Shown here: positions 1-64,000 of the stretch, in pieces
Layout of the letters: each line of letters opens with the position of its first letter
How positions within the stretch are numbered: the stretch's first letter is position 1
Origin: Escherichia phage REP5
Length of the DNA stretch: 64,000 bases
Sequence record: OQ174504.1
Reading direction: 5' to 3' (one strand)
Notes under the pieces: generated by a model
The model's database searches: none
The model's input: the letters and a program-made list of their open reading frames with translations, nothing else
Told to the model about the DNA's origin: nothing
Program-made: the position numbers and the translations under genes

Positions 1-6
1 ATGTCT

Positions 7-81
7 GGTACAGGTGGAGGGAATTGAACCCATCGTCTTACTGATTAAGAGTCAGCCGCATAACCATTTTGCTACACCTGC
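7..81 (-). tRNA. tRNA, anticodon CUU by hand fold (Lys?)
   Basis: Reverse complement folds as cloverleaf: acceptor GCAGGTG/CACCTGT, T-arm GGTTCAATTCC, anticodon loop CUCUUAA, CCA encoded. Confidence 0.55.
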
Positions 82-88
82 ATTAATT

Positions 89-166
89 TGGTAGGAGACA
101 AGGGATTCGAACCCTCAAACATCTCGTTCTAAGCGAGATAGGTTTACCAATTACCGTCAATCTCCC
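89..166 (-). tRNA. tRNA, isotype unresolved (anticodon loop CUUAGAA, UAG?)
   Basis: Acceptor GGGAGAT/GTCTCCT, T-arm GAGGGTTCGAATCCCTT, CCA encoded; D-arm poorly paired by eye. Confidence 0.5.
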
Positions 167-421
167 ATTAAGTCTTTTTAGAGAACTTCTAAGAACCTAA
201 GCAACAAGGTTCCACAACAAGCTGTAATAACCTTAGAAGCCCTCTAAAAAGACCTAAAAAGGTCTTTGCATAGTCTTGTTTAATCCGGTGACTAGAACCT
301 TTGGAGAGCTTGATATTATCTCTTCTCCGTGACACCTACTAGGTGTTTTATCAATGTGTACAACAATACACGCGGTATACCAAAGCAACATCCGAATGAA
401 GCTTGGCTTTAAATCTTATTA

Positions 422-508
422 GGCGGTAAGTAAAGGAGTCGAACCCTCACCGTATCTCTACAGTGGCAACTGTTTTCAAGACAGTTTGGCTACCATTAGC
501 CGCTACCT
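422..508 (-). tRNA. tRNA with long variable arm, anticodon UGA (Ser?)
   Basis: Anticodon arm ACTGT-CUUGAAA-ACAGT resembles tRNA-Ser; T-loop TTCGACT; acceptor pairing imperfect. Confidence 0.5.
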
Positions 509-524
509 ACCCCTAATAAGACTT

Positions 525-607
525 TGGCATGGGACGGAGGAGTTGAACCCCTTTGAAACGGTGTTGGAAGCCGTTGCTCATGCCTTAGAGTCTTAACATC
601 GTCCCAT
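525..607 (-). tRNA. tRNA-like element, atypical anticodon arm (9-nt loop), isotype unresolved
   Basis: Acceptor ATGGGAC/GTCCCAT plus CCA, T-arm GGGGTTCAACTCC; stem AACGG/CCGTT encloses a 9-nt loop. Confidence 0.4.
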
Positions 608-749
608 ACTATAATTCGAAGCTTACCGTATTATCTCAACACTGTAAAGCCCCTTCTCAGATTATTTACATGTTCTGGAAAACATGAGATACAGACCACC
701 TCCCTACAGGAAGACCCGCTTAGGTCGTCTAAGTAATCTGCTAACTATT

Positions 750-826
750 TGGCACACCCTACAGGATTCGAACCTGTAACTCAATGATTAGAAGTCATTT
801 GCTCTGTCCAGTTGAACTAAGGGTGC
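750..826 (-). tRNA. tRNA-Arg (anticodon UCU)
   Basis: Acceptor GCACCCT/AGGGTGT, anticodon arm AATGA-CUUCUAA-TCATT, T-arm ACAGGTTCGAATCCTGT, CCA encoded. Confidence 0.6.
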
Positions 827-1073
827 ATTAATCTTTAAAGACTCTCTTAGAAAGCCCTTAAAGATGCCCACCTTATTAATCATACCGTGGGCTAGTACGC
901 CAAATTCTTTGATGAGGGATTGGAAGACCTCACTGGTGTTTAGCCTATCAAGCTACTGCCAGAAAAACATTGTCGTTTGCATTTATTTTAAATTTGCAAA
1001 ATAGACGCTACGCAACGAAAACTAAGGTTACTATAAAGTGGTCACATCTCAGTGTCAACAACTTTATTGAAAT

Positions 1074-1149
1074 TGGTACTGTGAGAAGGATTCGAACCTT
1101 CTGCCTTTCGGTTATCAGCCGAATGCACATCCATATGTGCTTTCACAGC
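1074..1149 (-). tRNA. tRNA-Ile (anticodon GAU)
   Basis: Acceptor GCTGTGA/TCACAGT, D-stem GCAC/GTGC, anticodon arm TTCGG-CUGAUAA-CCGAA, T-arm GAAGGTTCGAATCCTTC. Confidence 0.6.
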
Positions 1150-1151
1150 TT

Positions 1152-1229
1152 TGGAGGTTCAGATGGGAATCGAACCCACATTCATAGGGCTTATGAGACC
1201 CTTGCATTACCTTATCTGCGACTGAACCA
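1152..1229 (-). tRNA. tRNA with CAU anticodon (Met or Ile2)
   Basis: Acceptor GGTTCAG/CTGAACC, anticodon arm AGGGT-CUCAUAA-GCCCT with three G-C pairs, T-arm GTGGGTTCGATTCCCAT. Confidence 0.55.
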
Positions 1230-1232
1230 TTT

Positions 1233-1308
1233 TGGTAGAAGTGGAGGGATTCGAACCCATCGCCTGTCAGATTAAAAGTCTGCCGCATCACCATTCTGCT
1301 ACACTTCC
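1233..1308 (-). tRNA. tRNA-Lys (anticodon UUU)
   Basis: Acceptor GGAAGTG/CACTTCT, anticodon loop CUUUUAA, T-arm GGGTTCGAATCCC, CCA encoded. Confidence 0.55.
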
Positions 1309-1312
1309 ATTA

Positions 1313-1456
1313 AATTATCTTTGTAGATAAGCTACCCAGACTTGCTTAAGGTCTGTAGCGATGTGCCTTGTTGGGTTTAAATCTAGAATTTACCCTTTCA
1401 CCCTTTGTGGTCGCATACTCACAGGTAAGCTTAATAACTTATCTACAAAGATAATT
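1313..1456 (-). ncRNA. Candidate structured small RNA or processing element (19-bp inverted repeat enclosing 106 nt)
   Basis: aattatctttgtagataag at 1313-1331 is the exact reverse complement of 1438-1456; lies between tRNA genes. Confidence 0.3.
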
Positions 1457-1739
1457 ACCAGACCGTTGTTTATCATCTTAAGTGCTACCATTACACCAAC
1501 TCGACATCTGCCGAGTGAAGGAATCGAACCTTCACCTTTTCTTTACCGGAGAAATAGATTGTTTAAGTTTTGCTGTAAACGGTCTTCTGTAAATTTGTTG
1601 AGCCAGACCAAGTTTTAAATTTTTCAAAATTAAATTGGCTTGAAATTTTCATACGTTCTTGCTGTATTTGGTCTTCTGCTCCTTTAAAGAATACTCGTAA
1701 GAACTCTTTAAGGGAGGGGCTAAATAGCCCTCTCAAAAT

Positions 1740-1825
1740 TGGCGGCTACGATGAGACTTGAACTCACATCATCTCCCAATATCCTTTTACGTGGGAGTAT
1801 TTTAACCAAATTAAACTACATAACC
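1740..1825 (-). tRNA. tRNA-like element, 86 nt, anticodon arm unresolved
   Basis: Acceptor GGTTATG/CGTAGCC with G-U pairs, T-arm GTGAGTTCAAGTCTCAT, CCA encoded; central stem CTCCCA/TGGGAG encloses 11-nt loop. Confidence 0.4.
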
Positions 1826-1830
1826 TTTAT

Positions 1831-1918
1831 TGGTGTGCCGTGTAGGAGTCGAACCTACCGAGTCTCAATGACAAGGGATTTACAGTCCCCACCGCTACCA
1901 TCTACGGGATAACGACAC
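1831..1918 (-). tRNA. tRNA-Tyr (anticodon GUA), long variable arm
   Basis: Acceptor GTGTCGT/ACGGCAC, anticodon arm GGGGA-CUGUAAA-TCCCT, variable arm, T-arm TAGGTTCGACTCCTA, CCA encoded. Confidence 0.6.
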
Positions 1919-1929
1919 ATTTAAATTTG

Positions 1930-2003
1930 CGGTTAGTCAGGGATTCGAACCCTGTGCCATTCGCTTAACAGGCGACCGCACATACCTTATGTGCTTCCTA
2001 ACC
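1930..2003 (-). tRNA. tRNA-Asn (anticodon GUU)
   Basis: Acceptor GGTTAG/CTAACC, D-stem GCAC/GTGC, anticodon loop CUGUUAA, T-arm CAGGGTTCGAATCCCTG; CCA not encoded. Confidence 0.55.
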
Positions 2004-2087
2004 ATATTTAGTATTACCAGACCGTATCTTTCAATTTTTTCCGCTAAAAATTTGATAAGTGTTGCTGTAAACGGTCTTCTGTAAAAT

Positions 2088-2163
2088 TGGAGGCGGGTGC
2101 AGGAGTCGAACCTGCCGATACCATGCTAATGAGACATGTGAGACGCCCTTTCTCTATACCCGC
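2088..2163 (-). tRNA. tRNA with CAU anticodon (Met/fMet or Ile2), 1:72 mismatch
   Basis: Anticodon arm CATGT-CUCAUUA-GCATG, T-arm GCAGGTTCGACTCCTGC, acceptor GCGGGT/ACCCGC with unpaired first position. Confidence 0.5.
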
Positions 2164-2255
2164 AATTCTTAATGACCAGACCAAATCTCTTCTTTGTCCG
2201 ATTTACCTTCAGATGAATAAGATTAAGTTTGCTGTAATTGGTCTTCTGTCAAAAC

Positions 2256-2333
2256 TGGCGTTCCAGAAGGGATTTGAACCCTCAGATATCCACTTTGAAA
2301 GAGTGGTGACTATACCATTTTGTCTACTGGAAC
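2256..2333 (-). tRNA. tRNA-Glu (anticodon UUC)
   Basis: Acceptor GTTCCAG/CTGGAAC, anticodon arm CCACT-CUUUCAA-AGTGG, T-arm GAGGGTTCAAATCCCTT, CCA encoded. Confidence 0.6.
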
Positions 2334-2340
2334 ATTAATT

Positions 2341-2420
2341 TGGTCTCCGTTGAAGGATTTGAACCCTCGACCCCTTGCTCCCAAAGCAAGTGCTGCTAAA
2401 CCAAACTGAGCTAAACGGAG
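2341..2420 (-). tRNA. tRNA-Pro (anticodon UGG)
   Basis: Anticodon arm CTTGC-UUUGGGA-GCAAG, T-arm GAGGGTTCAAATCCTTC, acceptor CTCCGTT/AACGGAG, CCA encoded. Confidence 0.6.
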
Positions 2421-2585
2421 ATAAACTTTTCAAACTCTATGTAACCACTTTAACATTATTTTTTAGTGGTTGTCAAGAACTTTTTTAAAATATTTTTCAG
2501 TATCTTAGAAAAGCTCTCATTTCGTTTCTATGTAGAACATATTAAAGGGTATTAAACACATTGTCAATACCCTTTTTAAAACTTT

Positions 2586-4001
2586 TTACCAGATGTAACG
2601 GTCAATCGTTACTGCTTTGAGCATTACGCTGATTGGGTCAAACTTCTCACCACCAAGCAGAGCTTTTAAAGTGGCTGGAGAGAACCCTGATACCATTGCT
2701 ACACCGTTATCCTTAACAGATACTTCGCAAGTACCATTACGGTTTGCTAAGTACCAGAATACCAGTTGTGGCATCTCATATCCAGCTTTTTTGTACTTAC
2801 TCTGAATTGCTTCAAAGTTTGTACGACCGTTAGCTCCATCAACCTGATTGAACTCCATATCGGAGAAGATGATAAGCTTACTTGGCATATCTTTCTGAGT
2901 CAAGTTGTTTCTCTTACCTGTCTCAAGGATGCGGTCAAAAGCTGCTTGTAAGTTAGTTGAACCATATTCAACATGTCGCATCACCTGACGGTGACGGTTC
3001 TTTAAATCGCCACTCAGTTCGATGAAATGAGGGTTTGTTGAATAAACCATTAACTCGTTCTTAAAGCAACCTGTATTGCGTTCTGCTACATACAAGGCAA
3101 GTGATACACCAATATCAAGGGCAGTAATTGAGCCAAAATTCACCCAAGACATTGAACTTGAAACATCAGACATACATAGAATGTTTTCACCCTCTGCCAT
3201 CCAGTTTGGTAGTGCTTTCCACTGCTCATTAGCAACATCTGCATTACCATACTTAACAGATTTAATCACATCGTATGGATAAACAGCACCAGCGTTAATC
3301 TTAGTCTCACCCTTTGATAAGGACTCGATGTAAGCTTTGTAACGCTCTCCATCTTTACGGTTAAACAGTTTTTGGTAACGTGCAGCAGCAAGTGAAGGAA
3401 TCTTACTGTAGTCAATATTACCAAACTCATTAGCAGAGATTTTTTGCTCAACTGTATCAGATAGTGCAGACAATAGTGTGCGGTACTCTTTCTCACTCAA
3501 GTTGGCAAACTTGCAGAAACGTTTTACAAACTGCTTATGACGTGGTTTGACTCGTGGTAACCACTTAGCTGCTAAACCTGCTGTTGCAGGGTCTAGTAAA
3601 GCTGCTTCTAAATGTTTGAAGGCATCTGTCTCGAAACGAGTACCTACAAAGATTTTGAAGTCATCAAAACGACCAAGTTCTGCAATCTTATCCATAATGC
3701 GAAGAACCTGCGTAGGCTCTAAAACTTTATCTTCAATCGCTTGAAGTAAAACAGTTCGGAAAGCTTTACGCTCACCCATACCCTCTCGTACATCTCGCAT
3801 ATGCAGTAAAATACGAACTGCAACATCAACATCCTCATGCAAAGCTTTGTAGAACAAGTCTGGTAAGATTTCTACATTGCTACGGCTAGAACCAGCAGCT
3901 TTGTAAAAGTCCACAAGAGCAGACATTGATGAAGTATGGTTTACAGCACCATTTTCAGTTCGACCTGCATGAAGGTGCGCATGTTTAAATAACTCGCTCA
4001 T
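2586..4001 (-). CDS. vWA-domain protein with MIDAS-like motif (possibly Ro60/TROVE-like or DUF2828-like)
   Basis: 471 aa ORF; DVSSS metal-ion-site motif followed by vWA-like strands; helical N-terminal half; co-oriented with downstream tRNA cluster. Confidence 0.6.
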   Translation of the reverse strand: MSELFKHAHLHAGRTENGAVNHTSSMSALVDFYKAAGSSRSNVEILPDLFYKALHEDVDVAVRILLHMRDVREGMGERKAFRTVLLQAIEDKVLEPTQVLRIMDKIAELGRFDDFKIFVGTRFETDAFKHLEAALLDPATAGLAAKWLPRVKPRHKQFVKRFCKFANLSEKEYRTLLSALSDTVEQKISANEFGNIDYSKIPSLAAARYQKLFNRKDGERYKAYIESLSKGETKINAGAVYPYDVIKSVKYGNADVANEQWKALPNWMAEGENILCMSDVSSSMSWVNFGSITALDIGVSLALYVAERNTGCFKNELMVYSTNPHFIELSGDLKNRHRQVMRHVEYGSTNLQAAFDRILETGKRNNLTQKDMPSKLIIFSDMEFNQVDGANGRTNFEAIQSKYKKAGYEMPQLVFWYLANRNGTCEVSVKDNGVAMVSGFSPATLKALLGGEKFDPISVMLKAVTIDRYIW

Positions 4002-4081
4002 ATTTTACTCTCTTCTCTCATTGTTGTTTGATGTGACAGACTTTAGAGCAACTTTGTAGAGTCTGTCAACACCTTTTAAAA

Positions 4082-4453
4082 TTATTTTTTGAGAGTCGCT
4101 ACAGCAGAGAACGTTGGCTTGTTATCTGTCTGAGACTGACCACCATTATCAGGGGTCTTCTTAGTGTCTGCTGCAATCGCTTTCATCTCACCTGCTGAGT
4201 GAGTCATGATAGTTTTACCAGCCTCCATCATCGACTTCAGGTTTACATCGTCAGTCGTTAAACCGAACTCTGCAAGCTTATCAGCGTCCCTTGTAACAAT
4301 CGCCTCAAACAACTTTGCAGCAAACTCAGCAGAATTATCAATGGTCAGTTGAGCTTTTACGAGTGAGCTTTTGTTACGAGAGCCTTTTGGTCTTCCAGAT
4401 GGGTTTCCAGACTGGCCTTTTTTAAACTGGCCTTTGTTTGTTCTGTTTTTCAT
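4082..4453 (-). CDS. Hypothetical protein with GQSGNPSGRPKG N-terminal motif
   Basis: 123 aa ORF upstream of the vWA gene; basic N-terminus. Confidence 0.55.
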   Translation of the reverse strand: MKNRTNKGQFKKGQSGNPSGRPKGSRNKSSLVKAQLTIDNSAEFAAKLFEAIVTRDADKLAEFGLTTDDVNLKSMMEAGKTIMTHSAGEMKAIAADTKKTPDNGGQSQTDNKPTFSAVATLKK

Positions 4454-4845
4454 TGGTATGCCTCTTATAAGACCTCTTAAAAGGCTTTTAAGATAAAAGA
4501 TAGATATCCAGAAAGATATCTGTTTAAATAGCCTTTTTAGAGGAACCTTTTAAGTAATCTTCTAAGTATTTATAAGCCTACACCTTGTCAAGTACCTTGT
4601 CAACAACTTTTTTAACTTGCAATAGTTCTTGACTTGTTGTATGGATTACTGTACCATCTTACTTAAAGCTGTAGGTCTGCCTTGTTCTACAAAGGAGACT
4701 TAATGAGAAAATCAAATAAACCGAAGAAAGGTAAGAATACCAATCACTGTAAGGAATCAAAAAGGGTAGAATTAATCTACTATTCGTCCTCTGAAATTGG
4801 TCTGTACCTGTTCTTTCAAAATTACAGAAGACAAGAGGATTATCT

Positions 4846-5079
4846 ATGTGTAGTTCCCAATTAGAAATCGCAGATATTATAGATTTATATCAAACTGCAA
4901 AGAGTCATGGCTATATAACCTCAATTGGAAAGAATAGTCACTATGATGCTTTGACTGGAATGTATTTCAGGGCAATGGCTCAATCTAGTGAACAACACTT
5001 AATGGTTTCTTCCAGTGAGTTTACTTCGTTTCTCTATTGCAGCAAAATTATAAACCGCAGGAGAACTGAAAAATGTTAA
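4846..5079 (+). CDS. Hypothetical protein
   Basis: 77 aa ORF with AGAGGA Shine-Dalgarno upstream; first gene of plus-strand block. Confidence 0.4.
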   Translation: MCSSQLEIADIIDLYQTAKSHGYITSIGKNSHYDALTGMYFRAMAQSSEQHLMVSSSEFTSFLYCSKIINRRRTEKC

Positions 5080-5663
5080 CAGTAAGTTTTAATTACAATA
5101 GTGATGGCTCTGTATCAATTAATTCACCATATGCAAATGACCTACTTAAAGAGTTAGTAAACCAGTGTGAAAGAGGTCTTCACTATGTTCAAAATTCTTT
5201 TAAACAGAAAACTATTGCTAATAACTTGATGCGTGTAACAGTGACGACATCGAATCCAAATTATGATATTGATAGTGGAAGCCCTTACTCTTTAGTGGCT
5301 CTTGGAGAGCTAAATCAACTTAAACTTGTATGCCACGACTCAGAAACATTTCTTAAGGTATTTTCCAACCTTATCCATAATAATAAGTACAGCTACGTTG
5401 ATGGTAGTGTAAACTTCTATCCAGCAAACTATACATGCTTGTTGATTGATAATATGGGAAGTGGCAGGATTGAACCTACAGAAATTTCATTTGATGTGAA
5501 CTCTAGTCCAGATGCAGAAACAGGTAAGAACTTTGATATGAGTTACGCATTGTCACTCAGTAAGAAATCCGAGTTCATTGATTATGTCAATGGATTTGGT
5601 TTTAAGTTTGATGAGAGTATGAATCTTAAAAAACTTAAGAACCTACTTAAGACTAAAGCTTAA
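5073..5663 (+). CDS. Hypothetical protein
   Basis: 196 aa ORF, SD caggaga upstream. Confidence 0.6.
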   Translation: MLTVSFNYNSDGSVSINSPYANDLLKELVNQCERGLHYVQNSFKQKTIANNLMRVTVTTSNPNYDIDSGSPYSLVALGELNQLKLVCHDSETFLKVFSNLIHNNKYSYVDGSVNFYPANYTCLLIDNMGSGRIEPTEISFDVNSSPDAETGKNFDMSYALSLSKKSEFIDYVNGFGFKFDESMNLKKLKNLLKTKA

Positions 5664-5855
5664 GTGTGAATAGGGGCTGATGCCCCTTTAATTATTTATA
5701 AGCACACCCTATAAAGGTAAAAGTGTAAAAGACTTTATTGCTCCCACAACTACACATCAATTCCGTGAAATAGTGAAGTGCGTCATTGTTGGTGATGTGT
5801 CCCACTATATAAAGTTTATTTTGAGATTAAACGCACATTTAGAGGATAAAAAGAA

Positions 5856-6737
5856 ATGATTAAAGCAAAGACTTACCCAGACTTCAAAGAGTTTGTAAAA
5901 GGTTTTGTTGCAAATGTAAAGGCTGGTAAGAGATATGATTTTAGAACATATCAAGAGGCTATTTTACCGCTTACCTATAGCTCGTATTGGCCTGAAGCTG
6001 ATATTGCAGAAGTTAAGAAGTTTGACTATAAACCAGACTATAAAGTTCCATTTAGTGATGAGTTGCTTTACAGCATTGGTGCTCAAATGAGAACTTCTGA
6101 CTTCTTCATGGACTTACAATATGCAATTATCAATGGTAAAGACGTTGATACAGTTTATTGTGAATGGCTGGCAAGAGTTAAACCATTCTCAATGTTGAAT
6201 GCTAAGTTGAAGGATGCTGTCAAGACACCAGAAATCACTCAGCAACCAACCAATCAAACAGTAAATGAAGGTGGTACACTTACCCTAAGCATTATTGCAA
6301 CCAATGCAACTGGGTATCAATGGAAGAAAGATGGTTCTGACATTCCTTCGGCTACAGAAGCTACCTATAGCAAGTCTGGCGCACTGCCAGCAGATGCAGG
6401 TTCATACACTTGCGTTGTAACAGGTGCAGGTGGTTCTGTCACTTCCAACCCTGCAACAGTTACTGTGAACGCACTTCCAGTAATCACTCAACAGCCAACC
6501 AATCAAGAAATCAATGAAGGTGAGACCTTAACGCTGAATGTTGTGGCAACAGGTGCAACAGGTTACCAGTGGAAGAAAGGTGAGGAAGACATCCTCAATG
6601 CAACCTCTGCAACTTACACCAAAGAAGGTGCAACTGCTGCTGATTCAGGAAGCTACACCTGTGTAGTTACTGGTGCAGGTGGTTCTGTAACATCTAACGC
6701 AGCAACAGTTACAGTTAATCCAGTAGGAGGGGCATAA
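5856..6737 (+). CDS. Protein with two tandem Ig-like domains at C-terminus
   Basis: 293 aa; two near-identical ~80 aa repeats (ITQQPTNQ..GSYTCVVTGAGGSVTSN..TVTVN); stop overlaps lysozyme start (TAATG). Confidence 0.7.
   Translation: MIKAKTYPDFKEFVKGFVANVKAGKRYDFRTYQEAILPLTYSSYWPEADIAEVKKFDYKPDYKVPFSDELLYSIGAQMRTSDFFMDLQYAIINGKDVDTVYCEWLARVKPFSMLNAKLKDAVKTPEITQQPTNQTVNEGGTLTLSIIATNATGYQWKKDGSDIPSATEATYSKSGALPADAGSYTCVVTGAGGSVTSNPATVTVNALPVITQQPTNQEINEGETLTLNVVATGATGYQWKKGEEDILNATSATYTKEGATAADSGSYTCVVTGAGGSVTSNAATVTVNPVGGA
6237..6722 (+). repeat. Tandem 243-bp coding repeat (two Ig-like domain copies)
   Basis: Direct nucleotide and peptide repeat 6237-6479 / 6480-6722. Confidence 0.7.
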
Positions 6738-7201
6738 TGCAACTCTCAAGAAAAGGTTTAGAAGCTATTAAGTTCTTTGAAGGCATTAAGCTAGAGGCTT
6801 ACGAAGACTCTGCCGGAATCCCAACAATCGGGTATGGTACAATCCGTATTGACGGAAAACCTGTTAAGATGGGTATGAAGATTACCGCTGAACAAGCTGA
6901 ACAGTATCTTCTTGCAGATGTTGAAAAGTTCGTTGCAGCAGTGAACAAAGCCATCAAGGTTCCAACTTCTCAGAATGAGTTTGATGCACTTGTAAGTGAA
7001 ACATACAACATTGGTATCACAGCTATGCAGGACTCTACATTTATCAAGCGCCACAATGCTGGTAATAAGGTCGGTTGTGCAGAAGCTATGCAGTGGTGGA
7101 ACAAGGTTACAGTAAAAGGTAAGAAGGTCACTTCAAACGGCCTGAAAAACAGACGTAGAATGGAAGCTGACATTTATCTTGACAGTGTATATCCAAAGTA
7201 A
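6737..7201 (+). CDS. Lysozyme (T4 e-type, GH24) endolysin
   Basis: 154 aa; EAYEDSAGIPTIGYGT catalytic region typical of T4-type lysozyme. Confidence 0.8.
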   Translation: MQLSRKGLEAIKFFEGIKLEAYEDSAGIPTIGYGTIRIDGKPVKMGMKITAEQAEQYLLADVEKFVAAVNKAIKVPTSQNEFDALVSETYNIGITAMQDSTFIKRHNAGNKVGCAEAMQWWNKVTVKGKKVTSNGLKNRRRMEADIYLDSVYPK

Positions 7202-7206
7202 TATCT

Positions 7207-7236
7207 TCATAGGCTCCTTCGGGAGCCTTTTTTATT
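7207..7236 (+). terminator. Rho-independent terminator
   Basis: Hairpin aggctccttcgggagcct followed by T-run. Confidence 0.6.
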
Positions 7237-7252
7237 TTCTAAGGAGAAAACT

Positions 7253-7651
7253 ATGAAACTTTGGGCTAGTGACTTTGGAACTTTTAAGTACACTCGTAAT
7301 GGCTCGCTTGTACGCATTGTCGGAAACAATGTGGTTTCAAGAGGTGACAAGGTATATACACGGTTTACTGTAGAGCTTGTTGAGCTGTCGCCTATTGAGT
7401 CTGTGAACAATGGACTCTTCAAGTTTGAGACTTACAATGTCAATGAACATGGACAATTCAACCCTCTTGGTGAAAGTGGACTTGATATTATTTCAGAACA
7501 CCCATTGACAAAAGAGCAACTTGCAAGTTATTATAAAACTGTTCTTGAAAGGCAGTTAGCAACACATGAACAAGAAGCTAACTATCATTTACAACATTGT
7601 GAAGCTTTAAGAGCAAAAATCGAACAAGCAGAGAGAGGTTTTTATGAATAA
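7253..7651 (+). CDS. Hypothetical protein
   Basis: 132 aa ORF, SD aaggagaaaa upstream. Confidence 0.6.
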   Translation: MKLWASDFGTFKYTRNGSLVRIVGNNVVSRGDKVYTRFTVELVELSPIESVNNGLFKFETYNVNEHGQFNPLGESGLDIISEHPLTKEQLASYYKTVLERQLATHEQEANYHLQHCEALRAKIEQAERGFYE

Positions 7652-8039
7652 TAGCAGTCATATCCACGTTAAAGTTGATGTCAGTCGTTACAGTGAAAAT
7701 GAAGAATTAGACCTGCAAGATGCTCTTCTCTTTGAGAAGAATGGCAATCTGCATTTGCATTTTGAAGGTACAAACACATATCTCCACAGATGCCGAGATG
7801 ATGCCGATGGTTGTCCTGTTTTTGCTTGGTACAATTTAGAGTTTCCTCTTTATGCAATCCATTATCCAGATGGTGGAGAAGACTGGACAACTCAATCAAT
7901 CTTTGATGAGCTTAATGGTGTTCCAGTTGAGCAAGAAGAGCGAGAGCCTGTTGAACTTACCTTCACCTTTATCAAAGAAGAGAAAGTAGGTGACTTGTCA
8001 GTAACTGAAGCAATTCAAGTCTCACAGGTGATTCGTTAA
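7644..8039 (+). CDS. Hypothetical protein
   Basis: 131 aa ORF overlapping upstream stop. Confidence 0.6.
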   Translation: MNNSSHIHVKVDVSRYSENEELDLQDALLFEKNGNLHLHFEGTNTYLHRCRDDADGCPVFAWYNLEFPLYAIHYPDGGEDWTTQSIFDELNGVPVEQEEREPVELTFTFIKEEKVGDLSVTEAIQVSQVIR

Positions 8040-8332
8040 TGAGTAAAGTACAGGTTATTTTCCCTATTTGTGACTTCTCACTAGAGCGTGAACTTGACCT
8101 GTACGAAGAAATTACTGACGAAATCATCTGGTCTGTTGTAGAAGAGGCTATCAAGAAACTGTATGGTGGCCTCTTAAATCCATCAAGTAAAAAGCTCACT
8201 ACTAAGCAAGTAGCTGATACGTACACTTCATATGATGCCTACAACAAGCCTTTTGAGAACACCTGCTTTGACCTTATGGTAGGTAATAATAAAGTCAACT
8301 ATTTCTTCGTCAGAGAGTTTAACGATGAGTAA
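8039..8332 (+). CDS. Hypothetical protein
   Basis: 97 aa ORF, start overlaps previous stop. Confidence 0.55.
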   Translation: MSKVQVIFPICDFSLERELDLYEEITDEIIWSVVEEAIKKLYGGLLNPSSKKLTTKQVADTYTSYDAYNKPFENTCFDLMVGNNKVNYFFVREFNDE

Positions 8333-8669
8333 GCTCCATGTCACAGTTTACAAAAACTTCTCAGATATTAAAGAGTCTTTAACAAATAAGCTTGACATGC
8401 AACGGAAAAGACTCTTTTTAATGTACGATATCGACAACTACGACCATCCTAAAGAGTTTAACTACAAAGATGGTACAAAGGTTGTTGAATTTGAAGATTC
8501 TGTAACGGTGTATGTCAAGTATGACTTACCAGCGAAGTATATAGGGATGTTAGAGTATTACATATTCAAACATACAGGTATGCGTGGTGAATCTGTCAAG
8601 ATATCTTCTATAGAAGTTTTTGAGAAACCTAACACCCAACTTAAAAAGTATTTAATGAGGAAACTGTAA
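8325..8669 (+). CDS. Hypothetical protein
   Basis: 114 aa ORF. Confidence 0.55.
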   Translation: MSKLHVTVYKNFSDIKESLTNKLDMQRKRLFLMYDIDNYDHPKEFNYKDGTKVVEFEDSVTVYVKYDLPAKYIGMLEYYIFKHTGMRGESVKISSIEVFEKPNTQLKKYLMRKL

Positions 8670-9250
8670 TGTCCGAAGAGCAACAGAATATCACTCCACA
8701 AGTAACACTGGTACAGCATTTTGGAAACATTGAAGGGTGTATTGCACTTTTTCAGCCAAGTATTAACTCTCCCGCAAAAGTTTGTAAGTTGACTATGAAT
8801 GTCAACAATATCAGTGTTTGTCTTGTTGATGAAGTTCAGTACTTCAAGTTCAATGACAGAGAAGTTGATGCAGCTTTGTTGAAGTATCGTGCAAATCTCG
8901 AAAAAGACATTGACCACAAAGAGCTTGTAACACTGTTTGGTGACCTTCACAAGCTTCTTGAAAAGGTTATGAAGCGTACATACTACATGAACAACGGTTC
9001 AATTATCACCACTTTGATTTCACCATGTATTTCAGAGCCAATTTTAACTGATGATGGTGGCTACTACGTGGTAGCATCAGCAGACTCTGATTGGTGGATG
9101 AAGAACACAGCACTTAAAACTGTGATTGAGGCTATCCGTGAACACATACCTTCATTCAGCCCGTGGAAAGGCAAAAGTGATGATTTCATTGCACTATTGA
9201 GTGAAGAGAGTAACAAGCGCAGTGCATTGCTGCCTAAAAAATACTCTTGA
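8669..9250 (+). CDS. Hypothetical protein
   Basis: 193 aa ORF, start overlaps previous stop. Confidence 0.6.
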   Translation: MSEEQQNITPQVTLVQHFGNIEGCIALFQPSINSPAKVCKLTMNVNNISVCLVDEVQYFKFNDREVDAALLKYRANLEKDIDHKELVTLFGDLHKLLEKVMKRTYYMNNGSIITTLISPCISEPILTDDGGYYVVASADSDWWMKNTALKTVIEAIREHIPSFSPWKGKSDDFIALLSEESNKRSALLPKKYS

Positions 9251-9333
9251 CCGAGTATACAACACTGGTTATGATGGGAGCTATCGAGAGGTAGTTCCCT
9301 TTTTAGTTTCTAGATAAGAGACATGGTAAAAGA

Positions 9334-9552
9334 ATGAAAAAACTAACTACAGTTGAAGATTACTACAAACTGTCCCTGTTAGAACAGTATCGTAGGAGCC
9401 AGAATATCAGAAAATGCTATGGTAAACACGCTGAAGGTGACTTTTACCGTTGCTACGATGCAGATTTAAAAGGTGTAACACCTAGAGGGAAAGTCCTGCA
9501 AAGACTTGTTGACCTTGAGTGGAACAAACGATTGAGAGGGGTTGGGAAATGA
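9334..9552 (+). CDS. Hypothetical protein
   Basis: 72 aa ORF. Confidence 0.45.
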   Translation: MKKLTTVEDYYKLSLLEQYRRSQNIRKCYGKHAEGDFYRCYDADLKGVTPRGKVLQRLVDLEWNKRLRGVGK

Positions 9553-10052
9553 TTTACGAAGAAAGATACAAGATAGATTATCAGAAGACTGGTCATCACA
9601 CTTCACTAAGAGTAACCAAACCAAATGGGGATACTGGTATCATAGCACATTTTGGTGGTGATTATTGGTACGGCACAGGTTGCTTTGAAGGCTACACTCA
9701 AGAATACTTAAAAGCTTTCTACAGAGACTTTACAAATGACTACAACAGGGTTGTTGAAGAGAAGAATAAGTGCATTAAGCATGAATACCATGCCAGAGGT
9801 TGTCTGAATATTGTTATGATACTGGTTTTCTTCTTAGCAACATTACTAGCCGTATCAGCAATCAGCTACATAGCTCAAGACTTGACCATTACACAGATTA
9901 CTGCAAAGGTACATGATGTTTGGTACTTGTATGCTGTTCCTTTAGCTGGTATCATCATCTCACTAATGAGGTTCAGAGTTCATAAGAAACGACTTAAGGA
10001 CTCTGAGGTTAAACTTGAAGAGGTAAGTAAAGAATGCAACCTACAATTATAG
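9519..10052 (+). CDS. Hypothetical membrane protein
   Basis: 177 aa ORF with two hydrophobic C-terminal segments; true start may be internal. Confidence 0.55.
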   Translation: MEQTIERGWEMIYEERYKIDYQKTGHHTSLRVTKPNGDTGIIAHFGGDYWYGTGCFEGYTQEYLKAFYRDFTNDYNRVVEEKNKCIKHEYHARGCLNIVMILVFFLATLLAVSAISYIAQDLTITQITAKVHDVWYLYAVPLAGIIISLMRFRVHKKRLKDSEVKLEEVSKECNLQL

Positions 10053-10128
10053 CTGTATGTGTTCGTTTTGCAATCGCTGAAATGATTAACAAGGCAATCT
10101 TAAAAGATGCCTATGGAGAGACTAAGTA

Positions 10129-10353
10129 ATGATTAAGACACCTGTACCAATTTTTGGATTTCCTTCTATAGAAGAGTTTAAAGTTTATCTTGACAAAAAC
10201 TTCTACAATGAGCAGCCTGTTACTCTGCTGAAGAGTGACTTATCAGAGCTTCTTGATATGGTTATCAAGGCAACTCCTGAGAAGGAGCCTGAACAGAAAG
10301 CTGAGAAGAAGACCAGTAAGAAATCTGATAAGAAGACTGAAAAGTCTGAGTAA
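10129..10353 (+). CDS. Hypothetical protein, lysine-rich C-terminus
   Basis: 74 aa ORF. Confidence 0.5.
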   Translation: MIKTPVPIFGFPSIEEFKVYLDKNFYNEQPVTLLKSDLSELLDMVIKATPEKEPEQKAEKKTSKKSDKKTEKSE

Positions 10354-10406
10354 GAACTTGAGGGGTTACTTGATAGCCCCTTTGTAGAAACTTAGAAGGT
10401 AGCGAA

Positions 10407-10835
10407 ATGAAAGAGCATGTAGGTAAAGAGCTTGACATTGTAGATGCAAAGACACAGAGATATATAACTACTGTTAAGTTTCTTGGAATTAGTGATATGA
10501 GTGATTTTTATCCTCTCCACTGCATAGTGCTAGACAAATTTGAGGTTTGTGGTATTAATTTTAATGAGGATAACTTTATAAGCTTTGATAAGGACGGTTT
10601 CTGGCGTGGTAAGAACCACCCTCAAGCAAATGATTTTGATATGCGTCTAGTGATACCACAAAAAGGTAACCAACAAAACGTAAAAGATATCCTTGTAGAA
10701 GCCTATGCAGAAGGTATAATAGATGTTGTGAATGATGTTGAAAAAGCTTTAAAACTCATCATGCCACATTTAGAATCTGGAAAGCTGACTTTAGAGATGC
10801 TTAATAGGGTTATTCGGAGAGCTTATGAAAATTAA
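10407..10835 (+). CDS. Hypothetical protein
   Basis: 142 aa ORF. Confidence 0.6.
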   Translation: MKEHVGKELDIVDAKTQRYITTVKFLGISDMSDFYPLHCIVLDKFEVCGINFNEDNFISFDKDGFWRGKNHPQANDFDMRLVIPQKGNQQNVKDILVEAYAEGIIDVVNDVEKALKLIMPHLESGKLTLEMLNRVIRRAYEN

Positions 10836-11364
10836 AGAAGTTGAAGGTAACTATCTAGTCCTTGATTGGAGTGATGTTCAAGAAGCACTCTCCAAAGAGA
10901 GTCTTAGCATACTAGAGCAACTTATCTTCTCAGTACGGCATATCAGAGAAGTTAAAAATGGTAAAGAGCCACTTGAAGGAATCTTTGTAGAGAAGTCTTA
11001 TCCGTTCTATGAAGACACCTTGCAGAAAGTTAAAATGTACTTTAAACAGAAGAACCGTAAAGTGGTCACTATGGTATCTCTTGGTGGACAGAGTATGTCT
11101 GTGATGGAAGATATCAACCCTAAGAGACCGAGTAAAGGCGTTTGTATAAAAATCACAGGACATGAAGAGTATATCTCAGTGGATGACTTTAGTGCATTCT
11201 GTAATGGGTCTTGTGTCTTTAATGGTTTTCACTATGATATCCGAGTATACCCAATCAAGGGAGATGATATCATGATGCAGGTATTCGATAACAACAATGG
11301 ATTCACTCATTTTTATCAGACAACCAAGTCATCACTGAAGACAGTTCTGGAAACACTGATTTAA
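10825..11364 (+). CDS. Hypothetical protein
   Basis: 179 aa ORF, last gene of plus block. Confidence 0.6.
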   Translation: MKIKEVEGNYLVLDWSDVQEALSKESLSILEQLIFSVRHIREVKNGKEPLEGIFVEKSYPFYEDTLQKVKMYFKQKNRKVVTMVSLGGQSMSVMEDINPKRPSKGVCIKITGHEEYISVDDFSAFCNGSCVFNGFHYDIRVYPIKGDDIMMQVFDNNNGFTHFYQTTKSSLKTVLETLI

Positions 11365-11370
11365 AATATC

Positions 11371-11400
11371 TTAAGAGCCTCCTTAATTGGGGGCTTTTTA
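11371..11400 (+). terminator. Rho-independent terminator
   Basis: Hairpin agcctcc..gggggct followed by ttttt. Confidence 0.5.
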
Positions 11401-11459
11401 TTGAGTAAAATTTACGAAATTTATATTTTTTATAAAATTTTATCGGTTGTCCCAACCTC

Positions 11460-12640
11460 TGGGTCACCATCATATGTGAATAAAAATATCTATCCTTCTT
11501 AACAACCTTCTTAATCTTACTCTCTATATATAGTTATATAGTACTATATAGTATCTTAGTATCTATCTAGTGGTCTTAATAGCCCTCTGTATAAGCCTTC
11601 TAACAAGCCCTCTAACAATCCTTCTAAACACTCTTCTAACAAGCCTTCTTAACAACCTATACAATCACCTTAACCATCTCTCTATACCCTCTTAGAAGCT
11701 CCTATACACCTCTTAATCTCTAGGTTACCTGTGTTACTTAACAGTAACCCATTATGTCAGCTATGTTACCCTCTATAGGTGTTCACTAGGTATTACTAAG
11801 CCTCTATATAGACTGTTTTAACAAACTTAACAGGAATATCTTTACAGACCTTATCTCACAAGGTCTAACACGGTACTAACAAGGTATCTTATAAGCCTGT
11901 TTATGCCTGTATTTTTAAAAGACTGTCTAGGTAATTATTCAGAATTTTAAAATTTTTATAAAATAGGACTATCAAGTCATTTTTTAGGGTCTTTGAAGGA
12001 ACTCAAAAATATCTGTAGAAGATGTATATCTGCTTGGTAGCCCTTAACAGCTCCCTTACAAGTACTTTGCAAAATTTTAAAATATCCTTAACAATCTCTT
12101 AACAACTCTCTCAAGCTTTTAACATCTCTTTAGAGGTCTTAACAGATTCTTAACAGAACTAACAAGGCTGTAACAAGTTCTTAACAGTCAATACATGGTC
12201 TTTACAGAGTCTTAACAGATGACTAACAAGAGCTAACAAGTTAATTTTTAAGAGTTATTTTGTTAAGATAATTAACAAGTTCCTAACAAGTGTTTAATCT
12301 TTTTAACAAGCTATTAACATGGTCACTATCTCTGGTCTTATCGTTCCCTTTCTTTCTTAGTGATTCTCTAAACATACCTCTTAAAAGCCCTCTATAGCTC
12401 TTTGTAAGCTCTTTTAAGCCTCTTCCTAGTAATTACACCCCAACTATACAGACACCTATTTATAAGGCTTTACAGGAGCTTTAAAGGCTATGTCAAAGAC
12501 TCTTACAAGGCTTTTACATGATTTTAACAGAGATTTAACAAGGGGCTAACAAGTCTCTAACAAGTGCCTTAAAAGCATAACTATGTAGGGATTGTTAAGA
12601 AATTGTTAAGAAAATGTTAAGGGGGCTAGCATTTACGTAA
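11460..12640. repeat. Non-coding array of dispersed short repeats, consensus YTAACARG (more than 25 copies)
   Basis: No ORF of 60 aa or more; cttaacag / ctaacaag recurs every 10-40 bp on the plus strand; AT-rich. Confidence 0.7.
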
Positions 12641-13020
12641 CTTTTAAGCTACTTCAAAGTAACTTTATAGCCCCTATAACATACTTTTAAGACACTATCA
12701 AGCCCTTTTTAATAGTTCACAAGATAGCTAACGAGATGATAAAGCTTACACCCTTATAAGGTTCTTTTAAGGCTCTAGAAAGCTCTATAAAGGGCTTTTT
12801 AAAGGGAGTTAATGCAATCCCTTAAGTTGGGTTGATAAGGCTGTTATAGGGCTTTATAGAGCGTTTAAATGGTTGCCCTTCCCTTTCGGGTTATGGGCTT
12901 ATATTTAAGTTGATTTGATAAAAGGCTATAGGGTAGACTATAGAGTTATTGCTTTTTAAGGTCTGATAAGATTCTGGAAAGGAAAGGGAAAGGGTTGTAT
13001 AAGGGATTTGATAAGACGTA

Positions 13021-13045
13021 AAAAAGCCCCTATGAGGGGCTGTAT
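13021..13045 (-). terminator. Rho-independent terminator of minus-strand block
   Basis: Hairpin agcccctcataggggct followed by T-run on minus strand. Confidence 0.5.
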
Positions 13046-13059
13046 AAAGGTATCTGGGG

Positions 13060-13329
13060 CTATTTAGCCCCGTTGCGTCGATTAGTTAGTGCCTTCTTTG
13101 TCGTAGTACAGGGAGACAATTTTTCTCCCCAATAGTGATAAGTATAACCATCCTTGAGAACTTCTTGTTTTGTTTCCTCCCAGAACTTTTCTGAAGGATT
13201 ATAGCCTTTGATAGTCTGACTGATAAGACCTTTCACCATTTCAAAGGCGTTATCAGTTCCTACAATGTCAAATTTAACATCCAGAGAGGAAAAACCGAAC
13301 TCGTTAGCAGTAGCGCGGATAGTTGCCAT
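13060..13329 (-). CDS. Hypothetical protein
   Basis: 89 aa ORF preceded by conserved cassette and RBS TAGGAGA. Confidence 0.6.
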   Translation of the reverse strand: MATIRATANEFGFSSLDVKFDIVGTDNAFEMVKGLISQTIKGYNPSEKFWEETKQEVLKDGYTYHYWGEKLSPCTTTKKALTNRRNGAK

Positions 13330-13397
13330 TTTTGAATCTCCTAGTTTAAGGGTTTTACTTAGTGGGGAAGGTCATTCCCTCCCCGTTGATTGACAAT
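13330..13397 (-). promoter_or_regulatory. Type A regulatory cassette (stem-loop plus conserved RBS)
   Basis: ctcctagtttaagg..ggggaaggtcattccctcccc hairpin immediately 5' of the start codon. Confidence 0.5.
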
Positions 13398-13928
13398 TTA
13401 CAGATTTTTGATTGTCTCGTCAATATCTTTTTCAATATCTTTTAAAGTTTTTTCTAAGTTCTTGATATTGAAAGATAAGCCTTCTCCCAGTGTCTTAGAG
13501 TAACCACTAGGACGTGAGTTATATAATTCGATTTCTTCCACTTCGAAGAGACTAACCAACTCACCGCTTACACTGTAAGCCATAGAAACAGTATTTACAG
13601 GGGCTTTATAGAACTTGTTTAAGGTCTTGATAGAACGCTCATAAGCCATTTTATAACCATTTAAAAGGTTTTTAACATGATTACGAACGTTTTTACACTC
13701 ATCTAAGTAAAGCCCTAAAAACATCGGGAGAAGTTCCGCGACAGCTTGCATAAAGTGAGAGACTACAACAGTAGAAACATTACGACGATGAACGTAATAA
13801 GCCCCGTTTTCTGATTTGGTGATGGTTGCAAAGTGTACACCATTGCAGAGAAATTCGTATGTGTCTTTTACAGGTTTAGACATTACAGCATTTGAACGAA
13901 TGAAGTTGATAGCTTTGAACTTGTTCAT
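13398..13928 (-). CDS. Hypothetical protein
   Basis: 176 aa ORF. Confidence 0.6.
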   Translation of the reverse strand: MNKFKAINFIRSNAVMSKPVKDTYEFLCNGVHFATITKSENGAYYVHRRNVSTVVVSHFMQAVAELLPMFLGLYLDECKNVRNHVKNLLNGYKMAYERSIKTLNKFYKAPVNTVSMAYSVSGELVSLFEVEEIELYNSRPSGYSKTLGEGLSFNIKNLEKTLKDIEKDIDETIKNL

Positions 13929-14000
13929 TTTTGAATCTCCTAGTTTAAGGATTTTATTCAGTGGGGAAGGTCATTCCCTCCCCGTTGATTAGTAATTTAC
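13929..14000 (-). promoter_or_regulatory. Type A regulatory cassette
   Basis: Near-identical copy of the 13330 cassette. Confidence 0.5.
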
Positions 14001-14152
14001 TTGTTTTGATATCTGATTGCAAGCAATTTTTTAAGTTTATCTTTAAAGAAATCTTTTAAGTGAATCCCTTTAAGATAAACCCCCTCGAACAAAGTTACCA
14101 ATGTCAAGAGGGATTGTCAACACTTTTTTAGAAGTTTTTTGTAAGTTCTTGA

Positions 14153-14494
14153 TTAGCTTATAAATATTTTTTCAGGTTTTACGTAGCTGATACGTTGATT
14201 TTTTAGCAGGTCATCCCAGATTAGCGCGGCAATATGAGAATAGCCGGATTCACGTAGAAGCTTCATTGCTTTACATCTCGTTTCAAAGCGGGTTGCATAG
14301 TGCTCACTATTTAAAACCGTTTTAATCCCTTCGTTGTCTGTATGGATAATCTGCATCACTTGGAAGGGGCTTGCTTCCTCGCCTTTATTCCATTGCTCAA
14401 AGTATTTTAGGCACTGCATAGGTGTCATCTTGTCGCTTACTTGGGTTGACCAAGATGAATCCGGTTTATTGGTAATTACAGTTACGTGAGCCAT
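14153..14494 (-). CDS. Hypothetical protein
   Basis: ORF; start chosen at MAHVTV directly after the cassette RBS (longest ORF extends to 14539). Confidence 0.55.
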   Translation of the reverse strand: MAHVTVITNKPDSSWSTQVSDKMTPMQCLKYFEQWNKGEEASPFQVMQIIHTDNEGIKTVLNSEHYATRFETRCKAMKLLRESGYSHIAALIWDDLLKNQRISYVKPEKIFIS

Positions 14495-14575
14495 TTTAGA
14501 ATCTCCTAGTTTAAGGGTTTTATGTAGTGGGGGGGTCATTACCTCCAGTTGATTAGTAATTTACAGATTTTTATC
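14495..14575 (-). promoter_or_regulatory. Type A regulatory cassette (variant)
   Basis: Same cassette with altered stem. Confidence 0.45.
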
Positions 14576-14583
14576 CGGCTTGT

Positions 14584-14817
14584 CTAGTCTTTTTCTATGA
14601 TAATTTCATCTTGTCCGTCAACACTGTCAAAATAAACGCCGTCGCTGTCTTCTGTCTTAAAGTAACACTGAATGTCATCACTGGCGGGGTAGTCTTGTCT
14701 TGCTATCTGGCAAACCTGAATGGCATTTTCTTTACTCCCTGTAAACTCCCCAAGCTCTTCGAAATCACATGAATGGCCATTACAAATAGAAAGGATGAGG
14801 TAAACGGTTGTAAGCAT
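14584..14817 (-). CDS. Hypothetical protein, Cys-containing hydrophobic N-terminus
   Basis: 77 aa ORF. Confidence 0.5.
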   Translation of the reverse strand: MLTTVYLILSICNGHSCDFEELGEFTGSKENAIQVCQIARQDYPASDDIQCYFKTEDSDGVYFDSVDGQDEIIIEKD

Positions 14818-14883
14818 GATTAAAGCCCCCTAAAAGCCCCTACAAGGGGCTGAATAGTGTTTATAAGGTGATTGCATAGGTTT

Positions 14884-15426
14884 TTATAAAAAGCTCTTTA
14901 AATCCTCTTCTGCGATGTTTCCCGTTAGTGTGTCCATGATGTCACAAAAAACCTGAATGCTGTCCGACTGCTGAACACTTTTAGCAAGTAGTTCTAATGT
15001 CTCATCAAGATAATTCATATTTGGGTTATCCAATGAAGGGAGACAAAAAGGCGAAAACATCGCATTAAACTCAGTTACGTAAACCTTTTTAATCCAATTT
15101 AAATCGAAGTATTCCGTAAAACTTGCCACGTTCGCCATATTATCACAAGAATAATCATCATTTAACTCATCTTCTGGAATATCAAGTTCCAAGATAACAA
15201 TATTTTGGGTTTTCATCTGGAAAGCTGCGGTGATGGCGGCATTGCCCAGAGCTTGCTGGATACCTTCAGAGATTATCTCTTCCTCATCGTCGCCATAGAT
15301 TTTATTTTCTGGATAAACGTAAAAATTCCCATCCATATCCGAACAATTCCATGCACCTGATGGCTTATCACCGTTATTAATCAGGTTGCAGAAGTTTTCT
15401 TGAGTAGTACCGTGAAAGCATTTCAT
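14884..15426 (-). CDS. Hypothetical acidic protein
   Basis: 180 aa ORF rich in D/E. Confidence 0.6.
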   Translation of the reverse strand: MKCFHGTTQENFCNLINNGDKPSGAWNCSDMDGNFYVYPENKIYGDDEEEIISEGIQQALGNAAITAAFQMKTQNIVILELDIPEDELNDDYSCDNMANVASFTEYFDLNWIKKVYVTEFNAMFSPFCLPSLDNPNMNYLDETLELLAKSVQQSDSIQVFCDIMDTLTGNIAEEDLKSFL

Positions 15427-15513
15427 TTTTGAATCTCCTAGTTTAAGGATTTAGTGGTAAAGCTCTTTATCTGGGGTTTACTTTATCGAACTATAAACCC
15501 CTTGTAAAGTACT
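15427..15513 (-). promoter_or_regulatory. Type B regulatory cassette (promoter-like TTTACA/TAAAGT, AAAGTACTTT palindrome, stem-loop, RBS)
   Basis: Stem GGGGTTTA/TAAACCCC here versus GGGGCTTA/TAAGCCCC in other copies (compensatory change). Confidence 0.5.
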
Positions 15514-15717
15514 TTATTTGTTATTTTTGACAACTTTTAAAACTGCACGGTAACCTAAGCAATACGAATCACCGAAGAGAGACCGACCCATGAAGGAGTC
15601 CTCTGTAATATCTTTCGCCGTGACGGTTTTTTCTACGCCGTGAAAGAGAACTACATCACCAACTTTAATATCTTTGATGTGCGTTGTTTCAATGGTTAAA
15701 CCGTTAATAATAGCCAT
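15514..15717 (-). CDS. Hypothetical protein
   Basis: 67 aa ORF. Confidence 0.5.
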   Translation of the reverse strand: MAIINGLTIETTHIKDIKVGDVVLFHGVEKTVTAKDITEDSFMGRSLFGDSYCLGYRAVLKVVKNNK

Positions 15718-15790
15718 TTTTGAATCTCCTAGTTTAAGGGTTTTTATTTAGTGGGGAAGTCATTTCCTCCCCGTTGATGTGTAATTTAAT
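15718..15790 (-). promoter_or_regulatory. Type A regulatory cassette
   Basis: Hairpin ggggaagtcatttcctcccc plus conserved RBS. Confidence 0.5.
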
Positions 15791-15819
15791 CTATCTAAAA
15801 ACCAGTGTCAAGAAAATTT

Positions 15820-16224
15820 TTAAAGTTCTGCATAAATTGCATCGCAGATATTACGGAAATCGTGATTTGGCAAATTACGCTGCAACCAAGTGGCGAAAAA
15901 GTCAGCGATTGCATAATTAGCATCATACTCAACGGATAGCCATACTTTCACGGCGAATCTAAACATTTTTAAATCAAGCTCTTTATTCATTACCTTAGAT
16001 TTGCCCAACATGTCGGCCATTTCGTATTGTGCACCGTCTAGCGTGATACCTGCTGCAACGTCAGCCAGTGAGTTTTTTACGCTTTCAACGTCTAAGATAA
16101 CACTTTGAATCTTCCCAATAATGTTGTGCAATGTTTCATCTGGTGCTGATGACGTAATAACATTAATCCGGTTAACGGTCAAACGTGCTTTTAAGATTGA
16201 TAATTCACGGTTATTAATAGCCAT
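15820..16224 (-). CDS. Hypothetical protein
   Basis: 134 aa ORF. Confidence 0.6.
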   Translation of the reverse strand: MAINNRELSILKARLTVNRINVITSSAPDETLHNIIGKIQSVILDVESVKNSLADVAAGITLDGAQYEMADMLGKSKVMNKELDLKMFRFAVKVWLSVEYDANYAIADFFATWLQRNLPNHDFRNICDAIYAEL

Positions 16225-16309
16225 TTTTGAATCTCCAATTTAGGATTTAGTGGTAAAGCTCTTTATCTGTGGATTAAGGTAACAACTTTTAAACCCCTTG
16301 TAAAGTACT
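16225..16309 (-). promoter_or_regulatory. Type B regulatory cassette
   Basis: Copy of type B unit. Confidence 0.45.
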
Positions 16310-16582
16310 TTACACTAAATGCAGCTTTTTACCTTTTACCATGATGTAACTTGATGCGCTATTGCTGTAAACATCCTGATAAATTCTGCGCAAACGTCCT
16401 TCGTAGTATACTTTCCAACTAGTTGGAATCTTTTTACCGTATCCGGTAGCAGTTTTTTGGAATCCTGCAAGTTGCCAATCCAAAATATGCTGTTCAGCTT
16501 GTAAATCCTCGAAGTGCATTACACCGTTCACGTAGTGGCGTAGGGTTACGTTTAAGGTGCGACCGTTGTTAGTAGTATGCAT
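16310..16582 (-). CDS. Hypothetical protein
   Basis: 90 aa ORF. Confidence 0.55.
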   Translation of the reverse strand: MHTTNNGRTLNVTLRHYVNGVMHFEDLQAEQHILDWQLAGFQKTATGYGKKIPTSWKVYYEGRLRRIYQDVYSNSASSYIMVKGKKLHLV

Positions 16583-16660
16583 TTTGAATCTCCTAGTTTA
16601 AGAGCTTTATGTAGTGGGAGGTGATGACCTCCCGTTGATTAGTAATTTACTTGTTTTTAA
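16583..16660 (-). promoter_or_regulatory. Type A regulatory cassette (compensatory stem variant)
   Basis: Hairpin gggaggtgatgacctccc replaces ggggaagg..ccctcccc, preserving pairing. Confidence 0.5.
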
Positions 16661-16668
16661 AATCAAAA

Positions 16669-17001
16669 TCAAGAAAAATTTTTTCGTTTGTTCAGTTCTT
16701 GAACAATTACAGCGTAGTAGTCTTTTAAGTCACTGATATTTAAAGCATTTATCAGGGAATTATAATCATCGACTAACTGAAAATCCTCTTTGAAGATGTC
16801 ACTAATCTGGTAGGTTTTCGCTTTAAATCTGAAGCTCATTTCTAGCCGCTTTATTTGCTCATCACTGAGGCGCCCTAGAAAGCTTTCTACAAGGTTATTG
16901 CTAACCTGCTGTGTGATTGCCTTACTTGCCAGATTATAGGCTTTATATGCCTTATATAGTGCCAGAATGGCTATGATTGCGGTGATGCCAGTCATTAGCA
17001 T
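16669..17001 (-). CDS. Hypothetical membrane-anchored protein
   Basis: 110 aa ORF with N-terminal hydrophobic helix. Confidence 0.55.
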   Translation of the reverse strand: MLMTGITAIIAILALYKAYKAYNLASKAITQQVSNNLVESFLGRLSDEQIKRLEMSFRFKAKTYQISDIFKEDFQLVDDYNSLINALNISDLKDYYAVIVQELNKRKNFS

Positions 17002-17291
17002 GGTGTTACCTCTTTTTGTGAGATTTTGCCATTTACAGTTATCTCATAGGATTCTAATAAGTCACTTTTAGACTTTACTGGACTTTTAAAAGTATTATCG
17101 TAAATATTGACTTGCAATACAGGTTTTTTATACTCCCTGCAACTATTCCATAAACAAATCACTACACGACGGCCTTTTATTTTGCCGTGTAACCATTCCA
17201 TAACATCATGATTATTTCTTGATGTTTCAATGAAATCAATTTTGTTGAGTAACTTGCTTAGATTTTCACGGACTTTATTTGATAATTTCAT
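16995..17291 (-). CDS. Hypothetical protein
   Basis: 98 aa ORF. Confidence 0.55.
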   Translation of the reverse strand: MKLSNKVRENLSKLLNKIDFIETSRNNHDVMEWLHGKIKGRRVVICLWNSCREYKKPVLQVNIYDNTFKSPVKSKSDLLESYEITVNGKISQKEVTPC

Positions 17292-17379
17292 TTTAGAATC
17301 TCCAGTTTAGGATTTAGTGGTAAAGCTCTTTATCTGGGGCTTAAGATATCAGCTTTTAAGCCCCCTGTAAAGTACTTTA
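17292..17379 (-). promoter_or_regulatory. Type B regulatory cassette
   Basis: Stem GGGGCTTAA/TTAAGCCCC. Confidence 0.5.
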
Positions 17380-17637
17380 TCAGATTAAATTGCCAGTTAA
17401 TGATAAGTGCATTTTATAGCCTTGCTTAGTGAATACGTTCACTTTACCGAGTGTTTCCACACCTTTAAAAAGGTTGTTTGAACTATGTTTTAAGATTAAA
17501 CGTTTATCAACCTTTACGCCCCATCTTACAGCAGATTTTTTCCCGTTGTCAATCACTTTCCCGCATAACTTTTTAGCCATAACGCGAGCGTCATCACGAG
17601 TTTTTGCAGAAATTACAACGTTTTTGATAATAGCCAT
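17380..17637 (-). CDS. Hypothetical protein
   Basis: 85 aa ORF. Confidence 0.55.
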   Translation of the reverse strand: MAIIKNVVISAKTRDDARVMAKKLCGKVIDNGKKSAVRWGVKVDKRLILKHSSNNLFKGVETLGKVNVFTKQGYKMHLSLTGNLI

Positions 17638-17725
17638 TTTTGAATCTCCAATTTAGGATTTAGTGGTAAAGCTCTTTATCTGGGGCTTACTTTATCGAAC
17701 TATAAGCCCCTTGTAAAGTACTTTA
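17638..17725 (-). promoter_or_regulatory. Type B regulatory cassette
   Basis: Copy of type B unit. Confidence 0.5.
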
Positions 17726-18106
17726 TTAGTTAATTTTGAAAATTGTCACATAACCATCACTGCCGATTATTTGAGACACTCCAGCTTTTTCCACTTGATA
17801 GCCCATATTTTCAAGATGATAAACAGCATCATCGTAACCATATGCGCCGCCCTGATAACGTCTCTTATTGCATTTTATCAGGTTTTTACCACGTCCAGCA
17901 AGCGCATTCAGTACGGCTTTTTCACTTGAAAGAGTACCGTCTAACATGGTTGCCGTGTAATGGTTAATCCTGTTACCATTTACGTCATATTTAAAATTGA
18001 ATGCGTGAACAACAATCAATTTGCCGTTAAATTTTTCATCAAGTGACTTCTCCAGTGCGTTGCGGAAGTTGTCTTTGTTGATGAATTTCGGTGCACGATA
18101 AGCCAT
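17726..18106 (-). CDS. Hypothetical protein
   Basis: 126 aa ORF. Confidence 0.6.
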   Translation of the reverse strand: MAYRAPKFINKDNFRNALEKSLDEKFNGKLIVVHAFNFKYDVNGNRINHYTATMLDGTLSSEKAVLNALAGRGKNLIKCNKRRYQGGAYGYDDAVYHLENMGYQVEKAGVSQIIGSDGYVTIFKIN

Positions 18107-18195
18107 TTTTGAATCTCCTAGTTTAAGGTTAGTTAATAAAGCTCTTTATCTGGGGCTTAAGATACCAACTTTTAAGCCCCCTGTAAAGTACTTTA
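18107..18195 (-). promoter_or_regulatory. Type B regulatory cassette
   Basis: Copy of type B unit. Confidence 0.5.
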
Positions 18196-18402
18196 TTAGA
18201 TTTCGTAGTAGTAAACTGCTGTCTGTCTTATGTGCTTTCTTGTGATTCTCGTAAGGTAGCAATTAGAATTTATAGCCGTTTCTACATGGTTGCAATAGTC
18301 AGTTTCTGATATCCTAGTCCATACGTCACAAATTTTCATGTAGAAACGTTTTACATCTGTATCAACGTTGGTTGTAACCATCAATTCACGGCAGTAAGTC
18401 AT
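18196..18402 (-). CDS. Hypothetical protein
   Basis: 68 aa ORF, first gene after promoter at 18453-18481. Confidence 0.5.
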   Translation of the reverse strand: MTYCRELMVTTNVDTDVKRFYMKICDVWTRISETDYCNHVETAINSNCYLTRITRKHIRQTAVYYYEI

Positions 18403-18452
18403 TTTTCAGTTCTCCAGTTTAGGAAGTGGGCTTGTCGCCCCGTCTGATGCAG

Positions 18453-18481
18453 ATACTATAAAAACCCGTTCAAGGAGTCAA
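18453..18481 (-). promoter_or_regulatory. Sigma70-like promoter (-35 TTGACT, 17 bp spacer, -10 TAGTAT)
   Basis: Read on minus strand: TTGACTccttgaacgggtttttaTAGTAT, AT-rich upstream. Confidence 0.5.
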
Positions 18482-18653
18482 TAAAAATTTTAAAAATATT
18501 TTTGGCAAAAATGTAATGAAACGGGCGCACGCGACTACCACAAAACAGAACTACAATCAAGAATTATTTTTCAATCCGCTACAAATTTTTATGTTGACTT
18601 TTCTTTTCAGATGTGGTAGCCTCGTGAGAAATGGCGACATCCCCACCTACACC

Positions 18654-18841
18654 CACCTACCTGCACAATTCTAAAATGATTTTTCTTGCCCGACCTGATT
18701 TTTATCTGCACGTTTTGAAAATGAAAAAGCTCTTTGGAGATTACCTGCACAGTTTGAAAATGAATTTTCTCTTTGGAGTTCAAAATTCTCTCTACAGATT
18801 TCTCTATAGAAATCTACCTGCACAATCCTGAAATGAAAAAG
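18654..18841. repeat. Four direct repeats of about 22 bp (consensus TACCTGCACARTTYTRAAAATGA), iteron-like
   Basis: Copies at about 18654, 18704, 18745 and 18815 in a non-coding interval upstream of the promoter. Confidence 0.6.
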
Positions 18842-18909
18842 CCCTCCTTACCTGAAAAATTTACCAGATAAGAAAGGCTTAACCTATTGTGAATATCCTA
18901 CAGAGTTTC

Positions 18910-19695
18910 TTAGTTATTTGCGTCTAAGAAGGTAACTTCTGGTGAAGAGAAGATTGCCCCAATATCCTCATCAGTTCTTGCATAGATGTAGGCATCTGCA
19001 TCACTGCCAAATGTTACTGCAATCCTGTGATTGCTCTTCGACAGGTGGGTAACTAGAGCGTTACTTAGAGACATCTTTTCAACCGGAGGGTTACTTTGAT
19101 GTACCTTACCTTTTCTTCGTCTGAAGAGGGTAACTGCATTATCTGAGAACACTGCTACGCCTGCAAAGTATTCTGGTTCACAGTAGTTCTTCCAACCTGA
19201 GTGTAACTCATTATACATTTTTGCTTCATAGACATACAGATAAACATCTACACTCTTCATTGCCTGATTAATGATAACTGTGACAGCTTGAGGGTCAAGT
19301 CCACCGATACCTGCGCCAATCATAGGTAACCCAACTTTCTTCAACTGATTAACTTCACAGTATCTGTTAAGTTGCTTCAAAGATGACTCTAAAGCACTGT
19401 AACGGGCATCTTTACCAGTCTTAAGCTGAGTGTAAAGATTAGCTATACGACCTTGTTTTAAACGCGCTACAGAGAAATTACCTAGTAAATTTTCACAGGG
19501 TTTGTGGCCTATACCACCTGCATACAGATAAACTTCTGTATCGGTCTCATATGCTTTTGGGTAAAGTTTAGAAATCTTAGCAGCGATACCTGCACCCATT
19601 AAGTTCATACAGTTGCAACCGTGACCAATGATATCAAACTTACCCTTATCAAATGCGGAGAAGATATCCCCATTGATGATTTTTACAATACCCAT
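18910..19695 (-). CDS. Macro-domain protein (ADP-ribose binding/processing) with C-terminal extension
   Basis: 261 aa; INGDIF..DIIGHGCNCMNLMGAGIA and GLPMIGAGIGGLDP resemble macro-domain glycine-rich motifs. Confidence 0.6.
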   Translation of the reverse strand: MGIVKIINGDIFSAFDKGKFDIIGHGCNCMNLMGAGIAAKISKLYPKAYETDTEVYLYAGGIGHKPCENLLGNFSVARLKQGRIANLYTQLKTGKDARYSALESSLKQLNRYCEVNQLKKVGLPMIGAGIGGLDPQAVTVIINQAMKSVDVYLYVYEAKMYNELHSGWKNYCEPEYFAGVAVFSDNAVTLFRRRKGKVHQSNPPVEKMSLSNALVTHLSKSNHRIAVTFGSDADAYIYARTDEDIGAIFSSPEVTFLDANN

Positions 19696-19896
19696 TTAGC
19701 ATCTCTCCCAAGATTCTTTATCTTCTGAAGGTTTTACACGTTGCCCTTCGTGGTCTACCCAGATACATCCACAACCTTCACAAATTACTGGCATTGCATA
19801 GCCAGCTTTAAAGTCATCTTCAGTGATAAGACCTTTTAAGTCACCTGTATCACGTCCGAACATTTCAATAGAACAGTCTTTGCAGAAGTCAGCCAT
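19696..19896 (-). CDS. Small Cys-rich zinc-binding protein
   Basis: 66 aa; CxxC..CEGCGC. Confidence 0.5.
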   Translation of the reverse strand: MADFCKDCSIEMFGRDTGDLKGLITEDDFKAGYAMPVICEGCGCIWVDHEGQRVKPSEDKESWERC

Positions 19897-19908
19897 ATAA
19901 TATATACC

Positions 19909-20136
19909 TTATAGTTCAGTTTCTCGTAATTCTTTACCTTCATCATAGAAGCATTTATAGAATGTGTCTATAGAGATTCTGGCAAAGGTAAGGTCTTCAA
20001 AGTATTCTTCTGGAGTTATCCCTGTAAAGCTAAAACTACCGAGACTGTAAAATGGTATCACTGTGTCGTGACTCACGAAAACACATGCTGACGTGACTTC
20101 TCCAGTATCTTTGTCAATTACCTCTAGAGCTTTCAT
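19909..20136 (-). CDS. Hypothetical protein
   Basis: 75 aa ORF. Confidence 0.45.
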   Translation of the reverse strand: MKALEVIDKDTGEVTSACVFVSHDTVIPFYSLGSFSFTGITPEEYFEDLTFARISIDTFYKCFYDEGKELRETEL

Positions 20137-20437
20137 AGCTTACCTTTTCGGTTAGTTCATATAAATCAACATGCTCAATACTGTCAATGTTGATATCAAT
20201 CTTTTTGAAACGCTCCATCACTTCGTTGTCAGTCATCCATATCAGACACCAATGATTCTGGATGGATTCTTCAAGAAGGTCAACACAATCTTTAAAGGTT
20301 TTTGTATCACTTCTTGTCCCTACTACTGCGATTGTTCCATATAGCCACTTACCATTGCCATAGGTTACCTGTGCTACACCAACTTCTTTATCGTTCTCAT
20401 AGTAAACGGCTACAAAGTCTCTTCCATTAATCTGCAT
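20114..20437 (-). CDS. Hypothetical protein
   Basis: 107 aa ORF. Confidence 0.5.
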   Translation of the reverse strand: MQINGRDFVAVYYENDKEVGVAQVTYGNGKWLYGTIAVVGTRSDTKTFKDCVDLLEESIQNHWCLIWMTDNEVMERFKKIDINIDSIEHVDLYELTEKVSYESSRGN

Positions 20438-20439
20438 AG

Positions 20440-20709
20440 TTACTTCCTCGTTTTTAGAACTGCTAAGATTTCTTTAGAGTCTGGTAAGAACCATGTGTAG
20501 TGATTCTCTTTGATTTCTGGATGAGTGTCAACCTTTATTTTGCACTCTTTACCAACATGCTTAAGCTGTGCTGTGACACCTTGCATAAAGATATGACACA
20601 TCACATTATCCATAACGGTTGGTGAAAAATCAAACCGCATATAAGTTTCTTTTGGTCGTGGTAGCAGTAAGTACCCTTCTACATAGAAAGTGTCTTCATT
20701 CTCTGTCAT
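20440..20709 (-). CDS. Hypothetical protein
   Basis: 89 aa ORF. Confidence 0.5.
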   Translation of the reverse strand: MTENEDTFYVEGYLLLPRPKETYMRFDFSPTVMDNVMCHIFMQGVTAQLKHVGKECKIKVDTHPEIKENHYTWFLPDSKEILAVLKTRK

Positions 20710-20975
20710 TGCTGTTTGTTTCCTAATAAAATCATATCAATAAGGTTATTAGCTTTGATTGTGCACTGGTAAAAACCATCACGATAAAACTCAAGGGCTG
20801 CTGCTACATCACTGCCTGTGCTCCCTTTGATAGTATACCGTGATTCTTCTTGAGTGTACTTATCACTCTCACTTACTTGGGAGTTTTTGAATGTACTGTT
20901 CACTTTGTTCGTTGAACACCCTGACATAATTATCAGTAACACAAACATTATAAAATTCTGGCTTAGTTTTTTCAT
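20706..20975 (-). CDS. Lipoprotein, candidate outer-membrane spanin (Rz1-like)
   Basis: Signal peptide with lipobox LIIMSGC; overlaps 3' end of upstream gene in a different frame. Confidence 0.5.
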   Translation of the reverse strand: MKKLSQNFIMFVLLIIMSGCSTNKVNSTFKNSQVSESDKYTQEESRYTIKGSTGSDVAAALEFYRDGFYQCTIKANNLIDMILLGNKQQ

Positions 20976-21216
20976 ATGTTAGTACCTCTTTTGTATGCTT
21001 ATTCTTAGCAAGCACATCTTTCAAATCATTTTTGTAATTGGTGCTCAGTGTGACTAAACCTTCCTGATAAGCATCTTTAGCAACACTTATTAGCTTCTCA
21101 TTATTTAGCTCAGCTTCAGCAACTTGATAGTCTCTGTAAGAGTATCCTCCCCAGACACCTGCTCCAACTAAGAAAACAATTATGAAAGTAGCTTGACAAA
21201 ACTCTTTAAATGTCAT
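20869..21216 (-). CDS. Candidate inner-membrane spanin (Rz-like)
   Basis: 115 aa; N-terminal transmembrane helix then charged periplasmic region; overlaps the lipoprotein gene. Confidence 0.5.
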   Translation of the reverse strand: MTFKEFCQATFIIVFLVGAGVWGGYSYRDYQVAEAELNNEKLISVAKDAYQEGLVTLSTNYKNDLKDVLAKNKHTKEVLTYEKTKPEFYNVCVTDNYVRVFNEQSEQYIQKLPSK

Positions 21217-21233
21217 TTAACAATCTCCTGAAA

Positions 21234-21258
21234 TGAAAAAAGGCTCCCGAAGGAGCCT
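21234..21258 (-). terminator. Rho-independent terminator
   Basis: Hairpin aggctccttcgggagcct plus T-run on minus strand. Confidence 0.55.
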
Positions 21259-21263
21259 GTGTA

Positions 21264-22076
21264 TTATTCTTGACTGTAATAGTTGACAAGTGAAATCGCT
21301 TGATTCATCAACAACTTATCAGCCTGTGCTCCGCGACCAGCTTGTAATGCCAGTTGGTATACCTCTGTAACATATTTGTTAGACATACCTTCACAGTAGT
21401 CATTATAGTCTTCCCAAAAGGAAAATGCAGCATCACCATATAGGCGTAGTGTAATTAACATTGCTGCACGAATCCCAGAAGAATATTTCCGTTTTGCGTT
21501 TACTACACCTTTAAGCTGTACTTCAAGAGAATCAATTTGTTCCAGCTCATTTTTAAAGTCGTTAAGATATTTAACTGTTTCAGTGTTAGATACTTGTTGT
21601 ACACCGTAGTATGCAGCAACATACTTAATAGCAGTTGCCCAAGATGCTTTCATCAGTTCTGACTCTGGGTTGAAAGAAATCATCTTCATATTTCCGTAAT
21701 AAACTTCTGAAGGTTTTTCTCTTGCTAACTCAGAGTCAAAATGAGTGTACAAATCTGTGACATCCAATATGGAGTTCACATGGTATATAACTACAATCAA
21801 GTTTTCTGGTCGTGTCAGGTTACCAACTTTCCATGCCTCTCGACGTGAGTGCCCATCAATGATGAACAGTGAACTGCCGAACTTAGCCACATGGACTACT
21901 GTTTGGTCTGGTGATACGTCACCATTAAGGTGTTTACTTTTCAGACGCTTAAGTGTATTTCGTTGACGAGGGTTTTCTTTGTAACGTTTTTCATTAAGAA
22001 AATCCTCGACACTGATAATCTTAGTGTGAATTTTAACAACCTTGCCATTCAGTGCTACATTGATGCTGTTTGCCAT
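21264..22076 (-). CDS. ParB/sulfiredoxin-like domain protein
   Basis: 270 aa; IIDGHSRREAW resembles the ParB-like nuclease domain motif. Confidence 0.5.
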   Translation of the reverse strand: MANSINVALNGKVVKIHTKIISVEDFLNEKRYKENPRQRNTLKRLKSKHLNGDVSPDQTVVHVAKFGSSLFIIDGHSRREAWKVGNLTRPENLIVVIYHVNSILDVTDLYTHFDSELAREKPSEVYYGNMKMISFNPESELMKASWATAIKYVAAYYGVQQVSNTETVKYLNDFKNELEQIDSLEVQLKGVVNAKRKYSSGIRAAMLITLRLYGDAAFSFWEDYNDYCEGMSNKYVTEVYQLALQAGRGAQADKLLMNQAISLVNYYSQE

Positions 22077-22087
22077 AACTTGATACC

Positions 22088-22972
22088 TTAGTTGTGGATA
22101 ATTACTTCGTTAATATCTTTGCTTCTCTGTGCATGTATTGTGTATGAATGGCTAACCTCTGTCAAGTTAAAATTTTCAGGAATTAGTTTTGCCCATCCAT
22201 CCCACTGAGAGTTTGACATCAAAACTTTAGAGCCTAACTCCCCCCAAGAAATCATATCTTCGCATAATTTTACAGACATCTCAATGTCAAACTTTGCACC
22301 ATATTTCTGGTTGGTGTTGATATACGGGGGGTCACAGTAAATAACTGTGCCTTCTCCATGTTTTATGTCAACCCTGTCATAAGGTTCACTGCTAAGTATT
22401 ACCCTCTCATCAGTGATAAAACTGTAGAACGCGGATAGTGATTCTTTAGTTTTTGTGAAGAAAATCTCTTCTTCCAGTAAATACCCACAAGGTGTTGCAT
22501 AGTGACCTTTCATCTCTTTAGTAGTCTGCCATACACCACCAAAACTTAGTTTTTGAAGGAAAAACTGTCTGGCGTAGTACCTGTAGTCATATGCTCCCTC
22601 TTCACCAAGCAAAAGAAGTTCCTCTCTTACACTGTAATACATTTTATAGCGTAGACGGTTATGACGCTGGCCTTTCACGGCATACTCTTCCTGCATAGGT
22701 AAGGCTAAGTACCTCTTTGACAAGTACTCAAATTCTTCCATGAAGTTCTCATAGTCATCTCTGAAAGTTGTGTAAAGACCTATAATATGTTTATTTATCT
22801 CATTAATAAACACTTTTGCCTCTGGATATCTGTTATAAGCCCATATAGCTACTGAACCACCACCTGAAAACAGGTCATAGAAGTTTGTACAGTTGTCTGG
22901 AAAGACACCTAAACGCTCATACTCTTTTAATATTCTTGTTTTACCACCAAGATATTTGAACATCGGCTTCAT
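22088..22972 (-). CDS. dam: DNA adenine methyltransferase (Dam family)
   Basis: 294 aa; YLGGK N-terminus, FSGGGS SAM motif, DPPY catalytic motif. Confidence 0.8.
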   Translation of the reverse strand: MKPMFKYLGGKTRILKEYERLGVFPDNCTNFYDLFSGGGSVAIWAYNRYPEAKVFINEINKHIIGLYTTFRDDYENFMEEFEYLSKRYLALPMQEEYAVKGQRHNRLRYKMYYSVREELLLLGEEGAYDYRYYARQFFLQKLSFGGVWQTTKEMKGHYATPCGYLLEEEIFFTKTKESLSAFYSFITDERVILSSEPYDRVDIKHGEGTVIYCDPPYINTNQKYGAKFDIEMSVKLCEDMISWGELGSKVLMSNSQWDGWAKLIPENFNLTEVSHSYTIHAQRSKDINEVIIHN

Positions 22973-22990
22973 TAATACTCCTTGAAATTT

Positions 22991-23012
22991 AAAAAGGCTC
23001 CCGAAGGAGCCT
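22991..23012 (-). terminator. Rho-independent terminator
   Basis: Hairpin ggctcccgaaggagcc with flanking A/T runs. Confidence 0.5.
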
Positions 23013-23023
23013 GTATCTTAACC

Positions 23024-23488
23024 TTAACCGAGGACTTTAGCAAGGATATTCGCAGCCATCGAAGAAGCTTTTGCAGCAGCAACTACGCCAGCTTTGACAG
23101 TGCTATCCTTAATAGCAGATACCGTTGCAGCATCAGTAAAGAGATAAGTGATTGTTTTAGAACCACTTGTAAAGGAAAGCATAAGAGTAGTTTCCAGATT
23201 GAAAGAGCGATACGGAGCACCTTCTTTAACGATACCTTCAGCACCTAACTCTGAAGCCTTACCCATATCATAGATAGTCATCAGGTTTTCTTTGTGTGCA
23301 GTCGTTGAACCAGCACCTTTTACGTGTTTTTTAACATTCAACAATGCACGATATTCACGAATGCTGCCATCAGCTTTTACATTAACAGCACGGAAGATTT
23401 TACCCTCAAAGTTGCTCTTGATAATGTTACGAACTACTTCAGATTTGTTTTCCGTAACGTCCAGTGCTACCGTAATGATATTGTTCAT
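23024..23488 (-). CDS. Hypothetical protein
   Basis: 154 aa ORF. Confidence 0.6.
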   Translation of the reverse strand: MNNIITVALDVTENKSEVVRNIIKSNFEGKIFRAVNVKADGSIREYRALLNVKKHVKGAGSTTAHKENLMTIYDMGKASELGAEGIVKEGAPYRSFNLETTLMLSFTSGSKTITYLFTDAATVSAIKDSTVKAGVVAAAKASSMAANILAKVLG

Positions 23489-23497
23489 AAGTTTCTC

Positions 23498-24193
23498 TCA
23501 ATGTTTAACTAACATGGTTTTGATGTGTGGAAGGATTCTGTTAACCTTCTGAACATTCTTCTCTGTATCTTCTATAAAACATACTATATTAAAGTAAGGA
23601 AGAATGCAAGACTGAATCATCCTAACCTTTAAACTTTCTGCACTTAGGGAATTTGTTCCAAAGCCACGCATAAAAAGCAAGTAATCATGCTCTATATTGT
23701 GTCTTAAAAACATCTCAGTAGGTATTCTCTGAGTCTCACCTCTTGCTGTCAAGAACCCAACGGCTGCATGATTTGCAATTGCATCAATGATGTGGAAAAC
23801 ATATGTTGGTTTTGCTCTTACAGCATCAAGTAAGTTGGTGTACTGTGAAAATGACCCATCAGTCAACTCTGCTGAGTAAGCTTCGTGATTAAAATATGTT
23901 AGAACACCATCAATATCTGCTAGGATAAGATTTCCTTTCTCTACAAGGTCTTTATTGACTATGACTAGGCTATCACGTCTTACACCTATGGCTTTCCCAG
24001 TCTCTTTATCGACAACATTCACAATTGGCTCCGGTGTGTGGAACTCTTCGAGTGAACATACAACTTCTCTTGCAGTGTCTTCAAAATCCCTACACTGTTC
24101 TGGAGTCCATACACAGGAATCAAGACCTAACTCATGAGGATGTAAGTCGTAAGCATGACACAGTACTTCATCAGACTTTTTTAATTTTTTCAT
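23498..24193 (-). CDS. HAD-like hydrolase domain protein (possible nucleotidase/phosphatase)
   Basis: 231 aa; LILADIDGVLT resembles HAD motif I. Confidence 0.5.
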   Translation of the reverse strand: MKKLKKSDEVLCHAYDLHPHELGLDSCVWTPEQCRDFEDTAREVVCSLEEFHTPEPIVNVVDKETGKAIGVRRDSLVIVNKDLVEKGNLILADIDGVLTYFNHEAYSAELTDGSFSQYTNLLDAVRAKPTYVFHIIDAIANHAAVGFLTARGETQRIPTEMFLRHNIEHDYLLFMRGFGTNSLSAESLKVRMIQSCILPYFNIVCFIEDTEKNVQKVNRILPHIKTMLVKH

Positions 24194-24719
24194 GGTTTAC
24201 CTTAGAAATGTTTGTTGCAAATTCACATTGAGCAATGACTTTCATGTTGTTATAGACATCTTGAGAATATTTCTTAGCTTTAGGGATTTTGTACGAATAC
24301 CCAGCATTATATGATGCTAAAACTTTTTGTAAAGTCTTCTTTGACTTTGGCTGACCATGCACCTTTGTCCAAAACTCAAGCTCTTTGTGAGTTTCCTTCG
24401 CAGCATAATCAAAGTCTCTTAAGAGTTTCTTTTTAGCCACATTAGGGCTAATTTTGTTACGCTTTACAACAGTCTTCAAGTGATTCTGGAAAATACCATA
24501 ATCATGTGTCTTTTTATTCTCTACCTTCAGACCTAACTCTGACTCTTGTAAGGCTATAGCAGCTAGAGTGATACCCCAACCTTTACCCATGTTGTTCTCA
24601 CCATACTGGTAAGCTTTTAACATGTTTACTTTTTGGCTAATTGATAGCTCTGGGCAGTCAACTGCATAAGATAAGTGTGCTGTAAACATTAAGCACAAAC
24701 CTAGAATCAATTTCTTCAT
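24171..24719 (-). CDS. Secreted lytic transglycosylase-like protein
   Basis: 182 aa; signal peptide; ALQESELG, YGIFQ and SYNAGYS resemble SLT-domain motifs. Confidence 0.6.
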   Translation of the reverse strand: MKKLILGLCLMFTAHLSYAVDCPELSISQKVNMLKAYQYGENNMGKGWGITLAAIALQESELGLKVENKKTHDYGIFQNHLKTVVKRNKISPNVAKKKLLRDFDYAAKETHKELEFWTKVHGQPKSKKTLQKVLASYNAGYSYKIPKAKKYSQDVYNNMKVIAQCEFATNISKVNHEKIKKV

Positions 24720-24780
24720 TGGTTCTCCTGTTTAGTTTATCGTGACAACAATTATACAGCACTCTGCACAAAATACAAAT

Positions 24781-24802
24781 AAAAAAGGCCGCCGAAGCAG
24801 CC
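24781..24802 (-). terminator. Terminator-like hairpin
   Basis: ggccgccgaagcagcc hairpin flanked by A and T runs. Confidence 0.45.
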
Positions 24803-24819
24803 TTTTAAGAAATTACTTA

Positions 24820-25929
24820 TTAGATTTCACGTTTACGCTGAGAGATAAGTTCACCAGCAGTGCCAACGATGACATGCAAAGCTTCAGTCTTGCCATCCCA
24901 TGCTTTCAGTACTTTACGTTGATTATCAACGATTGCTGCAACTTCATAACGAGACGAGCGCATCTTCATATCGTTGTAATCAGTTGGTACGGATACAACG
25001 TCTCGTGGATGGACACGAACCTTCAGAATTGTATCACCTGAGAAGTAACGAACATAATCCCAAGCACCAACGTGAAGACCTTGAGAGCAAGTCACGTTAC
25101 GGTTATTATCAACCATCCAACGTGGCATTTCTACAATGTTACCCAAATCATTAGGTACTTTGCAGGTGCGGGAGTCAACCAGCTTGCCTTCACGAGTAGA
25201 GACTTTCTTCCAACCAATGATGTAGCCTTCTTCATCAATTTCAACATCAAGGTGAGATATGAATCCCCAAAGTTGTTCTACAGAATCTTTAGATGGGTTT
25301 TCCATCAGTTTTTCGAAGAACATTACAAGTCGTTCAAAACCTTTATCACCAGTCTTCATCATGTGAAGTATACGGTCAACCAGAGTAGAACGCATCTCAA
25401 CAGCACCGTAGAATAGCTTATCACCTTTGATTGTGATAGCTCCCTGCGTGAAGTTTTCGATAGACTTACGAATGTTCATCAGTTCAAAGGCTTTCTTGAA
25501 CTCACCTTTCACAACATGAACTACAATCTCTTGATAGTTCGGATGAGTAGACTCAACAATTTCAGATTCTGAACCGTAAGTCATAATTACAGAGTCACCA
25601 GTAATCATGTACTCAATCTTGTCATCTTTCTGCATAGCTTCGTGCAGTTTATTTACTGGAGCTTTCTGTACAGAATCTTTAACAACCTTTTCAACTGGTT
25701 TGTCAGCTTTCTTTTTAAAGGTCTTAGCAACTTGCTTCAAAGTCTTCGTAGCTGGTGTAGAAGTTACCTTCTTATTCCCTTTTAATGTTGCTTCATGACG
25801 CTCTACAGCACGACCGACTGAACGGGTTGAAGTATTAAATTTCTGTGCAATAGCTGTTTTAGTCAGCTTACCTTCTTTAACCAGTTTGTAAATTTCTGCG
25901 TCAATCTGTGCTTTAGTTTTAGTAGTCAT
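24820..25929 (-). CDS. rIIB: rIIB-like protein
   Basis: 369 aa, immediately downstream of the rIIA-like gene; assignment by position and size. Confidence 0.5.
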   Translation of the reverse strand: MTTKTKAQIDAEIYKLVKEGKLTKTAIAQKFNTSTRSVGRAVERHEATLKGNKKVTSTPATKTLKQVAKTFKKKADKPVEKVVKDSVQKAPVNKLHEAMQKDDKIEYMITGDSVIMTYGSESEIVESTHPNYQEIVVHVVKGEFKKAFELMNIRKSIENFTQGAITIKGDKLFYGAVEMRSTLVDRILHMMKTGDKGFERLVMFFEKLMENPSKDSVEQLWGFISHLDVEIDEEGYIIGWKKVSTREGKLVDSRTCKVPNDLGNIVEMPRWMVDNNRNVTCSQGLHVGAWDYVRYFSGDTILKVRVHPRDVVSVPTDYNDMKMRSSRYEVAAIVDNQRKVLKAWDGKTEALHVIVGTAGELISQRKREI

Positions 25930-26008
25930 CTTATTACTCTCTCTTGTTAGTTAATAAATCATTTTGTGAGGATATTCTAAGGGGCTTTGAAGCCCCTTGT
26001 CAAACACT

Positions 26009-28375
26009 TTAATCGTAAATTGTAGTCCCTTCTGGAACACACTTCACATCAAAGCCCAAGAACTTGCTCACTTCGATGGGTGACACTTTATTCCAATCTA
26101 AATGAGAAAGCAAGAAGTTTTCTTGTTTTCTTTTTGAAAGATAGTTTGTCACCTTAATAACCATACGGTCACCAGCTTTTTTGATTTTCTTGTACAGCTT
26201 TGTATCGTTGTCAAGGCATTCTTTCAAAGTTTGCAACCTGCTAACAGTGTAAGTGTATGCAAACGGTGCAGCAACGTATTGGATTTTACCAAACATTGCC
26301 TCAACAGCATCTTCATTACCTTCTAAGAAGATAGTTTTATTTGTGTCTCGTGAATAGCAATAACCACGAGAAATCTTCCTGTTATTGAACGTAAAGTTTC
26401 TGGCAATAATCCAATTGCTTGTAAGGTCAAGGACACCATTCATATAGATACGTGTCATATACCTGTTATGGTTAATCCAGTGAACATCAGTTAAGCTGTC
26501 GTTCAAGAGCTTCTCATCTACTTCAATCCAGTCTTCTGGTATCTTTTTCCAATTTGCTTTTCGGAAAACATATACTGTCTTTCCAATGACATTGGCAACT
26601 GACTTAGCTACATCTTCTGGAGATGAGCAAAAACATTCGCCATCAACTGTGTCGCCTACTGCCTTAATATAAAGCTGAGGCTCTTCAATCGTATCTAAGT
26701 CTTCTGACACCTCTTTGTATGAAGCTACACCTTCTGCTGGAACAGCTTTCCAAAGTTTTACAACACCTCTTACAGCTTCTTTACGCTGATAATGATGTTC
26801 ATTATCAGACATCTTAACAATCTTTAACAAGCTTTTATCAAGTTTGTGCAGATTGATTAAGTCGTCTAACTCTTTCTCTGTAGAGAATACAAAGACAATA
26901 CCATTATATCTGTGAAACATACTCGACTCACTGGCATAGTCTCGACATGCACCACGCAAGATTTGATTGCGTCCTACAGTCTTCTCAGTACCGTTTTTAT
27001 TGCGACGGTCATTGATAACAAACAAAAACTGTTCAATTTGGCTTTTGCGCATTGCACCAAAGATATTGAACATACTTGCCTCTTGAGTGTAGGAAAGTGA
27101 TGTTGCACGAATCTTACTCTCTAAAGAGTTGAACTTGACATAAGCAACTGGGTCATAAAGATAATCTACTTTAGGGATGTTGTTTCCGTTCCTATCAACC
27201 TTAATATTACCTTTACCGTCACGTTCATAAATGACTGAGCCGTCTTCTGCGTAGATAATTCCACGACGAATGTTTAGTAATTCTTCTTCCAGAGAATCAA
27301 GCTTAACACCTCCCCACTCTAACTTTGGACACACAGCATTAAACATCTCTCGTGAGTTCAAACGTAACTCAGCATAAGCCTGTGCAGCATCCATGAGTGT
27401 AGGTTGACTGTTAACTTTCTTGATAACATCCTTTGTAATTGCTTCAGTTATCTTTTTAGTAGCCTCGATGATAACATTTTTTGTCGTGTCATTCATCTGC
27501 AATGCTTCACGAGAAGCTGCAATAGCAACTGAACCAATAGGCATGTAGATGTTTACAAGGTCTACGCTCCTACGGAAAAACTCTGGCAAGACTTTGAAGA
27601 AATCATCACCAAGTAACGCTTCCATGTTAACTGGATAGGCAATATTACCCATCACCACATTGAATTCTGTCCTGTTACTACTAGAGCGCCAGCTTTGCTT
27701 ATGAATCATGGCATCATAAACACCTTCTTCACGGGCAATGACATTCATATCTGCTAATACATCATCGTATACAATGTTGCTTTCTGGTTTTACAGTGAAG
27801 TATGAGTATACGTTACCAGCTTCTTCAAAGAACTTTGAAATACGGTGGTCAGCAACTGCTACACGTACAGCTAAACCATTAGGCTCTTTTGTTGGGTTAG
27901 TGGTCAGCTTAGTTACTTGAGGGATACCATTCTCAAGATAAACAGAGTACTTGTTAACAACACCATCAACATAGCTAGACACTGTGAATGACTGAGCAAT
28001 TGCAAATGGAGATTTTGAACCAATACCCATTGCACCAATGTAGTCATTAGAGTCATTCTTCGTAGAAGCCCCGTAATTTAGATACAAACTCATAACTTTA
28101 TCATGAGTCAATCCAGTTCCAAAATCACGAACTTCGAAGTAAGGCTCAAAACGAGTAGGTAAATGCACATGGAATGGGATGTTCTCTTTTCCAGCTTCTT
28201 TCTGAGCATCTACTGCGTTACATGACAGTTCACGAATAACTGCCCTTTCTTTAAAGGTATACACACCAGAACTCAAAAGGCTGAACATTTCAGGTGTCAT
28301 TGTAATCTGTGCTTGAGACGTCTCTAAAGAAGTTGAACTCTTAATCACTTCTGCGTGGTTGTTTACCATGCGCAT
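26009..28375 (-). CDS. rIIA: rIIA-like protein with GHKL ATPase domain
   Basis: 788 aa; ELSCNAVDA, VRDFGTGL, GAMGIGSKSPF match GHKL ATPase boxes. Confidence 0.75.
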   Translation of the reverse strand: MRMVNNHAEVIKSSTSLETSQAQITMTPEMFSLLSSGVYTFKERAVIRELSCNAVDAQKEAGKENIPFHVHLPTRFEPYFEVRDFGTGLTHDKVMSLYLNYGASTKNDSNDYIGAMGIGSKSPFAIAQSFTVSSYVDGVVNKYSVYLENGIPQVTKLTTNPTKEPNGLAVRVAVADHRISKFFEEAGNVYSYFTVKPESNIVYDDVLADMNVIAREEGVYDAMIHKQSWRSSSNRTEFNVVMGNIAYPVNMEALLGDDFFKVLPEFFRRSVDLVNIYMPIGSVAIAASREALQMNDTTKNVIIEATKKITEAITKDVIKKVNSQPTLMDAAQAYAELRLNSREMFNAVCPKLEWGGVKLDSLEEELLNIRRGIIYAEDGSVIYERDGKGNIKVDRNGNNIPKVDYLYDPVAYVKFNSLESKIRATSLSYTQEASMFNIFGAMRKSQIEQFLFVINDRRNKNGTEKTVGRNQILRGACRDYASESSMFHRYNGIVFVFSTEKELDDLINLHKLDKSLLKIVKMSDNEHHYQRKEAVRGVVKLWKAVPAEGVASYKEVSEDLDTIEEPQLYIKAVGDTVDGECFCSSPEDVAKSVANVIGKTVYVFRKANWKKIPEDWIEVDEKLLNDSLTDVHWINHNRYMTRIYMNGVLDLTSNWIIARNFTFNNRKISRGYCYSRDTNKTIFLEGNEDAVEAMFGKIQYVAAPFAYTYTVSRLQTLKECLDNDTKLYKKIKKAGDRMVIKVTNYLSKRKQENFLLSHLDWNKVSPIEVSKFLGFDVKCVPEGTTIYD

Positions 28376-28404
28376 AATACTTTCCTCTTAGTTTACTGTT
28401 AAAT

Positions 28405-28578
28405 TACTTATTAAACATTTTACCAGAACCACCACAAATAGGGCAACAACCTGCTCTTGTATACCCTTCTCCGTTACAGTAGTCACACTTTTTGTGTTCT
28501 GCAAAGTACTTACAAAGAAGGCAAACAAATATTGCTACACTACCAAGTGACAGTAAAATTTCTATCCAATATGCTTGC
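28405..28578 (-). CDS. Small membrane-anchored zinc-ribbon protein
   Basis: 57 aa ORF not in supplied track; hydrophobic helix then CDYC..CPICGGSG. Confidence 0.3.
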
Positions 28579-28897
28579 ATGACTCACCTCTCATGTTTTT
28601 GTAAAGGATAAAGCTTCTGTCATGAACGATACTTGTAGATACTGCAAAGTTACTTTCAAGCATCTGTTTATTTGGATTGTAGAAGCTTTCTTTGAACTCG
28701 TCAAGTGCAAATTGGTGATTGTCTGGAAGACCTTTTACACAGACCTTTATTGTGATTGCTGCTGCAATCTTACCAGTCAGTTCTTCTTTAGCCGCTACTA
28801 AAATTTTGTTAAGGAACTTATGACCATCTTCAGGCTTCTTGATGTTCTCCCAACGTTCTTCTAAGACAATGTTGATGTTCATCTCTTTGATTTTCAT
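28562..28897 (-). CDS. Hypothetical protein
   Basis: 111 aa ORF. Confidence 0.55.
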   Translation of the reverse strand: MKIKEMNINIVLEERWENIKKPEDGHKFLNKILVAAKEELTGKIAAAITIKVCVKGLPDNHQFALDEFKESFYNPNKQMLESNFAVSTSIVHDRSFILYKNMRGESCKHIG

Positions 28898-28913
28898 AGT
28901 TTTCTCCAGAAAT

Positions 28914-28935
28914 TAAAAAGGCTCCCGTAGGAGCC
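28914..28935 (-). terminator. Rho-independent terminator
   Basis: Hairpin ggctcctacgggagcc plus T-run on minus strand. Confidence 0.55.
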
Positions 28936-28950
28936 TCTTATCATATACTT

Positions 28951-30732
28951 TTAAAGCTGCTTGTCAATATTATTTCGAATATCACCAAGAGTTGTGTAGC
29001 CGAACTGCTCAGAGTCGCTAAAGACTAGACGTAAAGCACAAGCTGGATGTTCAAGTGCATCTGCAAAGCTCTGGAACCCATAGCCATCTACAGCTTTCAG
29101 ATTTTCACCATCCCACATAGGTGCTACACCACCAAAAGCAGACTTCTTAACACCGCTATCTGTTTTAGGGTCTTTTGCAAGCATAATCTCTTTACCACCA
29201 ATGCTTGCAAGAGTTGCTTTGACAGCAAATGCAAAGGTATCACGAGTCATGTACTGGTAAGTGTAAGAACCCACACCAAACACTACGTTAGAGCTTGCAA
29301 AACCCATTTCATACAAACGCTTCAGGATTTCGTTTGCACGTTCCAACGTGATAGAGTCACCATAAATAAGGCCAATGTGTTCATCCAGTACCTTAAAACC
29401 TTTAGAGTTGATAGTCCCTCCAAAGATGTTATACAAGGTCTTAATAGCCCCATCAATCTCTGCTACAGGACGTGTTACAACGTTTGCAGAACCAACCATA
29501 TAAGCGTTTTTCAACATCACTGTATCAGCAACTTCAAAGTCTTCTCTGTCAACAACCATTTCGTAGCCTTCTGACAGTAGCCATCCAGCAATACCATAAT
29601 TGATGTTTTCAAGCTTCATGTTCAGGACGGTGCTCAGCATTGTATCACTAGCTTCCAGCTTGCTAAGATGTTCGTAATAAGCCTTTTTAGCACACTCTAA
29701 ATGGATTGCTTTGTATCCTGTGACAATATGTACAGGGTCTCCAGAGTCAGGACGAATTACCAGTTTACCATCACGTTCCATAATCTCTTTACGGAGTTCT
29801 GGTAATATAACTGATACAGTTCTCCAGAAGTTATAAGTATCTGAAACAACACTTGCAATACCAGTTGGGTAAGTTTCTGTTAAGAAACGACGGAAGGTTT
29901 GTAACTCACCTTTAAAACGTCTTTCTTCTTCAATCAACTCATTACCACCTTCCCAAGCAATGTTTGCACACATTACAGAGTGTTCAGTGGCTGGTACAGA
30001 GCTACCAATATCAGAGATTGGGTAGGACTGTCCATAGATTCGTTTAGCCGTGTATACAGCAGGGAAGCTATCAGTCCCTTTAAAGCTGGTTAAGTGACCT
30101 ACAGCATTAAATGCGTCATCAGTAAAGCCAGACATACCACGCATAGCAAAGTCATGGCACTGATAAGGCAAATGTAAGTCATTGTCACAAGTAAGGTCAG
30201 ACCACTTCTTACAAATACGTTTGTAGTGCAATGCAATAGTTGCAATGGTACAAGCCTTCCAAATCTCAGCAGAGAAAGCATCTTCCAGATAACCTGCTAC
30301 CCAATGGAAACCTGAAACAGTGTTCTGGAAGACAATCATTGGTACACGCATCGGAACAACTGTACCTTCTTCTACAGCGTATACTTCAACTGGTAGATAA
30401 CCTAAGTCGTGAAGTGCTTCCCAATGCTCTCGACCGATAGCATCTTTACCTAGAACACCATTCATGACTTCTAAGATTTCGTCAACGGCTTCTTTTTTAT
30501 CACGTTCAAAGAAAGTGGCGTTCCAGTGGTCTATCAAGTAATCTTTAACAAAACGTTGAATACCAAAAGCTACTACACCGTCAATTGCTAAAGGACTGTT
30601 AAACCATTTATCACTACGTGGTGTCAGGTTCAACATAAGATATTGCGTAGCATCTGGATACTGATATATATGTGATGCCTTGTAAGCATCTGCATTAAGA
30701 CCTGCTGGTACTGCATAAAGTGATTTAGTCAT
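28951..30732 (-). CDS. nadV: Nicotinamide phosphoribosyltransferase (NAMPT/NadV)
   Basis: 593 aa; N-terminal DAYKASHIYQYP matches the NAMPT signature. Confidence 0.85.
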   Translation of the reverse strand: MTKSLYAVPAGLNADAYKASHIYQYPDATQYLMLNLTPRSDKWFNSPLAIDGVVAFGIQRFVKDYLIDHWNATFFERDKKEAVDEILEVMNGVLGKDAIGREHWEALHDLGYLPVEVYAVEEGTVVPMRVPMIVFQNTVSGFHWVAGYLEDAFSAEIWKACTIATIALHYKRICKKWSDLTCDNDLHLPYQCHDFAMRGMSGFTDDAFNAVGHLTSFKGTDSFPAVYTAKRIYGQSYPISDIGSSVPATEHSVMCANIAWEGGNELIEEERRFKGELQTFRRFLTETYPTGIASVVSDTYNFWRTVSVILPELRKEIMERDGKLVIRPDSGDPVHIVTGYKAIHLECAKKAYYEHLSKLEASDTMLSTVLNMKLENINYGIAGWLLSEGYEMVVDREDFEVADTVMLKNAYMVGSANVVTRPVAEIDGAIKTLYNIFGGTINSKGFKVLDEHIGLIYGDSITLERANEILKRLYEMGFASSNVVFGVGSYTYQYMTRDTFAFAVKATLASIGGKEIMLAKDPKTDSGVKKSAFGGVAPMWDGENLKAVDGYGFQSFADALEHPACALRLVFSDSEQFGYTTLGDIRNNIDKQL

Positions 30733-30777
30733 CTTTTAATCTCTCTCAAAATGGGGCTTTTAAGCCCCTATAAACTT

Positions 30778-31677
30778 TCAATCAAGGTTTGCTACAGTAA
30801 CTTGACTATAATGTGTTAAGCTACGGTCTTTAGCTTCTCCTAAAGAGTTTGTAGTGTAGATGTGGTCAATACCATTGTCAAGTAAGTTTTCAACACCTTT
30901 AGAGAAAATACCATGAGTTACATAGAGTTCCACACGTTTTGCACCTGCTTCACGTAGGTGTTTAGCTGCCTCTACGAAGGTTCGACCACCATCACAGATA
31001 TCATCAAGAATCATAACAGTTTTATCTGTCAAATCAACATCATCAAGGATTCGCATACCAGTAATTTCACCAGTCTTAAGGTTACGTACTTTAGACATTG
31101 TGATATATGGTTTATCCACCTCTTTAGCAGTCTCTGCAATCTTCTTAGAAGCACCTGCATCTGGGGCTACTAAGTAATCAACCAGTGGGTCATTTGCATA
31201 GTGGACTGCAATTTCCTTTTGAGAAATACTCTGGAAGCAGTTAAACAGGTTATCTGATACATAACTGTGAGGGTCAACGGCACAGACTGCATCAAAACCC
31301 ATTGCATTAACCTGTTGTGCAAACACTTTCAAAGCTGCTGCATCACCTTTAAACATGTGACGGTCATAACGTGCATTTGGCAAATAGTAAAAGATAGCAG
31401 TCTTCATAGCAAACTTATGAGGTACTAAATCATCAATTGCCTCTTTAGCAAGTGCCACAGCAAATAATGTGTCCTTGTCATAACCTTTCACAATCATAAT
31501 CACATTGTTGATAGACGATGCTGCATAAGCAGTAAAATCAACAAGCTCTTGTGAAAAATGTCCACCAATCTCACCAGAAGGGAATTGGATGATGTTAAAC
31601 TCTTCTTCATGAGTTCCTTTAGTCGGTGAATGAACTGTAACACGGATAGATGTTTTCATAGTTTCTCTCTTAGTCAA
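30778..31677 (-). CDS. prs: Ribose-phosphate pyrophosphokinase (PRPP synthetase)
   Basis: 299 aa; VMILDDICDGGRT PRPP-binding motif, FPSGEI N-terminal motif. Confidence 0.75.
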   Translation of the reverse strand: MTKRETMKTSIRVTVHSPTKGTHEEEFNIIQFPSGEIGGHFSQELVDFTAYAASSINNVIMIVKGYDKDTLFAVALAKEAIDDLVPHKFAMKTAIFYYLPNARYDRHMFKGDAAALKVFAQQVNAMGFDAVCAVDPHSYVSDNLFNCFQSISQKEIAVHYANDPLVDYLVAPDAGASKKIAETAKEVDKPYITMSKVRNLKTGEITGMRILDDVDLTDKTVMILDDICDGGRTFVEAAKHLREAGAKRVELYVTHGIFSKGVENLLDNGIDHIYTTNSLGEAKDRSLTHYSQVTVANLD

Positions 31678-31948
31678 AAGTTACGTTTGTTACTGCCATT
31701 GCAGATTTGCATTTTGCAGGGTCTACAACGTGATAAAGTACACTACAGTTACCTGTGCTGTCTGGTACAGGCTTTACCCATTGATGCTTTATAGTTGGCT
31801 CTCCTAAGTCTTTGTAAGAACCATCTGTAAAGTTGTTTACCATCTCAAGTGCAATTGGTTCTGGAACATGACCACGTATCATGTACATTTCACAACCATT
31901 ACCGCCTTCACTGACTAATGGTAAAATCTCCCACTTCTCTTTAGCCAT
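31670..31948 (-). CDS. Hypothetical protein
   Basis: 92 aa ORF. Confidence 0.55.
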   Translation of the reverse strand: MAKEKWEILPLVSEGGNGCEMYMIRGHVPEPIALEMVNNFTDGSYKDLGEPTIKHQWVKPVPDSTGNCSVLYHVVDPAKCKSAMAVTNVTFD

Positions 31949-32456
31949 TGTAAGTTGCCCTATAAACTGTCTCGAACTTCAACAGGAGAGATATTGCCAA
32001 ATCTGTATAGTTGTTGTCAAGCACATCTGGCATATTATTTTTGATATATTTCTCTTGTTCTTCATAGGTCATCTTAGGGATACTTAGGAGGCTATCCCCT
32101 TGCTTCTGGTTATCAAGTTTAGTCTGAATAAACCAGTTTGCACAGTGATGCTCACCACCCTTTGTAACAGGTTTGTAGTGGCCTAATGTGAAGGATTGAC
32201 TACCTGTGTATCTGCAAAGTTTATTGAGTACCGTAATGGTGTTCTTCACAACAAAACATTCATACAGGTTGTCTATGGTGTAGTGTGGGTAATATCGGAA
32301 TAGTGCTCTTTCACGAGTACTCTCACGATTCCAGAGAACCATATGATTAGAGTTAGAAGGGTCGTATTGGTGGGAGTCAATGAACTCTTGACGTTCCTCA
32401 AAGCTAAGTCTTAACACTGACATTGCAGCAGAACGTTTTAGGTTTGACAGATACAT
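31941..32456 (-). CDS. Hypothetical protein
   Basis: 171 aa ORF. Confidence 0.55.
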   Translation of the reverse strand: MYLSNLKRSAAMSVLRLSFEERQEFIDSHQYDPSNSNHMVLWNRESTRERALFRYYPHYTIDNLYECFVVKNTITVLNKLCRYTGSQSFTLGHYKPVTKGGEHHCANWFIQTKLDNQKQGDSLLSIPKMTYEEQEKYIKNNMPDVLDNNYTDLAISLLLKFETVYRATYNG

Positions 32457-32507
32457 TTTATCTCCAAAATAAAAAGGGAACCTTTACAGTTCCCCTATAG
32501 TATCTGT

Positions 32508-32828
32508 TTACTGAGCTACTTTCAAGATACTTGTGAATGAAATCTCACTCTCATCCATAAACTCTTTTGCTTCTCCAGTAACTTTTACAAAGTTATCTAG
32601 GCAGATAATCTTCTTATCTTTCTTGCTGTAGGTTAGCTTAACCTTTTCAATATCTTTCTTAGAGCTTTCCTCTCCATTGAAGAGTTTTACAGCCTCTTTG
32701 AATGGTAGATATGAGCCGTCATTATCACTAATGAACCCTGTGCCACAATAGTAGTAGTTATACTCTTTAGCCATAAACTTGCACAGTACGAAAATCTGTA
32801 ATTTACGAGTGTTATAAACTTTGCTCAT
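32508..32828 (-). CDS. Hypothetical protein
   Basis: 106 aa ORF. Confidence 0.55.
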   Translation of the reverse strand: MSKVYNTRKLQIFVLCKFMAKEYNYYYCGTGFISDNDGSYLPFKEAVKLFNGEESSKKDIEKVKLTYSKKDKKIICLDNFVKVTGEAKEFMDESEISFTSILKVAQ

Positions 32829-32830
32829 GA

Positions 32831-33088
32831 TTATTTAGCCTTCTTGTTACGTTTACGGTTACGAGCTTTCTTAGCTGCTCGTTTAATAGCTGCTGCACCA
32901 GACGGACGGTGGGCTTGTTTCTTACCACCTTTGCCACGGCCTACATAGATACTTTTCATAATCTCATTAGCCAGCTTCTCATCCATCTTAAAGTTCTGCA
33001 TAAGATGAGTCACATCAACACCAGTGAGCATACCTAGTGATGCCAGTGCTGCTTTTACTTTTGATTTAAAACTGTTCCAGAGTCCCAT
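32831..33088 (-). CDS. Hypothetical protein with basic C-terminus
   Basis: 85 aa ORF. Confidence 0.5.
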   Translation of the reverse strand: MGLWNSFKSKVKAALASLGMLTGVDVTHLMQNFKMDEKLANEIMKSIYVGRGKGGKKQAHRPSGAAAIKRAAKKARNRKRNKKAK

Positions 33089-33360
33089 TTCGTATCTCTC
33101 TCAATCTTTTCACAAAATGTTTTAAGTTCTTCTTCAGTGACACCAACAATACTATCACCGACGTTTAAATTTGTTTTGTAGAATATTGTGTAATGGCCTT
33201 TGCCAACAACTTCGAATGTTCCAGCTTTCTCAATCTCTGCTAAAGCTTCCATTCCAACATTACCGAAGAGTGAGTTTGTATACTTTTTCCACTCATCGAG
33301 GAGTTCGGTCTTAACCTTATAAGTGCCTAACAAAGCACTGTTAAAAGAGATAATCATCAT
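33055..33360 (-). CDS. Hypothetical protein
   Basis: ORF trimmed to internal Met after the nrdG stop; longest ORF overlaps nrdG. Confidence 0.4.
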   Translation of the reverse strand: MMIISFNSALLGTYKVKTELLDEWKKYTNSLFGNVGMEALAEIEKAGTFEVVGKGHYTIFYKTNLNVGDSIVGVTEEELKTFCEKIERDTKWDSGTVLNQK

Positions 33361-33394
33361 CTCACCCTTTCCGTAGCCAATTTTACGACGAGAT

Positions 33395-33880
33395 TTACTC
33401 TGCTCGCCACTGACAATCACCTTGCCACCCATACTCTTTTCTCCAGAGGTTTTGGTTATCAGAACCACGATATGGTTTAACTGTTGGTTTAGATGAATCA
33501 TACTTACCATCAATCACCACGTCAACATATTTCATTACATCTAGGTGAATTTTTTCGTGTAACTGAAAACCTGTCCAGAGCCATATAGTCTTCTCTGGGT
33601 AAACAGTTTTAACACGTTTGCATATGTCTGTAACCTCTTGAATATTTCTATCATCCAGAGGTTCTCCACCAAGTATTGACAAACCACTGACAGCATTATC
33701 ACCCATTAGCTGGATGATTCCGTAGAGGTTTGCATAAGTGAACACTTTACCAGCATTAAACTTCCAAGACTCCCTGTTAAAGCAACCTTCACAGTGATGT
33801 TTACAGCCAGCTACGAAGAGGCTTACACGAACCCCTTCACCATTAGCTGTGTCAAATGGTCTAATCTCCATGTAATTCAT
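33395..33880 (-). CDS. nrdG: Anaerobic ribonucleotide reductase activating protein (radical SAM)
   Basis: 161 aa; CKHHCEGCFN radical SAM cluster motif. Confidence 0.8.
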   Translation of the reverse strand: MNYMEIRPFDTANGEGVRVSLFVAGCKHHCEGCFNRESWKFNAGKVFTYANLYGIIQLMGDNAVSGLSILGGEPLDDRNIQEVTDICKRVKTVYPEKTIWLWTGFQLHEKIHLDVMKYVDVVIDGKYDSSKPTVKPYRGSDNQNLWRKEYGWQGDCQWRAE

Positions 33881-33889
33881 CTAGTTACC

Positions 33890-34189
33890 TCACCAATACA
33901 TATAAGTGTTCTTAGCGGCTTTCTTTGGAGACTTGCTATCAATGTCAAAGTCTTCATCTAAGAAGGATGTCTTAGAAAGCTGCCTGATTTGTGTTCTTGT
34001 AAGACGTTTAGTAGCCTTCTTAATCTCTCTACAAGGCTGACTTGTGAAGTCGTAAGAGCCACCTTTTCTGGACATCATATCAGAGTGGTAGTAGACCTCT
34101 GAAGCATTTTCTCTGTTACGTACCTCATTTCTCCACTCATAGAGTCCATGAACGTTCTTTAAACCTTTTCTTCGAATTGTTTTACTCAT
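33890..34189 (-). CDS. Hypothetical protein
   Basis: 99 aa ORF. Confidence 0.5.
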   Translation of the reverse strand: MSKTIRRKGLKNVHGLYEWRNEVRNRENASEVYYHSDMMSRKGGSYDFTSQPCREIKKATKRLTRTQIRQLSKTSFLDEDFDIDSKSPKKAAKNTYMYW

Positions 34190-34581
34190 TCAAACACCAC
34201 CTGACAAGGAACCTGTTTAGTAATAAATTCTTCACAGTGTTCTTTAATGAAGTTTTGTAATGGTACACAGTCTTGTGCACAAGTCATTAGCATAATGTAC
34301 TCTGGATTCATAATATTTTCAAGACTGTAGAAGACAACATCGTTAGATAGTTCATGACCGTCTTCTTCAGACCAAGTTCCAGTGACTACAGCTAATTTGT
34401 CAAGCAATTCATTAGGTAATGCTACACCATCTTCTACAGAATCACTTAGAACATTGTCACTGATGTACAATGTGAAGACCGTGTGGAATGTTGAGTACCT
34501 TACGTGATTCTTTTCGCAAGAGCCACACTCTGAGGCGTAATCTTTAAGCCACTCTAACTGTTTTTGGTTTAACTTCATCAT
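34186..34581 (-). CDS. Hypothetical protein
   Basis: 131 aa ORF. Confidence 0.55.
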   Translation of the reverse strand: MMKLNQKQLEWLKDYASECGSCEKNHVRYSTFHTVFTLYISDNVLSDSVEDGVALPNELLDKLAVVTGTWSEEDGHELSNDVVFYSLENIMNPEYIMLMTCAQDCVPLQNFIKEHCEEFITKQVPCQVVFE

Positions 34582-34793
34582 AATTTCACCTTAGTTGGTA
34601 ATGCACTGAATGCTATAGCTAACCCTAAAAATGGTTTGAAACATGACCATAAATCCATCTGACCATGATATGAGAAACTCCATTGTGGGTCTGAAAAACC
34701 CCATACCATAATGCTAACCCCAAAGAAGAAGACTGTTATATGTAGTATGGGTATCAATACTTTTAAGAGTGTTGTCATTGTTAATTCCACCAT
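34578..34793 (-). CDS. Small membrane protein
   Basis: 71 aa, hydrophobic. Confidence 0.45.
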   Translation of the reverse strand: MVELTMTTLLKVLIPILHITVFFFGVSIMVWGFSDPQWSFSYHGQMDLWSCFKPFLGLAIAFSALPTKVKL

Positions 34794-35167
34794 ATAGTTT
34801 TACCATTATCACATGTGTAAAGATACTCTACAGAAGTTTGTGGGACAAGTATAGTGGTGCTACCACTAAGTACACTCACAAAATGAGTAACCTCACGATG
34901 CTGATGAGTTTTTACACAATTGTTTGCCTCCATCCATATCACAGTTTTGTATGAATAGAATACCGCCAAGACACAAAGTGTAATAACTCCAACTATCATG
35001 GCAAACTCAGGCAAAAAATCTGACTGTATGATGTCTCTAAATCGCATTATTCCAAGAATAAATAAGATTATCAGACATACAATCCCACAAACTGCTACAT
35101 AAAGCCACAAGTCCATAATGTAACTCCAAATAAAAAGGTGATGTAAGCCTATCAAGACCCACATCAC
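34781..35167 (-). CDS. Membrane protein
   Basis: 128 aa, multiple hydrophobic segments. Confidence 0.5.
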   Translation of the reverse strand: MMWVLIGLHHLFIWSYIMDLWLYVAVCGIVCLIILFILGIMRFRDIIQSDFLPEFAMIVGVITLCVLAVFYSYKTVIWMEANNCVKTHQHREVTHFVSVLSGSTTILVPQTSVEYLYTCDNGKTIWWN

Positions 35168-35178
35168 CTTGTCAAGTT

Positions 35179-36045
35179 TTACATAGAAACCCTATCCTTA
35201 ATTTCTGCCATCTTAGCGTCATTCATTCGAGACTGACCTTTAATTTTTGTGAATGACAAGTACCCACACACCCTGTTAATCACAGAGATATCATGTGAAT
35301 GGCAAACCTCACATTCTTCAACATCAGCCTTTGGTCTGTGACCACAATGTTCACAGATTGCTAAGTCAAAGTTAAGTCCTTGATAAAAACCTTTCAACAT
35401 CCCTCTTGTAATACAACTTTTAAGTGCTGATAAGTTTTCTGGATTAGCTACCCTTACATACTGGATTCTTCCGCCTCTACAGATATGGAAGAAGGGTTCT
35501 TCTAAGTCCTGCTTCTCAAATGGTGTAATATCTGCTGCAACATTCATATGGAAACTGTTTGTAAAGTATTCCTTATCAGAAACACCTTTGATAACACCAA
35601 ACATATCTCTGAACTGTTTTAGCTGAGTCCCACAAAGTGATTCTGCTGGAGTGCCATAGACTGCATATAAGAAACCGTCTTCATTTTTAAACTCTTCAGT
35701 TTTCATGTTGATGTATTCCAGAACATCGTATGCAAAACTACAGCTTCCAACTTCATGAAGTCGTTTACCTTCAGCAAGAACAGATAGCTCATCAAGCGCA
35801 GTAACCCCAAAAGAAGCTGTGAAGGACTTCACAATATCCCAACCAACCCTGTCAGTAGGCTTCTTAGTTCCTTTATACAGACCACCTTGTGTAAATGCAA
35901 GAGGGTTAGAACTTGCTGGCATATTAGCAATCATTTCGTAACGTTTCTTGTGGAAGTTGCGAATCATCTCTAGGTACTTATCAAGCTCTTTCCAGAAATC
36001 TAAACCATTCTCTTTAGAGTACTGGTAAATCATTGGCAAGTTCAA
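35179..36045 (-). CDS. nrdD: Anaerobic ribonucleoside-triphosphate reductase, C-terminal exon
   Basis: Zn ribbon CEHCGHRP..CEVCH and glycyl-radical motif RVCGYL; true exon start lies upstream of the first Met. Confidence 0.75.
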   Translation of the reverse strand: MNLPMIYQYSKENGLDFWKELDKYLEMIRNFHKKRYEMIANMPASSNPLAFTQGGLYKGTKKPTDRVGWDIVKSFTASFGVTALDELSVLAEGKRLHEVGSCSFAYDVLEYINMKTEEFKNEDGFLYAVYGTPAESLCGTQLKQFRDMFGVIKGVSDKEYFTNSFHMNVAADITPFEKQDLEEPFFHICRGGRIQYVRVANPENLSALKSCITRGMLKGFYQGLNFDLAICEHCGHRPKADVEECEVCHSHDISVINRVCGYLSFTKIKGQSRMNDAKMAEIKDRVSM

Positions 36046-36439
36046 AGATACAGCACCAATGTTGGCACGACCTACATAAAACTCTTCACCATATTCGTTA
36101 TGGTATGGTGATAAAAATGCTCTACACTTGTTGTTCAGGTAAGTTCGCTAAGCTTACCCCGCTTTATTCAAGCTGCTTACTGTCGCCAGTAAGTCCAGAC
36201 TATATCTTCTACTTATTTCTAAGTAGCGTACCATTTCGAGTCGCTTGACCCTACACCGCTACATTCATCACGGTTAGTCGTTCGGCATTTAGATGTATTC
36301 AAACTCATATTCGAAGTTATTTGGCATGTAAGACCCCTATGTTGTATAGTTTCTTACATCGTACATCATTTAGCACAGGATTGTCTACATCTGTAGAGTT
36401 TCCCTGTTTAGGCACGTTTTAGATGAGCTATAGAGCTTG
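36046..36439 (-). other. Putative group I intron in nrdD (boundaries approximate)
   Basis: About 394 nt between the two nrdD ORFs; on minus strand P-like CAGGGAAAC, Q-like AATCCTGTGC, R-like GAACGACTAAC and S-like GATATAGTC occur in canonical order. Confidence 0.5.
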
Positions 36440-37639
36440 TTAACCCATCGGCGAAATAACCTTGCCAGAACGCTCAAAAGCTTCTGCTACAGCACCATGA
36501 CCAGATACACTTAAGAAGTCTGGATACATTGCTTTAGAACAACACTCAATAGCTTTACTGTACAGGTGGCCTTGACAGATATTCTCATTGTGTCTCTTCT
36601 GGTCATAAATATAAACCAGTTTAGGGAATACAACAGGCTTCTTGCTCTTACCTTGTCCATTCATACGAACATCTAGGAGAGTACTTGCAATCATGTATTG
36701 CAGTCGGTTGTCTTCATTAGACATGTCTGAGTCAAGTAACCCAAATGTCAAAGTTGTGAATGCAAAATCCCCACGACTACAAGGTACAGTATTTAGTTTC
36801 ATTTCAAGTGACTGGAAACCTTGAGTTAGCTCAATCTGTAGCTGCTCCATGACATAATTGTGGTGATGTTCTTTAGGAATACCATAAGATGCTGCTTTCT
36901 CAGCATGATAGCGTAGAGACTTCTTAGCATACGGTACAAGTACCTTATCAATCTCTGCTAAAGTAAAGCCACCAAATTGCTGTGCAGTTGCTGAAAGTAC
37001 TACGTCACCAATAACCTGTAAGGCTGATAGTACAGATTTAGGTTCACAGTATTCAATGCCAGACATTTCAAAGCCACCTTTCAGTACTTTACCAATGTCA
37101 AACAGGCAACAGTTGATACCACCAAAAATTAGGTCTCTTAAATCATGGATATAGATAAACCCTTTTTCAATGGCTTCCAATTCCTCTGGTGTTAAATGGT
37201 ACTGTTTAAAGATTTCTTTAGTCAGGTAACCACGGATAATTGAACCTTTCGTAGAAATTAAACTGCTGTCAAAGTTAGCATTTTCACGGTCACCTAAGAA
37301 GAGTGTATCTTTAGTCTTCTGGTAGAGTTCATCCCAGTTTTGAGCAACCTCTTTACGGTAATTTCTATATGTTGAGTAAGACTCATAAATCTCGTGATTG
37401 ACTTCTGCCAAAGCACCCTCAACAATACTGTGAATATCATTTACTGAAACGAGTAAATTATTCTGCTTAGTAGATTTTACCAGAATCCTCATAAATGCTG
37501 ACTCAAGAGCTTGAGTAACATCTGGTGGAAGCTCTTTATAACCAACTCTGTTAGCTGACTTTGTGACTGCTGCTAAAACTTTTTTGATATCAGGTTCTTC
37601 AAGTGAGCCATTCTTTTTAATAATCTGTACTTTGTTCAT
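36440..37639 (-). CDS. nrdD: Anaerobic ribonucleoside-triphosphate reductase, N-terminal exon
   Basis: 399 aa ORF with ATP-cone-like N-terminus; continues into 35179-36045 after the intervening sequence. Confidence 0.75.
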   Translation of the reverse strand: MNKVQIIKKNGSLEEPDIKKVLAAVTKSANRVGYKELPPDVTQALESAFMRILVKSTKQNNLLVSVNDIHSIVEGALAEVNHEIYESYSTYRNYRKEVAQNWDELYQKTKDTLFLGDRENANFDSSLISTKGSIIRGYLTKEIFKQYHLTPEELEAIEKGFIYIHDLRDLIFGGINCCLFDIGKVLKGGFEMSGIEYCEPKSVLSALQVIGDVVLSATAQQFGGFTLAEIDKVLVPYAKKSLRYHAEKAASYGIPKEHHHNYVMEQLQIELTQGFQSLEMKLNTVPCSRGDFAFTTLTFGLLDSDMSNEDNRLQYMIASTLLDVRMNGQGKSKKPVVFPKLVYIYDQKRHNENICQGHLYSKAIECCSKAMYPDFLSVSGHGAVAEAFERSGKVISPMG

Positions 37640-37658
37640 TATTGCCCCTTTACATGCT

Positions 37659-37680
37659 AAAAAGGTCTCCGAAGAGACCC
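37659..37680 (-). terminator. Rho-independent terminator
   Basis: Hairpin gggtctcttcggagacc plus T-run on minus strand. Confidence 0.5.
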
Positions 37681-37687
37681 TTTCATT

Positions 37688-37894
37688 TTAAATCTTTTTA
37701 GAAAACTTCGCAAAGAGTTCTCTTAGTTTTTCAGTGATGCCAAGATGTATCTCTAGGATTTCAAATATAACCCATAGTAACATGACTCCAAACAACAAAC
37801 CTTGTTTAAAGTCAGTAAATAGGTTAGCAATAAGCATACCAATTACAATAACTGGTGCATCAATAACCAAACCTTCCCAAAGGCGTTTAAGCAT
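37688..37894 (-). CDS. Small membrane protein
   Basis: 68 aa with two hydrophobic helices. Confidence 0.5.
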   Translation of the reverse strand: MLKRLWEGLVIDAPVIVIGMLIANLFTDFKQGLLFGVMLLWVIFEILEIHLGITEKLRELFAKFSKKI

Positions 37895-38129
37895 TATTCA
37901 CCTCTGCCATAAAATTCTGTAGCGTCCCAACAGGTTTTAGGTTTTGTCCATCAGTTTTCATGATGAATGGCATCTGACGAACTGGCATCTGTGCAATGTC
38001 CATTAGTTCCGATAGCTCATAGTCCTGCCCTAACATTCTCACAACATGGTCAATACCACGAGCTTTTGCAAAATTCTTTGCAGTCTCACACTGAGGGCAT
38101 CCAGTTTTGGAGTAAATTACATAAGTCAT
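37887..38129 (-). CDS. Glutaredoxin/NrdH-like redoxin
   Basis: 80 aa; CPQC active site. Confidence 0.75.
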   Translation of the reverse strand: MTYVIYSKTGCPQCETAKNFAKARGIDHVVRMLGQDYELSELMDIAQMPVRQMPFIMKTDGQNLKPVGTLQNFMAEVNNA

Positions 38130-39202
38130 TAAGGAACCTCTAAAAATCCACTATTCAAATCATCTACAACAGTATTCAATAGGTACGCACCGTTCTGTTG
38201 CTCCTGATTAGCATTCTGCTCTTTATCAATTTCCATCTTCTTAATCATGTACTTCAAAGGTGGTTCTTTAGGAGCTACAAAATCTCTGGGAATGCCAAAC
38301 ATATCATACAGTGGGGCAGCATTATAGTAAACCCACTCATGAAGAAGCTTTGTATTTAAGCCAACTACAGCACGTCCTTCGGAGAAGATATAATACGACC
38401 ATTTCTCTTCACTTTCAACTACTTCATCCAAGATTACTTTAATCTCTGGAAGAATTTGTTGAAAAGCTTTCTGCCACTCATCATCTCTCAAAGTTTCTTT
38501 TAAAACTTCAATATCAATTTTAGTGTGGAGGATTTCATCAAGCATAATCTTCTGCACAGCTTGAGCAATACCCTGAAATTTATCTTGAGCATCAAGTGCA
38601 AAAGTACATGCAAAGGATGCCATAAAAGATATACCTTCCAGTGCAGTCACTGCAAATAGACCTTTCAGAATCACTTTATGGAAGTGTAAAGGGTCTTTGT
38701 CCAGAAGTGAATCACGGACATAACTCAGACGGTAGTTTATACCTTCATCCAGTAATTCTTCAAGAACACGATTCACAGTTTTTAATCGGTCTTGCACAGC
38801 AACATTCTGGTTAATCTCATCTAAGATTGTTTCAGGGTTTTTAATACATTGCCTTACAATCTCTGAGTAAGTAAGAGCATGTAGGTTTTCAATCTCAGAC
38901 TGCTTCATGATTGCAGTTGCATAAATGTCATCAGAGATAAAGGGTGCAAAGGCAAATGCCAAGCTCTTAGCAACTTGAGTATCTGCTTCCCACTGCCACT
39001 TAAGAATCTCAAGCATTACACCTGACATTGATGCTGGGACACTCTCAAAATCAAGACGTGATTGTTCAAAAGGGAACTCATCTTCTGACCAGTCTTGTGC
39101 TTTTTGTTGTTTATAAAGTTCAAAGATTTTTGGGTAGTGTTTATTAAGTGAGTCAAAAGTTTTTCTCTCACCACCTAAAAAGATTGGGTGCTGGTTAATC
39201 AT
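38129..39202 (-). CDS. nrdB: Ribonucleotide reductase small subunit (class Ia)
   Basis: 357 aa ferritin-like ORF adjacent to nrdA. Confidence 0.8.
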   Translation of the reverse strand: MINQHPIFLGGERKTFDSLNKHYPKIFELYKQQKAQDWSEDEFPFEQSRLDFESVPASMSGVMLEILKWQWEADTQVAKSLAFAFAPFISDDIYATAIMKQSEIENLHALTYSEIVRQCIKNPETILDEINQNVAVQDRLKTVNRVLEELLDEGINYRLSYVRDSLLDKDPLHFHKVILKGLFAVTALEGISFMASFACTFALDAQDKFQGIAQAVQKIMLDEILHTKIDIEVLKETLRDDEWQKAFQQILPEIKVILDEVVESEEKWSYYIFSEGRAVVGLNTKLLHEWVYYNAAPLYDMFGIPRDFVAPKEPPLKYMIKKMEIDKEQNANQEQQNGAYLLNTVVDDLNSGFLEVP

Positions 39203-39456
39203 AGCGTGATTTCTCCTTTCTTTATCATTTCTAAGGCTTGTTTTCTGTCTAAAACTTCCCAGTTTTCTTTGTTAAACATCTCATAAGGTCTTGCGTAGAT
39301 TTTACCATCTGCTGTAGAGATGTAAGAGGCTCCAGTGACCCATAAATCATCATTCTGCTTTATCATGATACCTGTGCTGCTCACATAGTACAATGTTTTG
39401 CGGGGTTTGTAGAGCAAGTATATTGGTCGCTCATGTTTTTCTATTAAATCTTTCAT
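39199..39456 (-). CDS. Hypothetical protein
   Basis: Start chosen at MKDLIEK after the nrdA stop, with GGAGAGA RBS. Confidence 0.4.
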   Translation of the reverse strand: MKDLIEKHERPIYLLYKPRKTLYYVSSTGIMIKQNDDLWVTGASYISTADGKIYARPYEMFNKENWEVLDRKQALEMIKKGEITL

Positions 39457-39511
39457 GGTCTCTCCAAAGTTATTTTTAGAGGGTCTTTTACGACCCTCAT
39501 AGTTGTTAAAA

Positions 39512-41746
39512 CTAAACACCACAACCCTCGCAATAAGCATCTTGCAGTGCAGATTTACCTACACCAATGCGACTGTTAAGGTAGTACATGGTTTTCATAC
39601 CTACCGAGTTGGCATAAATCATGTACTTCAAAGCTTGAGCCAATGATACCTTCTTAGACTTTGCGTAGTCAACATAGAAATCTGAAGAGATAGCTTGACC
39701 AGTGAACTTTTGAACAATTGCATAACAATCAATCAGGTCAAAGGTGTCAATACCCCAAGCAATTTCATATACATACTTTAACTCTTCATAATCTGGAACA
39801 ATAAACAGTACGTTACCAGTTGCAGACTTTTTAGTTAGAATAAAGTCACGGATTGGATACAAGCCATTTGTCGTATTAGTTGCCAGTGAAGAACTCTCAT
39901 TAGGCATATAAGCTTCTAATACAGAGTTTCGGATTCCACCATTTTCTTTGATACGTTGTGCTAAGTCATCCCAATCATATCGTAGTTTTGCATCATGCTT
40001 TTCATCAATCTTCTTATTGGCTGTCTTTGGAGGAACCCAGCCTTCAGGATACTTAGTGAACTTCATATACTCAGGTACACCACGTTCTTTAGCAAGTCTC
40101 AAAGAAGCTTCGTGTAAGTAGTAAGAGTGCATTTCAGCAAGCTCATGAAGCTTCGTCTTACCTGCTCTTGAAGAATAGTTCACGTAGTTCTTCGCAAGGT
40201 AATGAGCCACATTTGTAAGGCCAATCCCAACAGAACGACGCTTCTGAACATGGTTACGCATCGACGGATACGGATAATCCATAAGGTCAATAACGGAGTC
40301 AACCATTGCAAGAGCATAATAAGCCACGTCAGCGTATTCATCTTCTGAAATTCTCCCTGCAACCAAACTAGCTAGGAAGCAAAGAGCCACCTCACCATCC
40401 TCTTTCACAGCATCGTCTCTGTAAAGGTCTGTCTCTTTCTCAAAACCATACACTGGCAATACAATTTCCATACAAAGATTTGACATCTTCAATGGTTCTT
40501 TAAATGGTGTATGTGTGTTTGCATTGTTAGTGAAGAATGGATACACACGACCTGTAGCATAACGCTGTTGAATAAACAGCTTAGCAATTTCACGAGCCTT
40601 TACCCGTCTGTGCTTAACACCTGAATGTACTGCGTGACCAACTGCCATAGCAAACTCATCAGCAGATGCTGTGTAGAACATGTCATAGAGTTTTGGTGCA
40701 TCTTTGTAAGAGAATAGCAACCAATCTGTATCATACTGGACACACTGCCAGAAATAATCGTTTGTGCCGAATGAGTAGTCCATCTCATTAATACGTTTAG
40801 AAGGAACCGTTGTAGGGTGCTTCAAACGCAGTAAGTCCTCAATCTGTGGGTCTAGAGCAGTGTAGAAGTTATTAGCTGAACCACCACGACTCTTCTGTTT
40901 ATTTGCCTCTACAGATGAACGTACAAGCTTGTAATAAGGTAGCTTACCCATGTGCTCAATAGTATTTTGACGGATACCATCACCAATAGTACGTGTCTCC
41001 ATCAGCATACCGATACCAGCTTGCTTTGTAGTCATATCATAAGCAACCTTTGCAGCAATACCGAGAGATTCAGCGGTATCATTCGCCTTAATCAAACAGC
41101 ATGACGCATAACCTGATTTAGTAGCTCTTAAACCGTTTAAATAAGGCGTAGGAGCGTTAATCTTCAGGTCAGATAGGTAAGTGTACAGCTTGATAACATC
41201 TTGCAGTCTACGGTGCTTTGGTTGCTTCTCAAAGGCTTTCATAGCCATACCCATAAACATAAATTGTGGTGACTCAAAAAGTCTTCCAGTTTTAATATCA
41301 CGGATACCATACTTGTCTCTGAACTGTTTCAATACTGCATAGCCGTAAGAGATATCTTTTGAGTGTACGATGTAACCTTGCAGATATTCAAGCTCTTCCT
41401 GTGAATAATCCATCTTCTCCCAAAGTCCTGCTCTCTCCATATTTTTAACGAAGGTAATCAGCGTAGGAACCTTAGTAAAGCCTCCAAAGGCTTCTTTGTA
41501 GATAATACCCAAAAGCAGTCGTCCAGCCATGTCTGAGTACTCTTGAGTTTGTTTATCAACACAAACATCAATCATGGCTTGGTGCATCTCTTTTGTAGTG
41601 CAACCCTCGTAGACACGCTTCATGGCTTCCATAGTGACTTCTGACCAGATAATTCCACGCTTGTCTGCCCATGATGCCCACTTATTCAGTCTTTCTGGGT
41701 CAAAGCTTACTACTGTACCGTTTGATTTTTTAATTGTCTTAATCAT
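39512..41746 (-). CDS. nrdA: Ribonucleotide reductase large subunit (class Ia)
   Basis: 744 aa; ATP-cone N-terminus, C-terminal CEGCG redox cysteines. Confidence 0.85.
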   Translation of the reverse strand: MIKTIKKSNGTVVSFDPERLNKWASWADKRGIIWSEVTMEAMKRVYEGCTTKEMHQAMIDVCVDKQTQEYSDMAGRLLLGIIYKEAFGGFTKVPTLITFVKNMERAGLWEKMDYSQEELEYLQGYIVHSKDISYGYAVLKQFRDKYGIRDIKTGRLFESPQFMFMGMAMKAFEKQPKHRRLQDVIKLYTYLSDLKINAPTPYLNGLRATKSGYASCCLIKANDTAESLGIAAKVAYDMTTKQAGIGMLMETRTIGDGIRQNTIEHMGKLPYYKLVRSSVEANKQKSRGGSANNFYTALDPQIEDLLRLKHPTTVPSKRINEMDYSFGTNDYFWQCVQYDTDWLLFSYKDAPKLYDMFYTASADEFAMAVGHAVHSGVKHRRVKAREIAKLFIQQRYATGRVYPFFTNNANTHTPFKEPLKMSNLCMEIVLPVYGFEKETDLYRDDAVKEDGEVALCFLASLVAGRISEDEYADVAYYALAMVDSVIDLMDYPYPSMRNHVQKRRSVGIGLTNVAHYLAKNYVNYSSRAGKTKLHELAEMHSYYLHEASLRLAKERGVPEYMKFTKYPEGWVPPKTANKKIDEKHDAKLRYDWDDLAQRIKENGGIRNSVLEAYMPNESSSLATNTTNGLYPIRDFILTKKSATGNVLFIVPDYEELKYVYEIAWGIDTFDLIDCYAIVQKFTGQAISSDFYVDYAKSKKVSLAQALKYMIYANSVGMKTMYYLNSRIGVGKSALQDAYCEGCGV

Positions 41747-41764
41747 TTTTAAATCCTACAGGTG

Positions 41765-41786
41765 AAAAGAGCCTCCGAAGAGGCTC
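41765..41786 (-). terminator. Rho-independent terminator
   Basis: Hairpin gagcctcttcggaggctc plus T-run on minus strand. Confidence 0.5.
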
Positions 41787-41792
41787 CCTAGT

Positions 41793-42131
41793 TTAAATCT
41801 TGAAAATTTGCTCATTCTGCCACATATCGTAAAACTTATCACTTACTTTTGTAACTGAAGAAGTGTGCATACAATTCAGGAAGAACCATGATGATGTATT
41901 ATTCTCCATAAGTGTTTCAAGTTTTTGTGTAACGTTCACATCCATGTCTGCAACAACGTAATTACCTCGCATCTTGCAAACAATTCTTCCAAACAAGATT
42001 GCACTTCTCCCTCTTCGGTCATCACAGTACATAACTGTGTCCCCGTGCTTAACATCTTGTCCGATACTATCAACACCTAATTTAGCACCTGAGATAATGT
42101 CATCATAAGATAGCTTTTTTGCTTTAGACAC
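41793..42131 (-). CDS. Hypothetical protein
   Basis: 112 aa ORF. Confidence 0.55.
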   Translation of the reverse strand: MSKAKKLSYDDIISGAKLGVDSIGQDVKHGDTVMYCDDRRGRSAILFGRIVCKMRGNYVVADMDVNVTQKLETLMENNTSSWFFLNCMHTSSVTKVSDKFYDMWQNEQIFKI

Positions 42132-42456
42132 GGTATTTCTCCAAGTTTCTTTTTAGATATAACCAACCGTAGTCAGTCCTTTCTACACCCATAAAGAGTG
42201 GAGCCATCACGACTTTACCAAAAGTATTCCTGTGTTGGCAGATTTCAAAGGAATACTCTTTCTCAATATCAATCCCATATTTGTACAGGACTGCTTTTAA
42301 AACTTGTTCATTATCCAGAAGTGTATCTGGAGTCTCACCATACTTCTCAAGTAACGGGTCATACATAAACACCGTCATAGAAATATTATAGTTTGAGAAG
42401 TGGCTCTTCTGAGCCACACCTTCTTTATTAATGTTCTGTGAATCCATTATAACCAA
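42124..42456 (-). CDS. Hypothetical protein
   Basis: 110 aa ORF. Confidence 0.55.
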   Translation of the reverse strand: MVIMDSQNINKEGVAQKSHFSNYNISMTVFMYDPLLEKYGETPDTLLDNEQVLKAVLYKYGIDIEKEYSFEICQHRNTFGKVVMAPLFMGVERTDYGWLYLKRNLEKYRV

Positions 42457-43183
42457 CCCCTTTTAACCAGCACTTCAGGTTATTAGCATCATAATTCAGT
42501 TTCGGGTATGAGGTTACATGGAACTGCTCACCATCATAGTAGACAATATCTGCAATCCATAGTCCATTCTCTTTACAGAAGTCTTTATCTGCTTTAGAGG
42601 TAATTGGATTAACTTCTACAAAACCATCTACACCCAAATCCTTTAAGCTACCTACAATACCTTTGCAGATAACGCATGTCTCAGATACTACCACAAAAAG
42701 TTCTTGGCTTTCAAGTTCTACAATGTATTCACCAAGCTGTACTTTAGGGAGATTTGATTGCTTCATAATCTTCCCATCGGCTGCACGAACAATCGCATAC
42801 CACTCTTTACCATCAACTACTGACATTCTGATAATACACTCTTGACCAGTACGCTTTTCAATGTCTGCAAGACGTTTTAAAGCTTCTTCATAGTCATCTG
42901 TGTACTTCAGGTCATTATTATGGCAAACAGCTTTCATAGCACCGTTATGGTCATGTTGTGACAGATAAATCAAACCGTCAAGAACATATTGCAAATCCGC
43001 CTGAGCATCCAGTGTCTCAATGGGGTCTTTCTCTTCAATTGCTTTTACAAGCTCTTTTGCTTCTTCAAGCATACACAGGGATTGAGATTTTAAAGATTCC
43101 CAATACTCATTACTGTAAGGTTGCTTTTGAGTGTTTCCACAACGAAGGTTCCAGTTTTTTACTGATTCTCTTGAGTTAAACAT
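42428..43183 (-). CDS. MazG-like nucleotide pyrophosphohydrolase domain protein
   Basis: 251 aa; N-terminal EEAKELVKAIEE..ETLDAQADLQYVLD resembles the MazG EExxE/D motif. Confidence 0.5.
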   Translation of the reverse strand: MFNSRESVKNWNLRCGNTQKQPYSNEYWESLKSQSLCMLEEAKELVKAIEEKDPIETLDAQADLQYVLDGLIYLSQHDHNGAMKAVCHNNDLKYTDDYEEALKRLADIEKRTGQECIIRMSVVDGKEWYAIVRAADGKIMKQSNLPKVQLGEYIVELESQELFVVVSETCVICKGIVGSLKDLGVDGFVEVNPITSKADKDFCKENGLWIADIVYYDGEQFHVTSYPKLNYDANNLKCWLKGVGYNGFTEH

Positions 43184-43422
43184 TCGGACTCCTTAAAATA
43201 TCTGTTAACTTTTAGCTCTCGTGTTTCAATATATTCTAGATGCTCACGTAGCTCTTGACGTTTAAGCATGAGGTGCTGCATTTGAGATTCAACAGCTTCA
43301 ACTTCTTTAATTATTGACTCTTTAGCATTTGCAAGGATGCGCTCAAGTTCCTCAATCTTGCTGTCAACTTTTGCTACATGACTCACAGCTTTACTTTTGT
43401 TAAACATTTTATTCTCTCTCAA
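43159..43422 (-). CDS. Hypothetical coiled-coil protein
   Basis: 87 aa ORF. Confidence 0.5.
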   Translation of the reverse strand: MRENKMFNKSKAVSHVAKVDSKIEELERILANAKESIIKEVEAVESQMQHLMLKRQELREHLEYIETRELKVNRYFKESECLTQENQ

Positions 43423-43428
43423 TAGTTA

Positions 43429-43926
43429 TCAAGCACAATTTGCTTTCATTACCTTATGGATTCTTTTTTCAGCATCTTCATAAGTTTCTTTAGTAATAAA
43501 CTTAATTGCTGCAATATTGGCATTGTAGAAGAGTCTGAGCTTCGAGTCAATCCTTTTTGTCATTACATCGAATTTATGTTGAAGGTTTGCTTCACCATAA
43601 ACTAGGCCACCTTTTGTGTAGTAGGTCTGAATAATGTAAAAGTCAAAAAATTCTTTTCCAAAGCTCTCAATATCTTTTTTAATATACTCAGAAGAAGTCT
43701 CATAAGTCATCCAATCACTCTCCTTAGTGACTACCTTCTTCCGAGTCTTGCCAGCAACTTTTCTTTTGGTCACACTATTAAGCTGTTTCTTTCCAATATA
43801 GTATTGTCCGGTTTTCTTACAGTGTACTAAATAGACAAAACCAAAATGTTTAGTGGGGTCAACTTCCCCACATAAAGATACCCAATGACCATAGGTAGGA
43901 CAATTACCAAAGCCTTTAATCTTCAT
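43429..43926 (-). CDS. GIY-YIG-like nuclease (possible free-standing homing endonuclease)
   Basis: 165 aa; FGFVYLVHCKKTGQYYIGKK resembles the GIY-YIG motif. Confidence 0.45.
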   Translation of the reverse strand: MKIKGFGNCPTYGHWVSLCGEVDPTKHFGFVYLVHCKKTGQYYIGKKQLNSVTKRKVAGKTRKKVVTKESDWMTYETSSEYIKKDIESFGKEFFDFYIIQTYYTKGGLVYGEANLQHKFDVMTKRIDSKLRLFYNANIAAIKFITKETYEDAEKRIHKVMKANCA

Positions 43927-44956
43927 TCATACACGGCTCCCAATTATATTTCTTAAAAGAGAAATTATCTTTCTTGTTTCTTTCCTGATAAGCTAAGAAA
44001 AAGTGTTGCTGCATTAACTCTAAAGGTGTTCTGGTAATTGTTTGACCATCCCATGATACATAAGTGTATGACTCTTTCTTAGCATAAAGTTCATAGATAG
44101 CATCAAGACACTCTTTATAAGTATTTTTACCTTCAAGGGCTTTCATTACAGCAACCTTACCAACGCCCTTTAAACCAAAATAATTATCAGCATTATCACC
44201 AGCCACAGCTTGGTAACAAAGAAATTTAAAACCTACCCCAACTGTCTTCTTAGCTTTTGGTGTCGATTTTATTGGACAATCCCAAATTTCACCAACGTTG
44301 TTATCAGCAATAAAAATCAAAGGCGACTTTTCATAGGTCATATCAATGCAGTAAGTACCTTCAGCTTGTCGAAGGTCTTTATCAATACTCATTAAGGCAG
44401 CCTTTTTACCCATCTTTTCAGCTTTAGCAATTACGATAGAGTCAGCTTCAAATCCATCAAGAATCAGCTTGAACTCTGGTCTTGACAGAAGATACTCACG
44501 ACAAGCAACTAAGTGTGTTGGTGTGACAGCATCTTTGCGGTTACCTTGATATTGGTGCTCAAGACCTTTAATGTCTTTATGTTTATGCACACCTTTCTCT
44601 GTTAAATAACCTACCCAAGTTCTTTCTTTACCAACAACCTTAAGCCATTCCTGAAGCACCTGTTGAGTAGCCATGATAGCTTCTTTTTCACTCTTAGCTT
44701 CTTTCCAAGTCTGTCTTTCCCATTCATCTTCATCAAATGTCAGGCCAAGTTCTTCCACAAGGATTCTCTGGTCTGCTAACCATCTTGCAGCATCTTTTGC
44801 ATTATCAAATGGTTCAGATTCTTCTGCTGTGAGTTTATTGACGTATTTATATTTTGCTTTCTCAACTACACAAGCACCTTTATAGGCAATACTGTCAGAG
44901 TCAATAAAGACATGTGTAACTGAATCGGGAAGTTTTGTTAATGTGTACTTCTCCAT
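43916..44956 (-). CDS. Flap endonuclease / 5'-3' exonuclease
   Basis: 346 aa; PIN-like acidic residues (FIDSDS, SIDKD) and H3TH motif AGDNADNYFGLKGVGKV. Confidence 0.8.
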   Translation of the reverse strand: MEKYTLTKLPDSVTHVFIDSDSIAYKGACVVEKAKYKYVNKLTAEESEPFDNAKDAARWLADQRILVEELGLTFDEDEWERQTWKEAKSEKEAIMATQQVLQEWLKVVGKERTWVGYLTEKGVHKHKDIKGLEHQYQGNRKDAVTPTHLVACREYLLSRPEFKLILDGFEADSIVIAKAEKMGKKAALMSIDKDLRQAEGTYCIDMTYEKSPLIFIADNNVGEIWDCPIKSTPKAKKTVGVGFKFLCYQAVAGDNADNYFGLKGVGKVAVMKALEGKNTYKECLDAIYELYAKKESYTYVSWDGQTITRTPLELMQQHFFLAYQERNKKDNFSFKKYNWEPCMNED

Positions 44957-45018
44957 TATGGCTCTCCATATGAAAAAGCCCCATACTAAGTACAGGGCTT
45001 TAAAGTAACTTTTAGAGA

Positions 45019-45876
45019 TTAGTCTTCTGTATCGAAGTCTTCATCTTCTTCGTCATCTGGGTCTGGCAAGTCTTCATCATCACCATCATCAGAATCGTTC
45101 GAAGGTTTGTGGTCTTTTGCGTCTTCTTCAGTGATTTCACCGTTATCTTCAACACCATCAAGACCAAGCATAGCCAGTTCATCTTCATCCAGTTCAGGTT
45201 CACCATTAGCACCGTTACCACCAGTGTAAGGTACAAGAGTATCAATGATAAACTGTTCCTGAATAGGTTTTGTCAGAACATTGTTCTCAAAAGTGTAGAA
45301 GTGAGTAGAAAGAATCACACTACCAAAAGAACCGTTACCAACTGCAATATCTGGATGAATTACATCATAGTTCTTGTCATCTTCATGTTTATCAGATGCT
45401 TGAGCTTTGATTTTCTTCATCGGCTGTTTAACAGCTACACGCTTACCATTTACTTCTTCAATCAGCATCACAGGGAATGACTGTTTAGCTGTCCATACAG
45501 CACCATCTTTATAAGCTGCTGCACGACTTACTTTCAAGATGTAGTAAGTGTCTGCTTCAAAAGGTGGTTTACAACCAAACTTCTCTTCGAAGTCGTCTGC
45601 ATCAACTGCTTCAGTAGTAACTTTATCCCATCCTTCTGGATTTTTCTTAGACTTAGTAAACTCTTTAAACAGTTTGTTACCGTCTTCTGCCAGAATTGAT
45701 ACGCTGTAGTTACAATCTTTTCCTGGGAATTTCTTATCAATAGACTTACCTTTTCCCGGACGTGGTGAAGTATTCAGGTAATAAAACCAGACATCTTTCA
45801 GCAGGTAACGCAGAGTTTGACGTTCAGTACCATTGTACTTCTCTACCGGAGCTTTCATTTTAACAACTTTAGACAT
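45019..45876 (-). CDS. Putative ssDNA-binding protein with acidic C-terminal tail
   Basis: 285 aa; last ~60 residues dominated by D/E ending DEDFDTED. Confidence 0.5.
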   Translation of the reverse strand: MSKVVKMKAPVEKYNGTERQTLRYLLKDVWFYYLNTSPRPGKGKSIDKKFPGKDCNYSVSILAEDGNKLFKEFTKSKKNPEGWDKVTTEAVDADDFEEKFGCKPPFEADTYYILKVSRAAAYKDGAVWTAKQSFPVMLIEEVNGKRVAVKQPMKKIKAQASDKHEDDKNYDVIHPDIAVGNGSFGSVILSTHFYTFENNVLTKPIQEQFIIDTLVPYTGGNGANGEPELDEDELAMLGLDGVEDNGEITEEDAKDHKPSNDSDDGDDEDLPDPDDEEDEDFDTED

Positions 45877-45946
45877 TATTTAAACCTCTATCTCAATTTA
45901 TGAAGAGTACCAATTCTAATTTGTTGATACTCTATTGTCAAACATT

Positions 45947-46097
45947 AATTACTGGAAGTTGTGCTTATCTTTAGAAGCTGCTTTACGTGCAGTTTTTCCA
46001 GTTCTTACACGTTTTTCTTCATAGTATTTTGCTGGTTTTCCAGCAGTGGCTTTTAAAGAGTCCCCAAAAACTTTTTCAAATGCTTTAGAGTGTTTCA
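45947..46097 (-). CDS. Small basic protein
   Basis: 49 aa ORF not in supplied track; GGAGA RBS 8 nt upstream. Confidence 0.35.
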
Positions 46098-46350
46098 TGA
46101 TATTCTCCGATATACTTGATATTCAAACACATTTTCTTTCATTATAAACAGCCAACCAATATTATGCTGAGGCAGTGTAATGATGACTGTAATCATACTT
46201 TGATGGAACTGTTGTTCTATTTCAACTTCTCCATCGCATTTCATGTGGAGCATTCTATAGAACCTATCAATCTTTGTCAAACACTCTTCATGAAATTTAT
46301 TTAAGCTTTTTTCTTCAAAGAAGGGTGTGAACCCCTCTCTTTTATAGCTA

Positions 46351-48342
46351 TCACTCAGTTTCGAACGGGCAGTCATCTGCATCCTCACTTAATACAGGTG
46401 GAATCGTTGAACTTTGACGCTGTTCTTCAGTATAGACTTCACCAGTCTCACGGTCAAACACTTCATCCTCATAATGAGGTAAAGAGTCATCATAATGGTC
46501 TTCAGCTTCACCAATACCAAACTGCTGGCGAATATTTTCTGCTGCACCATCAATATCAACACCACATCCAGAAGCTTTGATAAGACGTCCTGTATCTGGA
46601 TTGTACCAAGTATGACCAGCAATACCTGTTGACTTACCATGACGACGACACTTAGTTAACTTGATTTTTGTCAAGTTTTTCTTAACAGGGTCTGGGTCAA
46701 CCTTGTTACGCATTAACAGGATGTTATTCATAGAAATCTGGAAATACGCACCAGAACCTTTGATATCCTCTTCAGAGATGTCTCCACCTTCAGAGTTGGC
46801 TTTCTGACCACCTGCACTCTTACGAACGTGACATACGTTTACCTGTGCATACTGGTAGCGTTTGCAACGACGCAATAGCTCAGACAAGACTTCCTCTTCA
46901 TCCGTATCAGAACGTGACAGAGCCAACGTAATAGGGTCAAGAATAATAATCTTACAGTCTAAACTGTTAACAAGGTAGTCAACAAACTCTAGCAGGTTAT
47001 CTTGGTCAATTGCCCCTTGATGGTCAACGATATGGATACGACGACCTTTAGACAGTTCTGCATGTGCTCCTTTTAATTCATCCCAATCCCGTTCATCATA
47101 AGGAATCTCAGAAATCTGTTTACTCAGGTGGATTGCACAGAGCATCTCCATCAACTCTTCATAGGTATCTTCTACAGGAATTACACCGATATTATAGTCA
47201 GTTTCTTTCCAAGCTGAATAAATCATCTCACGAGTGTAAGCTGACTTACCTACTGAAGATGGTGCTGCAATAGTTGTAATCTCACCTAAACCATAACCAC
47301 CATAAGTCAGCCTGTTCAAATCTCCGAAAGACTCTGGGAAAGGAATCAATGGAATCTGACCACGATTCTTCATTGCCTCAAAACCGTCTGCAAAGTTCTT
47401 GATACCAGCAGGGCAGTAACGAGGTGCGTTATAGATACGCTGCTTGAATCCTTCCAGAACTGTATCTTTCTCTTTATAGAACTTTGTCCACCATTCATTA
47501 AGGTCTTTTACACCTTCTGGATACTGGAATAAACGAACCTTCTCAATCGGAAGGATACCAGCAGCCTCTTTGGTAGCTTTAGCACCTGCTTCATCGTTAT
47601 CAAAGCACAAGTAAATCTCATCAAATGATGTGATGTACTGATAGTTGTCTTTGATAGATTTAATGTTTGCACCTGATGGGACAGATACGTGACAGTAATT
47701 CTTACGACGAGACTTATCTTTAATCGCCAAAGAAGTCATATAGATTGCTGTCGCACATTCCATCTCACCTTCCCAGATGAATAGACGGTTACCACCTTCT
47801 GGAGCAATCCATGAACCGAACATTGCCAGTTCACCTTTAATGTCTCCAACACCACCAGAAAAGTCTTTTAACTTACCTCGTAGGTGCTCTTTTGGATGGT
47901 CTTCTGGGTAACGGTGACGAACACGGTAGCCAACATGCTCTAGCTTGCCATCTTCATTGCGTTTGTAAGTTGGGTAGAAATGCGCGTCAATTTCACCATC
48001 ACTGTCAATGTCGACCTTGATACCCAAACGCTCAAGAACTTTTGCAGGAATCTTCCTGCCCTTTAAGTCCATTGCTTCAAGGTTTTCTTTCACATCGTCT
48101 AAATCCATTCCACGGAAAGTACGGTTTTTATTGTCTGAACCAGTAGAATAAGTGCTCACGATTTGTCCTTTATCAAAATCCCACTCTGGGAAACCTTTGT
48201 TACAACTAAAGCAAGTCATTGAATAAGAGCCATCGTCATGATGATAGATTGAACCAGCATCTGATGAACCACAACGTGGACATGCGCAATGACCAACAAA
48301 CTGACCAGCCTCTTTCAATTTACGACCTTTAGACATTAGCAC
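46351..48342 (-). CDS. Bifunctional DNA primase-helicase (T7 gp4-like)
   Basis: 663 aa; N-terminal Zn ribbon CPRCGSSD..CFSCNKG, TOPRIM DNDEAG, Walker A APSSVGKS, Walker B IIILD. Confidence 0.8.
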   Translation of the reverse strand: MLMSKGRKLKEAGQFVGHCACPRCGSSDAGSIYHHDDGSYSMTCFSCNKGFPEWDFDKGQIVSTYSTGSDNKNRTFRGMDLDDVKENLEAMDLKGRKIPAKVLERLGIKVDIDSDGEIDAHFYPTYKRNEDGKLEHVGYRVRHRYPEDHPKEHLRGKLKDFSGGVGDIKGELAMFGSWIAPEGGNRLFIWEGEMECATAIYMTSLAIKDKSRRKNYCHVSVPSGANIKSIKDNYQYITSFDEIYLCFDNDEAGAKATKEAAGILPIEKVRLFQYPEGVKDLNEWWTKFYKEKDTVLEGFKQRIYNAPRYCPAGIKNFADGFEAMKNRGQIPLIPFPESFGDLNRLTYGGYGLGEITTIAAPSSVGKSAYTREMIYSAWKETDYNIGVIPVEDTYEELMEMLCAIHLSKQISEIPYDERDWDELKGAHAELSKGRRIHIVDHQGAIDQDNLLEFVDYLVNSLDCKIIILDPITLALSRSDTDEEEVLSELLRRCKRYQYAQVNVCHVRKSAGGQKANSEGGDISEEDIKGSGAYFQISMNNILLMRNKVDPDPVKKNLTKIKLTKCRRHGKSTGIAGHTWYNPDTGRLIKASGCGVDIDGAAENIRQQFGIGEAEDHYDDSLPHYEDEVFDRETGEVYTEEQRQSSTIPPVLSEDADDCPFETE

Positions 48343-48529
48343 CTCTTCGTTGTAGTTCTGCCTTCAATCCATTTTCAATCTTGTCCAGTTCATGAATTTC
48401 ATCTGCAATCTCTTTCCTTCGTGATTCAACTCTCTTAAGACGTTCAATCATTACCTCATTGGAAAGAGATGAGAGTTCCACTAAACGGTGGTCAATAACT
48501 TTAAAATTGTCTTTTACTCTCATCTTCAT
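48329..48529 (-). CDS. Hypothetical coiled-coil protein
   Basis: 66 aa ORF. Confidence 0.45.
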   Translation of the reverse strand: MKMRVKDNFKVIDHRLVELSSLSNEVMIERLKRVESRRKEIADEIHELDKIENGLKAELQRRGANV

Positions 48530-48537
48530 TCTCTCTT

Positions 48538-49281
48538 TTAAACTTTAATGATGGCTCTTAGCTTGTTCTCAAGGTCTGCAAGAGTACCATTATTATGAAT
48601 AATGTCACGCTCATATTTTGTAGAAATCCCATTTTCTGAAACATGTGATGAAACTTTGTCCACATTGTCTCTTTTTACTTCAATAGTTTGGTGTGCAAAT
48701 CTACTCAGCCATTCAGCTTCAGAGTCAAATCTTAAATCACTGATTAAGACAAAACCATATTGGTTTCTAAGTGAGCACATTTCATGGAATCTAACCATTC
48801 TTTTTTCAAGGTCTTTAGACCAGAACTTGTCGCCCATTACTTTACGGACAACTTCAGTACCCCAAATCTGTTGAATTTGTCTTGATGAGAATTTATACTT
48901 TTTACTAAACCCCAGACGTGTCAATAGAGTCGGTTTAGCAACCTTCTTAAGCTCCATGATTAATCGTCCGGTTAACTCTGACATAAGCTTGAAGTCCATA
49001 TGGTAACGTTCATCTCTGAAGGTGAACTCCATAGCTTCCGTAACTTTAAACATCAGTTCAGGATATGATAAGTCAAAAACCTGCGGAGTCTCTTTAGTTT
49101 CACCGTACAGGTCATTCCAAGTCAAGTCAAATATCTTTGATGCAGATAGTTTAAGGTTGTCTGCAAAGGCCATTACAGCAACATTGTAGCCATACTCATC
49201 CTCTAAGATGTTCTTCACAACAGAACATGAGGTATCTTTTCCAGAACGTGCCTTTCCAGTAAATGCAATAATATTACTCAT
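48538..49281 (-). CDS. Deoxynucleoside monophosphate kinase
   Basis: 247 aa; N-terminal IIAFTGKARSGKDT P-loop as in T4 gp1. Confidence 0.7.
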   Translation of the reverse strand: MSNIIAFTGKARSGKDTSCSVVKNILEDEYGYNVAVMAFADNLKLSASKIFDLTWNDLYGETKETPQVFDLSYPELMFKVTEAMEFTFRDERYHMDFKLMSELTGRLIMELKKVAKPTLLTRLGFSKKYKFSSRQIQQIWGTEVVRKVMGDKFWSKDLEKRMVRFHEMCSLRNQYGFVLISDLRFDSEAEWLSRFAHQTIEVKRDNVDKVSSHVSENGISTKYERDIIHNNGTLADLENKLRAIIKV

Positions 49282-49342
49282 TTTATCTCCCTTAATTACT
49301 AAAAAGCCCCCAACTAAGGAGGCTTGTAAGATTTATAAAGAC

Positions 49343-50143
49343 TTAGTGCAGTTGGTCAGCATACTCTTTTTCAGCCATAGCTGAGATTTGCTTCACAAAA
49401 TCATCACCGAAGTTAATGCGTAGCTTCTCTTCAATGATTGAAGCACCAATATTCACCAAAACATCATTGATTGCTTGCATACTAACGCCACCAGTCATTT
49501 CCTCAATGAACTCAATACTCACACCCATCATCTGTGACAGTTGGATTAGTGCAACGATATTCATCATCGTAGAGATAGCTGGAATCATCAGTGCAACTTT
49601 CACCTGAAGTGGTTCAATGTCAGCTACAGAGTCATTTTCAACAGCTTCTTCCAAAGATTCTTTAGTTTGCTGGATAATCTCTTTGATTCGTGGGTTTAAT
49701 TCTTCTACGCCCCAATCAAGTTTTTCATATCGTGAAAGTTTCTCTTCCATACGCTTCTCAAGAACAGCCATAACAGCACTCGTTGATGAGATAAGCGTAT
49801 CAATAATGAAATCAGTGTCCTTAGTCAGCAACAGTTCCTTATCTTCGTCTGACATCCTGATATAGTCATTCTTTTGCATTTCATAAAAAATGAACTCAGC
49901 AAGTGCATCAACACCAACCGCAATAGATGCCAGAGCAAGTGTAGTGTCTGTCAACATCATATTAACCTGTTCTGCAAAAGCACCGTTATCAGACTTGTCT
50001 TCAGGCAAGTTATAGCTTGCAGGCATAAACCGTTCTGTGTAGTTATTACCACGAAGAATCATAGCCATGCTTTCTACGGCATTGATTAAGAATGCTTCAT
50101 CAACACCTTTCTCTTCAAGCATCTTTTCTACATCGATATTCAT
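49343..50143 (-). CDS. Hypothetical acidic protein
   Basis: 266 aa ORF. Confidence 0.6.
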   Translation of the reverse strand: MNIDVEKMLEEKGVDEAFLINAVESMAMILRGNNYTERFMPASYNLPEDKSDNGAFAEQVNMMLTDTTLALASIAVGVDALAEFIFYEMQKNDYIRMSDEDKELLLTKDTDFIIDTLISSTSAVMAVLEKRMEEKLSRYEKLDWGVEELNPRIKEIIQQTKESLEEAVENDSVADIEPLQVKVALMIPAISTMMNIVALIQLSQMMGVSIEFIEEMTGGVSMQAINDVLVNIGASIIEEKLRINFGDDFVKQISAMAEKEYADQLH

Positions 50144-50144
50144 A

Positions 50145-50567
50145 TTATTTCTCTCTCAGTTGGTTAAGTTTCTTTCTAGAACATTTTAAGTTTTCTGATG
50201 AAGAAAAGTCAAGTGTCTTTTCAGAACGTGGATAGTAGTGTCTATCCCAAGAAGTTTCGACATCGTTAATCAGTGATGCTAGATTACACAGGTCTGTACC
50301 ACTTTGCAATCTCTTTTTAAGAGAATCTAGTAAAGCAACTGTGTCTTTGGCTTTACGTCTAGCTGTAGCAACATCTTTCATATGCTCAAAGACAGAGCAT
50401 TTTAAGTCATCTTCATAGTTTTCAGACAACTCTATTTCATGTTGTATATCAACCATTCTCCTGTGATGGTGAGCATATTCCCGTTGAGCAGCAATGTCAA
50501 GTTCTTCCAACTTCTGCAAAGCCCTAACAAAGTCAGCTATGTCTGGGTGAACAAACATTTTCTGCAT
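50145..50567 (-). CDS. Hypothetical protein
   Basis: 140 aa ORF, first gene of minus-strand block. Confidence 0.55.
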   Translation of the reverse strand: MQKMFVHPDIADFVRALQKLEELDIAAQREYAHHHRRMVDIQHEIELSENYEDDLKCSVFEHMKDVATARRKAKDTVALLDSLKKRLQSGTDLCNLASLINDVETSWDRHYYPRSEKTLDFSSSENLKCSRKKLNQLREK

Positions 50568-50824
50568 GTAAGCCTCTTTTAAGTAACTATTAAGTTTTAA
50601 TCTTTTATCTTAACGTATTCTATACGTTATACTTTAAAGCTTTTTAAAAGCTATTAAATAATCTTTTAAGAGTTTTAAAGTATCTGTATAGTTAAACTGT
50701 TAAGTAACCTTTTAAGTAAAAACCCACTTCGCAAAGATTAACACCTTGTCAAGTGCATTGTCAACTTGCTTTTTATAATTTTTTGCAGTAATGTATGAGG
50801 TTAATGATTTTAGAGGGAGTAAAA

Positions 50825-52967
50825 ATGGAAAACGTAGATTTTAAAAACTTACATTTAGTTGGTGATACAGAAACTGATGGTTTACTCCTTGAGTTCACTA
50901 AAGTGCACGTAATGGCTTTCGCAGACTATAAATCTGACGATGAAGAGCCACCTGTATGGGTCTTTACAGATGAGCCTATCCTCGGTCACAAGTACACTAA
51001 GTACATCAAGGGTGGTTTACGTGAAGGTGTTGAGTTTGCGTTAAAGGCAAAACGACTTTGCATCCATAACGGCCTCGGTTATGACTGGTGGGTTTTCAAT
51101 CACATTGCACCTGATTTATGGAACTTTGATAATCCAAAGTGTAAACCGTGGAGTAATTTCTTTCAGGATTCTCTTATCCAGTCTCGTGTTCAGTGGATGG
51201 ATAGACCAACTCCAAAGGGTTATAAAGGTGCTCATGGTTTGGCTGCATGGGGTGCTCGTGTTGGTGTTCGTAAACCAGAGATTGAACATTGGGGTGTGTG
51301 GAATGCAGAAATCTTCACTCGTGTTGTAGAAGATATCCGTATTAACGCCAAAACTAAACGGGCACTTGATAATGAATATCTCAAGCTTAAGAAGTGTGGC
51401 ATAGATACTTATGAAACCTACATGCGAGCTAAAGAAACATCTTTCTGGATGAGTCAACAAGCTATCAATGGCTGGAAAGCTGATAAAGAGCTTATGGAGT
51501 TCCATGTAAAGGAACTTGACAAGTTGACTAATGAGCTTGCTTCAGAAGTTGAACCACACCTTCCACCAACTATTAAGACCAAAGGTAAAGTCACTGGAGA
51601 AGAATTTGCAAAAGCTTGGAATGAGTATGTTGAAGCATTCGGTCATGCAGATGGACTGAAGAGGATTACCAAGTACCCTAAGACAAAGTATCGTCAGCAG
51701 GTACGTAATGGTGAGATGCAGACATATGAAATCAAGCCATTTGGTAAGCCAACTACAAAGATTTTTAACATTGAAAAAAGGAATTGCTATACACCAACCA
51801 ACTCTGTAACTGGTGAAGAGTACAAGGAAGGTTTTGTAGCAATGAAGGATGCTCGTGCAATTTGCAATGAGTTGAACGCAAAGATTGGTAAGAAATGCAA
51901 AGACTGGAAGCCAGTAAAAACAGTCAAAACTGTGAAGTACTATAACAGCCACGTTGTTAACCACTTTGAACTTGAGTCAAGTCGCTACACGGGTTTGATT
52001 GATGCACCATATACACCAATTGAGTTTGAAGTTTCTCGTATGACTCAGGTAGCAGTTGTTAAAGACTACTTGAAATCAGTTGGTTGGATTCCAGATGACT
52101 GGAACTACAAGAAAGACTCAGACGGTCGCCCTGTCAAAGTTTGTCGTTTCAAAGACAATAAAAAGATGATTACAAAGCATCCTAAGTGGCAGGAGATGGT
52201 AGAGCGGTGTGGTTTGAGCTATGTTGAGCATGAAGGTGTACAGTACATTGAGCATAACTGGTCTGTGAAGAAGTACACAGATTTGCTTGAGCCTTGCTTA
52301 ATCCGTACTTCACCAAAGCTTACTGAGTCATCTTATGATACGATTGAAGGTGAACTTGGACAGAAGATTGCTAAGTACTATACTTTGATGCACAGACGCA
52401 GAACTATTGAGAACTCAAAGGATGATGAAAAAGGTTGGTTGAACCAGATTCGTCCTGATGGTCGCCTTAGTGCTGGCGCAATGGTGTTTGGTACTTCAAC
52501 TGGACGCATGACACAATATGGCATTGTAAACGTACCGTCTGGTGCTGCTGTCTATGGAGCACCGATGAGGGAAGTGTGGATTTGCGAGGAAGGGACTAAT
52601 ATCGTTTCAGTTGACCAGAACTCAGCCCAGCTAGTTCTCCTTTGTAACTTTATGGGTGATAAAGAGTTCACTAAAGCGGTAACTGAAGGTAAAGAGTCAG
52701 TAGAATTTACTAAGCAAGATGATGGGAGATATTATTGCAAACATCTTGACAAGTATCTTAACCCAGAAACTGACAAGTATCTGCGTTATGATGCTGAAAA
52801 TGACCTCTATGAAGTCTACACAGGTACTGATGCACATACACTGAATAGTATTTACTTTGGTCTGAACAAGGAAGAAGATATTGTTCGTTGTAGGGAGACA
52901 CAGGATGAGGAACTTCTCCACGAGATTACAAAAGGTCGTAAGAAAGCCAAAAATGGCATTTATGCGT
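50825..52967 (+). CDS. Family A DNA polymerase, exon 1 (3' boundary approximate)
   Basis: Start at MENVDFKN after RBS gagggag; 3'-5' exonuclease motif VGDTETDGL; motif A-like VSVDQNSAQLVLL; motif B begins RKKAKNGIYA. Confidence 0.8.
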
Positions 52968-53235
52968 CAGTGGCGCATGTAAAACGTTGTGAATTGCTGG
53001 AAGCCTAAGTCTGAGAAGATACGGTAATCAGCAGCGAAGCCTCTTAAGAGGAACGTTCAGAGACTATCGAAAAGCATACTTAACGTATGAACTGAGTAGA
53101 GTAGGGTGGTAAGCTAATGACCATCCCCAAGTGCAACGGTAGCACCACTGCTACGTGATATAGTCCGACACTCCGTAGAAATGCGGAGAAGTTCATAAGA
53201 GAACTGGTACACCTTGCGAGTGTATTGACCAGATG
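52968..53235 (+). other. Group I intron in DNA polymerase gene (boundaries approximate)
   Basis: P-like AATTGCTGGAAG 52992-53003, Q-like AATCAGCAGC 53026-53035, R-like GTTCAGAGACTA 53055-53066, S-like GATATAGTCC 53157-53166; interrupts motif B. Confidence 0.65.
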
Positions 53236-53792
53236 TATTGTTCGGGGCTGGAGACGAGAAGTTTGCAAAAACTATCAAGGCATCATCTACGGAAGAAGGT
53301 GCATTGACTAAACAAACTTACTATATGCGTCTGCCAAAGATTAAGAAGTTACTTGATAGCTTAGAAGCCGATTTTAAGGCGTCTAAAAAGGCTCTGGAAG
53401 AGGTTTTTGGGAAGAATTCTTCAATTGCTAAAGGTGGTTATATCAGGGTCGCTGGAGCATGGATATGGTGCAAATCTCCACATAAACTGCTGAACTACCT
53501 TCTGATGAGTTCTGAAGCACAGATTCAGAATGAGGCCATCAACCTAGCAGCAAGAAAAGCCTGTGAAGATGGTCTGACAAAACTGAATGCTCGAAAACCA
53601 GCTATCGGAGCAAGGTTACTTCTGGCATATCACGATGAAAATAGTTGGGAATGCCCAGAGAATATGACACATGATATGAAAGCAATTGCTGACTGGATGT
53701 ATGGACAAGCTTCAAAAAACTTAGGTTTGAGGAAAGAAACACTTGTAACTGGTACAGCAAAGGTTGGTAAGAGCTGGTATGAGGTACACTGA
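53236..53792 (+). CDS. Family A DNA polymerase, exon 2
   Basis: Continues motif B (LFGAGDEKFAKTI) and carries motif C (LLAYHDEN). Confidence 0.8.
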
Positions 53793-53795
53793 TTG

Positions 53796-54329
53796 ATGGA
53801 TTTTATTTCACAAAAACGTTTAAAGGAGCTACTACACTATGACCCCGAAACAGGGGTCTTTACTTGGCTTCGTAGAGAAGGTAAATCAAGAGCTGTTAGT
53901 GTTTTTAACAGTAACTATGCAGGAAAGGTAGCAGGTAATGTTCAGACAGATTCAACTGGTCATAAACAGATTAGTATCTATTTTGACAAGAAAGCACATA
54001 AAGCACACAGACTCGCATGGCTTTATGTATATGGTAAGATGCCAAAAGGTATCATTGACCATATCAACGGAGACTCTCTTGACAACAGGATTGCAAACTT
54101 AAGGGAAGCAGATGACTTCCAAAGTGCTTGGAATAAAGGTAAACTAGCCACCAATAAATCTGGGTACAAGGGTGTAAGCCTTAAGAAGAAGTCTGGTAAG
54201 TGGGTCGCACAGATAAGTTATAAAGGTAAGAAGATGTTTTTAGGTTACCATGACACGCCTGAAGAAGCCCATAAAGCTTACTGTGAAGCTGCTATGAAAC
54301 TCCACGGAGAGTTTGCAAAACTAAGTTGA
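53796..54329 (+). CDS. HNH endonuclease with AP2 DNA-binding domain
   Basis: HINGDSLDNRIANLR HNH motif; GYKGVSLKKKSGKWVAQISYKGKKMFLGYHDTPEEAHKAY AP2-like. Confidence 0.75.
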   Translation: MDFISQKRLKELLHYDPETGVFTWLRREGKSRAVSVFNSNYAGKVAGNVQTDSTGHKQISIYFDKKAHKAHRLAWLYVYGKMPKGIIDHINGDSLDNRIANLREADDFQSAWNKGKLATNKSGYKGVSLKKKSGKWVAQISYKGKKMFLGYHDTPEEAHKAYCEAAMKLHGEFAKLS

Positions 54330-54380
54330 CAAGGTGCTCATGGAAGAGTACCTTATACTACATCTTGTATAGGAGGGCTT

Positions 54381-54590
54381 ATGAGCCACCGTGGAAGAAC
54401 CCATGCAGCGATGATGAAAGGTGCTTCAAAGGAAACCATCAAGAATCGTAAGCAGAAGTTGTTTGAGAGAATGAACAGGCTAATTGATAATTCATCTCTT
54501 TCAGGTTCTGAGAAGGTTTTCTTGAAAGGTAATCTGAAAAGCATTGCACAAGAGCTTATAGACATTGAATATTGGAGACATCAAAAATGA
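54381..54590 (+). CDS. Hypothetical protein
   Basis: 69 aa ORF. Confidence 0.5.
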   Translation: MSHRGRTHAAMMKGASKETIKNRKQKLFERMNRLIDNSSLSGSEKVFLKGNLKSIAQELIDIEYWRHQK

Positions 54591-54805
54591 CACTTGCAGA
54601 CGTTATTCAGCAACTTCATGATAACTGCTATACTCCAGAGCTGATTCAGGAGATGTGCATTGTAGTCATGCCTAGTAGGTTCGTAAAAACCTTTAACAGT
54701 GACACTTTAAGGTCTGCACACATTCTTATTGTTGAAGGTAAGATTGCAAAAGACCGTACAGGTGTTCTTAAGGGTGAACGTATTGATATCTTGGGATTGT
54801 TATGA
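54572..54805 (+). CDS. Hypothetical protein
   Basis: 77 aa ORF. Confidence 0.5.
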   Translation: METSKMTLADVIQQLHDNCYTPELIQEMCIVVMPSRFVKTFNSDTLRSAHILIVEGKIAKDRTGVLKGERIDILGLL

Positions 54806-54962
54806 ATAAGTTATATAGTCTCTGGGGAAGGATGGGTAAAGATTCTGACTGGAATCTGCTCAAAACAAATGTAAAAAGTAATGAGATAGCGTACTACAAA
54901 ATTCATTACTACAAAACTTTCAGAGAGCTTGAGTATCGTGAACAACAGACAGGAGAAGTATT

Positions 54963-55199
54963 ATGTGGAAATCAGTAATTGTGCTTGGTGTTATTTTTCT
55001 ATCTGGCTGCAACCCTTCTTATGAAGATAAAAATGCTTCTTATAGTCTCCCACCAGAGATGCAAGATTGTAAAGTCTATAAGCTGAATGGGGATGCAATA
55101 AGCACAGATATTGTTGTTGTAAGATGTCCAAACTCTCAAACGACAACATCTTATCGTTATGGTAAAAATAGTCAATCACACACTACTGTTATTGAGTGA
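54963..55199 (+). CDS. Small lipoprotein
   Basis: 78 aa; signal peptide with lipobox FLSGC. Confidence 0.55.
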   Translation: MWKSVIVLGVIFLSGCNPSYEDKNASYSLPPEMQDCKVYKLNGDAISTDIVVVRCPNSQTTTSYRYGKNSQSHTTVIE

Positions 55200-55417
55200 G
55201 GTTTTTCAAGATGCAAGTCTTAGTAAACTATATCTACCGTTATGATACTGTTCACTCCACTACAACCATAGCTCAACGTAACCCAATCGTACCGCGAGAA
55301 GGTGAATTGGTTCGCATTGAGGGTTGGACTTACACTGTGGAAAACATCATTCATAAGTTTGATGTTGCTGGTGATGTTCAAGTTATTGACGTAGAGATTG
55401 GTGGTAAGAGAAAATGA
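55196..55417 (+). CDS. Hypothetical protein
   Basis: 73 aa ORF. Confidence 0.5.
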   Translation: MRFFKMQVLVNYIYRYDTVHSTTTIAQRNPIVPREGELVRIEGWTYTVENIIHKFDVAGDVQVIDVEIGGKRK

Positions 55418-55605
55418 ACAAAGAAGATAAGCATAAAAATGCTGTACGAACTCCTGATGGGAAGATTCAATCATTCACCCTGACAGTTGGTGGAAAGCCA
55501 TTCCGTTGCCACTGCGGAGCAAACTGCTTTCATAAACCAGATAAAAATGACTTAGAGCTTTACGCATGTAATGCTTGCAATACTTGGTATCATTCAGAGG
55601 AATAA
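55414..55605 (+). CDS. Small zinc-finger protein
   Basis: 63 aa; CHCGANC..CNAC. Confidence 0.5.
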   Translation: MNKEDKHKNAVRTPDGKIQSFTLTVGGKPFRCHCGANCFHKPDKNDLELYACNACNTWYHSEE

Positions 55606-55606
55606 A

Positions 55607-56707
55607 ATGACAATTCTATACAAACAAAATAAAGATGGTTCTTTCAACGTCTGGTCATGTGCTGCTGTAGGTGACAAAGTTATTACAACCTACGGTAAAG
55701 AAAATGGCAAGATGATGTTTGAAGAGTATACAGCAGAACCTAAAAACATCGGTAAAAAGAATGAGCGTAACGCTGAACAGCAAGCTCTCTTTGAAGTTGC
55801 TGCTAAGTATAAAAAGCAAGTTGACCGTAAAGGTTATGCTTACACAAAAGAGTCTGCACAGAATACTGAAAAGGTAGGTGTACAGCTTGCTCATGATGCT
55901 GCAAAGGTTAGCCATGCAAAGTATCTGAAGTTCCCTGCTGATGCTCAACCAAAACTGGATGGTGTACGTTGTAGAATTTCAAGAGATGATGATTCAGTTA
56001 GCTTCACAGCTTATTCTCGTGAGAATACTGTTTACAACGTTCCAGCAGAACTAATCCCAGATTTGCTTTTGTTGCTTAAATTACACCCGCAAGTTGAAGA
56101 CTTTGATGGCGAGATTTATGCTCATGGTTGGGACTTAGAAGACATTGTGTCTATGATTAAGAATGCTGACAATCCAGAACGTCACCTTCTTAAATTCTAC
56201 TGGTATGATATCTGTGACAATTCAAAATCTTGGCCTGAGCGTCGTGAAGTTATTGATAACTCACCTATTGTTGAGCTTGGGGATACCTGTAGGGTTGTTC
56301 CTGTACAGACTATCCGTGTAAATTCTTGGGAAGAGTTTGATGAAGCTCATGATAAGTGGGTTGAAGCTAAGTTTGAAGGTGCAATGTACCGTTCAATCTC
56401 TGAAGACTCCTTCTATGAGTGTTGTCACCGTTCATACTTCTTGATTAAGCACAAGAAGATGCACACTGAAGAGTTTAAAGTGACTGGTGTAAAGACCGAT
56501 AAGCGTGGTCATGGTAAGTTCGTTGTAGAGACTCTTCCTAACGTCTTTGTAGATGTTTCATGGAAAACTACACACGAGAAGAAACAGTATCTTGCTGAAC
56601 ATCCTGAAGAGTTTATCGGGAAACCTTTAACTGTTCAGTTCCAGAAGATGACTCGTAAGGGTTCTTTACAGTTTCCTGTAGGGCTAGTTATTAGGGATTA
56701 TGAATAA
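55607..56707 (+). CDS. ATP-dependent DNA ligase
   Basis: Adenylation motif I KLDGVRC; start at MTILYKQ (longest ORF begins at 55571). Confidence 0.8.
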   Translation: MTILYKQNKDGSFNVWSCAAVGDKVITTYGKENGKMMFEEYTAEPKNIGKKNERNAEQQALFEVAAKYKKQVDRKGYAYTKESAQNTEKVGVQLAHDAAKVSHAKYLKFPADAQPKLDGVRCRISRDDDSVSFTAYSRENTVYNVPAELIPDLLLLLKLHPQVEDFDGEIYAHGWDLEDIVSMIKNADNPERHLLKFYWYDICDNSKSWPERREVIDNSPIVELGDTCRVVPVQTIRVNSWEEFDEAHDKWVEAKFEGAMYRSISEDSFYECCHRSYFLIKHKKMHTEEFKVTGVKTDKRGHGKFVVETLPNVFVDVSWKTTHEKKQYLAEHPEEFIGKPLTVQFQKMTRKGSLQFPVGLVIRDYE

Positions 56708-56710
56708 ACT

Positions 56711-56857
56711 ATGTTCAGTACAGTCATTCTGTTTATACTGGTTGTCTTTGTATTGTCATACGTTGCAAGTAAGCTTTTGGACACATCTTTTGCAATGGGT
56801 GTCTTGTTTACAATCTTTTGTTTCGTGACACATATAGCTATCAGAACTTTTTTATAA
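56711..56857 (+). CDS. Small two-helix membrane protein
   Basis: 48 aa ORF not in supplied track. Confidence 0.3.
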   Translation: MFSTVILFILVVFVLSYVASKLLDTSFAMGVLFTIFCFVTHIAIRTFL

Positions 56858-56924
56858 AAGTTGTTGACATAGAAAATTTGGTGAGTATACTGAGCAGCAT
56901 AAACCAACAGGTACTCACCAGCAT

Positions 56925-57853
<929 letters not shown>

Positions 57854-57855
57854 TT

Positions 57856-58296
57856 ATGAATACAAAAGCATTAGCAGCAAAGTTTAGTTACGGTGACACT
57901 GTATCACATTCTGAGATGGACACCTTCTTAGGTATTGTGAAGCCAACTTATCAAGGTGACATTGTTAAGTACGAAGATGAAATGAAGGCTTATGCGCTTA
58001 CACGTCTAAACCGACTTGAGAAGTTTATTGAGAAGCTTCTTAAAGAAGAGAAGATTTATCTGGTTGCTTCAATGGGTGTTGGTTATCGTGTGGTTGAACC
58101 TAAGCATCAAGCAACTATTGCAAAACGTAAAATGTCTGGTAAGATTGGTCGCGCTTTAAAGCAAGCCACTCAAGCAATTGAGAATGTGAACACTATGGCA
58201 CTTAGTCATCAAGAACGCTCACGACTGATTGAACAGCAAAACCATTTAGCTGCTATGAAAGCTAACATTAACAAGCAACGTAGAAAACCTTTCTAA
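57856..58296 (+). CDS. Hypothetical protein
   Basis: 146 aa ORF, coupled to upstream gene. Confidence 0.6.
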   Translation: MNTKALAAKFSYGDTVSHSEMDTFLGIVKPTYQGDIVKYEDEMKAYALTRLNRLEKFIEKLLKEEKIYLVASMGVGYRVVEPKHQATIAKRKMSGKIGRALKQATQAIENVNTMALSHQERSRLIEQQNHLAAMKANINKQRRKPF

Positions 58297-58302
58297 GTTG
58301 AC

Positions 58303-58330
58303 TAGGTAGCCTCTTAGGAGGCTCCTTTTT
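58303..58330 (+). terminator. Rho-independent terminator
   Basis: Hairpin tagcctcttaggaggct followed by ttttt. Confidence 0.55.
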
Positions 58331-58735
58331 AAAAGGTCTTTAAGAGGGTCTTTTAATGAGGTTTGGTATGGTCAGGTATGGTGTGGTGTTGTAAGGTTTG
58401 GTGCGGTCAGGTTAGGCTTGGTATGGGTAGTTAATCGGAGCTACATAAAAATCCGATTACATCACTTAAGAGTCTTCTAAGAGGGTTTTTAAGTGGTGTT
58501 TGGTAGGATAGAGTAAGGTAAGTTAAGGTAGGGTGAGGTCTGGTATGGTAAGGTAATGTATGGGTAGTTAGTCTCAGCTACATTAAAATGAGACTTACCT
58601 TTTTAAAAGGTCTTTTAAGAGGGTCTTTTAACAAGGTATTGTATGGTGTAGTTTGGTTAGGTATGGTTAGGTGTGGTAAGGTAAGGTAAGGTATGGAAGG
58701 ATGGCAGTAGCCTTATAAAAAATCTGCCAAATAAG
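58331..58735. repeat. GT-rich repeat array B (three units, each ending in a hairpin)
   Basis: Hairpins at about 58427-58458 (AATCGGA/TCCGATT), 58567-58600 (AGTCTCA/TGAGACT), 58697-58730 (GGCAG/CTGCC) with conserved A-rich loop. Confidence 0.65.
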
Positions 58736-58776
58736 CTATAAAATCTGTTGACAAGTCAGGTGTTATAGCTTATTTT
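58732..58776 (+). promoter_or_regulatory. Promoter-like element with flanking inverted repeat
   Basis: TTGACA at 58748-58753, 17 bp spacer, TATTTT; bracketed by ataagctata / tatagcttat. Confidence 0.45.
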
Positions 58777-58820
58777 TACACTCAATGTAATACAAAATTT
58801 AATATAACTTTGAGGTCATT

Positions 58821-59204
58821 ATGAAAAAGATTTTATTAGCTGCTGCAATGGTTATGGCAATGAATTTACCAGTCAATGCAACAGAACTTCCAAATGTGGA
58901 CTTATCGGGTGTTCCAGAAGACACTTGCCAGATTGTTAAAGGTGTTGCTCTATCTAATGGTGAGTTACTTAAACCAATCTCTGAAGAGTCTTTGACAGAG
59001 ATGACCGATAAGGTGACTGACTATCAGTATCGTGTTCTTGCAGAGTATTTCCTGCAATCTGCAAATATTAAAGAGAAGCACCATGATGATGTTGATGTAC
59101 AGGCTATGCTCAATCATCGTATCCAGTTTAAAGAAGATTTGATGCAAAAAGCTATGTATGGTGTTGAGTATTTCTTAGAAAACAGAAGCTGCACAGGTAT
59201 TTGA
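58821..59204 (+). CDS. Secreted/periplasmic protein
   Basis: 127 aa; N-terminal signal peptide MKKILLAAAMVMAMNLPVNA. Confidence 0.55.
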   Translation: MKKILLAAAMVMAMNLPVNATELPNVDLSGVPEDTCQIVKGVALSNGELLKPISEESLTEMTDKVTDYQYRVLAEYFLQSANIKEKHHDDVDVQAMLNHRIQFKEDLMQKAMYGVEYFLENRSCTGI

Positions 59205-59205
59205 T

Positions 59206-59418
59206 ATGGCTCTTAAAAAGTTACATCCCAGAAGCGGTTATGGTAAGATAATTGACGATACAGACGGCTTTACAGTCTTTACAGTTATCTGTCAAGATGA
59301 TTCACAGATTGAAAAGGCTCTTGATGATTATCTTAACGATGAACGTGAAAAGGTTAGGGCTACAAACATAGATTCATTGATTGACATTTCACGCAAACGG
59401 AAGAAGAAAGATGAATGA
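59206..59418 (+). CDS. Hypothetical protein
   Basis: 70 aa ORF. Confidence 0.5.
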   Translation: MALKKLHPRSGYGKIIDDTDGFTVFTVICQDDSQIEKALDDYLNDEREKVRATNIDSLIDISRKRKKKDE

Positions 59419-59710
59419 GGTTTTTGACCCTTATGCCCCACAAGATGATTGGGAGGCTGATAGAGAGGCTGAAATGGAGAGTTATATTTGTCCAATGGAT
59501 GTAGACGAAATGAGAGATTTCGTTGCACATCGTTTTAAGAGAGAGGTTAAATCCAGAGGTCTTTCTCAAGAGCAAGTTGCTAAAATTTGTGGTATCTCTC
59601 AGGCTCGTGTATCCAACATAATCCATCTCACTGGTAACGTCTCCCTTGAGTATATGTTGGAAGTGTGTGAAAAATTTGGTGTTAATTTCAATTTAAGGTT
59701 GGCAGATTAA
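59381..59710 (+). CDS. Helix-turn-helix DNA-binding protein
   Basis: 109 aa; C-terminal LSQEQVAKICGISQARVSNI resembles an XRE-type HTH. Confidence 0.55.
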   Translation: MTFHANGRRKMNEVFDPYAPQDDWEADREAEMESYICPMDVDEMRDFVAHRFKREVKSRGLSQEQVAKICGISQARVSNIIHLTGNVSLEYMLEVCEKFGVNFNLRLAD

Positions 59711-59711
59711 T

Positions 59712-60071
59712 ATGAAACGTGAAAACATTATCCACTCTGAAAACTTCGCATTAGGCTTTTATGGTGTACCTACTCACCTTGAAAAGTATTATGGTGTAAA
59801 GATTCTTTCCAATCTCATTATGGCTTACAAAGATGGTAAGATTAAGCATACTGAGAAGAAACGTGTCATGGGTTATATGGCTGTAGGTTCAGCAATCTCG
59901 AACATTAAGCTGGAAACAACTAGTAGTCAGATTGTGAAAGACCACTTCATCAAAGAGCTTTACCACAATCTTGATGGTGTAGATGTTCAGGCTGTTTGGT
60001 TGGATGTTGATGGTCACAACTACACAAGTTTCGTTTTCAAAAACGATGACATTAAGTGTCTGTTCCCATAA
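59712..60071 (+). CDS. Hypothetical protein
   Basis: 119 aa ORF. Confidence 0.55.
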   Translation: MKRENIIHSENFALGFYGVPTHLEKYYGVKILSNLIMAYKDGKIKHTEKKRVMGYMAVGSAISNIKLETTSSQIVKDHFIKELYHNLDGVDVQAVWLDVDGHNYTSFVFKNDDIKCLFP

Positions 60072-60084
60072 TAGGTGGTTAACG

Positions 60085-60600
60085 ATGATTGATATCTACT
60101 TACAAGATGCTCATGCAGATTTCCTTAAAGTGATGCTTAAAAAGTTTATGGCTTCACAGTATGAGAATGAAGCATCTTTTAAAATAGTTACATGTGGCGA
60201 CGAAGCTGGCTTTGTTGAGATTGAACATGAAGGTACTGGAAAGACTGTTTGTAAGCTACCTGATAGTATGTTCTCTAGCACGTTCTTAACAAAGACGAGT
60301 ATAAATGTTAAACTTGTTCCTCAGATTGAAACATACTCTGGTACAGATTACCCTAAAGGTTTTAAGTCATTGATGAAGTACTTCTTAGATGACTTTGTGA
60401 GTAATCTTCTGAGAGAGGTAAAAGAAAGCCGTACAGTGTTGACTGTAGAGAATATGGGAGGCACTATTAGAATTACTTCTGACTGCTTTGTTATGAGCCT
60501 CTTCGACTTCGTTCCTAAGAACTTTGATGGTATTCTGGATGAAGAAGATGACTGTGTAGACTTTATATTGGTTCTTGAGCCAGTTTTTGAGGTTAAATAA
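60085..60600 (+). CDS. Hypothetical protein
   Basis: Start at MIDIYLQ after RBS aggtgg (longest ORF begins at 59983). Confidence 0.55.
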   Translation: MIDIYLQDAHADFLKVMLKKFMASQYENEASFKIVTCGDEAGFVEIEHEGTGKTVCKLPDSMFSSTFLTKTSINVKLVPQIETYSGTDYPKGFKSLMKYFLDDFVSNLLREVKESRTVLTVENMGGTIRITSDCFVMSLFDFVPKNFDGILDEEDDCVDFILVLEPVFEVK

Positions 60601-60861
60601 ATGAAAATTGAACACTGCTATGAGTCTGATGGAACACCTATCCGATGTCCACATTGTGGGTGTACAGACTTACAAGGCGAGGTAAGTGAAATAGTCAACG
60701 GTCATATTGCTGAAGAAAGTACCCGATGCACAGGGTGTAATGAAATTATCGCTTTCTGGGCTTATGGTTCATACCAACCATCTCCACATTTTATCTACCA
60801 TCGTAGTAAAGTTGTGAAGAGTGTCATTAACTGGTTCATTAAGAAAGGGTTTACAAAATGA
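60601..60861 (+). CDS. Small zinc-ribbon protein
   Basis: 86 aa; CPHCGC..CTGC. Confidence 0.5.
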   Translation: MKIEHCYESDGTPIRCPHCGCTDLQGEVSEIVNGHIAEESTRCTGCNEIIAFWAYGSYQPSPHFIYHRSKVVKSVINWFIKKGFTK

Positions 60862-61403
60862 TTAAATTAATCTTTGCAAGTGGTGAAAATGGTGAGTTTG
60901 GTACTCCAACTGGTATGCCGTGGCCTCGACATAAACAGGACATGCAAGAGTTCAAGAGGCTCACTAAAGATAATTTAGTAGTTATGGGTAATGAGACTTT
61001 TAAGACTCTGGGTAGTAAACCATTACCAGAACGTACAAACCTCGTCTTAACGAACTCTGTTCCATATTTGGGTATAGACTTTGACAAAGACGATGTAATG
61101 TATGCTAAGGCTAGTAAAGAGTCCTTTGGAGCATTTTTGAAGTATCTTGATAGCTCTATTGATGAAGATGTCTTTGTAATTGGTGGTGCAGGTGTTCTTG
61201 TCGATGCTTTGCCGTATGCTGGTGTAGTTTTCCATACAGTTTTCCATAAAGTTACTGAAGAGGCCACTGTGTATTTACCTTTTGAAAACTTCTTCGATAA
61301 ACTGTATGATAACCGTGTATTTGCAAAGGTACAGTCAAAACCATCAGAGGATGGTAAAGCAACTTTTGAAATTTATGTTCCACAAGTAAAAGGGCACTTT
61401 TAA
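60858..61403 (+). CDS. Dihydrofolate reductase
   Basis: 181 aa; GMPWP, VVMGNETFKTLG, NLVLTNS resemble DHFR motifs. Confidence 0.7.
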   Translation: MIKLIFASGENGEFGTPTGMPWPRHKQDMQEFKRLTKDNLVVMGNETFKTLGSKPLPERTNLVLTNSVPYLGIDFDKDDVMYAKASKESFGAFLKYLDSSIDEDVFVIGGAGVLVDALPYAGVVFHTVFHKVTEEATVYLPFENFFDKLYDNRVFAKVQSKPSEDGKATFEIYVPQVKGHF

Positions 61404-61404
61404 T

Positions 61405-62304
61405 ATGTCACAAGCAGATTCAAGTTACAAAAATATCCTGAACCATGTTTTATCAGTTGGTGAACTGCGTACTACACGAACTGGAGATGTTATCTCTGCA
61501 TTTGCTCCACCTCAGTTTCGTTTTGATATGCGAACTGGTTTCCCACTCTTAACATCTAAACAGGTGTTTACACGGCAAGTTATTGGGGAAGCTTTATGGT
61601 TCCTGAATGGTGAGAATAAACTTGGCGAACTTCGTTACCGCACTTGGGGTGAAAATGATGGAGAGCGTTGGACAATATGGTCAGATGATTTTAAACGCTG
61701 GTTAAGTTCTAATTATTCTTCTGAACAAGATTGGTTAGAAGATGCAGGTGGAAGAATCTACGGGGTTCAGTGGAGAAACTTTGAAGGTCATAATGGTTGT
61801 GTTGTAGACCAGTTAGAGACCTTAGTAACGAAGATGAAGGGTGATATTACAGACCGCTACATGCTTGTTAATGCTTGGAATGCAGCAGATATTGCAGCAA
61901 ATTCAATGGCTTTAGCACCTTGTCATGTTCTGTTTCAGATTTATATCACTAACGAAGGTGAAGTAGATTTGCAATGGTATCAGCGTTCTGTAGACACCTT
62001 TTTAGGACTTCCATTTAACATTGCGTCTTATGGTTTTATTCTGGAAGTTCTTTGTAAGATGACTGGATATACTCCACGGTACTTGATAGGTGTCTTTGGA
62101 GATACTCAGATTTATCAGAATCATATGAAGCAGGTTTATGAACTGATGAACAATGAAGAGTTCCATGCACCAACTTTTGATATTGGTTTACCACTTAATA
62201 CTTTAAGTGACTTAAAACATCTCACTGCAAGTGATTTTATCGGTGGAATTAACAACTACCAACATGCAGGAAAGATTGAAGCACCTTTATCAGTAGGCAA
62301 GTAA
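61405..62304 (+). CDS. thyA: Thymidylate synthase
   Basis: 299 aa; active-site region ALAPCHVLFQIY; adjacent to DHFR. Confidence 0.85.
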   Translation: MSQADSSYKNILNHVLSVGELRTTRTGDVISAFAPPQFRFDMRTGFPLLTSKQVFTRQVIGEALWFLNGENKLGELRYRTWGENDGERWTIWSDDFKRWLSSNYSSEQDWLEDAGGRIYGVQWRNFEGHNGCVVDQLETLVTKMKGDITDRYMLVNAWNAADIAANSMALAPCHVLFQIYITNEGEVDLQWYQRSVDTFLGLPFNIASYGFILEVLCKMTGYTPRYLIGVFGDTQIYQNHMKQVYELMNNEEFHAPTFDIGLPLNTLSDLKHLTASDFIGGINNYQHAGKIEAPLSVGK

Positions 62305-62307
62305 AAC

Positions 62308-62335
62308 AAAAAAGGCTCCTTTTTACGGGAGCCTT
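62308..62335. terminator. Bidirectional terminator hairpin
   Basis: ggctcctttttacgggagcc flanked by A/T runs between convergent genes. Confidence 0.55.
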
Positions 62336-62340
62336 AAATT

Positions 62341-62712
62341 TTATTTTCCAGTATTCTTTGTGTTCTTTTCAGTAATAGCTTGCAAGGCTGATACCGATTG
62401 AGCCAGATTGTTCACACTGTCAGAGAATTTATCAAGAGTTTTAGTAAGTTTTGCATTCTCACCCTTAACATTCTCTAACTGAACTTTCTGGTTCTCCATC
62501 CCTAACTGAAGCAATCTCATGTCAGACTGTAAATCACGAATAGCTGAGTAATTAGATTTACTGTAATTATCTAGCTGCTGTAATTTTGTTGTGATAGACA
62601 CCTCTTGCTTACCATCCGAAACTTGCATGGTGGTATACATTCCAATAACACTAAAAATACCAACTACAATTGCACCAATATTATTTTTAAAAGCTTCCTC
62701 TAGCCACCTCAT
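62341..62712 (-). CDS. Membrane-anchored coiled-coil protein
   Basis: 123 aa; N-terminal hydrophobic helix. Confidence 0.5.
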   Translation of the reverse strand: MRWLEEAFKNNIGAIVVGIFSVIGMYTTMQVSDGKQEVSITTKLQQLDNYSKSNYSAIRDLQSDMRLLQLGMENQKVQLENVKGENAKLTKTLDKFSDSVNNLAQSVSALQAITEKNTKNTGK

Positions 62713-62907
62713 TTATTTCTCCCCCTTAAAAGCTTTTTCTAAGTTATCTACGAACTCATCATCAATAGGTGTGTCTGTTTTACTCGCAAGGTATCTTGCA
62801 AGCCTAAAGAACACTTTCTCAATCATGTATTCACTTAGAAGGGATAAAATAAGTTTCCAGAAGAAGCTACCTAGATTTTTTAGAAGAATTGCTAGGATTG
62901 TAGGCAT
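62713..62907 (-). CDS. Small membrane protein
   Basis: 64 aa ORF. Confidence 0.45.
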   Translation of the reverse strand: MPTILAILLKNLGSFFWKLILSLLSEYMIEKVFFRLARYLASKTDTPIDDEFVDNLEKAFKGEK

Positions 62908-62986
62908 TTAATCACCTCATCAGCCAAGATGGTGAGAATACCCATAAAGAATATTAACACCATCTTAACAATCAGTCAACAAGGGA

Positions 62987-64000
62987 TTAAGCAGTTCTTA
63001 CCCAAGCCATTAGCTTGTAGAACTGGTTAGTAACACTAAATGCTGAACCAGAACCTGTACCACCAGTGTTACCACTAACTGTGTGGCTGTGAGCACCAAT
63101 ACCTACAGAGTGGGAATGGTCACCAGCACCACTAGTACCAAAAGAGAAAGTATGACTGTGGTCCCCTGCTGCATTAGTATAACTCCCACCCGACCTGTAT
63201 GATACGGCATATGATGACATATTATCACCACCTCTACCAGTACCATTCCACGCCTCAATGTAGTGAGTGTGCCCACCATTTGTGCTAGTAGAACCACTAC
63301 CAGAGTGTGTGTGGCCACCAGTAGTATTAGTTCCCTTCGTACCATAATCAAAAGATGAAGTGGTAGCAGAGAAACTGTGAGTGTGTGATGGTAAGTTACC
63401 AACAGATAGCGTCACAGAATCTGAACCACCAGTTGTAGCAACATCTGAACCATTTGCTGCTGCAATTCTAATAGTTCTACCAACACCATTATTCAGGTAC
63501 GTCCAAGTTAACCCAGGAAGTGCTGTATTAGGGTTAACGTTACTGTTAAACCACGTTACAATACCTACTGGATAGATTTTATTAAGGTCTGTAGAGTCAC
63601 TAATTGCTGTTGCAATTTTCTGGTCAGTTTCAGCTTTAGTGTATGCACCAATCTCTGAAGGGGTTGGTTTTTGTGCTTCCGTGTAAACTTTAGACCAGTT
63701 AACTTCGAAGCCATAGGCATCTCTTGATGTCCTATACCACATCCCACCATTTTTGTACTCAAATCTTAATTGTGCAGATGGTGTGGAAGGACCAACCCCC
63801 ACATACATGTGAGACACAAGGAAAGAAGCCTCAGCAGTTTTGTTAACAACCTGATACAGACCTGTTTTTGCATTCCATGCAACACCATCACCATCCTTCT
63901 CAGAAGCTTTATCAGTGGTACTTGCAAGCATATACCTTGAGTCAGCGGTAGATTGTGTATAATATCTAGCATCTAAGTTAGAGAAGTCAGAAGGTTGAAC
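62987..64000 (-). CDS. Tail fibre protein, C-terminal part (gene continues beyond window)
   Basis: Frame open to the window edge; Gly/Ser/Thr-rich with repeated HxH motifs (SHTHS, GHTHS, DHSHT, AHSHT). Confidence 0.65.

Follow-up and report, generated by a model that had tools for sequence, protein, structure and literature searches.

The non-coding gap at 11365-13059 of the window (the whole 64-kb stretch of Escherichia phage REP5 DNA analysed here; OQ174504.1) probably represents the genome ends, or concatemer junction, of a Felix O1-type (Ounavirinae) phage: a short direct terminal repeat (DTR), accompanied by helically phased sequence units that we infer to be a packaging-protein platform for the terminase. 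The place of the repeat itself is shown by homology and by published experiment, with a short exact DTR of 591 bp lying at 12036-12626; on the same two grounds it is present as a single copy in replicating DNA and in the circularly assembled window, and is duplicated at both ends of the chromosome in the virion.

The gap is bordered on the left by a + strand CDS of the lysis/late-side block (10825-11364) and on the right by a - strand CDS (13060-13329), so that coding sequence ends at 11364 and 13060 respectively; the genes adjoining it all belong to families of no known function, with no match in Pfam. As the initial annotation had stated, the region between them holds no open reading frame of 60 aa or more (the longest in 11365-13059 reaching 56 aa), and an Rfam search at a permissive E-value gave only a chance match at the upstream terminator, nothing scoring better than E = 0.35; a hidden gene and a structured RNA were both rejected on these grounds. 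By sequence search, the window at the gap region matches Escherichia phages REP6 and REP7 at 100% identity, and the phage group is Felixounavirus, 256 Felixounavirus-type records matching the region; identity across the gap to approximately 250 Felix O1-type records is 80-93%. It corresponds to the gene 23/24 junction of Felix O1, the point at which the transcription units of that phage converge, and short terminal repeats had previously been inferred for Felix O1 from its genome size (Whichard 2010).

In records from several laboratories, a repeat of ~580 bp occurs identically at both ends; for E9 and CRP22 it measures 580/579 bp and maps to window positions 12036 and 12626, in agreement with the direct terminal repeats reported by PhageTerm in the E9/H12 paper; moreover the records for E9, H12, CRP22, ZX4221 and NBSal004 all begin at the base equivalent to window 12626. 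The ends of UAB_Phi87, likewise a Felixounavirus, were determined independently by Bal31 digestion and run-off sequencing, giving a printed DTR of 608 bp (Bardina 2016, PMC4837284), which we find to be homologous, in reverse complement, to window 12034-12618. The arithmetic of its length fits (614-bp homologue - 8 + 2 = 608), with the NGS- and Sanger-derived boundaries 2 nt (left) and 8 nt (right) apart. The SpeI fragments published for the same phage (4322 and 2819 bp; Bardina 2016), against predicted sizes of 4431 and 2751 bp, agree with the mapped ends only to within ~70-110 bp; it is the printed DTR sequence that settles the mapping. For the phage of the window, the ends are taken to be those of relatives 90-93% identical to it, with identical boundary sequences. 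The ends appear fixed and non-permuted: five Felix O1-type records share their start base, and Kolesnikvirus records break at two fixed points.

With the DTR lying inside the gap, what look like ‘convergent’ gene blocks are in fact the ends of a linear chromosome. The convergent transcription units of the initial annotation hold good on a circular or concatemer map; physically, however, they lie at opposite ends of the molecule around the 591-bp repeat, both transcribed outward and each closed by an intrinsic terminator. These terminators are the ‘terminal hairpins’ described there, and the AT-rich palindromes it mentioned can likewise be located (Table 1).

Table 1. Anatomy of the gap between the two terminal gene blocks (window coordinates).
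Feature	Position	Strand	Remarks
Intrinsic terminator of + strand block	11379..11403 (hairpin 11379-11393)	+	stem-loop and T-run just past the stop of CDS 10825-11364
Left DTR flank	11365..12035	.	in the virion, unique sequence just inside the right-end repeat copy
TATATAG array / AT-rich palindrome	11525-11571		in left flank
Variable 12-bp tandem array, unit AAGCCTTCTAAC	11581-11655		in left flank
Indel-prone segment	11715-11764		in left flank
Very conserved block	11765-12014		92-96% identity to 8 relatives
AT-rich palindrome	11932-11965		in left flank
Conserved element TGTATATCTGC	12023..12033	+	immediately outside left DTR boundary
DTR, 591 bp	12036..12626	.	record-end repeats of relatives and UAB_Phi87 run-off data
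Left boundary site GGTAGCCCTTAACA	12036-12049		first letters of DTR
Array A: 16 TAACA cores, CTTAACAG/CTAACAAG units	12043..12322	all +	cores 12045 to 12315
AT-rich palindrome	12060-12089		within DTR
TTTGCAAAATTTTAAAATATC core, palindromic AT block	12066..12086	.	~30 nt inside DTR; most widely conserved piece
Central DTR segment, CT-N4-AG units without TAACA (CTTAAAAG, CTCTATAG, CTTTTAAG and similar)	12377..12510		~11-bp spacing
Array B: four TAACA units	12525..12564	+	exactly 11-bp spacing
Array C: three inverted units (TTGTTAAG, TTGTTAAG, ATGTTAAG)	12591..12621	-	exactly 11-bp spacing; abuts right DTR boundary
Right boundary site TGTTAAGGGGGC|TAGC	12615..12630	.	inverted counterpart of left boundary GGTAGCCCTTAACA
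Right DTR flank, CTTTTAAG/CTATAAAG-type units	12627..13059	.	10-11 bp spacing; lag-11 autocorrelation z = 5.2; in virion DNA, unique sequence just inside the left-end repeat copy
Intrinsic terminator of - strand block	13025..13041	-	just past the stop of CDS 13060-13329

Looking at the content of the gap, 13 of the 29 exact YTAACARG copies in the 64-kb window fall at 11600-12564, all on the + strand, with approximately 15 being expected for both strands of the whole 64 kb. Relaxed to YTAACAR, the motif occurs 26 times on the + strand of the gap (15.3 per kb vs 0.5 per kb elsewhere), whilst its TAACA core is found 31 times on the + strand and 7 times on the - strand, where the rest of the window would predict ~2.4 on each. 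The enrichment cannot be attributed to chance, as 500 dinucleotide shuffles of the gap gave 3.4 +/- 1.6 TAACA with a maximum of 9. There is no second TAACA cluster anywhere else in the 64 kb. Twenty of the 31 + strand cores are situated within the DTR, and the left flank carries ten.

The motif is one version of a broader unit, CT-N4-AG, found 59 times in the gap as compared to 11.5 +/- 3.0 times in dinucleotide shuffles; this 8-bp frame fits the two octamers first described as well as units of the CTTTTAAG/CTCTATAG type, which occupy the right half, and such units continue beyond the DTR for ~600 bp on its left side and ~400 bp on its right. Overall, the spacing of the CT-N4-AG units is 10.5-11 bp—that is, one helical turn. 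Successive TAACA cores are exactly 11 bp apart in 11 of 30 cases (the remainder mostly at 9, 10, 12, 20 or 31 bp), the autocorrelation of the gap at lag 11 has a z-score of 10.4, and within 12036-12626 the positions of CT-N4-AG are coherent at a period of 10.5 bp (vector strength 0.65, p ~0.0005), with long-range phase coherence being significant in only some relatives. Such dense, strand-biased, helically phased and conserved motifs look like arrayed sites for a DNA-binding protein, and the proposal made to that effect in the initial annotation is thereby supported in outline, the sites remaining putative: density, bias, phasing and conservation all fit, but no binding protein could be found among the genes adjacent to either the gap or the large terminase gene. 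When viral contigs were scanned for runs of four TAACA spaced at 11 bp, contigs of Ounavirinae were recovered, the remaining matches being mostly perfect 11-bp tandem repeats of unrelated units; the pattern is therefore too unspecific to define a wider family.

The arrangement of the arrays with respect to the DTR is highly ordered. Array A begins just 7 nt inside the left boundary and, together with array C, makes the two ends of the DTR mutual inverted repeats (inverted pairs I2 and I5 linking 12041-12105 with 12592-12623). The boundaries themselves are inverted copies of G(G/C)TAGCCC(CC)TTAACA; with same-strand arrays running from the left boundary and an inverted array at the right, both virion ends thus read inward as G..GCCC(CC)TTAACA. 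The right boundary site is identical in Felix O1, Mijalis and UAB_Phi87. On the left, TGTATATCTGC keeps its position in Felixounavirus, Mooglevirus, Suspvirus and Kolesnikvirus (phiEa21-4/M7), with the end of the M7 record and the Sanger-determined end of UAB_Phi87 both coming directly after it. The TTTGCAAAATTTTAAAATATC core resembles a sigma-70 -10 element on both strands, as a match to consensus only. Folded as single-stranded DNA, the DTR scores z = -1.75 relative to shuffled sequence, with 6 of 100 shuffles folding as well; a single-stranded ‘panhandle’ formed by a displaced DTR is for this reason not supported, the fold being not significantly better than those of shuffles.

A syntenic gap of 1.1-1.7 kb is present in every Ounavirinae genus checked, our comparison taking in Felix O1, Mooglevirus (Mijalis), Suspvirus (SUSP1), Kolesnikvirus (phiEa21-4) and Pectobacterium phage Arno18. 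At the syntenic place, the record for Erwinia phage M7 (Kolesnikvirus) has an exact 444-bp repeat at both ends, and a 439-bp DTR has been reported by PhageTerm for Hafnia phage SPARTY. Identity across genera is 67-79% for the gap vs 54-63% for neighbouring genes; the right flank, taken separately, reaches 76-79% identity to other genera, and the left flank also exceeds the flanking genes. Within the DTR, TAACA core positions are 96% conserved as compared to 85% for other positions; TAACA copies of the left flank are 66% conserved, a figure low enough that not all of them can be essential. Spacing is retained as well as sequence: the series 11, 20, 20, 11, 9, 11, 11 in array A is common to Felix O1, Mijalis and SUSP1, and is nearly equalled in phiEa21-4 (11, 20, 20, 20, 9, 11, 11), the pattern being still kept in Erwinia phages even though only ~60 nt of detectable DNA similarity to the window remains. 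The Kolesnikvirus repeat likewise holds most of the TAACA copies there, with inverted ones next to its right boundary (phiEa21-4/M7). The single segment that BLAST can still find in Ounavirinae of Erwinia, Pectobacterium and Enterobacter is TTTGCAAAATTTTAAAATATC, whose columns are invariant in the cross-genus alignment. Conservation of the cores, of their spacing, and of the gap relative to genes are signs of selection acting on the arrays.

In the model we favour, the phased units would form a binding platform on one face of the helix for a packaging protein, which might be a recognition subunit resembling a small terminase, or else an accessory protein wrapping or coating the junction DNA. 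Once bound, it would direct the nuclease of the terminase to the pair of boundary sites related by symmetry, with cuts in opposite strands followed by strand-displacement synthesis then serving to duplicate the repeat. Opposite-strand cutting and displacement synthesis make up the classical model for T7-type DTR phages, and boundaries with two-fold symmetry, as seen here, would be what that model needs. The large terminase was confirmed as TerL, its gene lying outside of the 64-kb window, and is reported to cluster with terminases of the DTR type (Bardina 2016, PMC4837284). No small terminase is recognisable adjoining TerL, and none is listed in the annotation of Bas63.

Saying this, the arrays could have a part in replication, in recombining one repeat with another, or in protecting the ends, instead of, or besides, packaging. 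One extension, possible but to our minds doubtful, is that the ~25 phased CT-N4-AG/TAACA sites in each repeat constitute a kind of ‘phage telomere’, in which a small protein coats one face of each end, both setting the terminase cut via the mirror-image boundaries and capping, pairing or recombining the ends after injection. Such a reading, if true, would assign to the repeat a function beyond terminase recognition, not described for any DTR phage. The putative coat protein might be phage-encoded, or a conserved tandem-repeat binder of the host.

A binder with a job entirely separate from packaging—pairing repeat copies so that they recombine into circles or concatemers, shielding the ends from RecBCD, or being itself a host tandem-repeat-binding regulator that the arrays titrate—strikes us as unlikely. 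The arrays are indeed carried on both virion ends, phasing on one face is typical of proteins that coat DNA cooperatively, and the arrays have been kept across phages of Escherichia, Salmonella, Citrobacter and Erwinia; conservation over such different hosts favours a binder that is either phage-encoded or a very conserved host protein. The genes adjacent to the gap, however, supply no candidate (no Pfam match), and a symmetry-related layout that abuts the boundaries is more simply understood as site selection by terminase.

We regard it as improbable that the arrays are iterons of a replication origin, with an initiator binding to the phased repeats and opening the AT-rich palindromes beside them. 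Direct-repeat arrays do adjoin such palindromes, at 11932-11965 and 12060-12089, and 11-bp arrays in two opposed orientations are reminiscent of the low-affinity DnaA arrays of oriC. The cumulative GC skew also has its maximum at the gap, but this coincides with the switch in gene orientation and is not independent evidence for an origin. Moreover, the gap contains a single consensus DnaA box (TTWTNCACA, at 11475; two with a relaxed pattern), which represents no enrichment, and is devoid of IHF consensus sites. None of the genes next to it resembles an initiator, the replication genes and presumed early divergent promoters are tens of kb away, and the arrays are framed exactly by the boundaries of the DTR.

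That the gap is no more than a non-functional spacer, produced by decay of a tandemly amplified 11-bp unit between two terminators, can be given very little credence: the 12-bp array at 11581-11655 and the indel-prone segment at 11715-11764 show slippage-type turnover, and unrelated viral contigs often carry generic tandem repeats of 11 bp, but the gap is conserved across genera as much as or more than its flanking genes, DTR cores and the Erwinia spacing pattern are retained to the extent given above, and experimentally defined genome ends (in the UAB_Phi87 homologue) lie within it.

For Felix O1-type phages a terminal repeat is already known, and the repeats of UAB_Phi87, M7 and SPARTY are the same element as that of the window, being homologous or syntenic to it. 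The motif arrays within it appear to be undescribed: in open-access text we found repeat length and sequence only, with no account of phased TAACA/CT-N4-AG arrays, of inversion between the boundary sites or of conservation in the flanks, and the gap region is not mentioned in the PhageMaP paper on Bas63. Most of the ~280 public records for this phage group have been opened at an arbitrary point, with the gap left blank or filled with spurious ‘hypothetical proteins’ of 30-55 aa; reading it as a DTR plus flanks gives annotation the true chromosome ends and their orientation. More generally, how a T7-type terminase finds and duplicates a short terminal repeat is still poorly understood, and in the Felix O1 group one has a clean array for studying it, very regular, under strong conservation and framed by boundary sites that mirror each other. 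As this array sits in genetically tractable phages (Bas63), used in biocontrol and typing, the question is directly testable.

The initial annotation was reminded of the injection-stop region of T5, and the two regions do share certain features: each is untranslated, rich in repeats and palindromes, highly conserved among relatives and tied to a terminal repeat, with T5 repeat region 3 (iss) located at the inner edge of the left one. As a loose analogy this stands; likeness in sequence, motif and DnaA-box architecture does not, and nothing in the gap indicates a stop. An alignment of T5 repeat region 3 with the gap, run with BLAST at a word size of 7, gave chance matches only and no shared sequence, nor any likeness to its DRD or IRD'/IRC' motifs, the T5 region having one TAACA and its own 15-mer direct repeat, TGTGCAAATCCGACA (DRD). 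The paired DnaA or DnaA-like boxes that define it, eight in T5-like phages, are absent from the gap with its one consensus box. Furthermore, the T5 terminal repeat is 10 kb in length and bears the pre-early genes, whereas the DTR of the window, at 0.6 kb, carries no gene at all, so that a fragment entering in a first step would have nothing to express; transcription of the two terminal gene blocks also runs toward the ends. A T5-like stop, with DNA entry pausing while a factor of the host or its membrane is bound by the repeats and transfer proceeding in two steps, is accordingly a most improbable account of the gap, and two-step injection by Felix O1-type phages was not found reported in open-access text.

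In architecture, though in nothing further, the gap is like the helically phased tandem binding arrays seen in the 11-bp iterons of plasmid R1 parC, bound by ParR, and in the low-affinity DnaA arrays of oriC; each has short sites placed head-to-tail every 10.5-11 bp, in two opposite arrays. The motifs themselves differ, and consensus DnaA boxes are not enriched in the gap.

Returning to the genome-end reading, the closest analogue is the concatemer junction of T7. The 160-bp terminal repeat of that phage has CCTAAAG copies within it and alongside, as reportedly noted by Dunn and Studier in 1983, and in the T7 sequence we find 13 same-strand copies in or beside the DTR, at a spacing of 13 bp. 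CCTAAAG and YTAACAR are not homologous, however, and the spacing in the window is 10.5-11 bp; most copies lie beside the DTR in T7 but inside it in the window, which additionally has an inverted array at one boundary. T7 also uses an RNA polymerase of its own and Felix O1 encodes none, hence the mechanism by which T7 RNA polymerase pauses cannot apply as such; what the arrays do in T7 is, to our knowledge, not settled either. What the two junctions have in common is a short exact DTR, a strand-biased motif of 7-8 bp present in more than ten regular copies in or next to that repeat, and a conserved short element that abuts the DTR boundary—ATCTGTT in T7 and ATCTGC(TT) in the window.

Comparing the non-coding, repeat-rich gap with its relatives, we see only two poorly conserved parts: a tandem array of the 12-bp unit AAGCCTTCTAAC, present in ~5 copies, and an adjoining segment that bears a hairpin. 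Both look like slippage or indel hotspots, and could be used as strain markers. Next to the gap, the boundaries of the open reading frames at window 10407–10835 and 10825–11364 agree with genes of phage REP6 (OQ174505), and not with those of REP7. Counted from the REP6 position that this implies, however, 64 kb would overrun the 87,152-bp record, so that the window seems to derive from a genome copy opened elsewhere or circularised.

Annotation of the gap differs between public records. In several deposited genomes its homologues carry ‘hypothetical proteins’ of 25–55 aa, some falling even inside the terminal repeat, whilst in others the region is blank or labelled ‘repeat_region’. As the repeat structure of the gap is 11-bp periodic, we consider these small ORFs to be, probably, annotation artefacts.

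A tetranucleotide count across window 1–64000 returns zero copies of GATC, against the ~180 ± 12 expected for 64 kb from dinucleotide-preserving shuffles; an extreme avoidance, presumably directed at GATC-targeting restriction or Dam/MutH-type systems.

Features of the gap, its homologues and similar arrays in other viral contigs
Feature	Location	Remark
12-bp tandem array	window 11581–11655	identity to relatives 0.64
Hairpin-bearing segment	window 11715–11764	identity to relatives 0.41
ATCTGT	window 12011	ATATCTG copy outside left DTR boundary
ATCTGC	window 12028	ATATCTG copy outside left DTR boundary
Gap homologue	PP886229 1–1157	public record
Gap homologue	JN225449 14525–15312	public record
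TGTTAA(C/G) / TTAACA array	L060 9701–10000	both orientations; 128-kb contig
TGTTAA(C/G) / TTAACA array	L087 5230–5345	both orientations; 86-kb contig
TGTTAA(C/G) / TTAACA array	L025 2610–2830	both orientations; 33-kb contig

Immediately outside the left boundary of the direct terminal repeat (DTR) lie two copies of ATATCTG, within window 12010–12033. By itself the motif is too short for significance, being expected at roughly one copy per strand in the gap (a rough estimate); an alignment of relatives shows the TGTATATCTGC block at this boundary to be kept across genera.

Turning to other systems, three unrelated viral contigs contain imperfect intergenic arrays with 11-bp spacing, which resemble in style the TAACA / CT-N4-AG arrays of Felix O1-type phages. 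In T7, ATCTGTT—the pause signal for T7 RNA polymerase—abuts the DTR directly at its right boundary (locus L020, 161–167).

What the first reader, a model, noticed from the sequence alone, without database searches (positions are those of the whole stretch)
13330..18200. Ten repeated promoter/stem-loop/RBS cassettes with compensatory stem changes separate a block of small genes
Two cassette families alternate between about 12 small ORFs. Each ends in the same translation initiation region (TAAACTAGGAGATTCAAAAATGGC). Family B contains TTTACA, 17 bp, TAAAGT and the palindrome AAAGTACTTT; both families contain G-rich stems that covary (GGGGCTTA/TAAGCCCC versus GGGGTTTA/TAAACCCC; GGGGAAGG/CCCTCCCC versus GGGAGGT/ACCTCCC). 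This matches the mobile regulatory cassette (PeSL) concept from T4-type phages. The small genes are candidate host-takeover or anti-defence cargo.
Basis: partly seen in the sequence, partly recalled or inferred. Interest (0 to 1): 0.7.

Follow-up and report, generated by a model that had tools for sequence, protein, structure and literature searches.

The report
Repeated promoter-hairpin-RBS cassettes, Felix O1-like phage
A 5-kb block next to the terminal repeat of a Felix O1-like coliphage holds 13 small genes of unknown function. Nearly every one has its own copy of one of two standard "promoter + RNA hairpin + ribosome-binding site" cassettes. Related phages differ by whole cassette-plus-gene units, as described for the PeSL cassettes of T4-type phages.

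Summary
The window is Escherichia phage REP6/REP7, a Felixounavirus. They drive 13 small ORFs and occur nowhere else in the ~89-kb genome.

Family B is TTTACA-17 bp-TAnnnT embedded in a two-tier hairpin of about 20 bp. Both end in one standard translation start region.

In 69 distinct B copies from three genera of the subfamily Ounavirinae, 99% of stem positions pair and 6 pairs show compensatory changes. Thirteen different -10 hexamers all keep TAnnnT.

Eleven related genomes differ by whole cassette+gene units, and the junction cassettes are chimeras. The same gene sits behind different cassette variants, or even the other family, in different phages.

This matches the PeSL concept well, in a phage lineage where it had not been described. 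Earlier papers listed pieces of it as plain repeats. Promoter activity, hairpin function and cargo function remain untested. The hairpins lack U-tracts, so a terminator role is doubtful. It is a new member of a known kind, of moderate interest.

The parts
18400..18481 (-). Head cassette P0 (A-like). TTGACT (18476-18481), 17 bp, TAGTAT (18453-18458), CTGCATCAGAC, hairpin GGGGCGACAAGCCC (18428-18441), TAAACTGGAGAACTGAAAAATG.
   Evidence: In VpaE1 the same head cassette is fused directly to the 126-aa gene.
18104..18194 (-). B cassette 1. -35 TTTACA 18182-18187; -10 TATCTT 18159-18164 (TG-extended). Lower stem 18184-18194 with 18138-18148; upper stem 18172-18180 with 18152-18160. SD to ATG 18104-18118.
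   Evidence: (-25.6 kcal/mol, z -4.0).
17635..17724 (-). B cassette 2. -35 17712-17717; -10 TAAAGT 17689-17694. Lower stem 17714-17724 with 17668-17678; upper stem 17702-17710 with 17682-17690.
   Evidence: -21.6 kcal/mol, z -4.75; 117.8 bits.
17289..17378 (-). B cassette 3. -35 17366-17371; -10 TATCTT 17343-17348. Lower stem 17368-17378 with 17322-17332; upper stem 17356-17364 with 17336-17344. It drives the translationally coupled gene pair g4-g5.
   Evidence: (-22.9 kcal/mol, z -3.6).
16580..16672 (-). A cassette 1. -35 TTGATT 16667-16672; -10 TAAATT 16644-16649; hairpin GGGAGGTCATCACCTCCC 16616-16633; SD to ATG 16580-16593.
16222..16311 (-). B cassette 4. -35 16299-16304; -10 TACCTT 16276-16281. 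The upper stem is degraded (GGGGTTTAA with TTAATCCAC, 2 mismatches).
   Evidence: (-15.9 kcal/mol, z -1.8).
15715..15811 (-). A cassette 2. -35 TTGACA 15806-15811; -10 TAAATT 15783-15788; hairpin 15753-15772; SD to ATG 15715-15729.
   Evidence: It contains the 39-bp repeat listed for Felix O1.
15424..15515 (-). B cassette 5. -35 15503-15508; -10 TAAAGT 15480-15485. The upper stem carries the compensatory C-G to U-A change (GGGGTTTA with TAAACCCC).
   Evidence: (-19.2 kcal/mol, z -4.5).
14818..14883 (-). Intergenic region without an A or B cassette. Terminator-like hairpin AGCCCCTTGTAGGGGCT (14835-14851) followed by TTTTAG, then the weak start region of g10.
   Evidence: The equivalent hairpin in Mordin has no U-tract, so a terminator role is uncertain.
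14492..14586 (-). A cassette 3. -35 TAGACA 14581-14586; -10 TAAATT 14558-14563. The hairpin at 14529-14547 is weak in this copy.
   Evidence: (-4.2 kcal/mol).
13926..14022 (-). A cassette 4. -35 TTGCAA 14017-14022; -10 TAAATT 13994-13999; hairpin GGGGAGGGAATGACCTTCCCC 13963-13983.
13327..13423 (-). A cassette 5. -35 TTGACG 13418-13423, inside the 3' end of g12; -10 TAAATT 13395-13400; hairpin 13364-13384.
13025..13041 (-). Canonical intrinsic terminator (AGCCCCTCATAGGGGCT followed by TTTTTT) closing the block. A second hairpin, GGGGCTAAATAGCCCC, lies just upstream.
   Evidence: It corresponds in position to Felix O1 terminator t23.
18839..18880 (-). Intrinsic terminator after the phosphatase gene. 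It marks the upstream limit of the block.
   Evidence: It corresponds to Felix O1 terminator t13.
18196..18402 (-). g1, 68 aa, phrog_5293 (unknown function). Present or absent among relatives.
17726..18106 (-). g2, 126 aa, phrog_4495 (unknown function). Present or absent among relatives; led by B in 18 cassette-led copies across the surveyed genomes and contigs, and by P0 in 18.
17380..17637 (-). g3, 85 aa, phrog_5089 (unknown function). Present or absent among relatives.
16995..17291 (-). g4, 98 aa, phrog_4401 (unknown function).
16669..17001 (-). g5, 110 aa, phrog_4375 (unknown function). Its start overlaps the end of g4 by 7 nt. It is the only gene with no upstream hairpin or cassette.
16310..16582 (-). 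g6, 90 aa, phrog_3436 (unknown function). Homologues occur in Erwinia, Cronobacter and T7-like Pseudomonas phages.
15820..16224 (-). g7, 134 aa, phrog_4327 (unknown function).
15514..15717 (-). g8, 67 aa, phrog_3623 (unknown function). Absent from Felix O1.
14884..15426 (-). g9, 180 aa, phrog_3303 (unknown function). Weak ADP-ribosyltransferase/Tpt1-like fold signal. Absent from Felix O1.
14584..14817 (-). g10, 77 aa, phrog_4640 (unknown function). No A or B cassette. Absent from Felix O1.
14153..14494 (-). g11, 113 aa, phrog_4318 (unknown function).
13398..13928 (-). g12, 176 aa, phrog_4725 (unknown function).
13060..13329 (-). g13, 89 aa, phrog_4559 (unknown function). Its C-terminus differs from the 82-aa form in relatives.

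Best explanation
The block is an array of self-contained early-expression cassettes of the PeSL type. Each cassette supplies one small gene (once a coupled pair) with three things: a host sigma-70 promoter, a conserved G/C-rich RNA hairpin, and a standardised AU-rich leader with a strong Shine-Dalgarno sequence (TAAACTAGGAGATTCAAAAATG).

In family A and the head cassette the promoter lies upstream. The hairpin then sits 2-4 nt from the predicted 5' end of the transcript, where it most likely stabilises or insulates the mRNA.

In family B the -35 and -10 elements are embedded in a two-tier hairpin of about 20 bp. The lower stem is AAAGUACUUUA paired with UAAAGAGCUUU, then a 3x3 internal loop, then the upper stem GGGGCUUAA paired with UUAAGCCCC. 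The predicted transcript start falls just 3' of the upper stem. The full hairpin can therefore form only in RNA that reads through from upstream, where it would insulate, attenuate or process that RNA.

Because 60-100 bp of near-identical sequence recurs every 300-600 bp, the cassettes also act as joints for homologous recombination. This deletes, inserts and swaps whole cassette+gene units and makes the cassettes themselves mosaic.

Shown here: the anatomy, the conservation, the covariation, and the cassette-bounded insertions and deletions.
Inferred: promoter activity, transcript start positions, hairpin function and early timing. The timing has partial support from published RT-PCR on Felix O1 homologues.
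For: Anatomy and non-chance occurrence.

Promoters:
- The consensus scan finds TTTACA-17-TAnnnT at 4 B copies, TTGnnn-17-TAAATT at 3 A copies, and TTGACT-17-TAGTAT at the head cassette.
- Among 69 distinct B copies, 68 keep TTTACA and 66 keep a 17-bp spacer. Thirteen different -10 hexamers all keep TAnnnT, although they lie in an otherwise variable loop.
- Among 53 distinct A copies there are five different -35/spacer versions. All keep T(T/A)G, and 52 keep 17-bp spacing.

Hairpins:
- B folds at -19 to -26 kcal/mol with z-scores of -3.6 to -6.3.
- 97-99% of stem positions are paired, against 92-95% in shuffles (0 of 500 shuffles reach the observed value) and 32-60% in slid controls.
- Six pairs show changes on both sides.
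- In B variant 4 the two AAAG...CTTT elements lose their own palindromy but stay complementary to each other.
- The 26 catalogued A hairpin variants all keep a 6-8 bp stem of -9 to -16 kcal/mol.

Modularity:
- In 11 genomes all gene-content differences in the block are cassette+gene units.
- The junction cassettes are chimeras of the two flanking cassettes.
- Loop class and leader variant assort freely.
- Among 423 cassette-led ORFs there are 22 cargo families. The same family is led by B or A, or by B or P0, in different genomes.
- The nearest relative of each REP6 gene changes from gene to gene.

Distribution:
- The cassettes occur only in this block of the genome.
- They occur in 288 Felix O1-like phage records at about 5 places each, and in none of 5,426 complete E. 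coli genomes.
- They occur in the genera Felixounavirus, Mooglevirus and Kolesnikvirus.

Timing: Felix O1 ORFs 16, 20, 21 and 22, which are homologues in this block, are maximally expressed 5 min after infection.

The PeSL architecture and its experimental basis are described.
Against: - There are no transcript-end data for any Felix O1-like phage in the searched literature. Promoters and transcript starts are therefore predictions. The overall count of promoter-like sites in the region is only modestly above shuffles (28 against 18 +/- 4).
- Felix O1 ORFs 17, 19 and 23, which also sit behind cassettes, peaked at 25 min rather than 5 min.
- Most lower-stem pairs never vary. They overlap the -35 and the leader, which could be conserved for other reasons. 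Only 1 of the 10 lower-stem pairs shows a double change.
- Alignment A3 was fitted to the structure, which biases the pair counts towards it.
- A-family stems are purine runs paired with pyrimidine runs, so pairing is easy to keep by chance.
- Sense and antisense strands fold about equally well, so the strand of action is not proven.
- The cargo repertoire is small (22 families) and gene order is conserved. 'Mobile' here means presence/absence and swapping among relatives, not free movement.
Confidence: 0.75

Rival explanations
1. Strict PeSL reading. The hairpins are transcription terminators or attenuators, so each gene is an isolated unit transcribed only from its own promoter.
For: In RB49/phi1 a PeSL stem-loop reduced lacZ expression as much as rrnB T1. 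The commonest PeSL stem-loop position, between -35 and -10, is the position in family B. Every intergenic region in the block carries a G/C-rich hairpin.
Against: No cassette hairpin is followed by a U-tract. The B upper stem is followed by AGAUAAAGAG and the A stem by ACUAAAUAAAA. The terminator scan flags only 13025-13041 and 18839-18880 among minus-strand intergenic sites. Those two sites show that the phage uses canonical terminators where it needs them. The family A hairpin lies downstream of its own promoter and would terminate its own transcript.
Confidence: 0.2
2. The B hairpin is an RNase III-type processing signal like those between the early genes of T7. Read-through RNA would be cut in the 3x3 internal loop. 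That would leave the upstream mRNA with a protective 3' hairpin and give the downstream mRNA almost the same 5' end as a transcript initiated at the embedded promoter.
For: The B element has two stems totalling 19-20 bp separated by an internal loop, with strong folding energy and covariation. That size and form resemble known E. coli RNase III substrates (established knowledge of T7 R1.1-type sites). The predicted transcript start coincides with the 3' strand of the internal loop.
Against: There is no cleavage evidence. Rfam has no matching family. The lower stem consists of AU pairs with a bulge. Family A hairpins (6-8 bp) are too short for RNase III, so the idea covers only half of the cassettes.
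Confidence: 0.2
3. The AAAGTACTTT and AAAGAGCTTT palindromes are DNA operators for a phage or host repressor that shuts off family B promoters after the early phase. On this view the RNA pairing is incidental.
For: TAAAGTACTTTA is a perfect palindrome overlapping the -35. A near-copy lies just downstream of the predicted transcript start in all 5 copies. Several block genes peak at 5 min.
Against: In B variant 4 (upstream of the 98-aa gene in UAB_69, Felix O1, garuso and FGS030) neither element is a palindrome any longer. The two remain complementary over 11 pairs through a G-C to U-A double change and G.U pairs. That fits a hairpin, not two independent dimer sites. The two elements are 47 bp apart, which places them on opposite faces of the helix.
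Confidence: 0.1
4. The repeats are only a by-product of past tandem duplication of one regulatory region. They are conserved for expression alone and play no part in gene-content change.
For: Gene order is conserved and only 22 cargo families are seen. Strong promoters and start regions would be conserved anyway.
Against: All gene-content differences in the block are cassette-bounded and have chimeric junctions. Loop and leader variants assort freely. The same gene sits behind A or B in different genomes. Mordin carries a tandem of 1.5 B cassettes with no gene between them.
Confidence: 0.1

Closest known systems
PeSL (promoter-early stem-loop) cassettes of T4-type phages (Arbiol et al. 2010, PMC2839356; Comeau et al. 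2014, PMC4122927)
   Same: - Repeated intergenic modules in a plastic region of small genes of unknown function.
- The upstream gene's stop codon lies in an AT-rich stretch.
- A sigma-70-like -35, 17 bp, -10 promoter (the PST/T4 consensus is TTTACW-17-TAYWAT, like family B).
- G-run/C-run stem-loops, most often between -35 and -10 or overlapping -10.
- A Shine-Dalgarno sequence and ATG at the 3' end.
- Insertions, deletions and replacements between close relatives are bounded by the cassettes.
   Different: - The host lineage is the Ounavirinae (Felix O1-like), not T4-like.
- The cassettes are longer (85-100 bp) and far more uniform: two discrete sequence families with a near-identical 45-nt leader.
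- The family B hairpin has a second, lower stem that pairs the -35 region with the start of the leader.
- The family A hairpin lies after the predicted transcript start, which is not one of the five PeSL subclasses.
- There is no U-tract and no test of termination, promoter strength or mini-circles here.
Start-associated sequences (SAS) and extended SAS of cluster K mycobacteriophages, the comparison made for Citrobacter phage Mordin (PMC4611695)
   Same: A conserved motif that includes the ribosome-binding site lies immediately upstream of the start codons of a subset of genes. The extended form adds an inverted repeat just upstream (my recollection of Pope et al. 2011). The 26-bp Mordin repeat CCAACAATCCTAAACTGGAGAATCTA is the 3' end of the cassettes described here.
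   Different: The sequences and hosts are unrelated. SAS are not described as containing sigma-70 promoters or as boundaries of insertions and deletions. The Mordin note covered only the 26-bp start region, not the promoter or hairpin.
RNase III processing hairpins between the early genes of phage T7
   Same: Structured elements of about 60 nt lie between small early genes. They have an upper and a lower stem separated by an internal loop, as family B does.
   Different: T7 sites contain no promoter, and T7 early genes are transcribed from a promoter cluster at one end. Cleavage is proven for T7 and untested here.
Host-takeover module of Bacillus phage SPO1
   Same: A cluster of small early genes lies at or next to the terminal repeat, served by many strong host-type promoters and strong ribosome-binding sites (established knowledge). 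The block here ends about 400 bp from the homologue of a terminal repeat.
   Different: The SPO1 module is not built from two repeated cassette families with conserved hairpins. The cargo here has no shown host-takeover function.
Direct repeats listed in the Felix O1 genome paper (Whichard et al. 2010, PMC3185647)
   Same: The 57-bp repeat (CTTTACATGGGGCTTAAAAGTCTGTAAAGTAAGCCCCAGATAAAGAGCTTTACCACT) is the core of family B. The 39-bp repeat (TTGACACTGGTTTTTAGATAGATTAAATTACACATCAAC) is the promoter of one family A variant.
   Different: The paper reported them only as repeats, in two copies each. It gave no promoter, hairpin, cassette or recombination reading, and stated that secondary promoters were unknown.

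Membership tests
PeSL cassette | Repeated intergenic motif concentrated in a plastic region of small genes of unknown function | tested here: met
   All 11 copies lie in 13327-18481 and none elsewhere in the ~89-kb genome. The cargo has no Pfam hit and only PHROG families of unknown function.
PeSL cassette | Sigma-70-like early promoter (-35, about 17 bp, -10) | tested here: met
   Tested at sequence level only. TTTACA-17-TAnnnT is kept in 66-68 of 69 distinct B copies. T(T/A)Gnnn-17-TAAATT is kept in 52 of 53 distinct A copies. Promoter activity was not testable.
PeSL cassette | AT-rich stretch with the upstream gene's stop codon just before the -35 | tested here: met
   B: TAA/TGA followed by TAAAGTAC immediately before TTTACA. 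A: AAAAATTTTC and similar stretches.
PeSL cassette | Stable stem-loop with G and C tracts, placed in or next to the promoter (five described subclasses) | tested here: met
   The B stem-loop spans the spacer and the -10, the commonest PeSL class. The A stem-loop starts about 10 nt after the -10, i.e. after the predicted transcript start, so A fits only loosely.
PeSL cassette | Shine-Dalgarno sequence and start codon at the 3' end | tested here: met
   GGAG(A) lies 7-9 nt before the ATG in all copies.
PeSL cassette | The stem-loop terminates or attenuates upstream transcription | not testable with these tools
   No U-tract follows any cassette hairpin, and none is flagged by the terminator scan.
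PeSL cassette | Gene insertions, deletions and replacements between close relatives have endpoints in the cassettes | tested here: met
   Eleven genomes were compared, with a wider set. Examples are chimeric junction cassettes in Alf5, REP9, Felix O1, VpaE1 and HK3.
PeSL cassette | Excised mini-circles formed by recombination between neighbouring cassettes | not testable with these tools
   This needs inverse PCR on infected cells or virion DNA.
PeSL cassette | Occurs in T4-like phages (the described distribution) | tested here: not met
   The window is a Felixounavirus of the subfamily Ounavirinae. This is a limit of the description, not of the mechanism.
Intrinsic (rho-independent) terminator | G/C-rich stem directly followed by a U-tract | tested here: not met
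   Not met for any cassette hairpin. Met only by 13025-13041 and 18839-18880, and loosely by 14835-14851.
RNase III processing site (T7 early type) | Interrupted duplex of about 20 bp or more with an internal loop | tested here: met
   Family B has 10-11 plus 9 bp around a 3x3 loop. Family A hairpins of 6-8 bp do not qualify.
RNase III processing site (T7 early type) | Cleavage by RNase III in vivo or in vitro | not testable with these tools
   No transcript-end data were found.
Any curated RNA family (Rfam 15) | Match to a covariance model | tested here: not met
   In 12000-19500 the only match is a sub-threshold CRISPR-repeat model outside the block.
SAS-like start-associated repeat | Conserved motif including the ribosome-binding site directly upstream of many start codons | tested here: met
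   The equivalent 26-bp repeat was reported for Mordin. Relatedness to the mycobacteriophage SAS was not tested.

The most novel reading that the evidence does not exclude
Family B is a dual-use element. As DNA it is a promoter. As RNA, in transcripts arriving from upstream, the same bases fold into a 20-bp two-tier hairpin. That hairpin would be cut (RNase III-type) or otherwise resolved at the internal loop, so that initiated and processed mRNAs share one 5' end and one leader. Each cargo gene would then be expressed in the same way whatever lies upstream. This would be a natural 'insulated expression part' that allows genes to be shuffled freely. Similar promoter-embedded hairpins in T4-like and Pakpunavirus early regions would make this a convergent design rule for the accessory-gene arrays of virulent phages.
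Probability: 0.2. Interest if true: 0.65.

Novelty: new member of a known kind. Interest (0 to 1): 0.4.

Why it matters
It extends the PeSL idea beyond T4-like phages to the Felix O1 group (subfamily Ounavirinae), which is widely used for Salmonella typing, biocontrol and therapy. In that idea, regulatory cassettes also serve as recombination joints for accessory genes.

It gives a concrete answer to a question left open in the Felix O1 genome paper, namely where the secondary promoters are. It unifies three scattered observations: the 57-bp and 39-bp repeats of Felix O1 and the 26-bp 'SAS-like' repeat of Mordin.

Practically, the cassettes mark a dispensable, naturally modular slot array. It has ready-made promoters and ribosome-binding sites, which is useful for inserting payload genes into these phages. 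It also marks where to look for host-takeover or anti-defence genes.

The well-supported two-tier hairpin overlapping a promoter is a clean system for asking what such embedded hairpins do.

Tried and rejected
- Rfam scan of 12000-19500: no relevant family.
- Pfam on 10 of the 13 cargo proteins: nothing. PHROGs on all 13: only families of unknown function.
- Sense versus antisense folding, to decide which strand the hairpins act on: the energies are similar, so this gives no argument.
- A lower stem for family A (UUACU with AGUAA): not conserved among the copies, so dropped (inspection).
- Literature search for transcript-start or RNA-seq data on Felix O1-like phages, and for any PeSL description outside T4-like phages: none found.
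- The PhageMaP preprint on Bas63 gave only a remark on g107.
- An integron attC-like reading (structured repeats between small promoterless genes) was considered and rejected. These cassettes carry promoters and ribosome-binding sites, are conserved in sequence, and Felix O1-like phages are virulent phages not known to encode an integrase. I did not scan the genome for one.
- A two-operator reading of the palindromes is disfavoured by B variant 4.
- A search for the B cassette outside the lineage found nothing: none in 5,426 complete E. coli genomes, and only 53-94 kb Felix O1-like contigs in IMG/VR.

Full report
**Identity and setting**

The queried stretch, window 13000-18500, is 100% identical to Escherichia phages REP6 and REP7 (genus Felixounavirus, subfamily Ounavirinae). 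It is 88-91% identical to many other Felix O1-like phages. All genes in 13060-18402 are on the minus strand and are annotated 'hypothetical protein'.

The block is bounded by canonical intrinsic terminators: 18839-18880 upstream, after a phosphatase gene, and 13025-13041 downstream. It ends about 400 bp from the homologue (12034-12628) of the direct terminal repeat annotated in phage UAB_69.

**Checking the observation**

Read on the minus strand, the intergenic regions fall into two families.

Family B has five copies, at 18104-18194, 17635-17724, 17289-17378, 16222-16311 and 15424-15515. Its consensus is:

stop codon - AAAGTACTTTACA - GGGGCTTAA - 11 nt - TTAAGCCCC - AGATAAAGAGCTTTACCACTAAATCC - TAAAyTrGGAGATTCAAAAATG.

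Family A has five copies, at 16580-16672, 15715-15811, 14492-14586, 13926-14022 and 13327-13423. Its consensus is:

TTGnnn - 17 bp - TAAATT - ACTAATCAAC - GGGGAGGG..CCTTCCCC - ACTAnATAAAAnCC - TTAAACTAGGAGATTCAAAAATG.

The motifs are far above chance. The 22-mer start region gives 7 matches against 0.01 expected. AGATAAAGAGCTTTA gives 7 against 0.33. AAAGTACTTTACA is exact in all five B copies.

The motifs occur nowhere else in the 64-kb window, nor in the remaining 25 kb of the REP7 genome.

- TAAAGT is the -10 of only two B copies.
- Family A has its own upstream promoter.
- The first gene has an eleventh, A-like cassette (18400-18481: TTGACT-17-TAGTAT, hairpin, TAAACTGGAGAACTGAAAAATG).
- The two families alternate only in the middle of the block.

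**Promoters**

A consensus scan independently calls TTTACA-17-TATCTT or TAAAGT at four B copies. It also calls TTGACA, TAGACA or TTGACG-17-TAAATT at three A copies, and TTGACT-17-TAGTAT at the head cassette.

The stronger argument is comparative. Among 69 distinct B cassettes from 15 genomes, 68 keep TTTACA and 66 keep a 17-bp spacer. Thirteen different -10 hexamers all keep T-A-n-n-n-T. These are the only invariant positions in an otherwise variable loop.

Among 53 distinct A cassettes there are five unrelated -35/spacer versions. All keep T(T/A)G, and 52 keep the 17-bp spacing to TAAATT.

The Felix O1 paper reported RT-PCR maxima at 5 min for ORFs 16, 20, 21 and 22, and at 25 min for ORFs 17, 19 and 23. 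All seven are homologues of genes in this block.

No transcript-start data were found for any Felix O1-like phage.

**Hairpins**

It also found an outer stem in which AAAGUACUUUA, which overlaps the -35, pairs with UAAAGAGCUUU, which lies just after the predicted transcript start.

Single sequences fold into this two-tier hairpin: a lower stem of 10-14 bp, a 3x3 internal loop, an upper stem of 9 bp and an 11-nt loop. The energies are -19 to -26 kcal/mol with z-scores of -3.6 to -6.3. The copy at 16222-16311 is degraded.

On the MAFFT alignment, 98.4% of stem positions are paired. Shuffles give 95.3% (0 of 500 reach the observed value) and slid controls give 30-60%.

A covariance model recovered 72 B cassettes in Felixounavirus, Mooglevirus (Citrobacter phage Mordin) and Kolesnikvirus (an Erwinia phage). 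It found none in a Pakpunavirus control or in the rest of the genome. On that alignment, which is fitted to the model, 99.0% of positions pair against 93.5% in shuffles. Six pairs have changes on both sides, five of them among the nine upper-stem pairs. The covariation score is 0.164 against 0.064.

B variant 4, found upstream of the 98-aa gene in four genomes, is informative. Its two AAAG..CTTT elements are no longer palindromes. They still pair with each other over 11 positions, through a G-C to U-A double change and G.U pairs. This favours a hairpin over two separate operator sites.

For family A, 26 distinct hairpin variants were catalogued (four other sequences were missed by the extraction pattern). 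All 26 keep a 6-8 bp stem of -9 to -16 kcal/mol. Purine-run/pyrimidine-run arms make this easy to maintain by chance.

The geometry differs between the families. In A and the head cassette the hairpin starts 10-11 nt after the -10, which is 2-4 nt from the predicted 5' end of the RNA. In B the predicted start lies just 3' of the upper stem, so the full hairpin exists only in read-through RNA.

None of the cassette hairpins is followed by a U-tract. Sense and antisense strands fold about equally well.

**Modularity**

I compared 11 genomes (loci L002-L011 plus the window). The backbone order is conserved, and every difference in gene content is a whole cassette+gene unit.
- Any subset of the 68-, 126-, 85- and 170-aa genes can precede the 98-aa gene.
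- Felix O1 lacks the 67-, 180- and 77-aa genes, which lie between two A cassettes.
- HK3 and fjerdesal have an extra A cassette with an 87-aa gene.

In each case the single cassette in the shorter genome is a chimera. Its 5' part matches the left cassette of the longer genome and its 3' part matches the right cassette.

Loop class and leader variant assort freely, and the same gene has different loop classes in different phages.

In a wider set, about 40 genomes and IMG/VR contigs, 423 cassette-led ORFs fall into only 22 cargo families. The same family can be led by either cassette type:
- the 180-aa family by B (31 times) or A (3 times);
- the 113-aa family by A (24) or B (5);
- the 126-aa family by B (18) or P0 (18).

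The closest relative of each REP6 gene changes from gene to gene. Mordin carries a tandem of 1.5 B cassettes with no gene between them.

The B cassette occurs in 288 phage records at about five places each, all Felix O1-like. It occurs in none of 5,426 complete E. coli genomes. An IMG/VR pattern scan hit only contigs of 53-94 kb with this kind of genome.

**Comparison with known systems**

The PeSL papers define an AT-rich stretch containing the upstream stop codon, a sigma-70-like promoter, a stem-loop rich in G and C tracts, and then a Shine-Dalgarno sequence and ATG. The stem-loop is most often between -35 and -10 or overlapping -10. These elements are concentrated in hyperplastic regions and sit at the endpoints of insertions and deletions. 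Promoter, terminator and mini-circle activity were demonstrated experimentally.

Family B fits this description point by point at the sequence level, and family A fits loosely.

The differences are as follows.
- The lineage is Ounavirinae.
- The cassettes are much more uniform and longer, and form two discrete families.
- Family B has an extra lower stem.
- There is no U-tract.

Pieces of these cassettes were already in print without interpretation. The Felix O1 paper listed 57-bp and 39-bp direct repeats. The Mordin announcement reported a 26-bp 'SAS-like' repeat upstream of eight start codons. No paper in the searched library applies the PeSL idea to Felix O1-like phages.

**Cargo**

There are no Pfam hits for the 10 proteins scanned, and all 13 genes fall in PHROG families of unknown function. 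Some have homologues in Erwinia, Cronobacter, Vibrio and Pseudomonas phages.

**Verdict**

The finding is a real, lineage-wide array of PeSL-type promoter-hairpin-RBS cassettes, and these also serve as recombination joints. The anatomy, the covariation and the cassette-bounded gene turnover are shown here. Promoter activity, transcript ends, the role of the hairpins (stabiliser or insulator, attenuator, or RNase III-type processing) and the cargo functions are inferred or open.

It is a new member of a known kind and of moderate interest.

Noticed in passing
window 18640-18850 (minus strand): The 507-nt intergenic region ahead of the block holds four spaced copies of a motif of about 22 nt, TCATTTT(C)A-n3-5-TGTGCAGGTA (repeat finder families D9 and D10). 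They lie between the upstream terminator and the head promoter. Their function is unknown. They could be binding sites for a regulator or iterons.
   Followed up: partly
window 14023-14152 (minus strand): The long (224-nt) intergenic region before the 176-aa gene has an extra TTGACA-17-TAACTT promoter-like site. An AATCCCTC...GAGGGGGTT inverted repeat spans it. There is also a 36-aa TTG-start ORF (13997-14107). Some relatives annotate a small gene here (Mordin_111; a 126-nt CDS in FGS030). It may be a decayed or unrecognised cassette slot.
   Followed up: partly
window 12034-12628 and 12380-13020: 12034-12628 is 90% identical to the 618-bp direct terminal repeat annotated in phage UAB_69, so the cassette block abuts a probable physical genome end. 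The non-coding stretch between them is full of short G/C-cored motifs (GGGCTTTATAG, CTTATAAGG). It also holds a degenerate B-like remnant at 12639-12668.
   Followed up: partly
[not shown]
   Followed up: partly
L015 (Pseudomonas phage SPA05, Pakpunavirus), upstream of the genes at 6361, 6952 and 7548: An unrelated phage group also has early-region promoters with an embedded hairpin. Examples are TTGACAGCTTGGGCCATTCCTGTAGAATGGCCC (a 9-bp stem covering the spacer and the -10) and TTGACGGGGCCCGAAAAGGGCCCCATAAT. PeSL-like architecture may be widespread in virulent myoviruses.
   Followed up: no
L012 (Citrobacter phage Mordin) 1051-1193: A 143-nt intergenic region contains about one and a half B cassettes in tandem with no gene between them. 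This looks like the scar of a cassette-to-cassette deletion or an unequal crossover.
   Followed up: no
L013 (Erwinia phage vEam_W_25) 4408-4503: A B-type cassette (67 bits) lies inside the annotated 5' end of gp111 (CDS 4417-5088). The homologue of the 180-aa protein aligns from 4501, so the annotated start is probably about 28 codons too early.
   Followed up: no
hit H16 (GU169904, 'Staphylococcus phage SA1', 147 kb): A record labelled as a Staphylococcus phage contains this Felix O1-like block at 90% identity. One 'Campylobacter' record also matches. These are most likely chimeric or mislabelled database entries.
   Followed up: no
window 14584-14883 (minus strand): The 77-aa gene is the only uncoupled gene without an A or B cassette. 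It is preceded by a terminator-like hairpin (14835-14851, followed by UUUUAG) and a poor ribosome-binding site. In Mordin the equivalent hairpin has no U-tract and a better Shine-Dalgarno sequence. This suggests a third, simpler hairpin+RBS element rather than a true terminator.
   Followed up: partly

Follow-up and report, generated by a model that had tools for sequence, protein, structure and literature searches.

A conserved array of bipartite direct repeats in a gene-free gap bordering the terminal small-gene block of Felix O1-type phages

The 64,000-nucleotide stretch of Escherichia phage REP5 DNA analysed here (OQ174504.1, referred to as the window) belongs to a Felixounavirus and is 99.4% identical to Escherichia phage REP6 over the 1.7 kb queried. 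It contains a 507-bp gene-free gap (18403–18909) in which a short sequence is repeated several times in one orientation, and the question raised by this locus is what role such an array plays. The first-pass annotation had described four iteron-like direct repeats upstream of the promoter of a small-gene block, and offered activator sites, repressor sites or replication iterons as possibilities. The genes around the array run on the minus strand, and the order along minus-strand transcription is the stop of the macro-domain gene (18910), terminator, repeats R4 to R1, a variable cassette, a TTGACT hexamer, a conserved block, an A+T-rich tract and the small-gene promoter. From left to right in the window the features are as follows.

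18196–18402: 68-aa ORF, downstream flank of the gap.
18403–18452, minus strand: 5′ leader with a small hairpin and the Shine-Dalgarno site of the 68-aa ORF.
18453–18481, minus strand: sigma70-type promoter of the small-gene block, TTGACT-17-TAGTAT; both hexamers are conserved and the spacer varies.
18482–18520, no strand: 87% A+T tract between back-to-back promoters, 138 bp from R1.
18521–18593, no strand: conserved non-coding block, CGACTACCACAAAACAGAAC ... AATCAAGAATTATTTTTCAATCCGCTACAAATTTTT; identity 0.71.
18594–18622, plus strand: putative promoter aimed into the array, TTGACT, 17 bp, TAGCCT after TGG (extended −10).
18600–18657, no strand: variable cassette between the invariant TTGACT and R1; identity 0.52, the lowest in the gap.
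18658–18679, plus strand: repeat R1, TACCTGCACAATTCTAAAATGA; core identity 0.90 across eight genomes of four genera.
18703–18724, plus strand: repeat R2, TATCTGCACGTTTTGAAAATGA; core identity 0.89.
18742–18763, plus strand: repeat R3, TACCTGCACAGTTTGAAAATGA; absent from three-repeat variants (finno, BPS17L1, L049, L077).
18796–18815, no strand: palindrome with an 8-bp stem, AGATTTCT-CTAT-AGAAATCT, in the long R3–R4 spacer; partly conserved.
18815–18836, plus strand: repeat R4, TACCTGCACAATCCTGAAATGA; shares bases with the T-tract of the terminator upstream; core identity 0.88.
18839–18880, minus strand: intrinsic terminator of the macro-domain gene operon, a 17-bp stem followed by TTTTTCATTT; equivalent to Felix O1 t13.
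18910–19695, minus strand: macro-domain gene (261 aa, annotated 'phosphatase'), upstream flank of the gap.

The presence of four direct repeats upstream of the small-gene promoter was borne out. With the motif corrected to (TAC)CTGCAC-N8-AATGA and up to three mismatches allowed, four units are found and 0.06 are expected from shuffled sequences. All four are 22 nt long (TACCTGCACAnTTnTnAAATGA) and lie on the plus strand, starting at 18658, 18703, 18742 and 18815 of the 64-kb window. The spacing given earlier as 40–70 bp measures 45, 39 and 73 bp from start to start, with gaps of 17–51 nt between units, and the 23-nt consensus given earlier (TACCTGCACARTTYTRAAAATGA) contains one A too many and has no match even at three mismatches. 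Each unit is bipartite, reading on the plus strand as a near-invariant CTGCAC (YTATGCAC in some lineages), 8 bp, and a near-invariant AATGA; it is trailed by an A5/T5 tract and then by a lineage-specific 8–10-mer (GGCACGAG, TGTCACATCG, GGACTAACGAG or CTCCAAAGAG). A search for the same repeat elsewhere, which the first-pass annotation had proposed as a check, found no further good copy in the 64-kb window, even with a looser core pattern, and in the complete related genome GEP101 the strict core occurs at the array locus and nowhere else.

A sensitive blastn search with the 507-bp gap matched 288 phage records, among which the Erwinia phages (Kolesnikvirus) align over R1–R3 only. In a footprint alignment of eight genomes from Felixounavirus, Suspvirus, Mooglevirus and Kolesnikvirus, pairwise identity is 0.88–0.90 for the R1, R2 and R4 cores compared with 0.45–0.6 for the spacers, and among 67 distinct units the information peaks at TGCAC and AAATGA. 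The position of the array is common to these four Ounavirinae genera, and its architecture is of four units at 45/39/73 bp, three units at 45/75 bp with R3 missing, or four units at 39/37/37 bp in the Erwinia phages. Distant relatives were found as metagenomic contigs through homologues of the macro protein, which is only 33–45% identical in them, and these carry four to six units of the same bipartite motif (TCAT(W)T-N7/8-GTGCA on the coding strand), evenly spaced at 47 bp in L082 and L085. Orientation and layout are the same, with a terminator, the array, a further non-coding stretch and the next small gene, and in two of the loci a UP/sigma70 promoter can be read before that gene. In the single full-length distant contig, about 13 small genes follow the array and lead to a TGTTAA-rich terminal non-coding region. 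Several extra genes intervene between the macro gene and the array in three distant contigs, and one does in L083, which argues that the array goes with the terminal small-gene block, whose border it marks, and not with the macro gene. The array persists even though the DNA on either side of it is mosaic (a macro allele of 42% identity on one flank and variable downstream genes on the other), and it is the most strongly conserved non-coding sequence at the small-gene-block border. A scan of IMG/VR for two adjacent units returned only Ounavirinae-size contigs plus seven other matches; all seven were read or aligned, and they are tail-fibre-like coding repeats or do not align to the gap.

Other short repeats accompany the array in the distant relatives. 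Several copies of CTGGTTG or GGCTGAG precede its terminator (L084 3585–3665; L082 5600–5650; L085 2600–2660), and the terminator–array interval of L083 holds extra repeat families (GTTACGAAGCTGGGGT in three copies and CCAGAAACGC in five). We also note that in the Erwinia phages and the distant relatives the YTATGCACW half of the unit is one to two mismatches from the DnaA-box consensus TTATNCACA (e.g. L082 5770–6010, L084 3780–4035 and L007 2460–2592), and that one L082 unit is a perfect TTATGCACA. The counterpart of this half in the window is ACCTGCACA, which is at least three mismatches from a DnaA box.

The remainder of the gap is variable in several places. The ~57-bp cassette at 18600–18657 is of a form we call type B in the window, whereas a G-rich type A of about the same length is present in Felix O1 and others; these two unrelated cassettes, one a G-rich polypurine sequence and the other the window version, alternate among close relatives. 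A second two-state patch lies in the R1–R2 spacer at window 18690–18702 (GATTTTTAT or GAGCGGGGT in our alignment A3). The two patches assort independently, indicating frequent recombination within the gap. The terminator has compensatory changes among relatives, and its Felix O1 equivalent, t13, is the strongest terminator listed for that phage, with a dG of −21.8 (PMC3185647).

The TTGACT-17-TAGTAT promoter that had been placed at 18453–18481 is present on the minus strand and matches 9 of 12 consensus positions. The promoter scan as a whole barely exceeds the shuffle expectation (39 found and 28.6 expected), and trust in this promoter comes from its conservation in relatives and not from the scan. 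The four repeats lie 177–383 bp upstream of its −35 hexamer (18481–18476). On the plus strand, the TTGACT at 18594–18599 is invariant among the sequences covering the site and the TA of the −10 nearly so, although the −10 is poor in type A and in most genomes; the Erwinia phages have TTGACG-18-TATACT, a near-consensus promoter in the same orientation. The putative promoter at 18594–18622 would point into the array, and the conserved block at 18521–18593 is possibly its UP-like region. The tract at 18482–18520 ranks among the least stable 0.3% of 40-bp windows in the 64 kb and is a candidate UP element, DNA-unwinding element or both, although regions at 11.4–12.3 kb and 50.6 kb are more extreme. 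The invariant plus-strand TTGACT, the overlap of R4 with the terminator, the deep conservation and the location of the array at the inner border of the terminal small-gene block are additions to the first-pass annotation.

We conclude that the array is probably a selected, DNA-level set of protein-binding sites. This reading of the sequence comparisons is suggested because the motif is asymmetric, bipartite, in one orientation and confined to one locus per genome, because the cores are kept while spacers, copy number, spacing and flanking genes change, and because neither a coding nor an RNA-structure signal is seen. The three to six same-orientation sites would be bound by a sequence-specific DNA-binding protein encoded by either the phage or the host. 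On one side of the array there is always an intrinsic terminator, and on the other the first sigma70 promoter of the terminal small-gene block. Among the roles offered in the first-pass annotation, footprinting thus favors a DNA-level binding array in general, while regulation of the named promoter is disfavored by the distance and by the confinement of the motif to this place, and an iteron or origin function is compatible with the data only. Operator or activator sites of the small-gene promoter are not favored in particular, as none of the repeats is within ~100 bp of it, the interval from array to gene looks similar in the relatives read by eye, and each genome has the motif at a single locus. 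The possibility that the units contain tandem sigma70 promoters was rejected, the −35 and −10 candidates seen by eye being inconsistent between units and not conserved, and the familiar motifs for IHF, Fis, OmpR, PhoB, the marbox and Type I restriction sites did not fit by inspection.

Our leading specific guess, offered tentatively, is that the array is an iteron-type origin or replisome-loading site. The bound protein would open the DNA for the T7-type primase-helicase of the phage, and opening could be helped both by transcription from the flanking back-to-back promoters and by the neighboring 87% A+T tract. An origin role is favored because a unique cluster of direct repeats beside an A+T-rich tract and early promoters resembles phage and plasmid iteron origins, with T4 oriE as a formal parallel. 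The origins of lambda and of the plasmids R6K (gamma), F, P1 and pSC101 have three to seven same-orientation, asymmetric sites of 17–22 bp that are unique and near an A+T tract and promoters, and the array resembles them here, with an A+T tract that is also a plausible UP element; where iteron origins show three or more same-orientation repeats of ~17–22 bp at a single locus, the window has four of 22 nt and its relatives have three to six. Classical iterons, however, are contiguous with a ~22-bp pitch compared with the 37–75 bp of the array, they lie beside or inside the initiator gene, and they usually come with DnaA or IHF sites, none of which was found at the array. In iteron replicons the rep gene adjoins the iterons, whereas searches of the flanking proteins against Pfam, PHROGs, PADLOC and PDB sequences found no initiator-like or DNA-binding domain and returned only a DarG/TARG1-like macro domain. 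The sole HTH protein found is of the Cro/CI type and is far from the array, and the genes flanking the array vary between lineages. There is no DnaA box (TTWTNCACA) within one mismatch in the window array. It is the lack of a linked initiator gene and of a DnaA box, the spacing unlike that of iterons, and the existence of a region at 50.6 kb that is at least as good that keep the origin role tentative.

T4 oriE is the closest of these parallels in setting. Its direct repeats lie at even intervals and it requires an early promoter, although its iterons were never tied to origin activity (PMC3016281). Like the array, it is a unique cluster of short direct repeats in the non-coding DNA of a lytic myovirus, syntenic in relatives and beside an early promoter for the host polymerase (PMC3016281). 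The T4 repeats are 12 nt long with repEA and repEB nearby, whereas the array units are 18–26 nt, bipartite and 37–75 bp apart with no linked candidate gene, and the two share no sequence similarity.

Two other regions of the window are candidates for an origin. The divergent intergenic region at ~50580–50700 lies at the minimum of cumulative GC skew, is of very low duplex stability and contains a 21-bp tandem repeat (50642–50685); in a related annotated genome, the divergence matching ~50.6 kb lies between the DNA polymerase and the primase-helicase unit. We regard this as an alternative candidate at least as good as the array. The non-coding 11.4–12.3 kb region, with its less stable DNA, is a further and better-looking candidate.

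The main rival to the origin role is that the array is a boundary or regulatory element, in which a bound protein would either block or insulate transcription in a polar manner past t13 or act from a distant upstream array to time the small-gene block or the plus-strand promoter, and we consider this unlikely. The order of terminator, array and small-gene promoter is the same in every lineage, the array keeps one orientation with respect to transcription, and in the window R4 overlaps the T-tract of the terminator and R1 is ~28 bp downstream of the predicted plus-strand start. Timing data are available for Felix O1, in which a 70-aa 'ORF14' was called across R3–R1 and gave RT-PCR RNA that was maximal at 25 min, compared with 5 min for the flanking ORF13 and ORF16 (PMC3185647). 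ORF14 (8042–8254 in the Felix O1 record) corresponds to window ~18783–18571 on the minus strand, and the array region is thus transcribed on at least one strand, possibly with distinct timing, although the assay was gel-based and not strand-specific. Against a boundary role, 177–383 bp from the small-gene −35 is beyond the usual range of activation or repression at a sigma70 promoter, the motif is missing from the other promoters of the genome even though other small genes seem to be individually promoted, and in distant relatives the array begins 90–280 bp past the terminator and so is not tied to it.

We note a likeness to the T4-type 'PeSL' cassettes and to the 57-bp and 39-bp repeats of Felix O1, which are also repeated non-coding modules and, in Felix O1, occupy the same small-gene region. 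The sharing of the terminator T-tract by R4 and the recombinational mosaicism of the region are further points in common with such promoter–terminator cassettes, but these recur between many genes and are explained as a promoter plus a hairpin, whereas the array motif is at one locus and has neither a promoter nor a hairpin of its own. Terminator-like hairpins with embedded promoter-like hexamers lie between small genes at window 18134–18198 and in similar gaps throughout 12.7–18.4 kb; these correspond to the Felix O1 57-bp and 39-bp repeats, and they resemble the mobile promoter–stem-loop cassettes of T4-type phages.

An RNA-level role, with the repeats transcribed from the plus-strand promoter or by read-through and acting as part of a non-coding RNA (e.g. 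one that soaks up an RNA-binding protein, or that mimics a ToxI-like type III antitoxin cut at AAAU motifs), is improbable. The conserved TTGACT is aimed into the array and is part of a near-consensus promoter in the Erwinia phages, the region is transcribed in Felix O1, and likely anti-defence genes are abundant nearby, including that for the DarG-like macro domain. ToxN-type nucleases cleave at A-rich sites resembling AAAU, and the units of ToxI are 36 nt long; a unit length of 37–47 nt with an invariant AAAUGA in each bears some likeness to these. However, RNAalifold found no conserved pairs or covariation over the repeats on either strand and supported only the minus-strand terminator, the plus-strand fold of the array is no better than that of shuffled sequences (z = 0.16), and no Rfam family, including any type III antitoxin family, matches the gap at E≤1. 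The 45/39/73 spacing and variable spacer sequence within one array are also unlike the precise tandem repeats of antitoxins, and the plus-strand −10 is poor in most genomes. A ToxI-like antitoxin or phage mimic was rejected, as constant tandem length, whole-unit conservation and a fold are all lacking.

The next alternative depends on where the genome ends are. Felixounaviruses have short exact terminal repeats: that of phage Pr103Blw is 581 bp (PhageTerm) and that of UAB_Phi87 is 608 bp (Bal31 and run-off sequencing). Window 12036–12626 (minus strand) is a 92%-identity homologue of the Pr103Blw direct terminal repeat, and on this basis the physical ends probably map there. The block of small genes extends as far as this inferred terminal repeat. 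The surrounding non-coding DNA at ~11400–12700 is packed with repeats of the TGTTAAGA/CTTGTTAG type, several at an 11-bp period, and holds the least stable DNA of the window.

With the ends in this position, the array could be a cis-acting hold or stop signal for genome entry like that of T5, or a broader polar barrier, marking the inner limit of a terminal 4–6.5-kb 'first-in' host-takeover module that enters and is expressed first, and we judge this very improbable. It would work through a membrane- or DNA-bound host factor, for which DnaA is one candidate given the YTATGCACW half. In T5, first-step transfer covers 7.9% of the genome and halts at iss, an untranslated site rich in repeats whose conservation exceeds that of the neighboring ORFs, and DnaA boxes are a feature proposed for it. 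The array is similarly a cis region ~8% from a genome end that outconserves the adjacent small early genes; the inferred terminal repeat has its inner edge 6.0 kb and its outer edge 6.6 kb away from the array (~7–8% of the genome), and in Felix O1, the window and L087 the array bounds a terminal small-gene block of 3.9–5.8 kb. The segment from array to end holds only small, individually promoted genes without assigned function, and the GTGCATAG half of the units in Erwinia phages and distant relatives differs from a DnaA box at one or two positions, with one perfect TTATGCACA. However, iss lies inside a 10-kb terminal repeat and has inverted repeats, palindromes, eight DnaA boxes and a demonstrated two-step entry with A1/A2. 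Two-step entry is not reported for any Felix O1-type phage in the literature searched, the block length varies (~3.9 kb in Felix O1 and 5.8 kb in the window), the window repeats are at least three mismatches from a DnaA box, and DnaA does not explain the AATGA block. If true, an entry stop would extend two-step entry, so far known only from T5-like siphoviruses, to an unrelated myovirus lineage.

That a small protein is encoded over the repeats is more doubtful still. The candidates are the plus-strand ORF at 18631–18831, Sf13 gp58, Michonne gp98 and, on the minus strand, ORF14 as called in Felix O1; both strands carry open reading frames, annotators have called genes there, the spacings of 45, 39 and 75 bp are multiples of three, and the Felix O1 RT-PCR was positive. 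However, among 24 close relatives the variable columns fall 14/12/17 over the three phase classes, with no third-codon-position excess in any of the six frames, and the frame over the array is broken by a 2-nt deletion in wV8, a premature stop in VpaE1, and a stop after R2 with a frame switch in Mooglevirus. Spacings of 73, 41, 37 and 37 bp are not divisible by three, there is no conserved start codon or ribosome-binding site, and ORF14 has been dropped by RefSeq. The view of the first-pass annotation that the ORF at 18631–18831, which is present in the window, merely translates the repeats is supported, and ORF14, Sf13 gp58 and Michonne gp98 are probably not genes, which would correct those annotations. 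A CRISPR mini-array or solitary CRISPR repeats were also rejected, with units of 22 nt and gaps of 17–51 nt compared with repeats of 28–37 nt and spacers of ~30 nt, and no CRISPR-DR match in the array.

Least probable of all is a terminase recognition or genome-end element (pac- or cosB-like): several public records and metagenomic contigs start or stop inside the gap (KhF1, Andreotti, FSL SP-107 and four IMG/VR contigs) and lambda cosB has repeated terminase-binding sites, but the annotated terminal repeat of Pr103Blw maps ~6 kb from the array, the 6568-bp SpeI fragment of UAB_Phi87 that holds the large non-coding region fits the Bal31-sensitive bands (4322 + 2819 − 608) and excludes the array, and the contig ends in the gap are artefacts. 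The artefact-bearing sequences ending in the gap are L015 (at the locus end), L014, L021, L003 (1–130) and L004 (1–23). In L015 the terminal sequence is a Nextera adapter joined to the G-rich tract, and L021 is chimeric, being fused to the start of E. coli mukB; the KhF1 record has N-rich, duplicated or redundant ends, and at the start of the Andreotti record the sequence beside R2 is present as an inverted copy.

The searchable literature yielded no account of these repeats and none of an origin or transcriptome for a Felixounavirus; the Felix O1 genome paper listed repeats only if they were at least 24 bp and called an ORF across the array (PMC3185647). An iteron-like array in phage non-coding DNA is a familiar kind of element, and this one is new, deeply conserved and experimentally tractable. 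Phage engineering by recombineering or Cas9 has already been carried out genome-wide in the Felixounavirus Bas63. Phages of the Felix O1 type are widely used in Salmonella typing, biocontrol and therapy, and the array may bear on their replication origin, early-gene control and the role of the terminal small-gene block. Four 22-bp sites are a compact mutable target for asking where replication starts, how the terminal block is switched on or insulated, and which protein reads the sites.

The gene upstream of the array, although annotated as a phosphatase, encodes a macro-domain protein (18910–19695, minus strand) that matches the DarG antitoxin model (E = 3.5e-14) and TARG1/OARD1 structures, with an extra C-terminal part of ~100 aa of unassigned fold. 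A weak Rfam match to CRISPR-DR57 inside this gene (19098–19134, minus strand; 22.7 bits against a gathering threshold of 39, E = 0.088) was taken as chance. The protein is a candidate for counter-defence against DNA ADP-ribosylation by DarT. Two alleles of the macro gene that are only 42% identical circulate among close relatives.

Follow-up and report, generated by a model that had tools for sequence, protein, structure and literature searches.

Phage macro domain proteins related to yeast Poa1p were assigned two anti-defense roles in 2025-2026, feeding of the NARP1 pathway against aRES and countering of DarTG2. NARP1, encoded by genes 79 and 80 of phage JohannRWettstein (Bas63), converts ADP-ribose (ADPR) and nicotinamide into NAD+, and Bas63 becomes sensitive to SIR2-HerA when these two genes are removed. 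The aRES study (bioRxiv 10.64898/2026.01.28.702374) described a defense based on a RES-domain NAD+ phosphorylase, as well as Adpp, a macro protein encoded within the NARP1 operons of Vibrio, Pseudomonas, and Acinetobacter phages. According to the same preprint, the purified Adpp of Vibrio phage Gary (KNV71_gp137) turns ADPR-1''-phosphate into ADPR in vitro, and with its H24A variant the three-gene operon no longer overrides aRES. The genomes in that study were screened for two genes on each side of NARP1, and Escherichia and Salmonella phages are absent from its table. For the second role, the Tk.4 protein of T4, now termed AdfM, was found in a transposon screen and with a clean knockout to be needed on DarTG2-expressing hosts, an assignment that rests on genetics (bioRxiv 10.1101/2025.11.20.689424). 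The AdfM of phage PhiKZ (gp104), for which an N23A mutant has been reported, is a biochemically proven DNA de-ADP-ribosylase (PMC13309987).

The DNA analyzed here, a 64,000-nucleotide stretch from Escherichia phage REP5 (sequence record OQ174504.1; hereafter the window), carries a gene for a related protein that has a second domain:

18910..19695, minus strand: whole ORF, macro domain followed by C-terminal domain (261 amino acids plus stop; ORF listing, phrog_335)
19228..19695, minus strand: macro domain of the Poa1p-like/Tk.4/Adpp type (residues 1-156; Pfam, PADLOC, AlphaFold2 with Foldseek, sequence identities)
19195..19227, minus strand: linker helix (residues 157-167; DSSP on AlphaFold2 models)
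18913..19194, minus strand: orphan C-terminal domain (residues 168-261; six to seven beta strands, then one helix)
18839..18880, minus strand: terminator-like hairpin 30 nt past the stop codon (consensus scan)

The ORF, of 261 codons on the minus strand, opens with an ATG at 19695 and ends with a stop codon at 18910-18912, in a Felixounavirus genome; the surrounding 5 kb shares 99.6% identity with Escherichia phage REP7, and phage REP6 encodes an identical protein (100%). Its orthologs include bas63_0095 (gp95) of Bas63, with 94.3% protein identity, and ORF29 of Felix O1, which was first annotated from its similarity to Tk.4. The entire ORF is kept in ∼255 phage records detected by tblastn. 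PHROG 335 (“phosphatase”) spans residues 1-260 with an E value of 8e-111, and the GenBank labels vary among “phosphatase,” “O-acetyl-ADP-ribose deacetylase,” “macro domain protein,” and “hypothetical protein”; the first of these derives from the similarity to Poa1p. A literature search that combined Felixounavirus with “macro domain” returned no paper. The hairpin could possibly mark the end of a transcription unit, for which it is weak evidence because the consensus scan found one site against 0.9 expected by chance.

The macro domain and its clade

Residues 1-156 can be confidently assigned to the macro domain superfamily, judging from the Pfam score and the predicted fold. The Pfam Macro profile (PF01661) matches residues 25-141 with 32.8 bits against a gathering cut-off of 22, which is likewise exceeded by the relatives P0009, P0012, P0019, and P0037. 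With the AlphaFold2 model of the full-length protein, built from 19 family members (mean pLDDT 84.9, pTM 0.84), Foldseek matches in the PDB are restricted to the first ∼160 residues. The best are to human TARG1 and to DarG macrodomains from Thermus aquaticus and M. tuberculosis (E ∼1e-8, target TM 0.75-0.80), followed by viral macrodomains and yeast Poa1p; the whole set spans E values of 1e-8 to 1e-6 and target TM scores of 0.7-0.8. A sequence-only reading of this DNA had proposed a macro fold and recommended structure prediction and comparison with DarG. The fold is indeed recovered, DarG macrodomains are among its best matches (target TM ∼0.79), and the glycine-rich loops are MGAGIA (residues 33-38) and IGAGIGGLD (residues 126-134). 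The following motifs are found in the macro domain:

19612..19623, minus strand: H25-G-C-N28 motif (alignments A1 and A3)
19582..19599, minus strand: loop 1, M33-GAGIA38, predicted phosphate-binding glycine loop (invariant in alignment A1; aligns with MGAGIA of TARG1)
19426..19440, minus strand: N86-L-Y-T-Q90 motif (invariant in alignment A1; alignments to TARG1 chains)
19294..19320, minus strand: loop 2, I126-GAGIGGLD134, second glycine loop (invariant in alignment A1)

In alignment A1, which comprises 19 members of the family, His25 and Asn28 are invariant, and Asp10, His25, Asn28, and the two glycine loops are invariant or nearly so across the family. His25 pairs with His24 of Adpp and Asn28 with Asn23 of PhiKZ AdfM, and loop 2 aligns with the IGCGL.. 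and LGCANGGLD loops of TARG1 and PhiKZ AdfM. All loops predicted to bind ADP-ribose are shown by these alignments to be intact. On the other hand, the position of the catalytic lysine (Lys84 in TARG1, Lys80 in DarG) is occupied in phmmer and profile alignments by Gln90, invariant in all 19 sequences, with no conserved Lys at the neighboring positions; Asp125 of TARG1 pairs with Gly131. Because the catalytic lysine is replaced by an invariant Gln, a DarG-type mechanism is not to be assumed. The sequence-only suggestion that the protein could remove ADP-ribosylation or process ADP-ribose-derived signals agrees with the roles of Adpp and Tk.4/AdfM, but a lysine of the DarG type is absent from the alignments.

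The macro domain shares the motifs HxCNC, N[LV]Y[TG]Q, and IG[AC]G[IL][GA]G with the phage Poa1p-like set and, by sequence, belongs to that clade. In pairwise comparisons that included the Adpp sequences from Table S1 of preprint 10.64898/2026.01.28.702374, it scored 80 bits with Tk.4, 75 with PaP1 Adpp, 68 with phiAbaA1, 63 with PN09, and 53 with Gary, but only 44.7 bits with TARG1 and 26.6 with PhiKZ AdfM. A neighbor-joining tree places the family together with Tk.4 and macro-only metagenomic relatives, adjoining the Adpp set, with PhiKZ AdfM and TARG1 outside these groups. The DarG lysine is absent from both Adpp and the T4-type AdfM (Tk.4). Given these scores and this grouping, sequence alone cannot tell an Adpp from a T4-type AdfM.

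The C-terminal domain and divergent forms of the gene

The sequence-only reading had also noted a C-terminal extension of ∼100 residues with no recognizable motif, and this description holds: the last 103 amino acids have no Pfam match even at E≤10, and the extension has no relative detectable by sequence or structure outside the family. According to DSSP, it begins with a linker helix (residues 158-167 in the full-length model, residues 2-9 in the model of the isolated domain). The secondary structure of the C-terminal domain is identical in the two models (pLDDT 79.7 in the isolated one), and the fold of the domain is compact and apparently new. Foldseek detected no fold match for it in the PDB and, among viral models, returned the Suspvirus ortholog alone. 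A HMMER profile of 16 C-terminal domains, run against 1.84 billion representative proteins, retrieved the domain's own family, the fragments P0034 and P0039, and four large repeat proteins with PQQ/BamB beta-propeller, Sortilin-Vps10, or reverse-transcriptase assignments. The latter four were rejected as homologs, the match of SPAVxNGVVYVGSxDGNVYAL to EPxxFDGVxVxxDxxVTL being regarded as beta-hairpin motif noise. In tblastn searches, the domain was found in 255 phage records, all of Felixounavirus, Suspvirus, or Mooglevirus, and always as the tail of the macro ORF. In all, no relatives of the C-terminal domain were detectable outside the macro proteins of Ounavirinae, whether among the 1.84 billion proteins, in the PDB, or among the viral models.

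Among six Felixounaviruses, dN/dS is 0.10-0.41 in the C-terminal domain and 0.01-0.14 in the macro domain, the former being 3-10 times the latter. Both halves have dN/dS below 1, so the extension is a translated, functional sequence rather than read-through. Where the macro domain retains 40-47% identity, the C-terminal domain is down to 12-20%. The C-terminal domain is under purifying selection, yet its rate of evolution is several times that of the macro domain. Its pI ranges across the family from 4.6 to 9.5, and its net charge is not conserved. This variation argues against a conserved role in binding nucleic acids, DNA among them, or in mimicry of single-stranded DNA. For the two-domain model, a pTM of 0.84 implies that the halves meet at a fixed interface. 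Because the C-terminal domain is packed in a fixed position, diverges fast despite purifying selection, and has no conserved charge, it may be regarded as an accessory module that binds a partner. A more specific version of this idea, that it is a fast-evolving, newly folded recognition module for a host defense protein, for example, one that blocks an aRES-type NADase or DarT, we consider unlikely. If it were true, the protein would be a dual-action anti-defense protein similar to DarG that both reverses damage enzymatically and acts as a stoichiometric inhibitor; the divergent alleles described below, like the Kolesnikvirus tail that cannot be aligned, would represent different specificities; and the Felix O1-like phages, of which ∼250 have been sequenced and to which Bas63 is counted, would run an extended NARP1 pathway missed by operon screens.

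Two or more forms of the gene occur, and they have diverged deeply. A second whole-gene allele (the P0009 type), with ∼41% identity to the majority type, was detected in 13 of ∼256 Ounavirinae records, such as EcoM2 and FSL SP-107. On one contig with this allele, the flanking DNA is 92-95% identical to that of the window; the similarity ends ∼143 nt into the gene (∼19553) and returns in the downstream intergenic region (∼18724). Such a swap of a divergent homolog into near-identical genomes is typical of loci that face variable host factors. With its divergent alleles in near-identical genomes, the extra domain also offers a tractable handle on what determines specificity in such enzymes. In Erwinia Kolesnikviruses, the protein consists of 260 amino acids and its macro domain is ∼41-43% identical to the one in the window, but its C-terminal ∼100 residues score -1.2 bits with the C-terminal domain profile and are not alignable. 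The same ortholog carries Gln in place of His25 although the phage encodes NARP1, so the histidine is not universal in NARP1-carrying Ounavirinae.

Genomic context and possible functions

The window also encodes both NARP1 enzymes:

28951..30732, minus strand: Namat, the NARP1 nicotinamide ADP-ribose transferase, annotated as NAMPT (Pfam NAPRTase and NAMPT_N)
30778..31677, minus strand: Adps, the NARP1 ADP-ribose pyrophosphokinase, annotated as ribose-phosphate pyrophosphokinase (Pfam Pribosyltran and Pribosyl_synth)

These are orthologs of Bas63 gp80 (Namat, 96.6% identity) and gp79 (Adps, 77.6%), located on the same strand as the macro protein gene and 9.3-12 kb upstream of it in the direction of transcription. 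The sequence-only reading had placed the macro gene in one block with NAD+ salvage genes. The shared strand and the NAD+-making function of these neighbors bear this out loosely, but they do not adjoin the gene, and they constitute NARP1, which makes NAD+ from ADPR and nicotinamide, rather than a classical salvage pathway. The gene lies outside the NARP1 operon, 15 genes and 9.3 kb downstream of Namat, in a long minus-strand block whose upstream part includes nrdD/nrdG, Adps, Namat, rIIA, rIIB, an SLT-like gene, a polynucleotide kinase (PNK)-like gene, Dam methylase, spanins, and several small ORFs. A 66-residue Cys-rich protein encoded upstream shows no sequence similarity to the protein encoded at the corresponding position in a more distant phage. 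The single-strand gene order Adps-Namat-rIIA-rIIB-...-PNK-...-macro gene recurs in metagenomic relatives with macro proteins of only 33-42% identity, and it is also present in Erwinia Kolesnikviruses. This synteny shows stable co-occurrence through shared ancestry in Ounavirinae-like phages and, since that ancestry lies within a single subfamily, it does not independently support a link in function. With its limit of two genes from NARP1, the aRES study screen would have missed this gene.

The reading that we tentatively prefer, while placing its probability a little short of even, is that the protein is a distally encoded Adpp that dephosphorylates ADPR-1''-phosphate and so feeds the phage's own NARP1. 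The gene would then encode a two-domain anti-defense enzyme, whose macro domain would bind an ADP-ribose derivative and take a substituent off C-1'' of the distal ribose. In a phage that carries NARP1, the likeliest physiological substrate would be ADPR-1''-phosphate, which RES-type NAD+ phosphorylases, such as aRES of E. coli, Klebsiella, and Enterobacter, produce as they destroy NAD+. Dephosphorylation would yield ADPR, from which the phage Adps and Namat could rebuild NAD+, amounting to a “NARP1-AP” pathway with its phosphatase encoded 15 genes away from the operon. What connects the two is that ADPR, the product of the Adpp reaction, is the substrate of NARP1. This reading is supported by the homology to the NARP1-associated Adpp, the retention of His25, the presence of NARP1 in the genome and likewise in Bas63, which has this gene too, the gene order kept in distant relatives, and the occurrence of aRES systems in bacteria that such phages infect (E. 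coli, Klebsiella, and Enterobacter). The C-terminal domain would be a lineage-specific, rapidly diverging accessory module packed on the macro domain, and, with less assurance, it would most likely bind a partner (a phage NARP1 enzyme or a host defense protein) rather than catalyze a reaction. Against the assignment as Adpp, the gene is neither inside nor beside NARP1, although the tabulated Adpp genes were themselves chosen for lying within two genes of it; the best-scoring characterized homolog, Tk.4 of T-even phages, has been assigned to anti-DarTG2 defense; and the Gln at the His25 position of the NARP1-carrying Kolesnikviruses speaks against the strict form of the assignment.

The homology to Tk.4 (34-35% identity, the closest among characterized proteins) is also the starting point for the view that the protein is an AdfM-type anti-DarTG2 factor, which would strip the ADP-ribose added by DarT2 to thymidine in single-stranded phage DNA. 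Knockout of tk.4 makes T4 sensitive to DarTG2 (bioRxiv 10.1101/2025.11.20.689424), and such removal from DNA is the proposed function of T4 Tk.4 and a demonstrated one of PhiKZ gp104. DarG profiles outscore the generic Macro model (PADLOC E value of 3.5e-14, NCBIfam 50.7 bits), the best fold matches include DarG macrodomains, and the combination of a macro domain with a second domain parallels the architecture of DarG, whose second domain the C-terminal domain might even resemble in action, perhaps as a binder of DarT. That genomes otherwise 92-95% identical carry a second, deeply divergent allele fits a gene in an arms race. With the DarG-type lysine missing and the sequence far from that of the proven PhiKZ enzyme, we consider this role somewhat unlikely, although it is a serious rival to the preferred reading. 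Macro domains are often promiscuous, so an anti-DarTG2 role would be compatible with that of an Adpp.

A classical Poa1p role, metabolic clean-up of ADP-ribose phosphates in the absence of any defense system, would draw its substrates from spontaneous breakdown of ADPR-PP into ADPR-cyclic phosphate or ADPR-1''-phosphate, or from the removal of RNA 2'-phosphates in tRNA repair. ADPR-cyclic phosphate, a likely product of ADPR-PP hydrolysis, was seen in Bas63-infected cells in the NARP1 study, the N-terminal 60 residues match yeast Poa1p, the PNK-like gene is conserved in the same block, and the macro-only relative P0026 is fused to a cyclic-phosphate-processing receiver domain. Still, PHROG and Pfam searches of 20 neighboring ORFs found that PNK-like protein but no Tpt1/KptA, RNA ligase, or cyclic phosphodiesterase, and housekeeping leaves the divergent alleles and the fast-evolving extra domain unexplained, which makes this role quite improbable. 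It is scarcely to be expected that the protein instead degrades immune signals derived from ADP-ribose, such as the cADPR isomers of Thoeris, or binds them as a noncatalytic sponge. Macro domains in general bind ADPR derivatives, and RyDEP, an accessory enzyme that turns cADPR signals into ADPR, sits with NARP1; but the literature examined records no such activity for homologs from this clade, the residues needed for Adpp catalysis are conserved, and the known anti-Thoeris proteins named in that literature have unrelated folds. The processing of such signals had been part of the sequence-only reading, and nothing was found that points to Thoeris.

If the protein does act as an Adpp in trans, Felix O1-like phages should resist aRES, and the reported 15% of NARP1 phages with a phosphatase, counted within two genes, would be an underestimate. 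The genus that carries the gene is large and well studied and serves in typing and therapy, and an ortholog is present in Bas63, where NARP1 was first found.

Comparison with characterized macro proteins

The macro domain is a further member of a known, recently characterized clade, already labeled “phosphatase” in the databases, and by sequence the gene falls between the Adpp and AdfM groups. It extends two very recent findings and, for specialists, brings no surprise in kind. No description was found in the literature searched of the two-domain architecture with its orphan, fast-evolving C-terminal domain or of a distal Adpp/AdfM homolog in Bas63-type NARP1 phages.

DarG and TARG1 provide the top structural matches (TM ∼0.79) and have the ADP-ribose-binding loops in common with the phage protein, but Lys84 of TARG1 (Lys80 of DarG) is replaced by Gln90 and Asp125 of TARG1 by Gly131. 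In DarG, too, the macro domain precedes another domain; however, the second domain of the phage protein is unrelated to the C-terminal domain of DarG. The profile matches are limited: the PADLOC DarG model covers the macro part only, and the NCBIfam DarG equivalog reaches 50.7 bits against a cut-off of 250, with positions 4-153 of its 338 matched. The identity to the PhiKZ AdfM is just 24%. Yeast Poa1p (PDB 6LFQ) is similar in its whole fold (Foldseek TM 0.72) and, in searches with the family profile, in the N-terminal 60 residues, which include H-x-C-N-C and the first glycine loop (E values of 6e-5 to 1e-4); this sequence match is partial, and Poa1p is a single-domain eukaryotic enzyme of the metabolism of tRNA-splicing by-products.

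The closest characterized homolog is Tk.4, with the above identity extending over residues 3-160 (tblastn E values of 1e-15 to 1e-18; pairwise E value of 3e-23) and with the same motifs, including the Gln that replaces the DarG lysine. Tk.4 differs in consisting of the macro domain alone (155 amino acids) and in the location of its gene, which in the one T4-like record examined adjoins vs and tk, away from NARP1 genes. Adpp has the same Poa1p-like macro domain, with the three shared motifs and 27-35% identity, and the essential histidine (His24 in Gary) is kept as His25; the genomes of both also encode Adps and Namat. In contrast to the two-domain protein in the window, with its extra ∼95 residues, Adpp is a single-domain protein of 150-170 amino acids, and its genes lie at most two genes from NARP1, rather than 15 genes and 9.3 kb downstream.

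Two alleles of the macro gene

The macro gene, whose 261-aa product consists of a macro domain followed by an orphan beta-rich C-domain (residues 168-261), occurs in two forms. In 13 of the ~256 Ounavirinae records, the majority type is replaced by an allele of the whole gene, of the type encoding protein P0009 (~41% protein identity to the majority type). In one contig with this allele, the DNA on both flanks is 92-95% identical to that of the window; one breakpoint lies within the 5' end of the gene and the other in the downstream spacer.

Window ~18724-19553; locus L005 of a relative, 10143-10934: swapped segment

Genes and repeats flanking the macro gene

The start of the macro gene directly abuts the end of a small Cys-rich ORF:

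Window 19696-19896, minus strand: 66-aa Cys-rich ORF, CxxC...CxxC, zinc-ribbon-like, phrog_2210 (function unknown)

At the corresponding place in a distant relative (locus L003, 7810-8001), a different CxxC...CxxC ORF of 63 aa overlaps the macro start codon; the 66-aa and 63-aa ORFs share no sequence similarity. Downstream of the macro gene, the ~500-nt intergenic gap that separates it from the next minus-strand ORF contains four direct repeats of ~29-38 nt each (window 18650-18850; TACCTGCACAnTTnnGAAAATGAnnnnnCT, plus strand), spaced by 45, 39, and 73 nt, which could represent repeated promoter or regulatory elements.

Other features of the window

Window 6-2420, minus strand: cluster of 12 tRNA genes (Lys x2, Leu, Ser, Arg, Ile, Met x2, Tyr, Asn, Glu, and Pro)
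Window 21264-22972, minus strand: ~1.7-kb segment encoding a 270-aa protein and a D12-class Dam methyltransferase
Window 35179-37639, minus strand: nrdD (anaerobic ribonucleotide reductase), in two ORFs

The ~1.7-kb segment, whose 270-aa product belongs to phrog_2615 (unknown function) and contains a DGHSRREAW motif, is also found in phage HMD-P8 and is missing from the Felixounavirus relative Bas63 and from the L005 contig, both of which are otherwise collinear; it looks like an accessory insertion. The two nrdD ORFs encode an N-terminal piece of 399 aa and a C-terminal piece of 288 aa and are separated by ~390 nt. As the Bas63 record annotates nrdD as two joined pieces, this arrangement is consistent with an intron.

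Divergent relatives of the macro protein

In P0026, a metagenomic macro-only relative (339 aa) from the same clade, the macro domain is joined to a “cyclic-phosphate processing receiver” domain (PF20274), a fusion that hints at activity of some clade members on cyclic or 1''-phosphorylated ADP-ribose. An orthologue with the macro domain followed by a different C terminus is encoded by a Kolesnikvirus:

Locus L006, 11998-12780: “phosphatase” orthologue, 260 aa, Erwinia phage vEam_S_24

Its macro domain is ~41-43% identical, and no similarity to the C-domain profile of the Felixounaviruses is seen in the ~100 residues at its C terminus. At the position of His25, which corresponds to the essential His24 of Adpp, the phage Poa1p-like ADPR-1''-phosphate phosphatase, this orthologue carries Gln.
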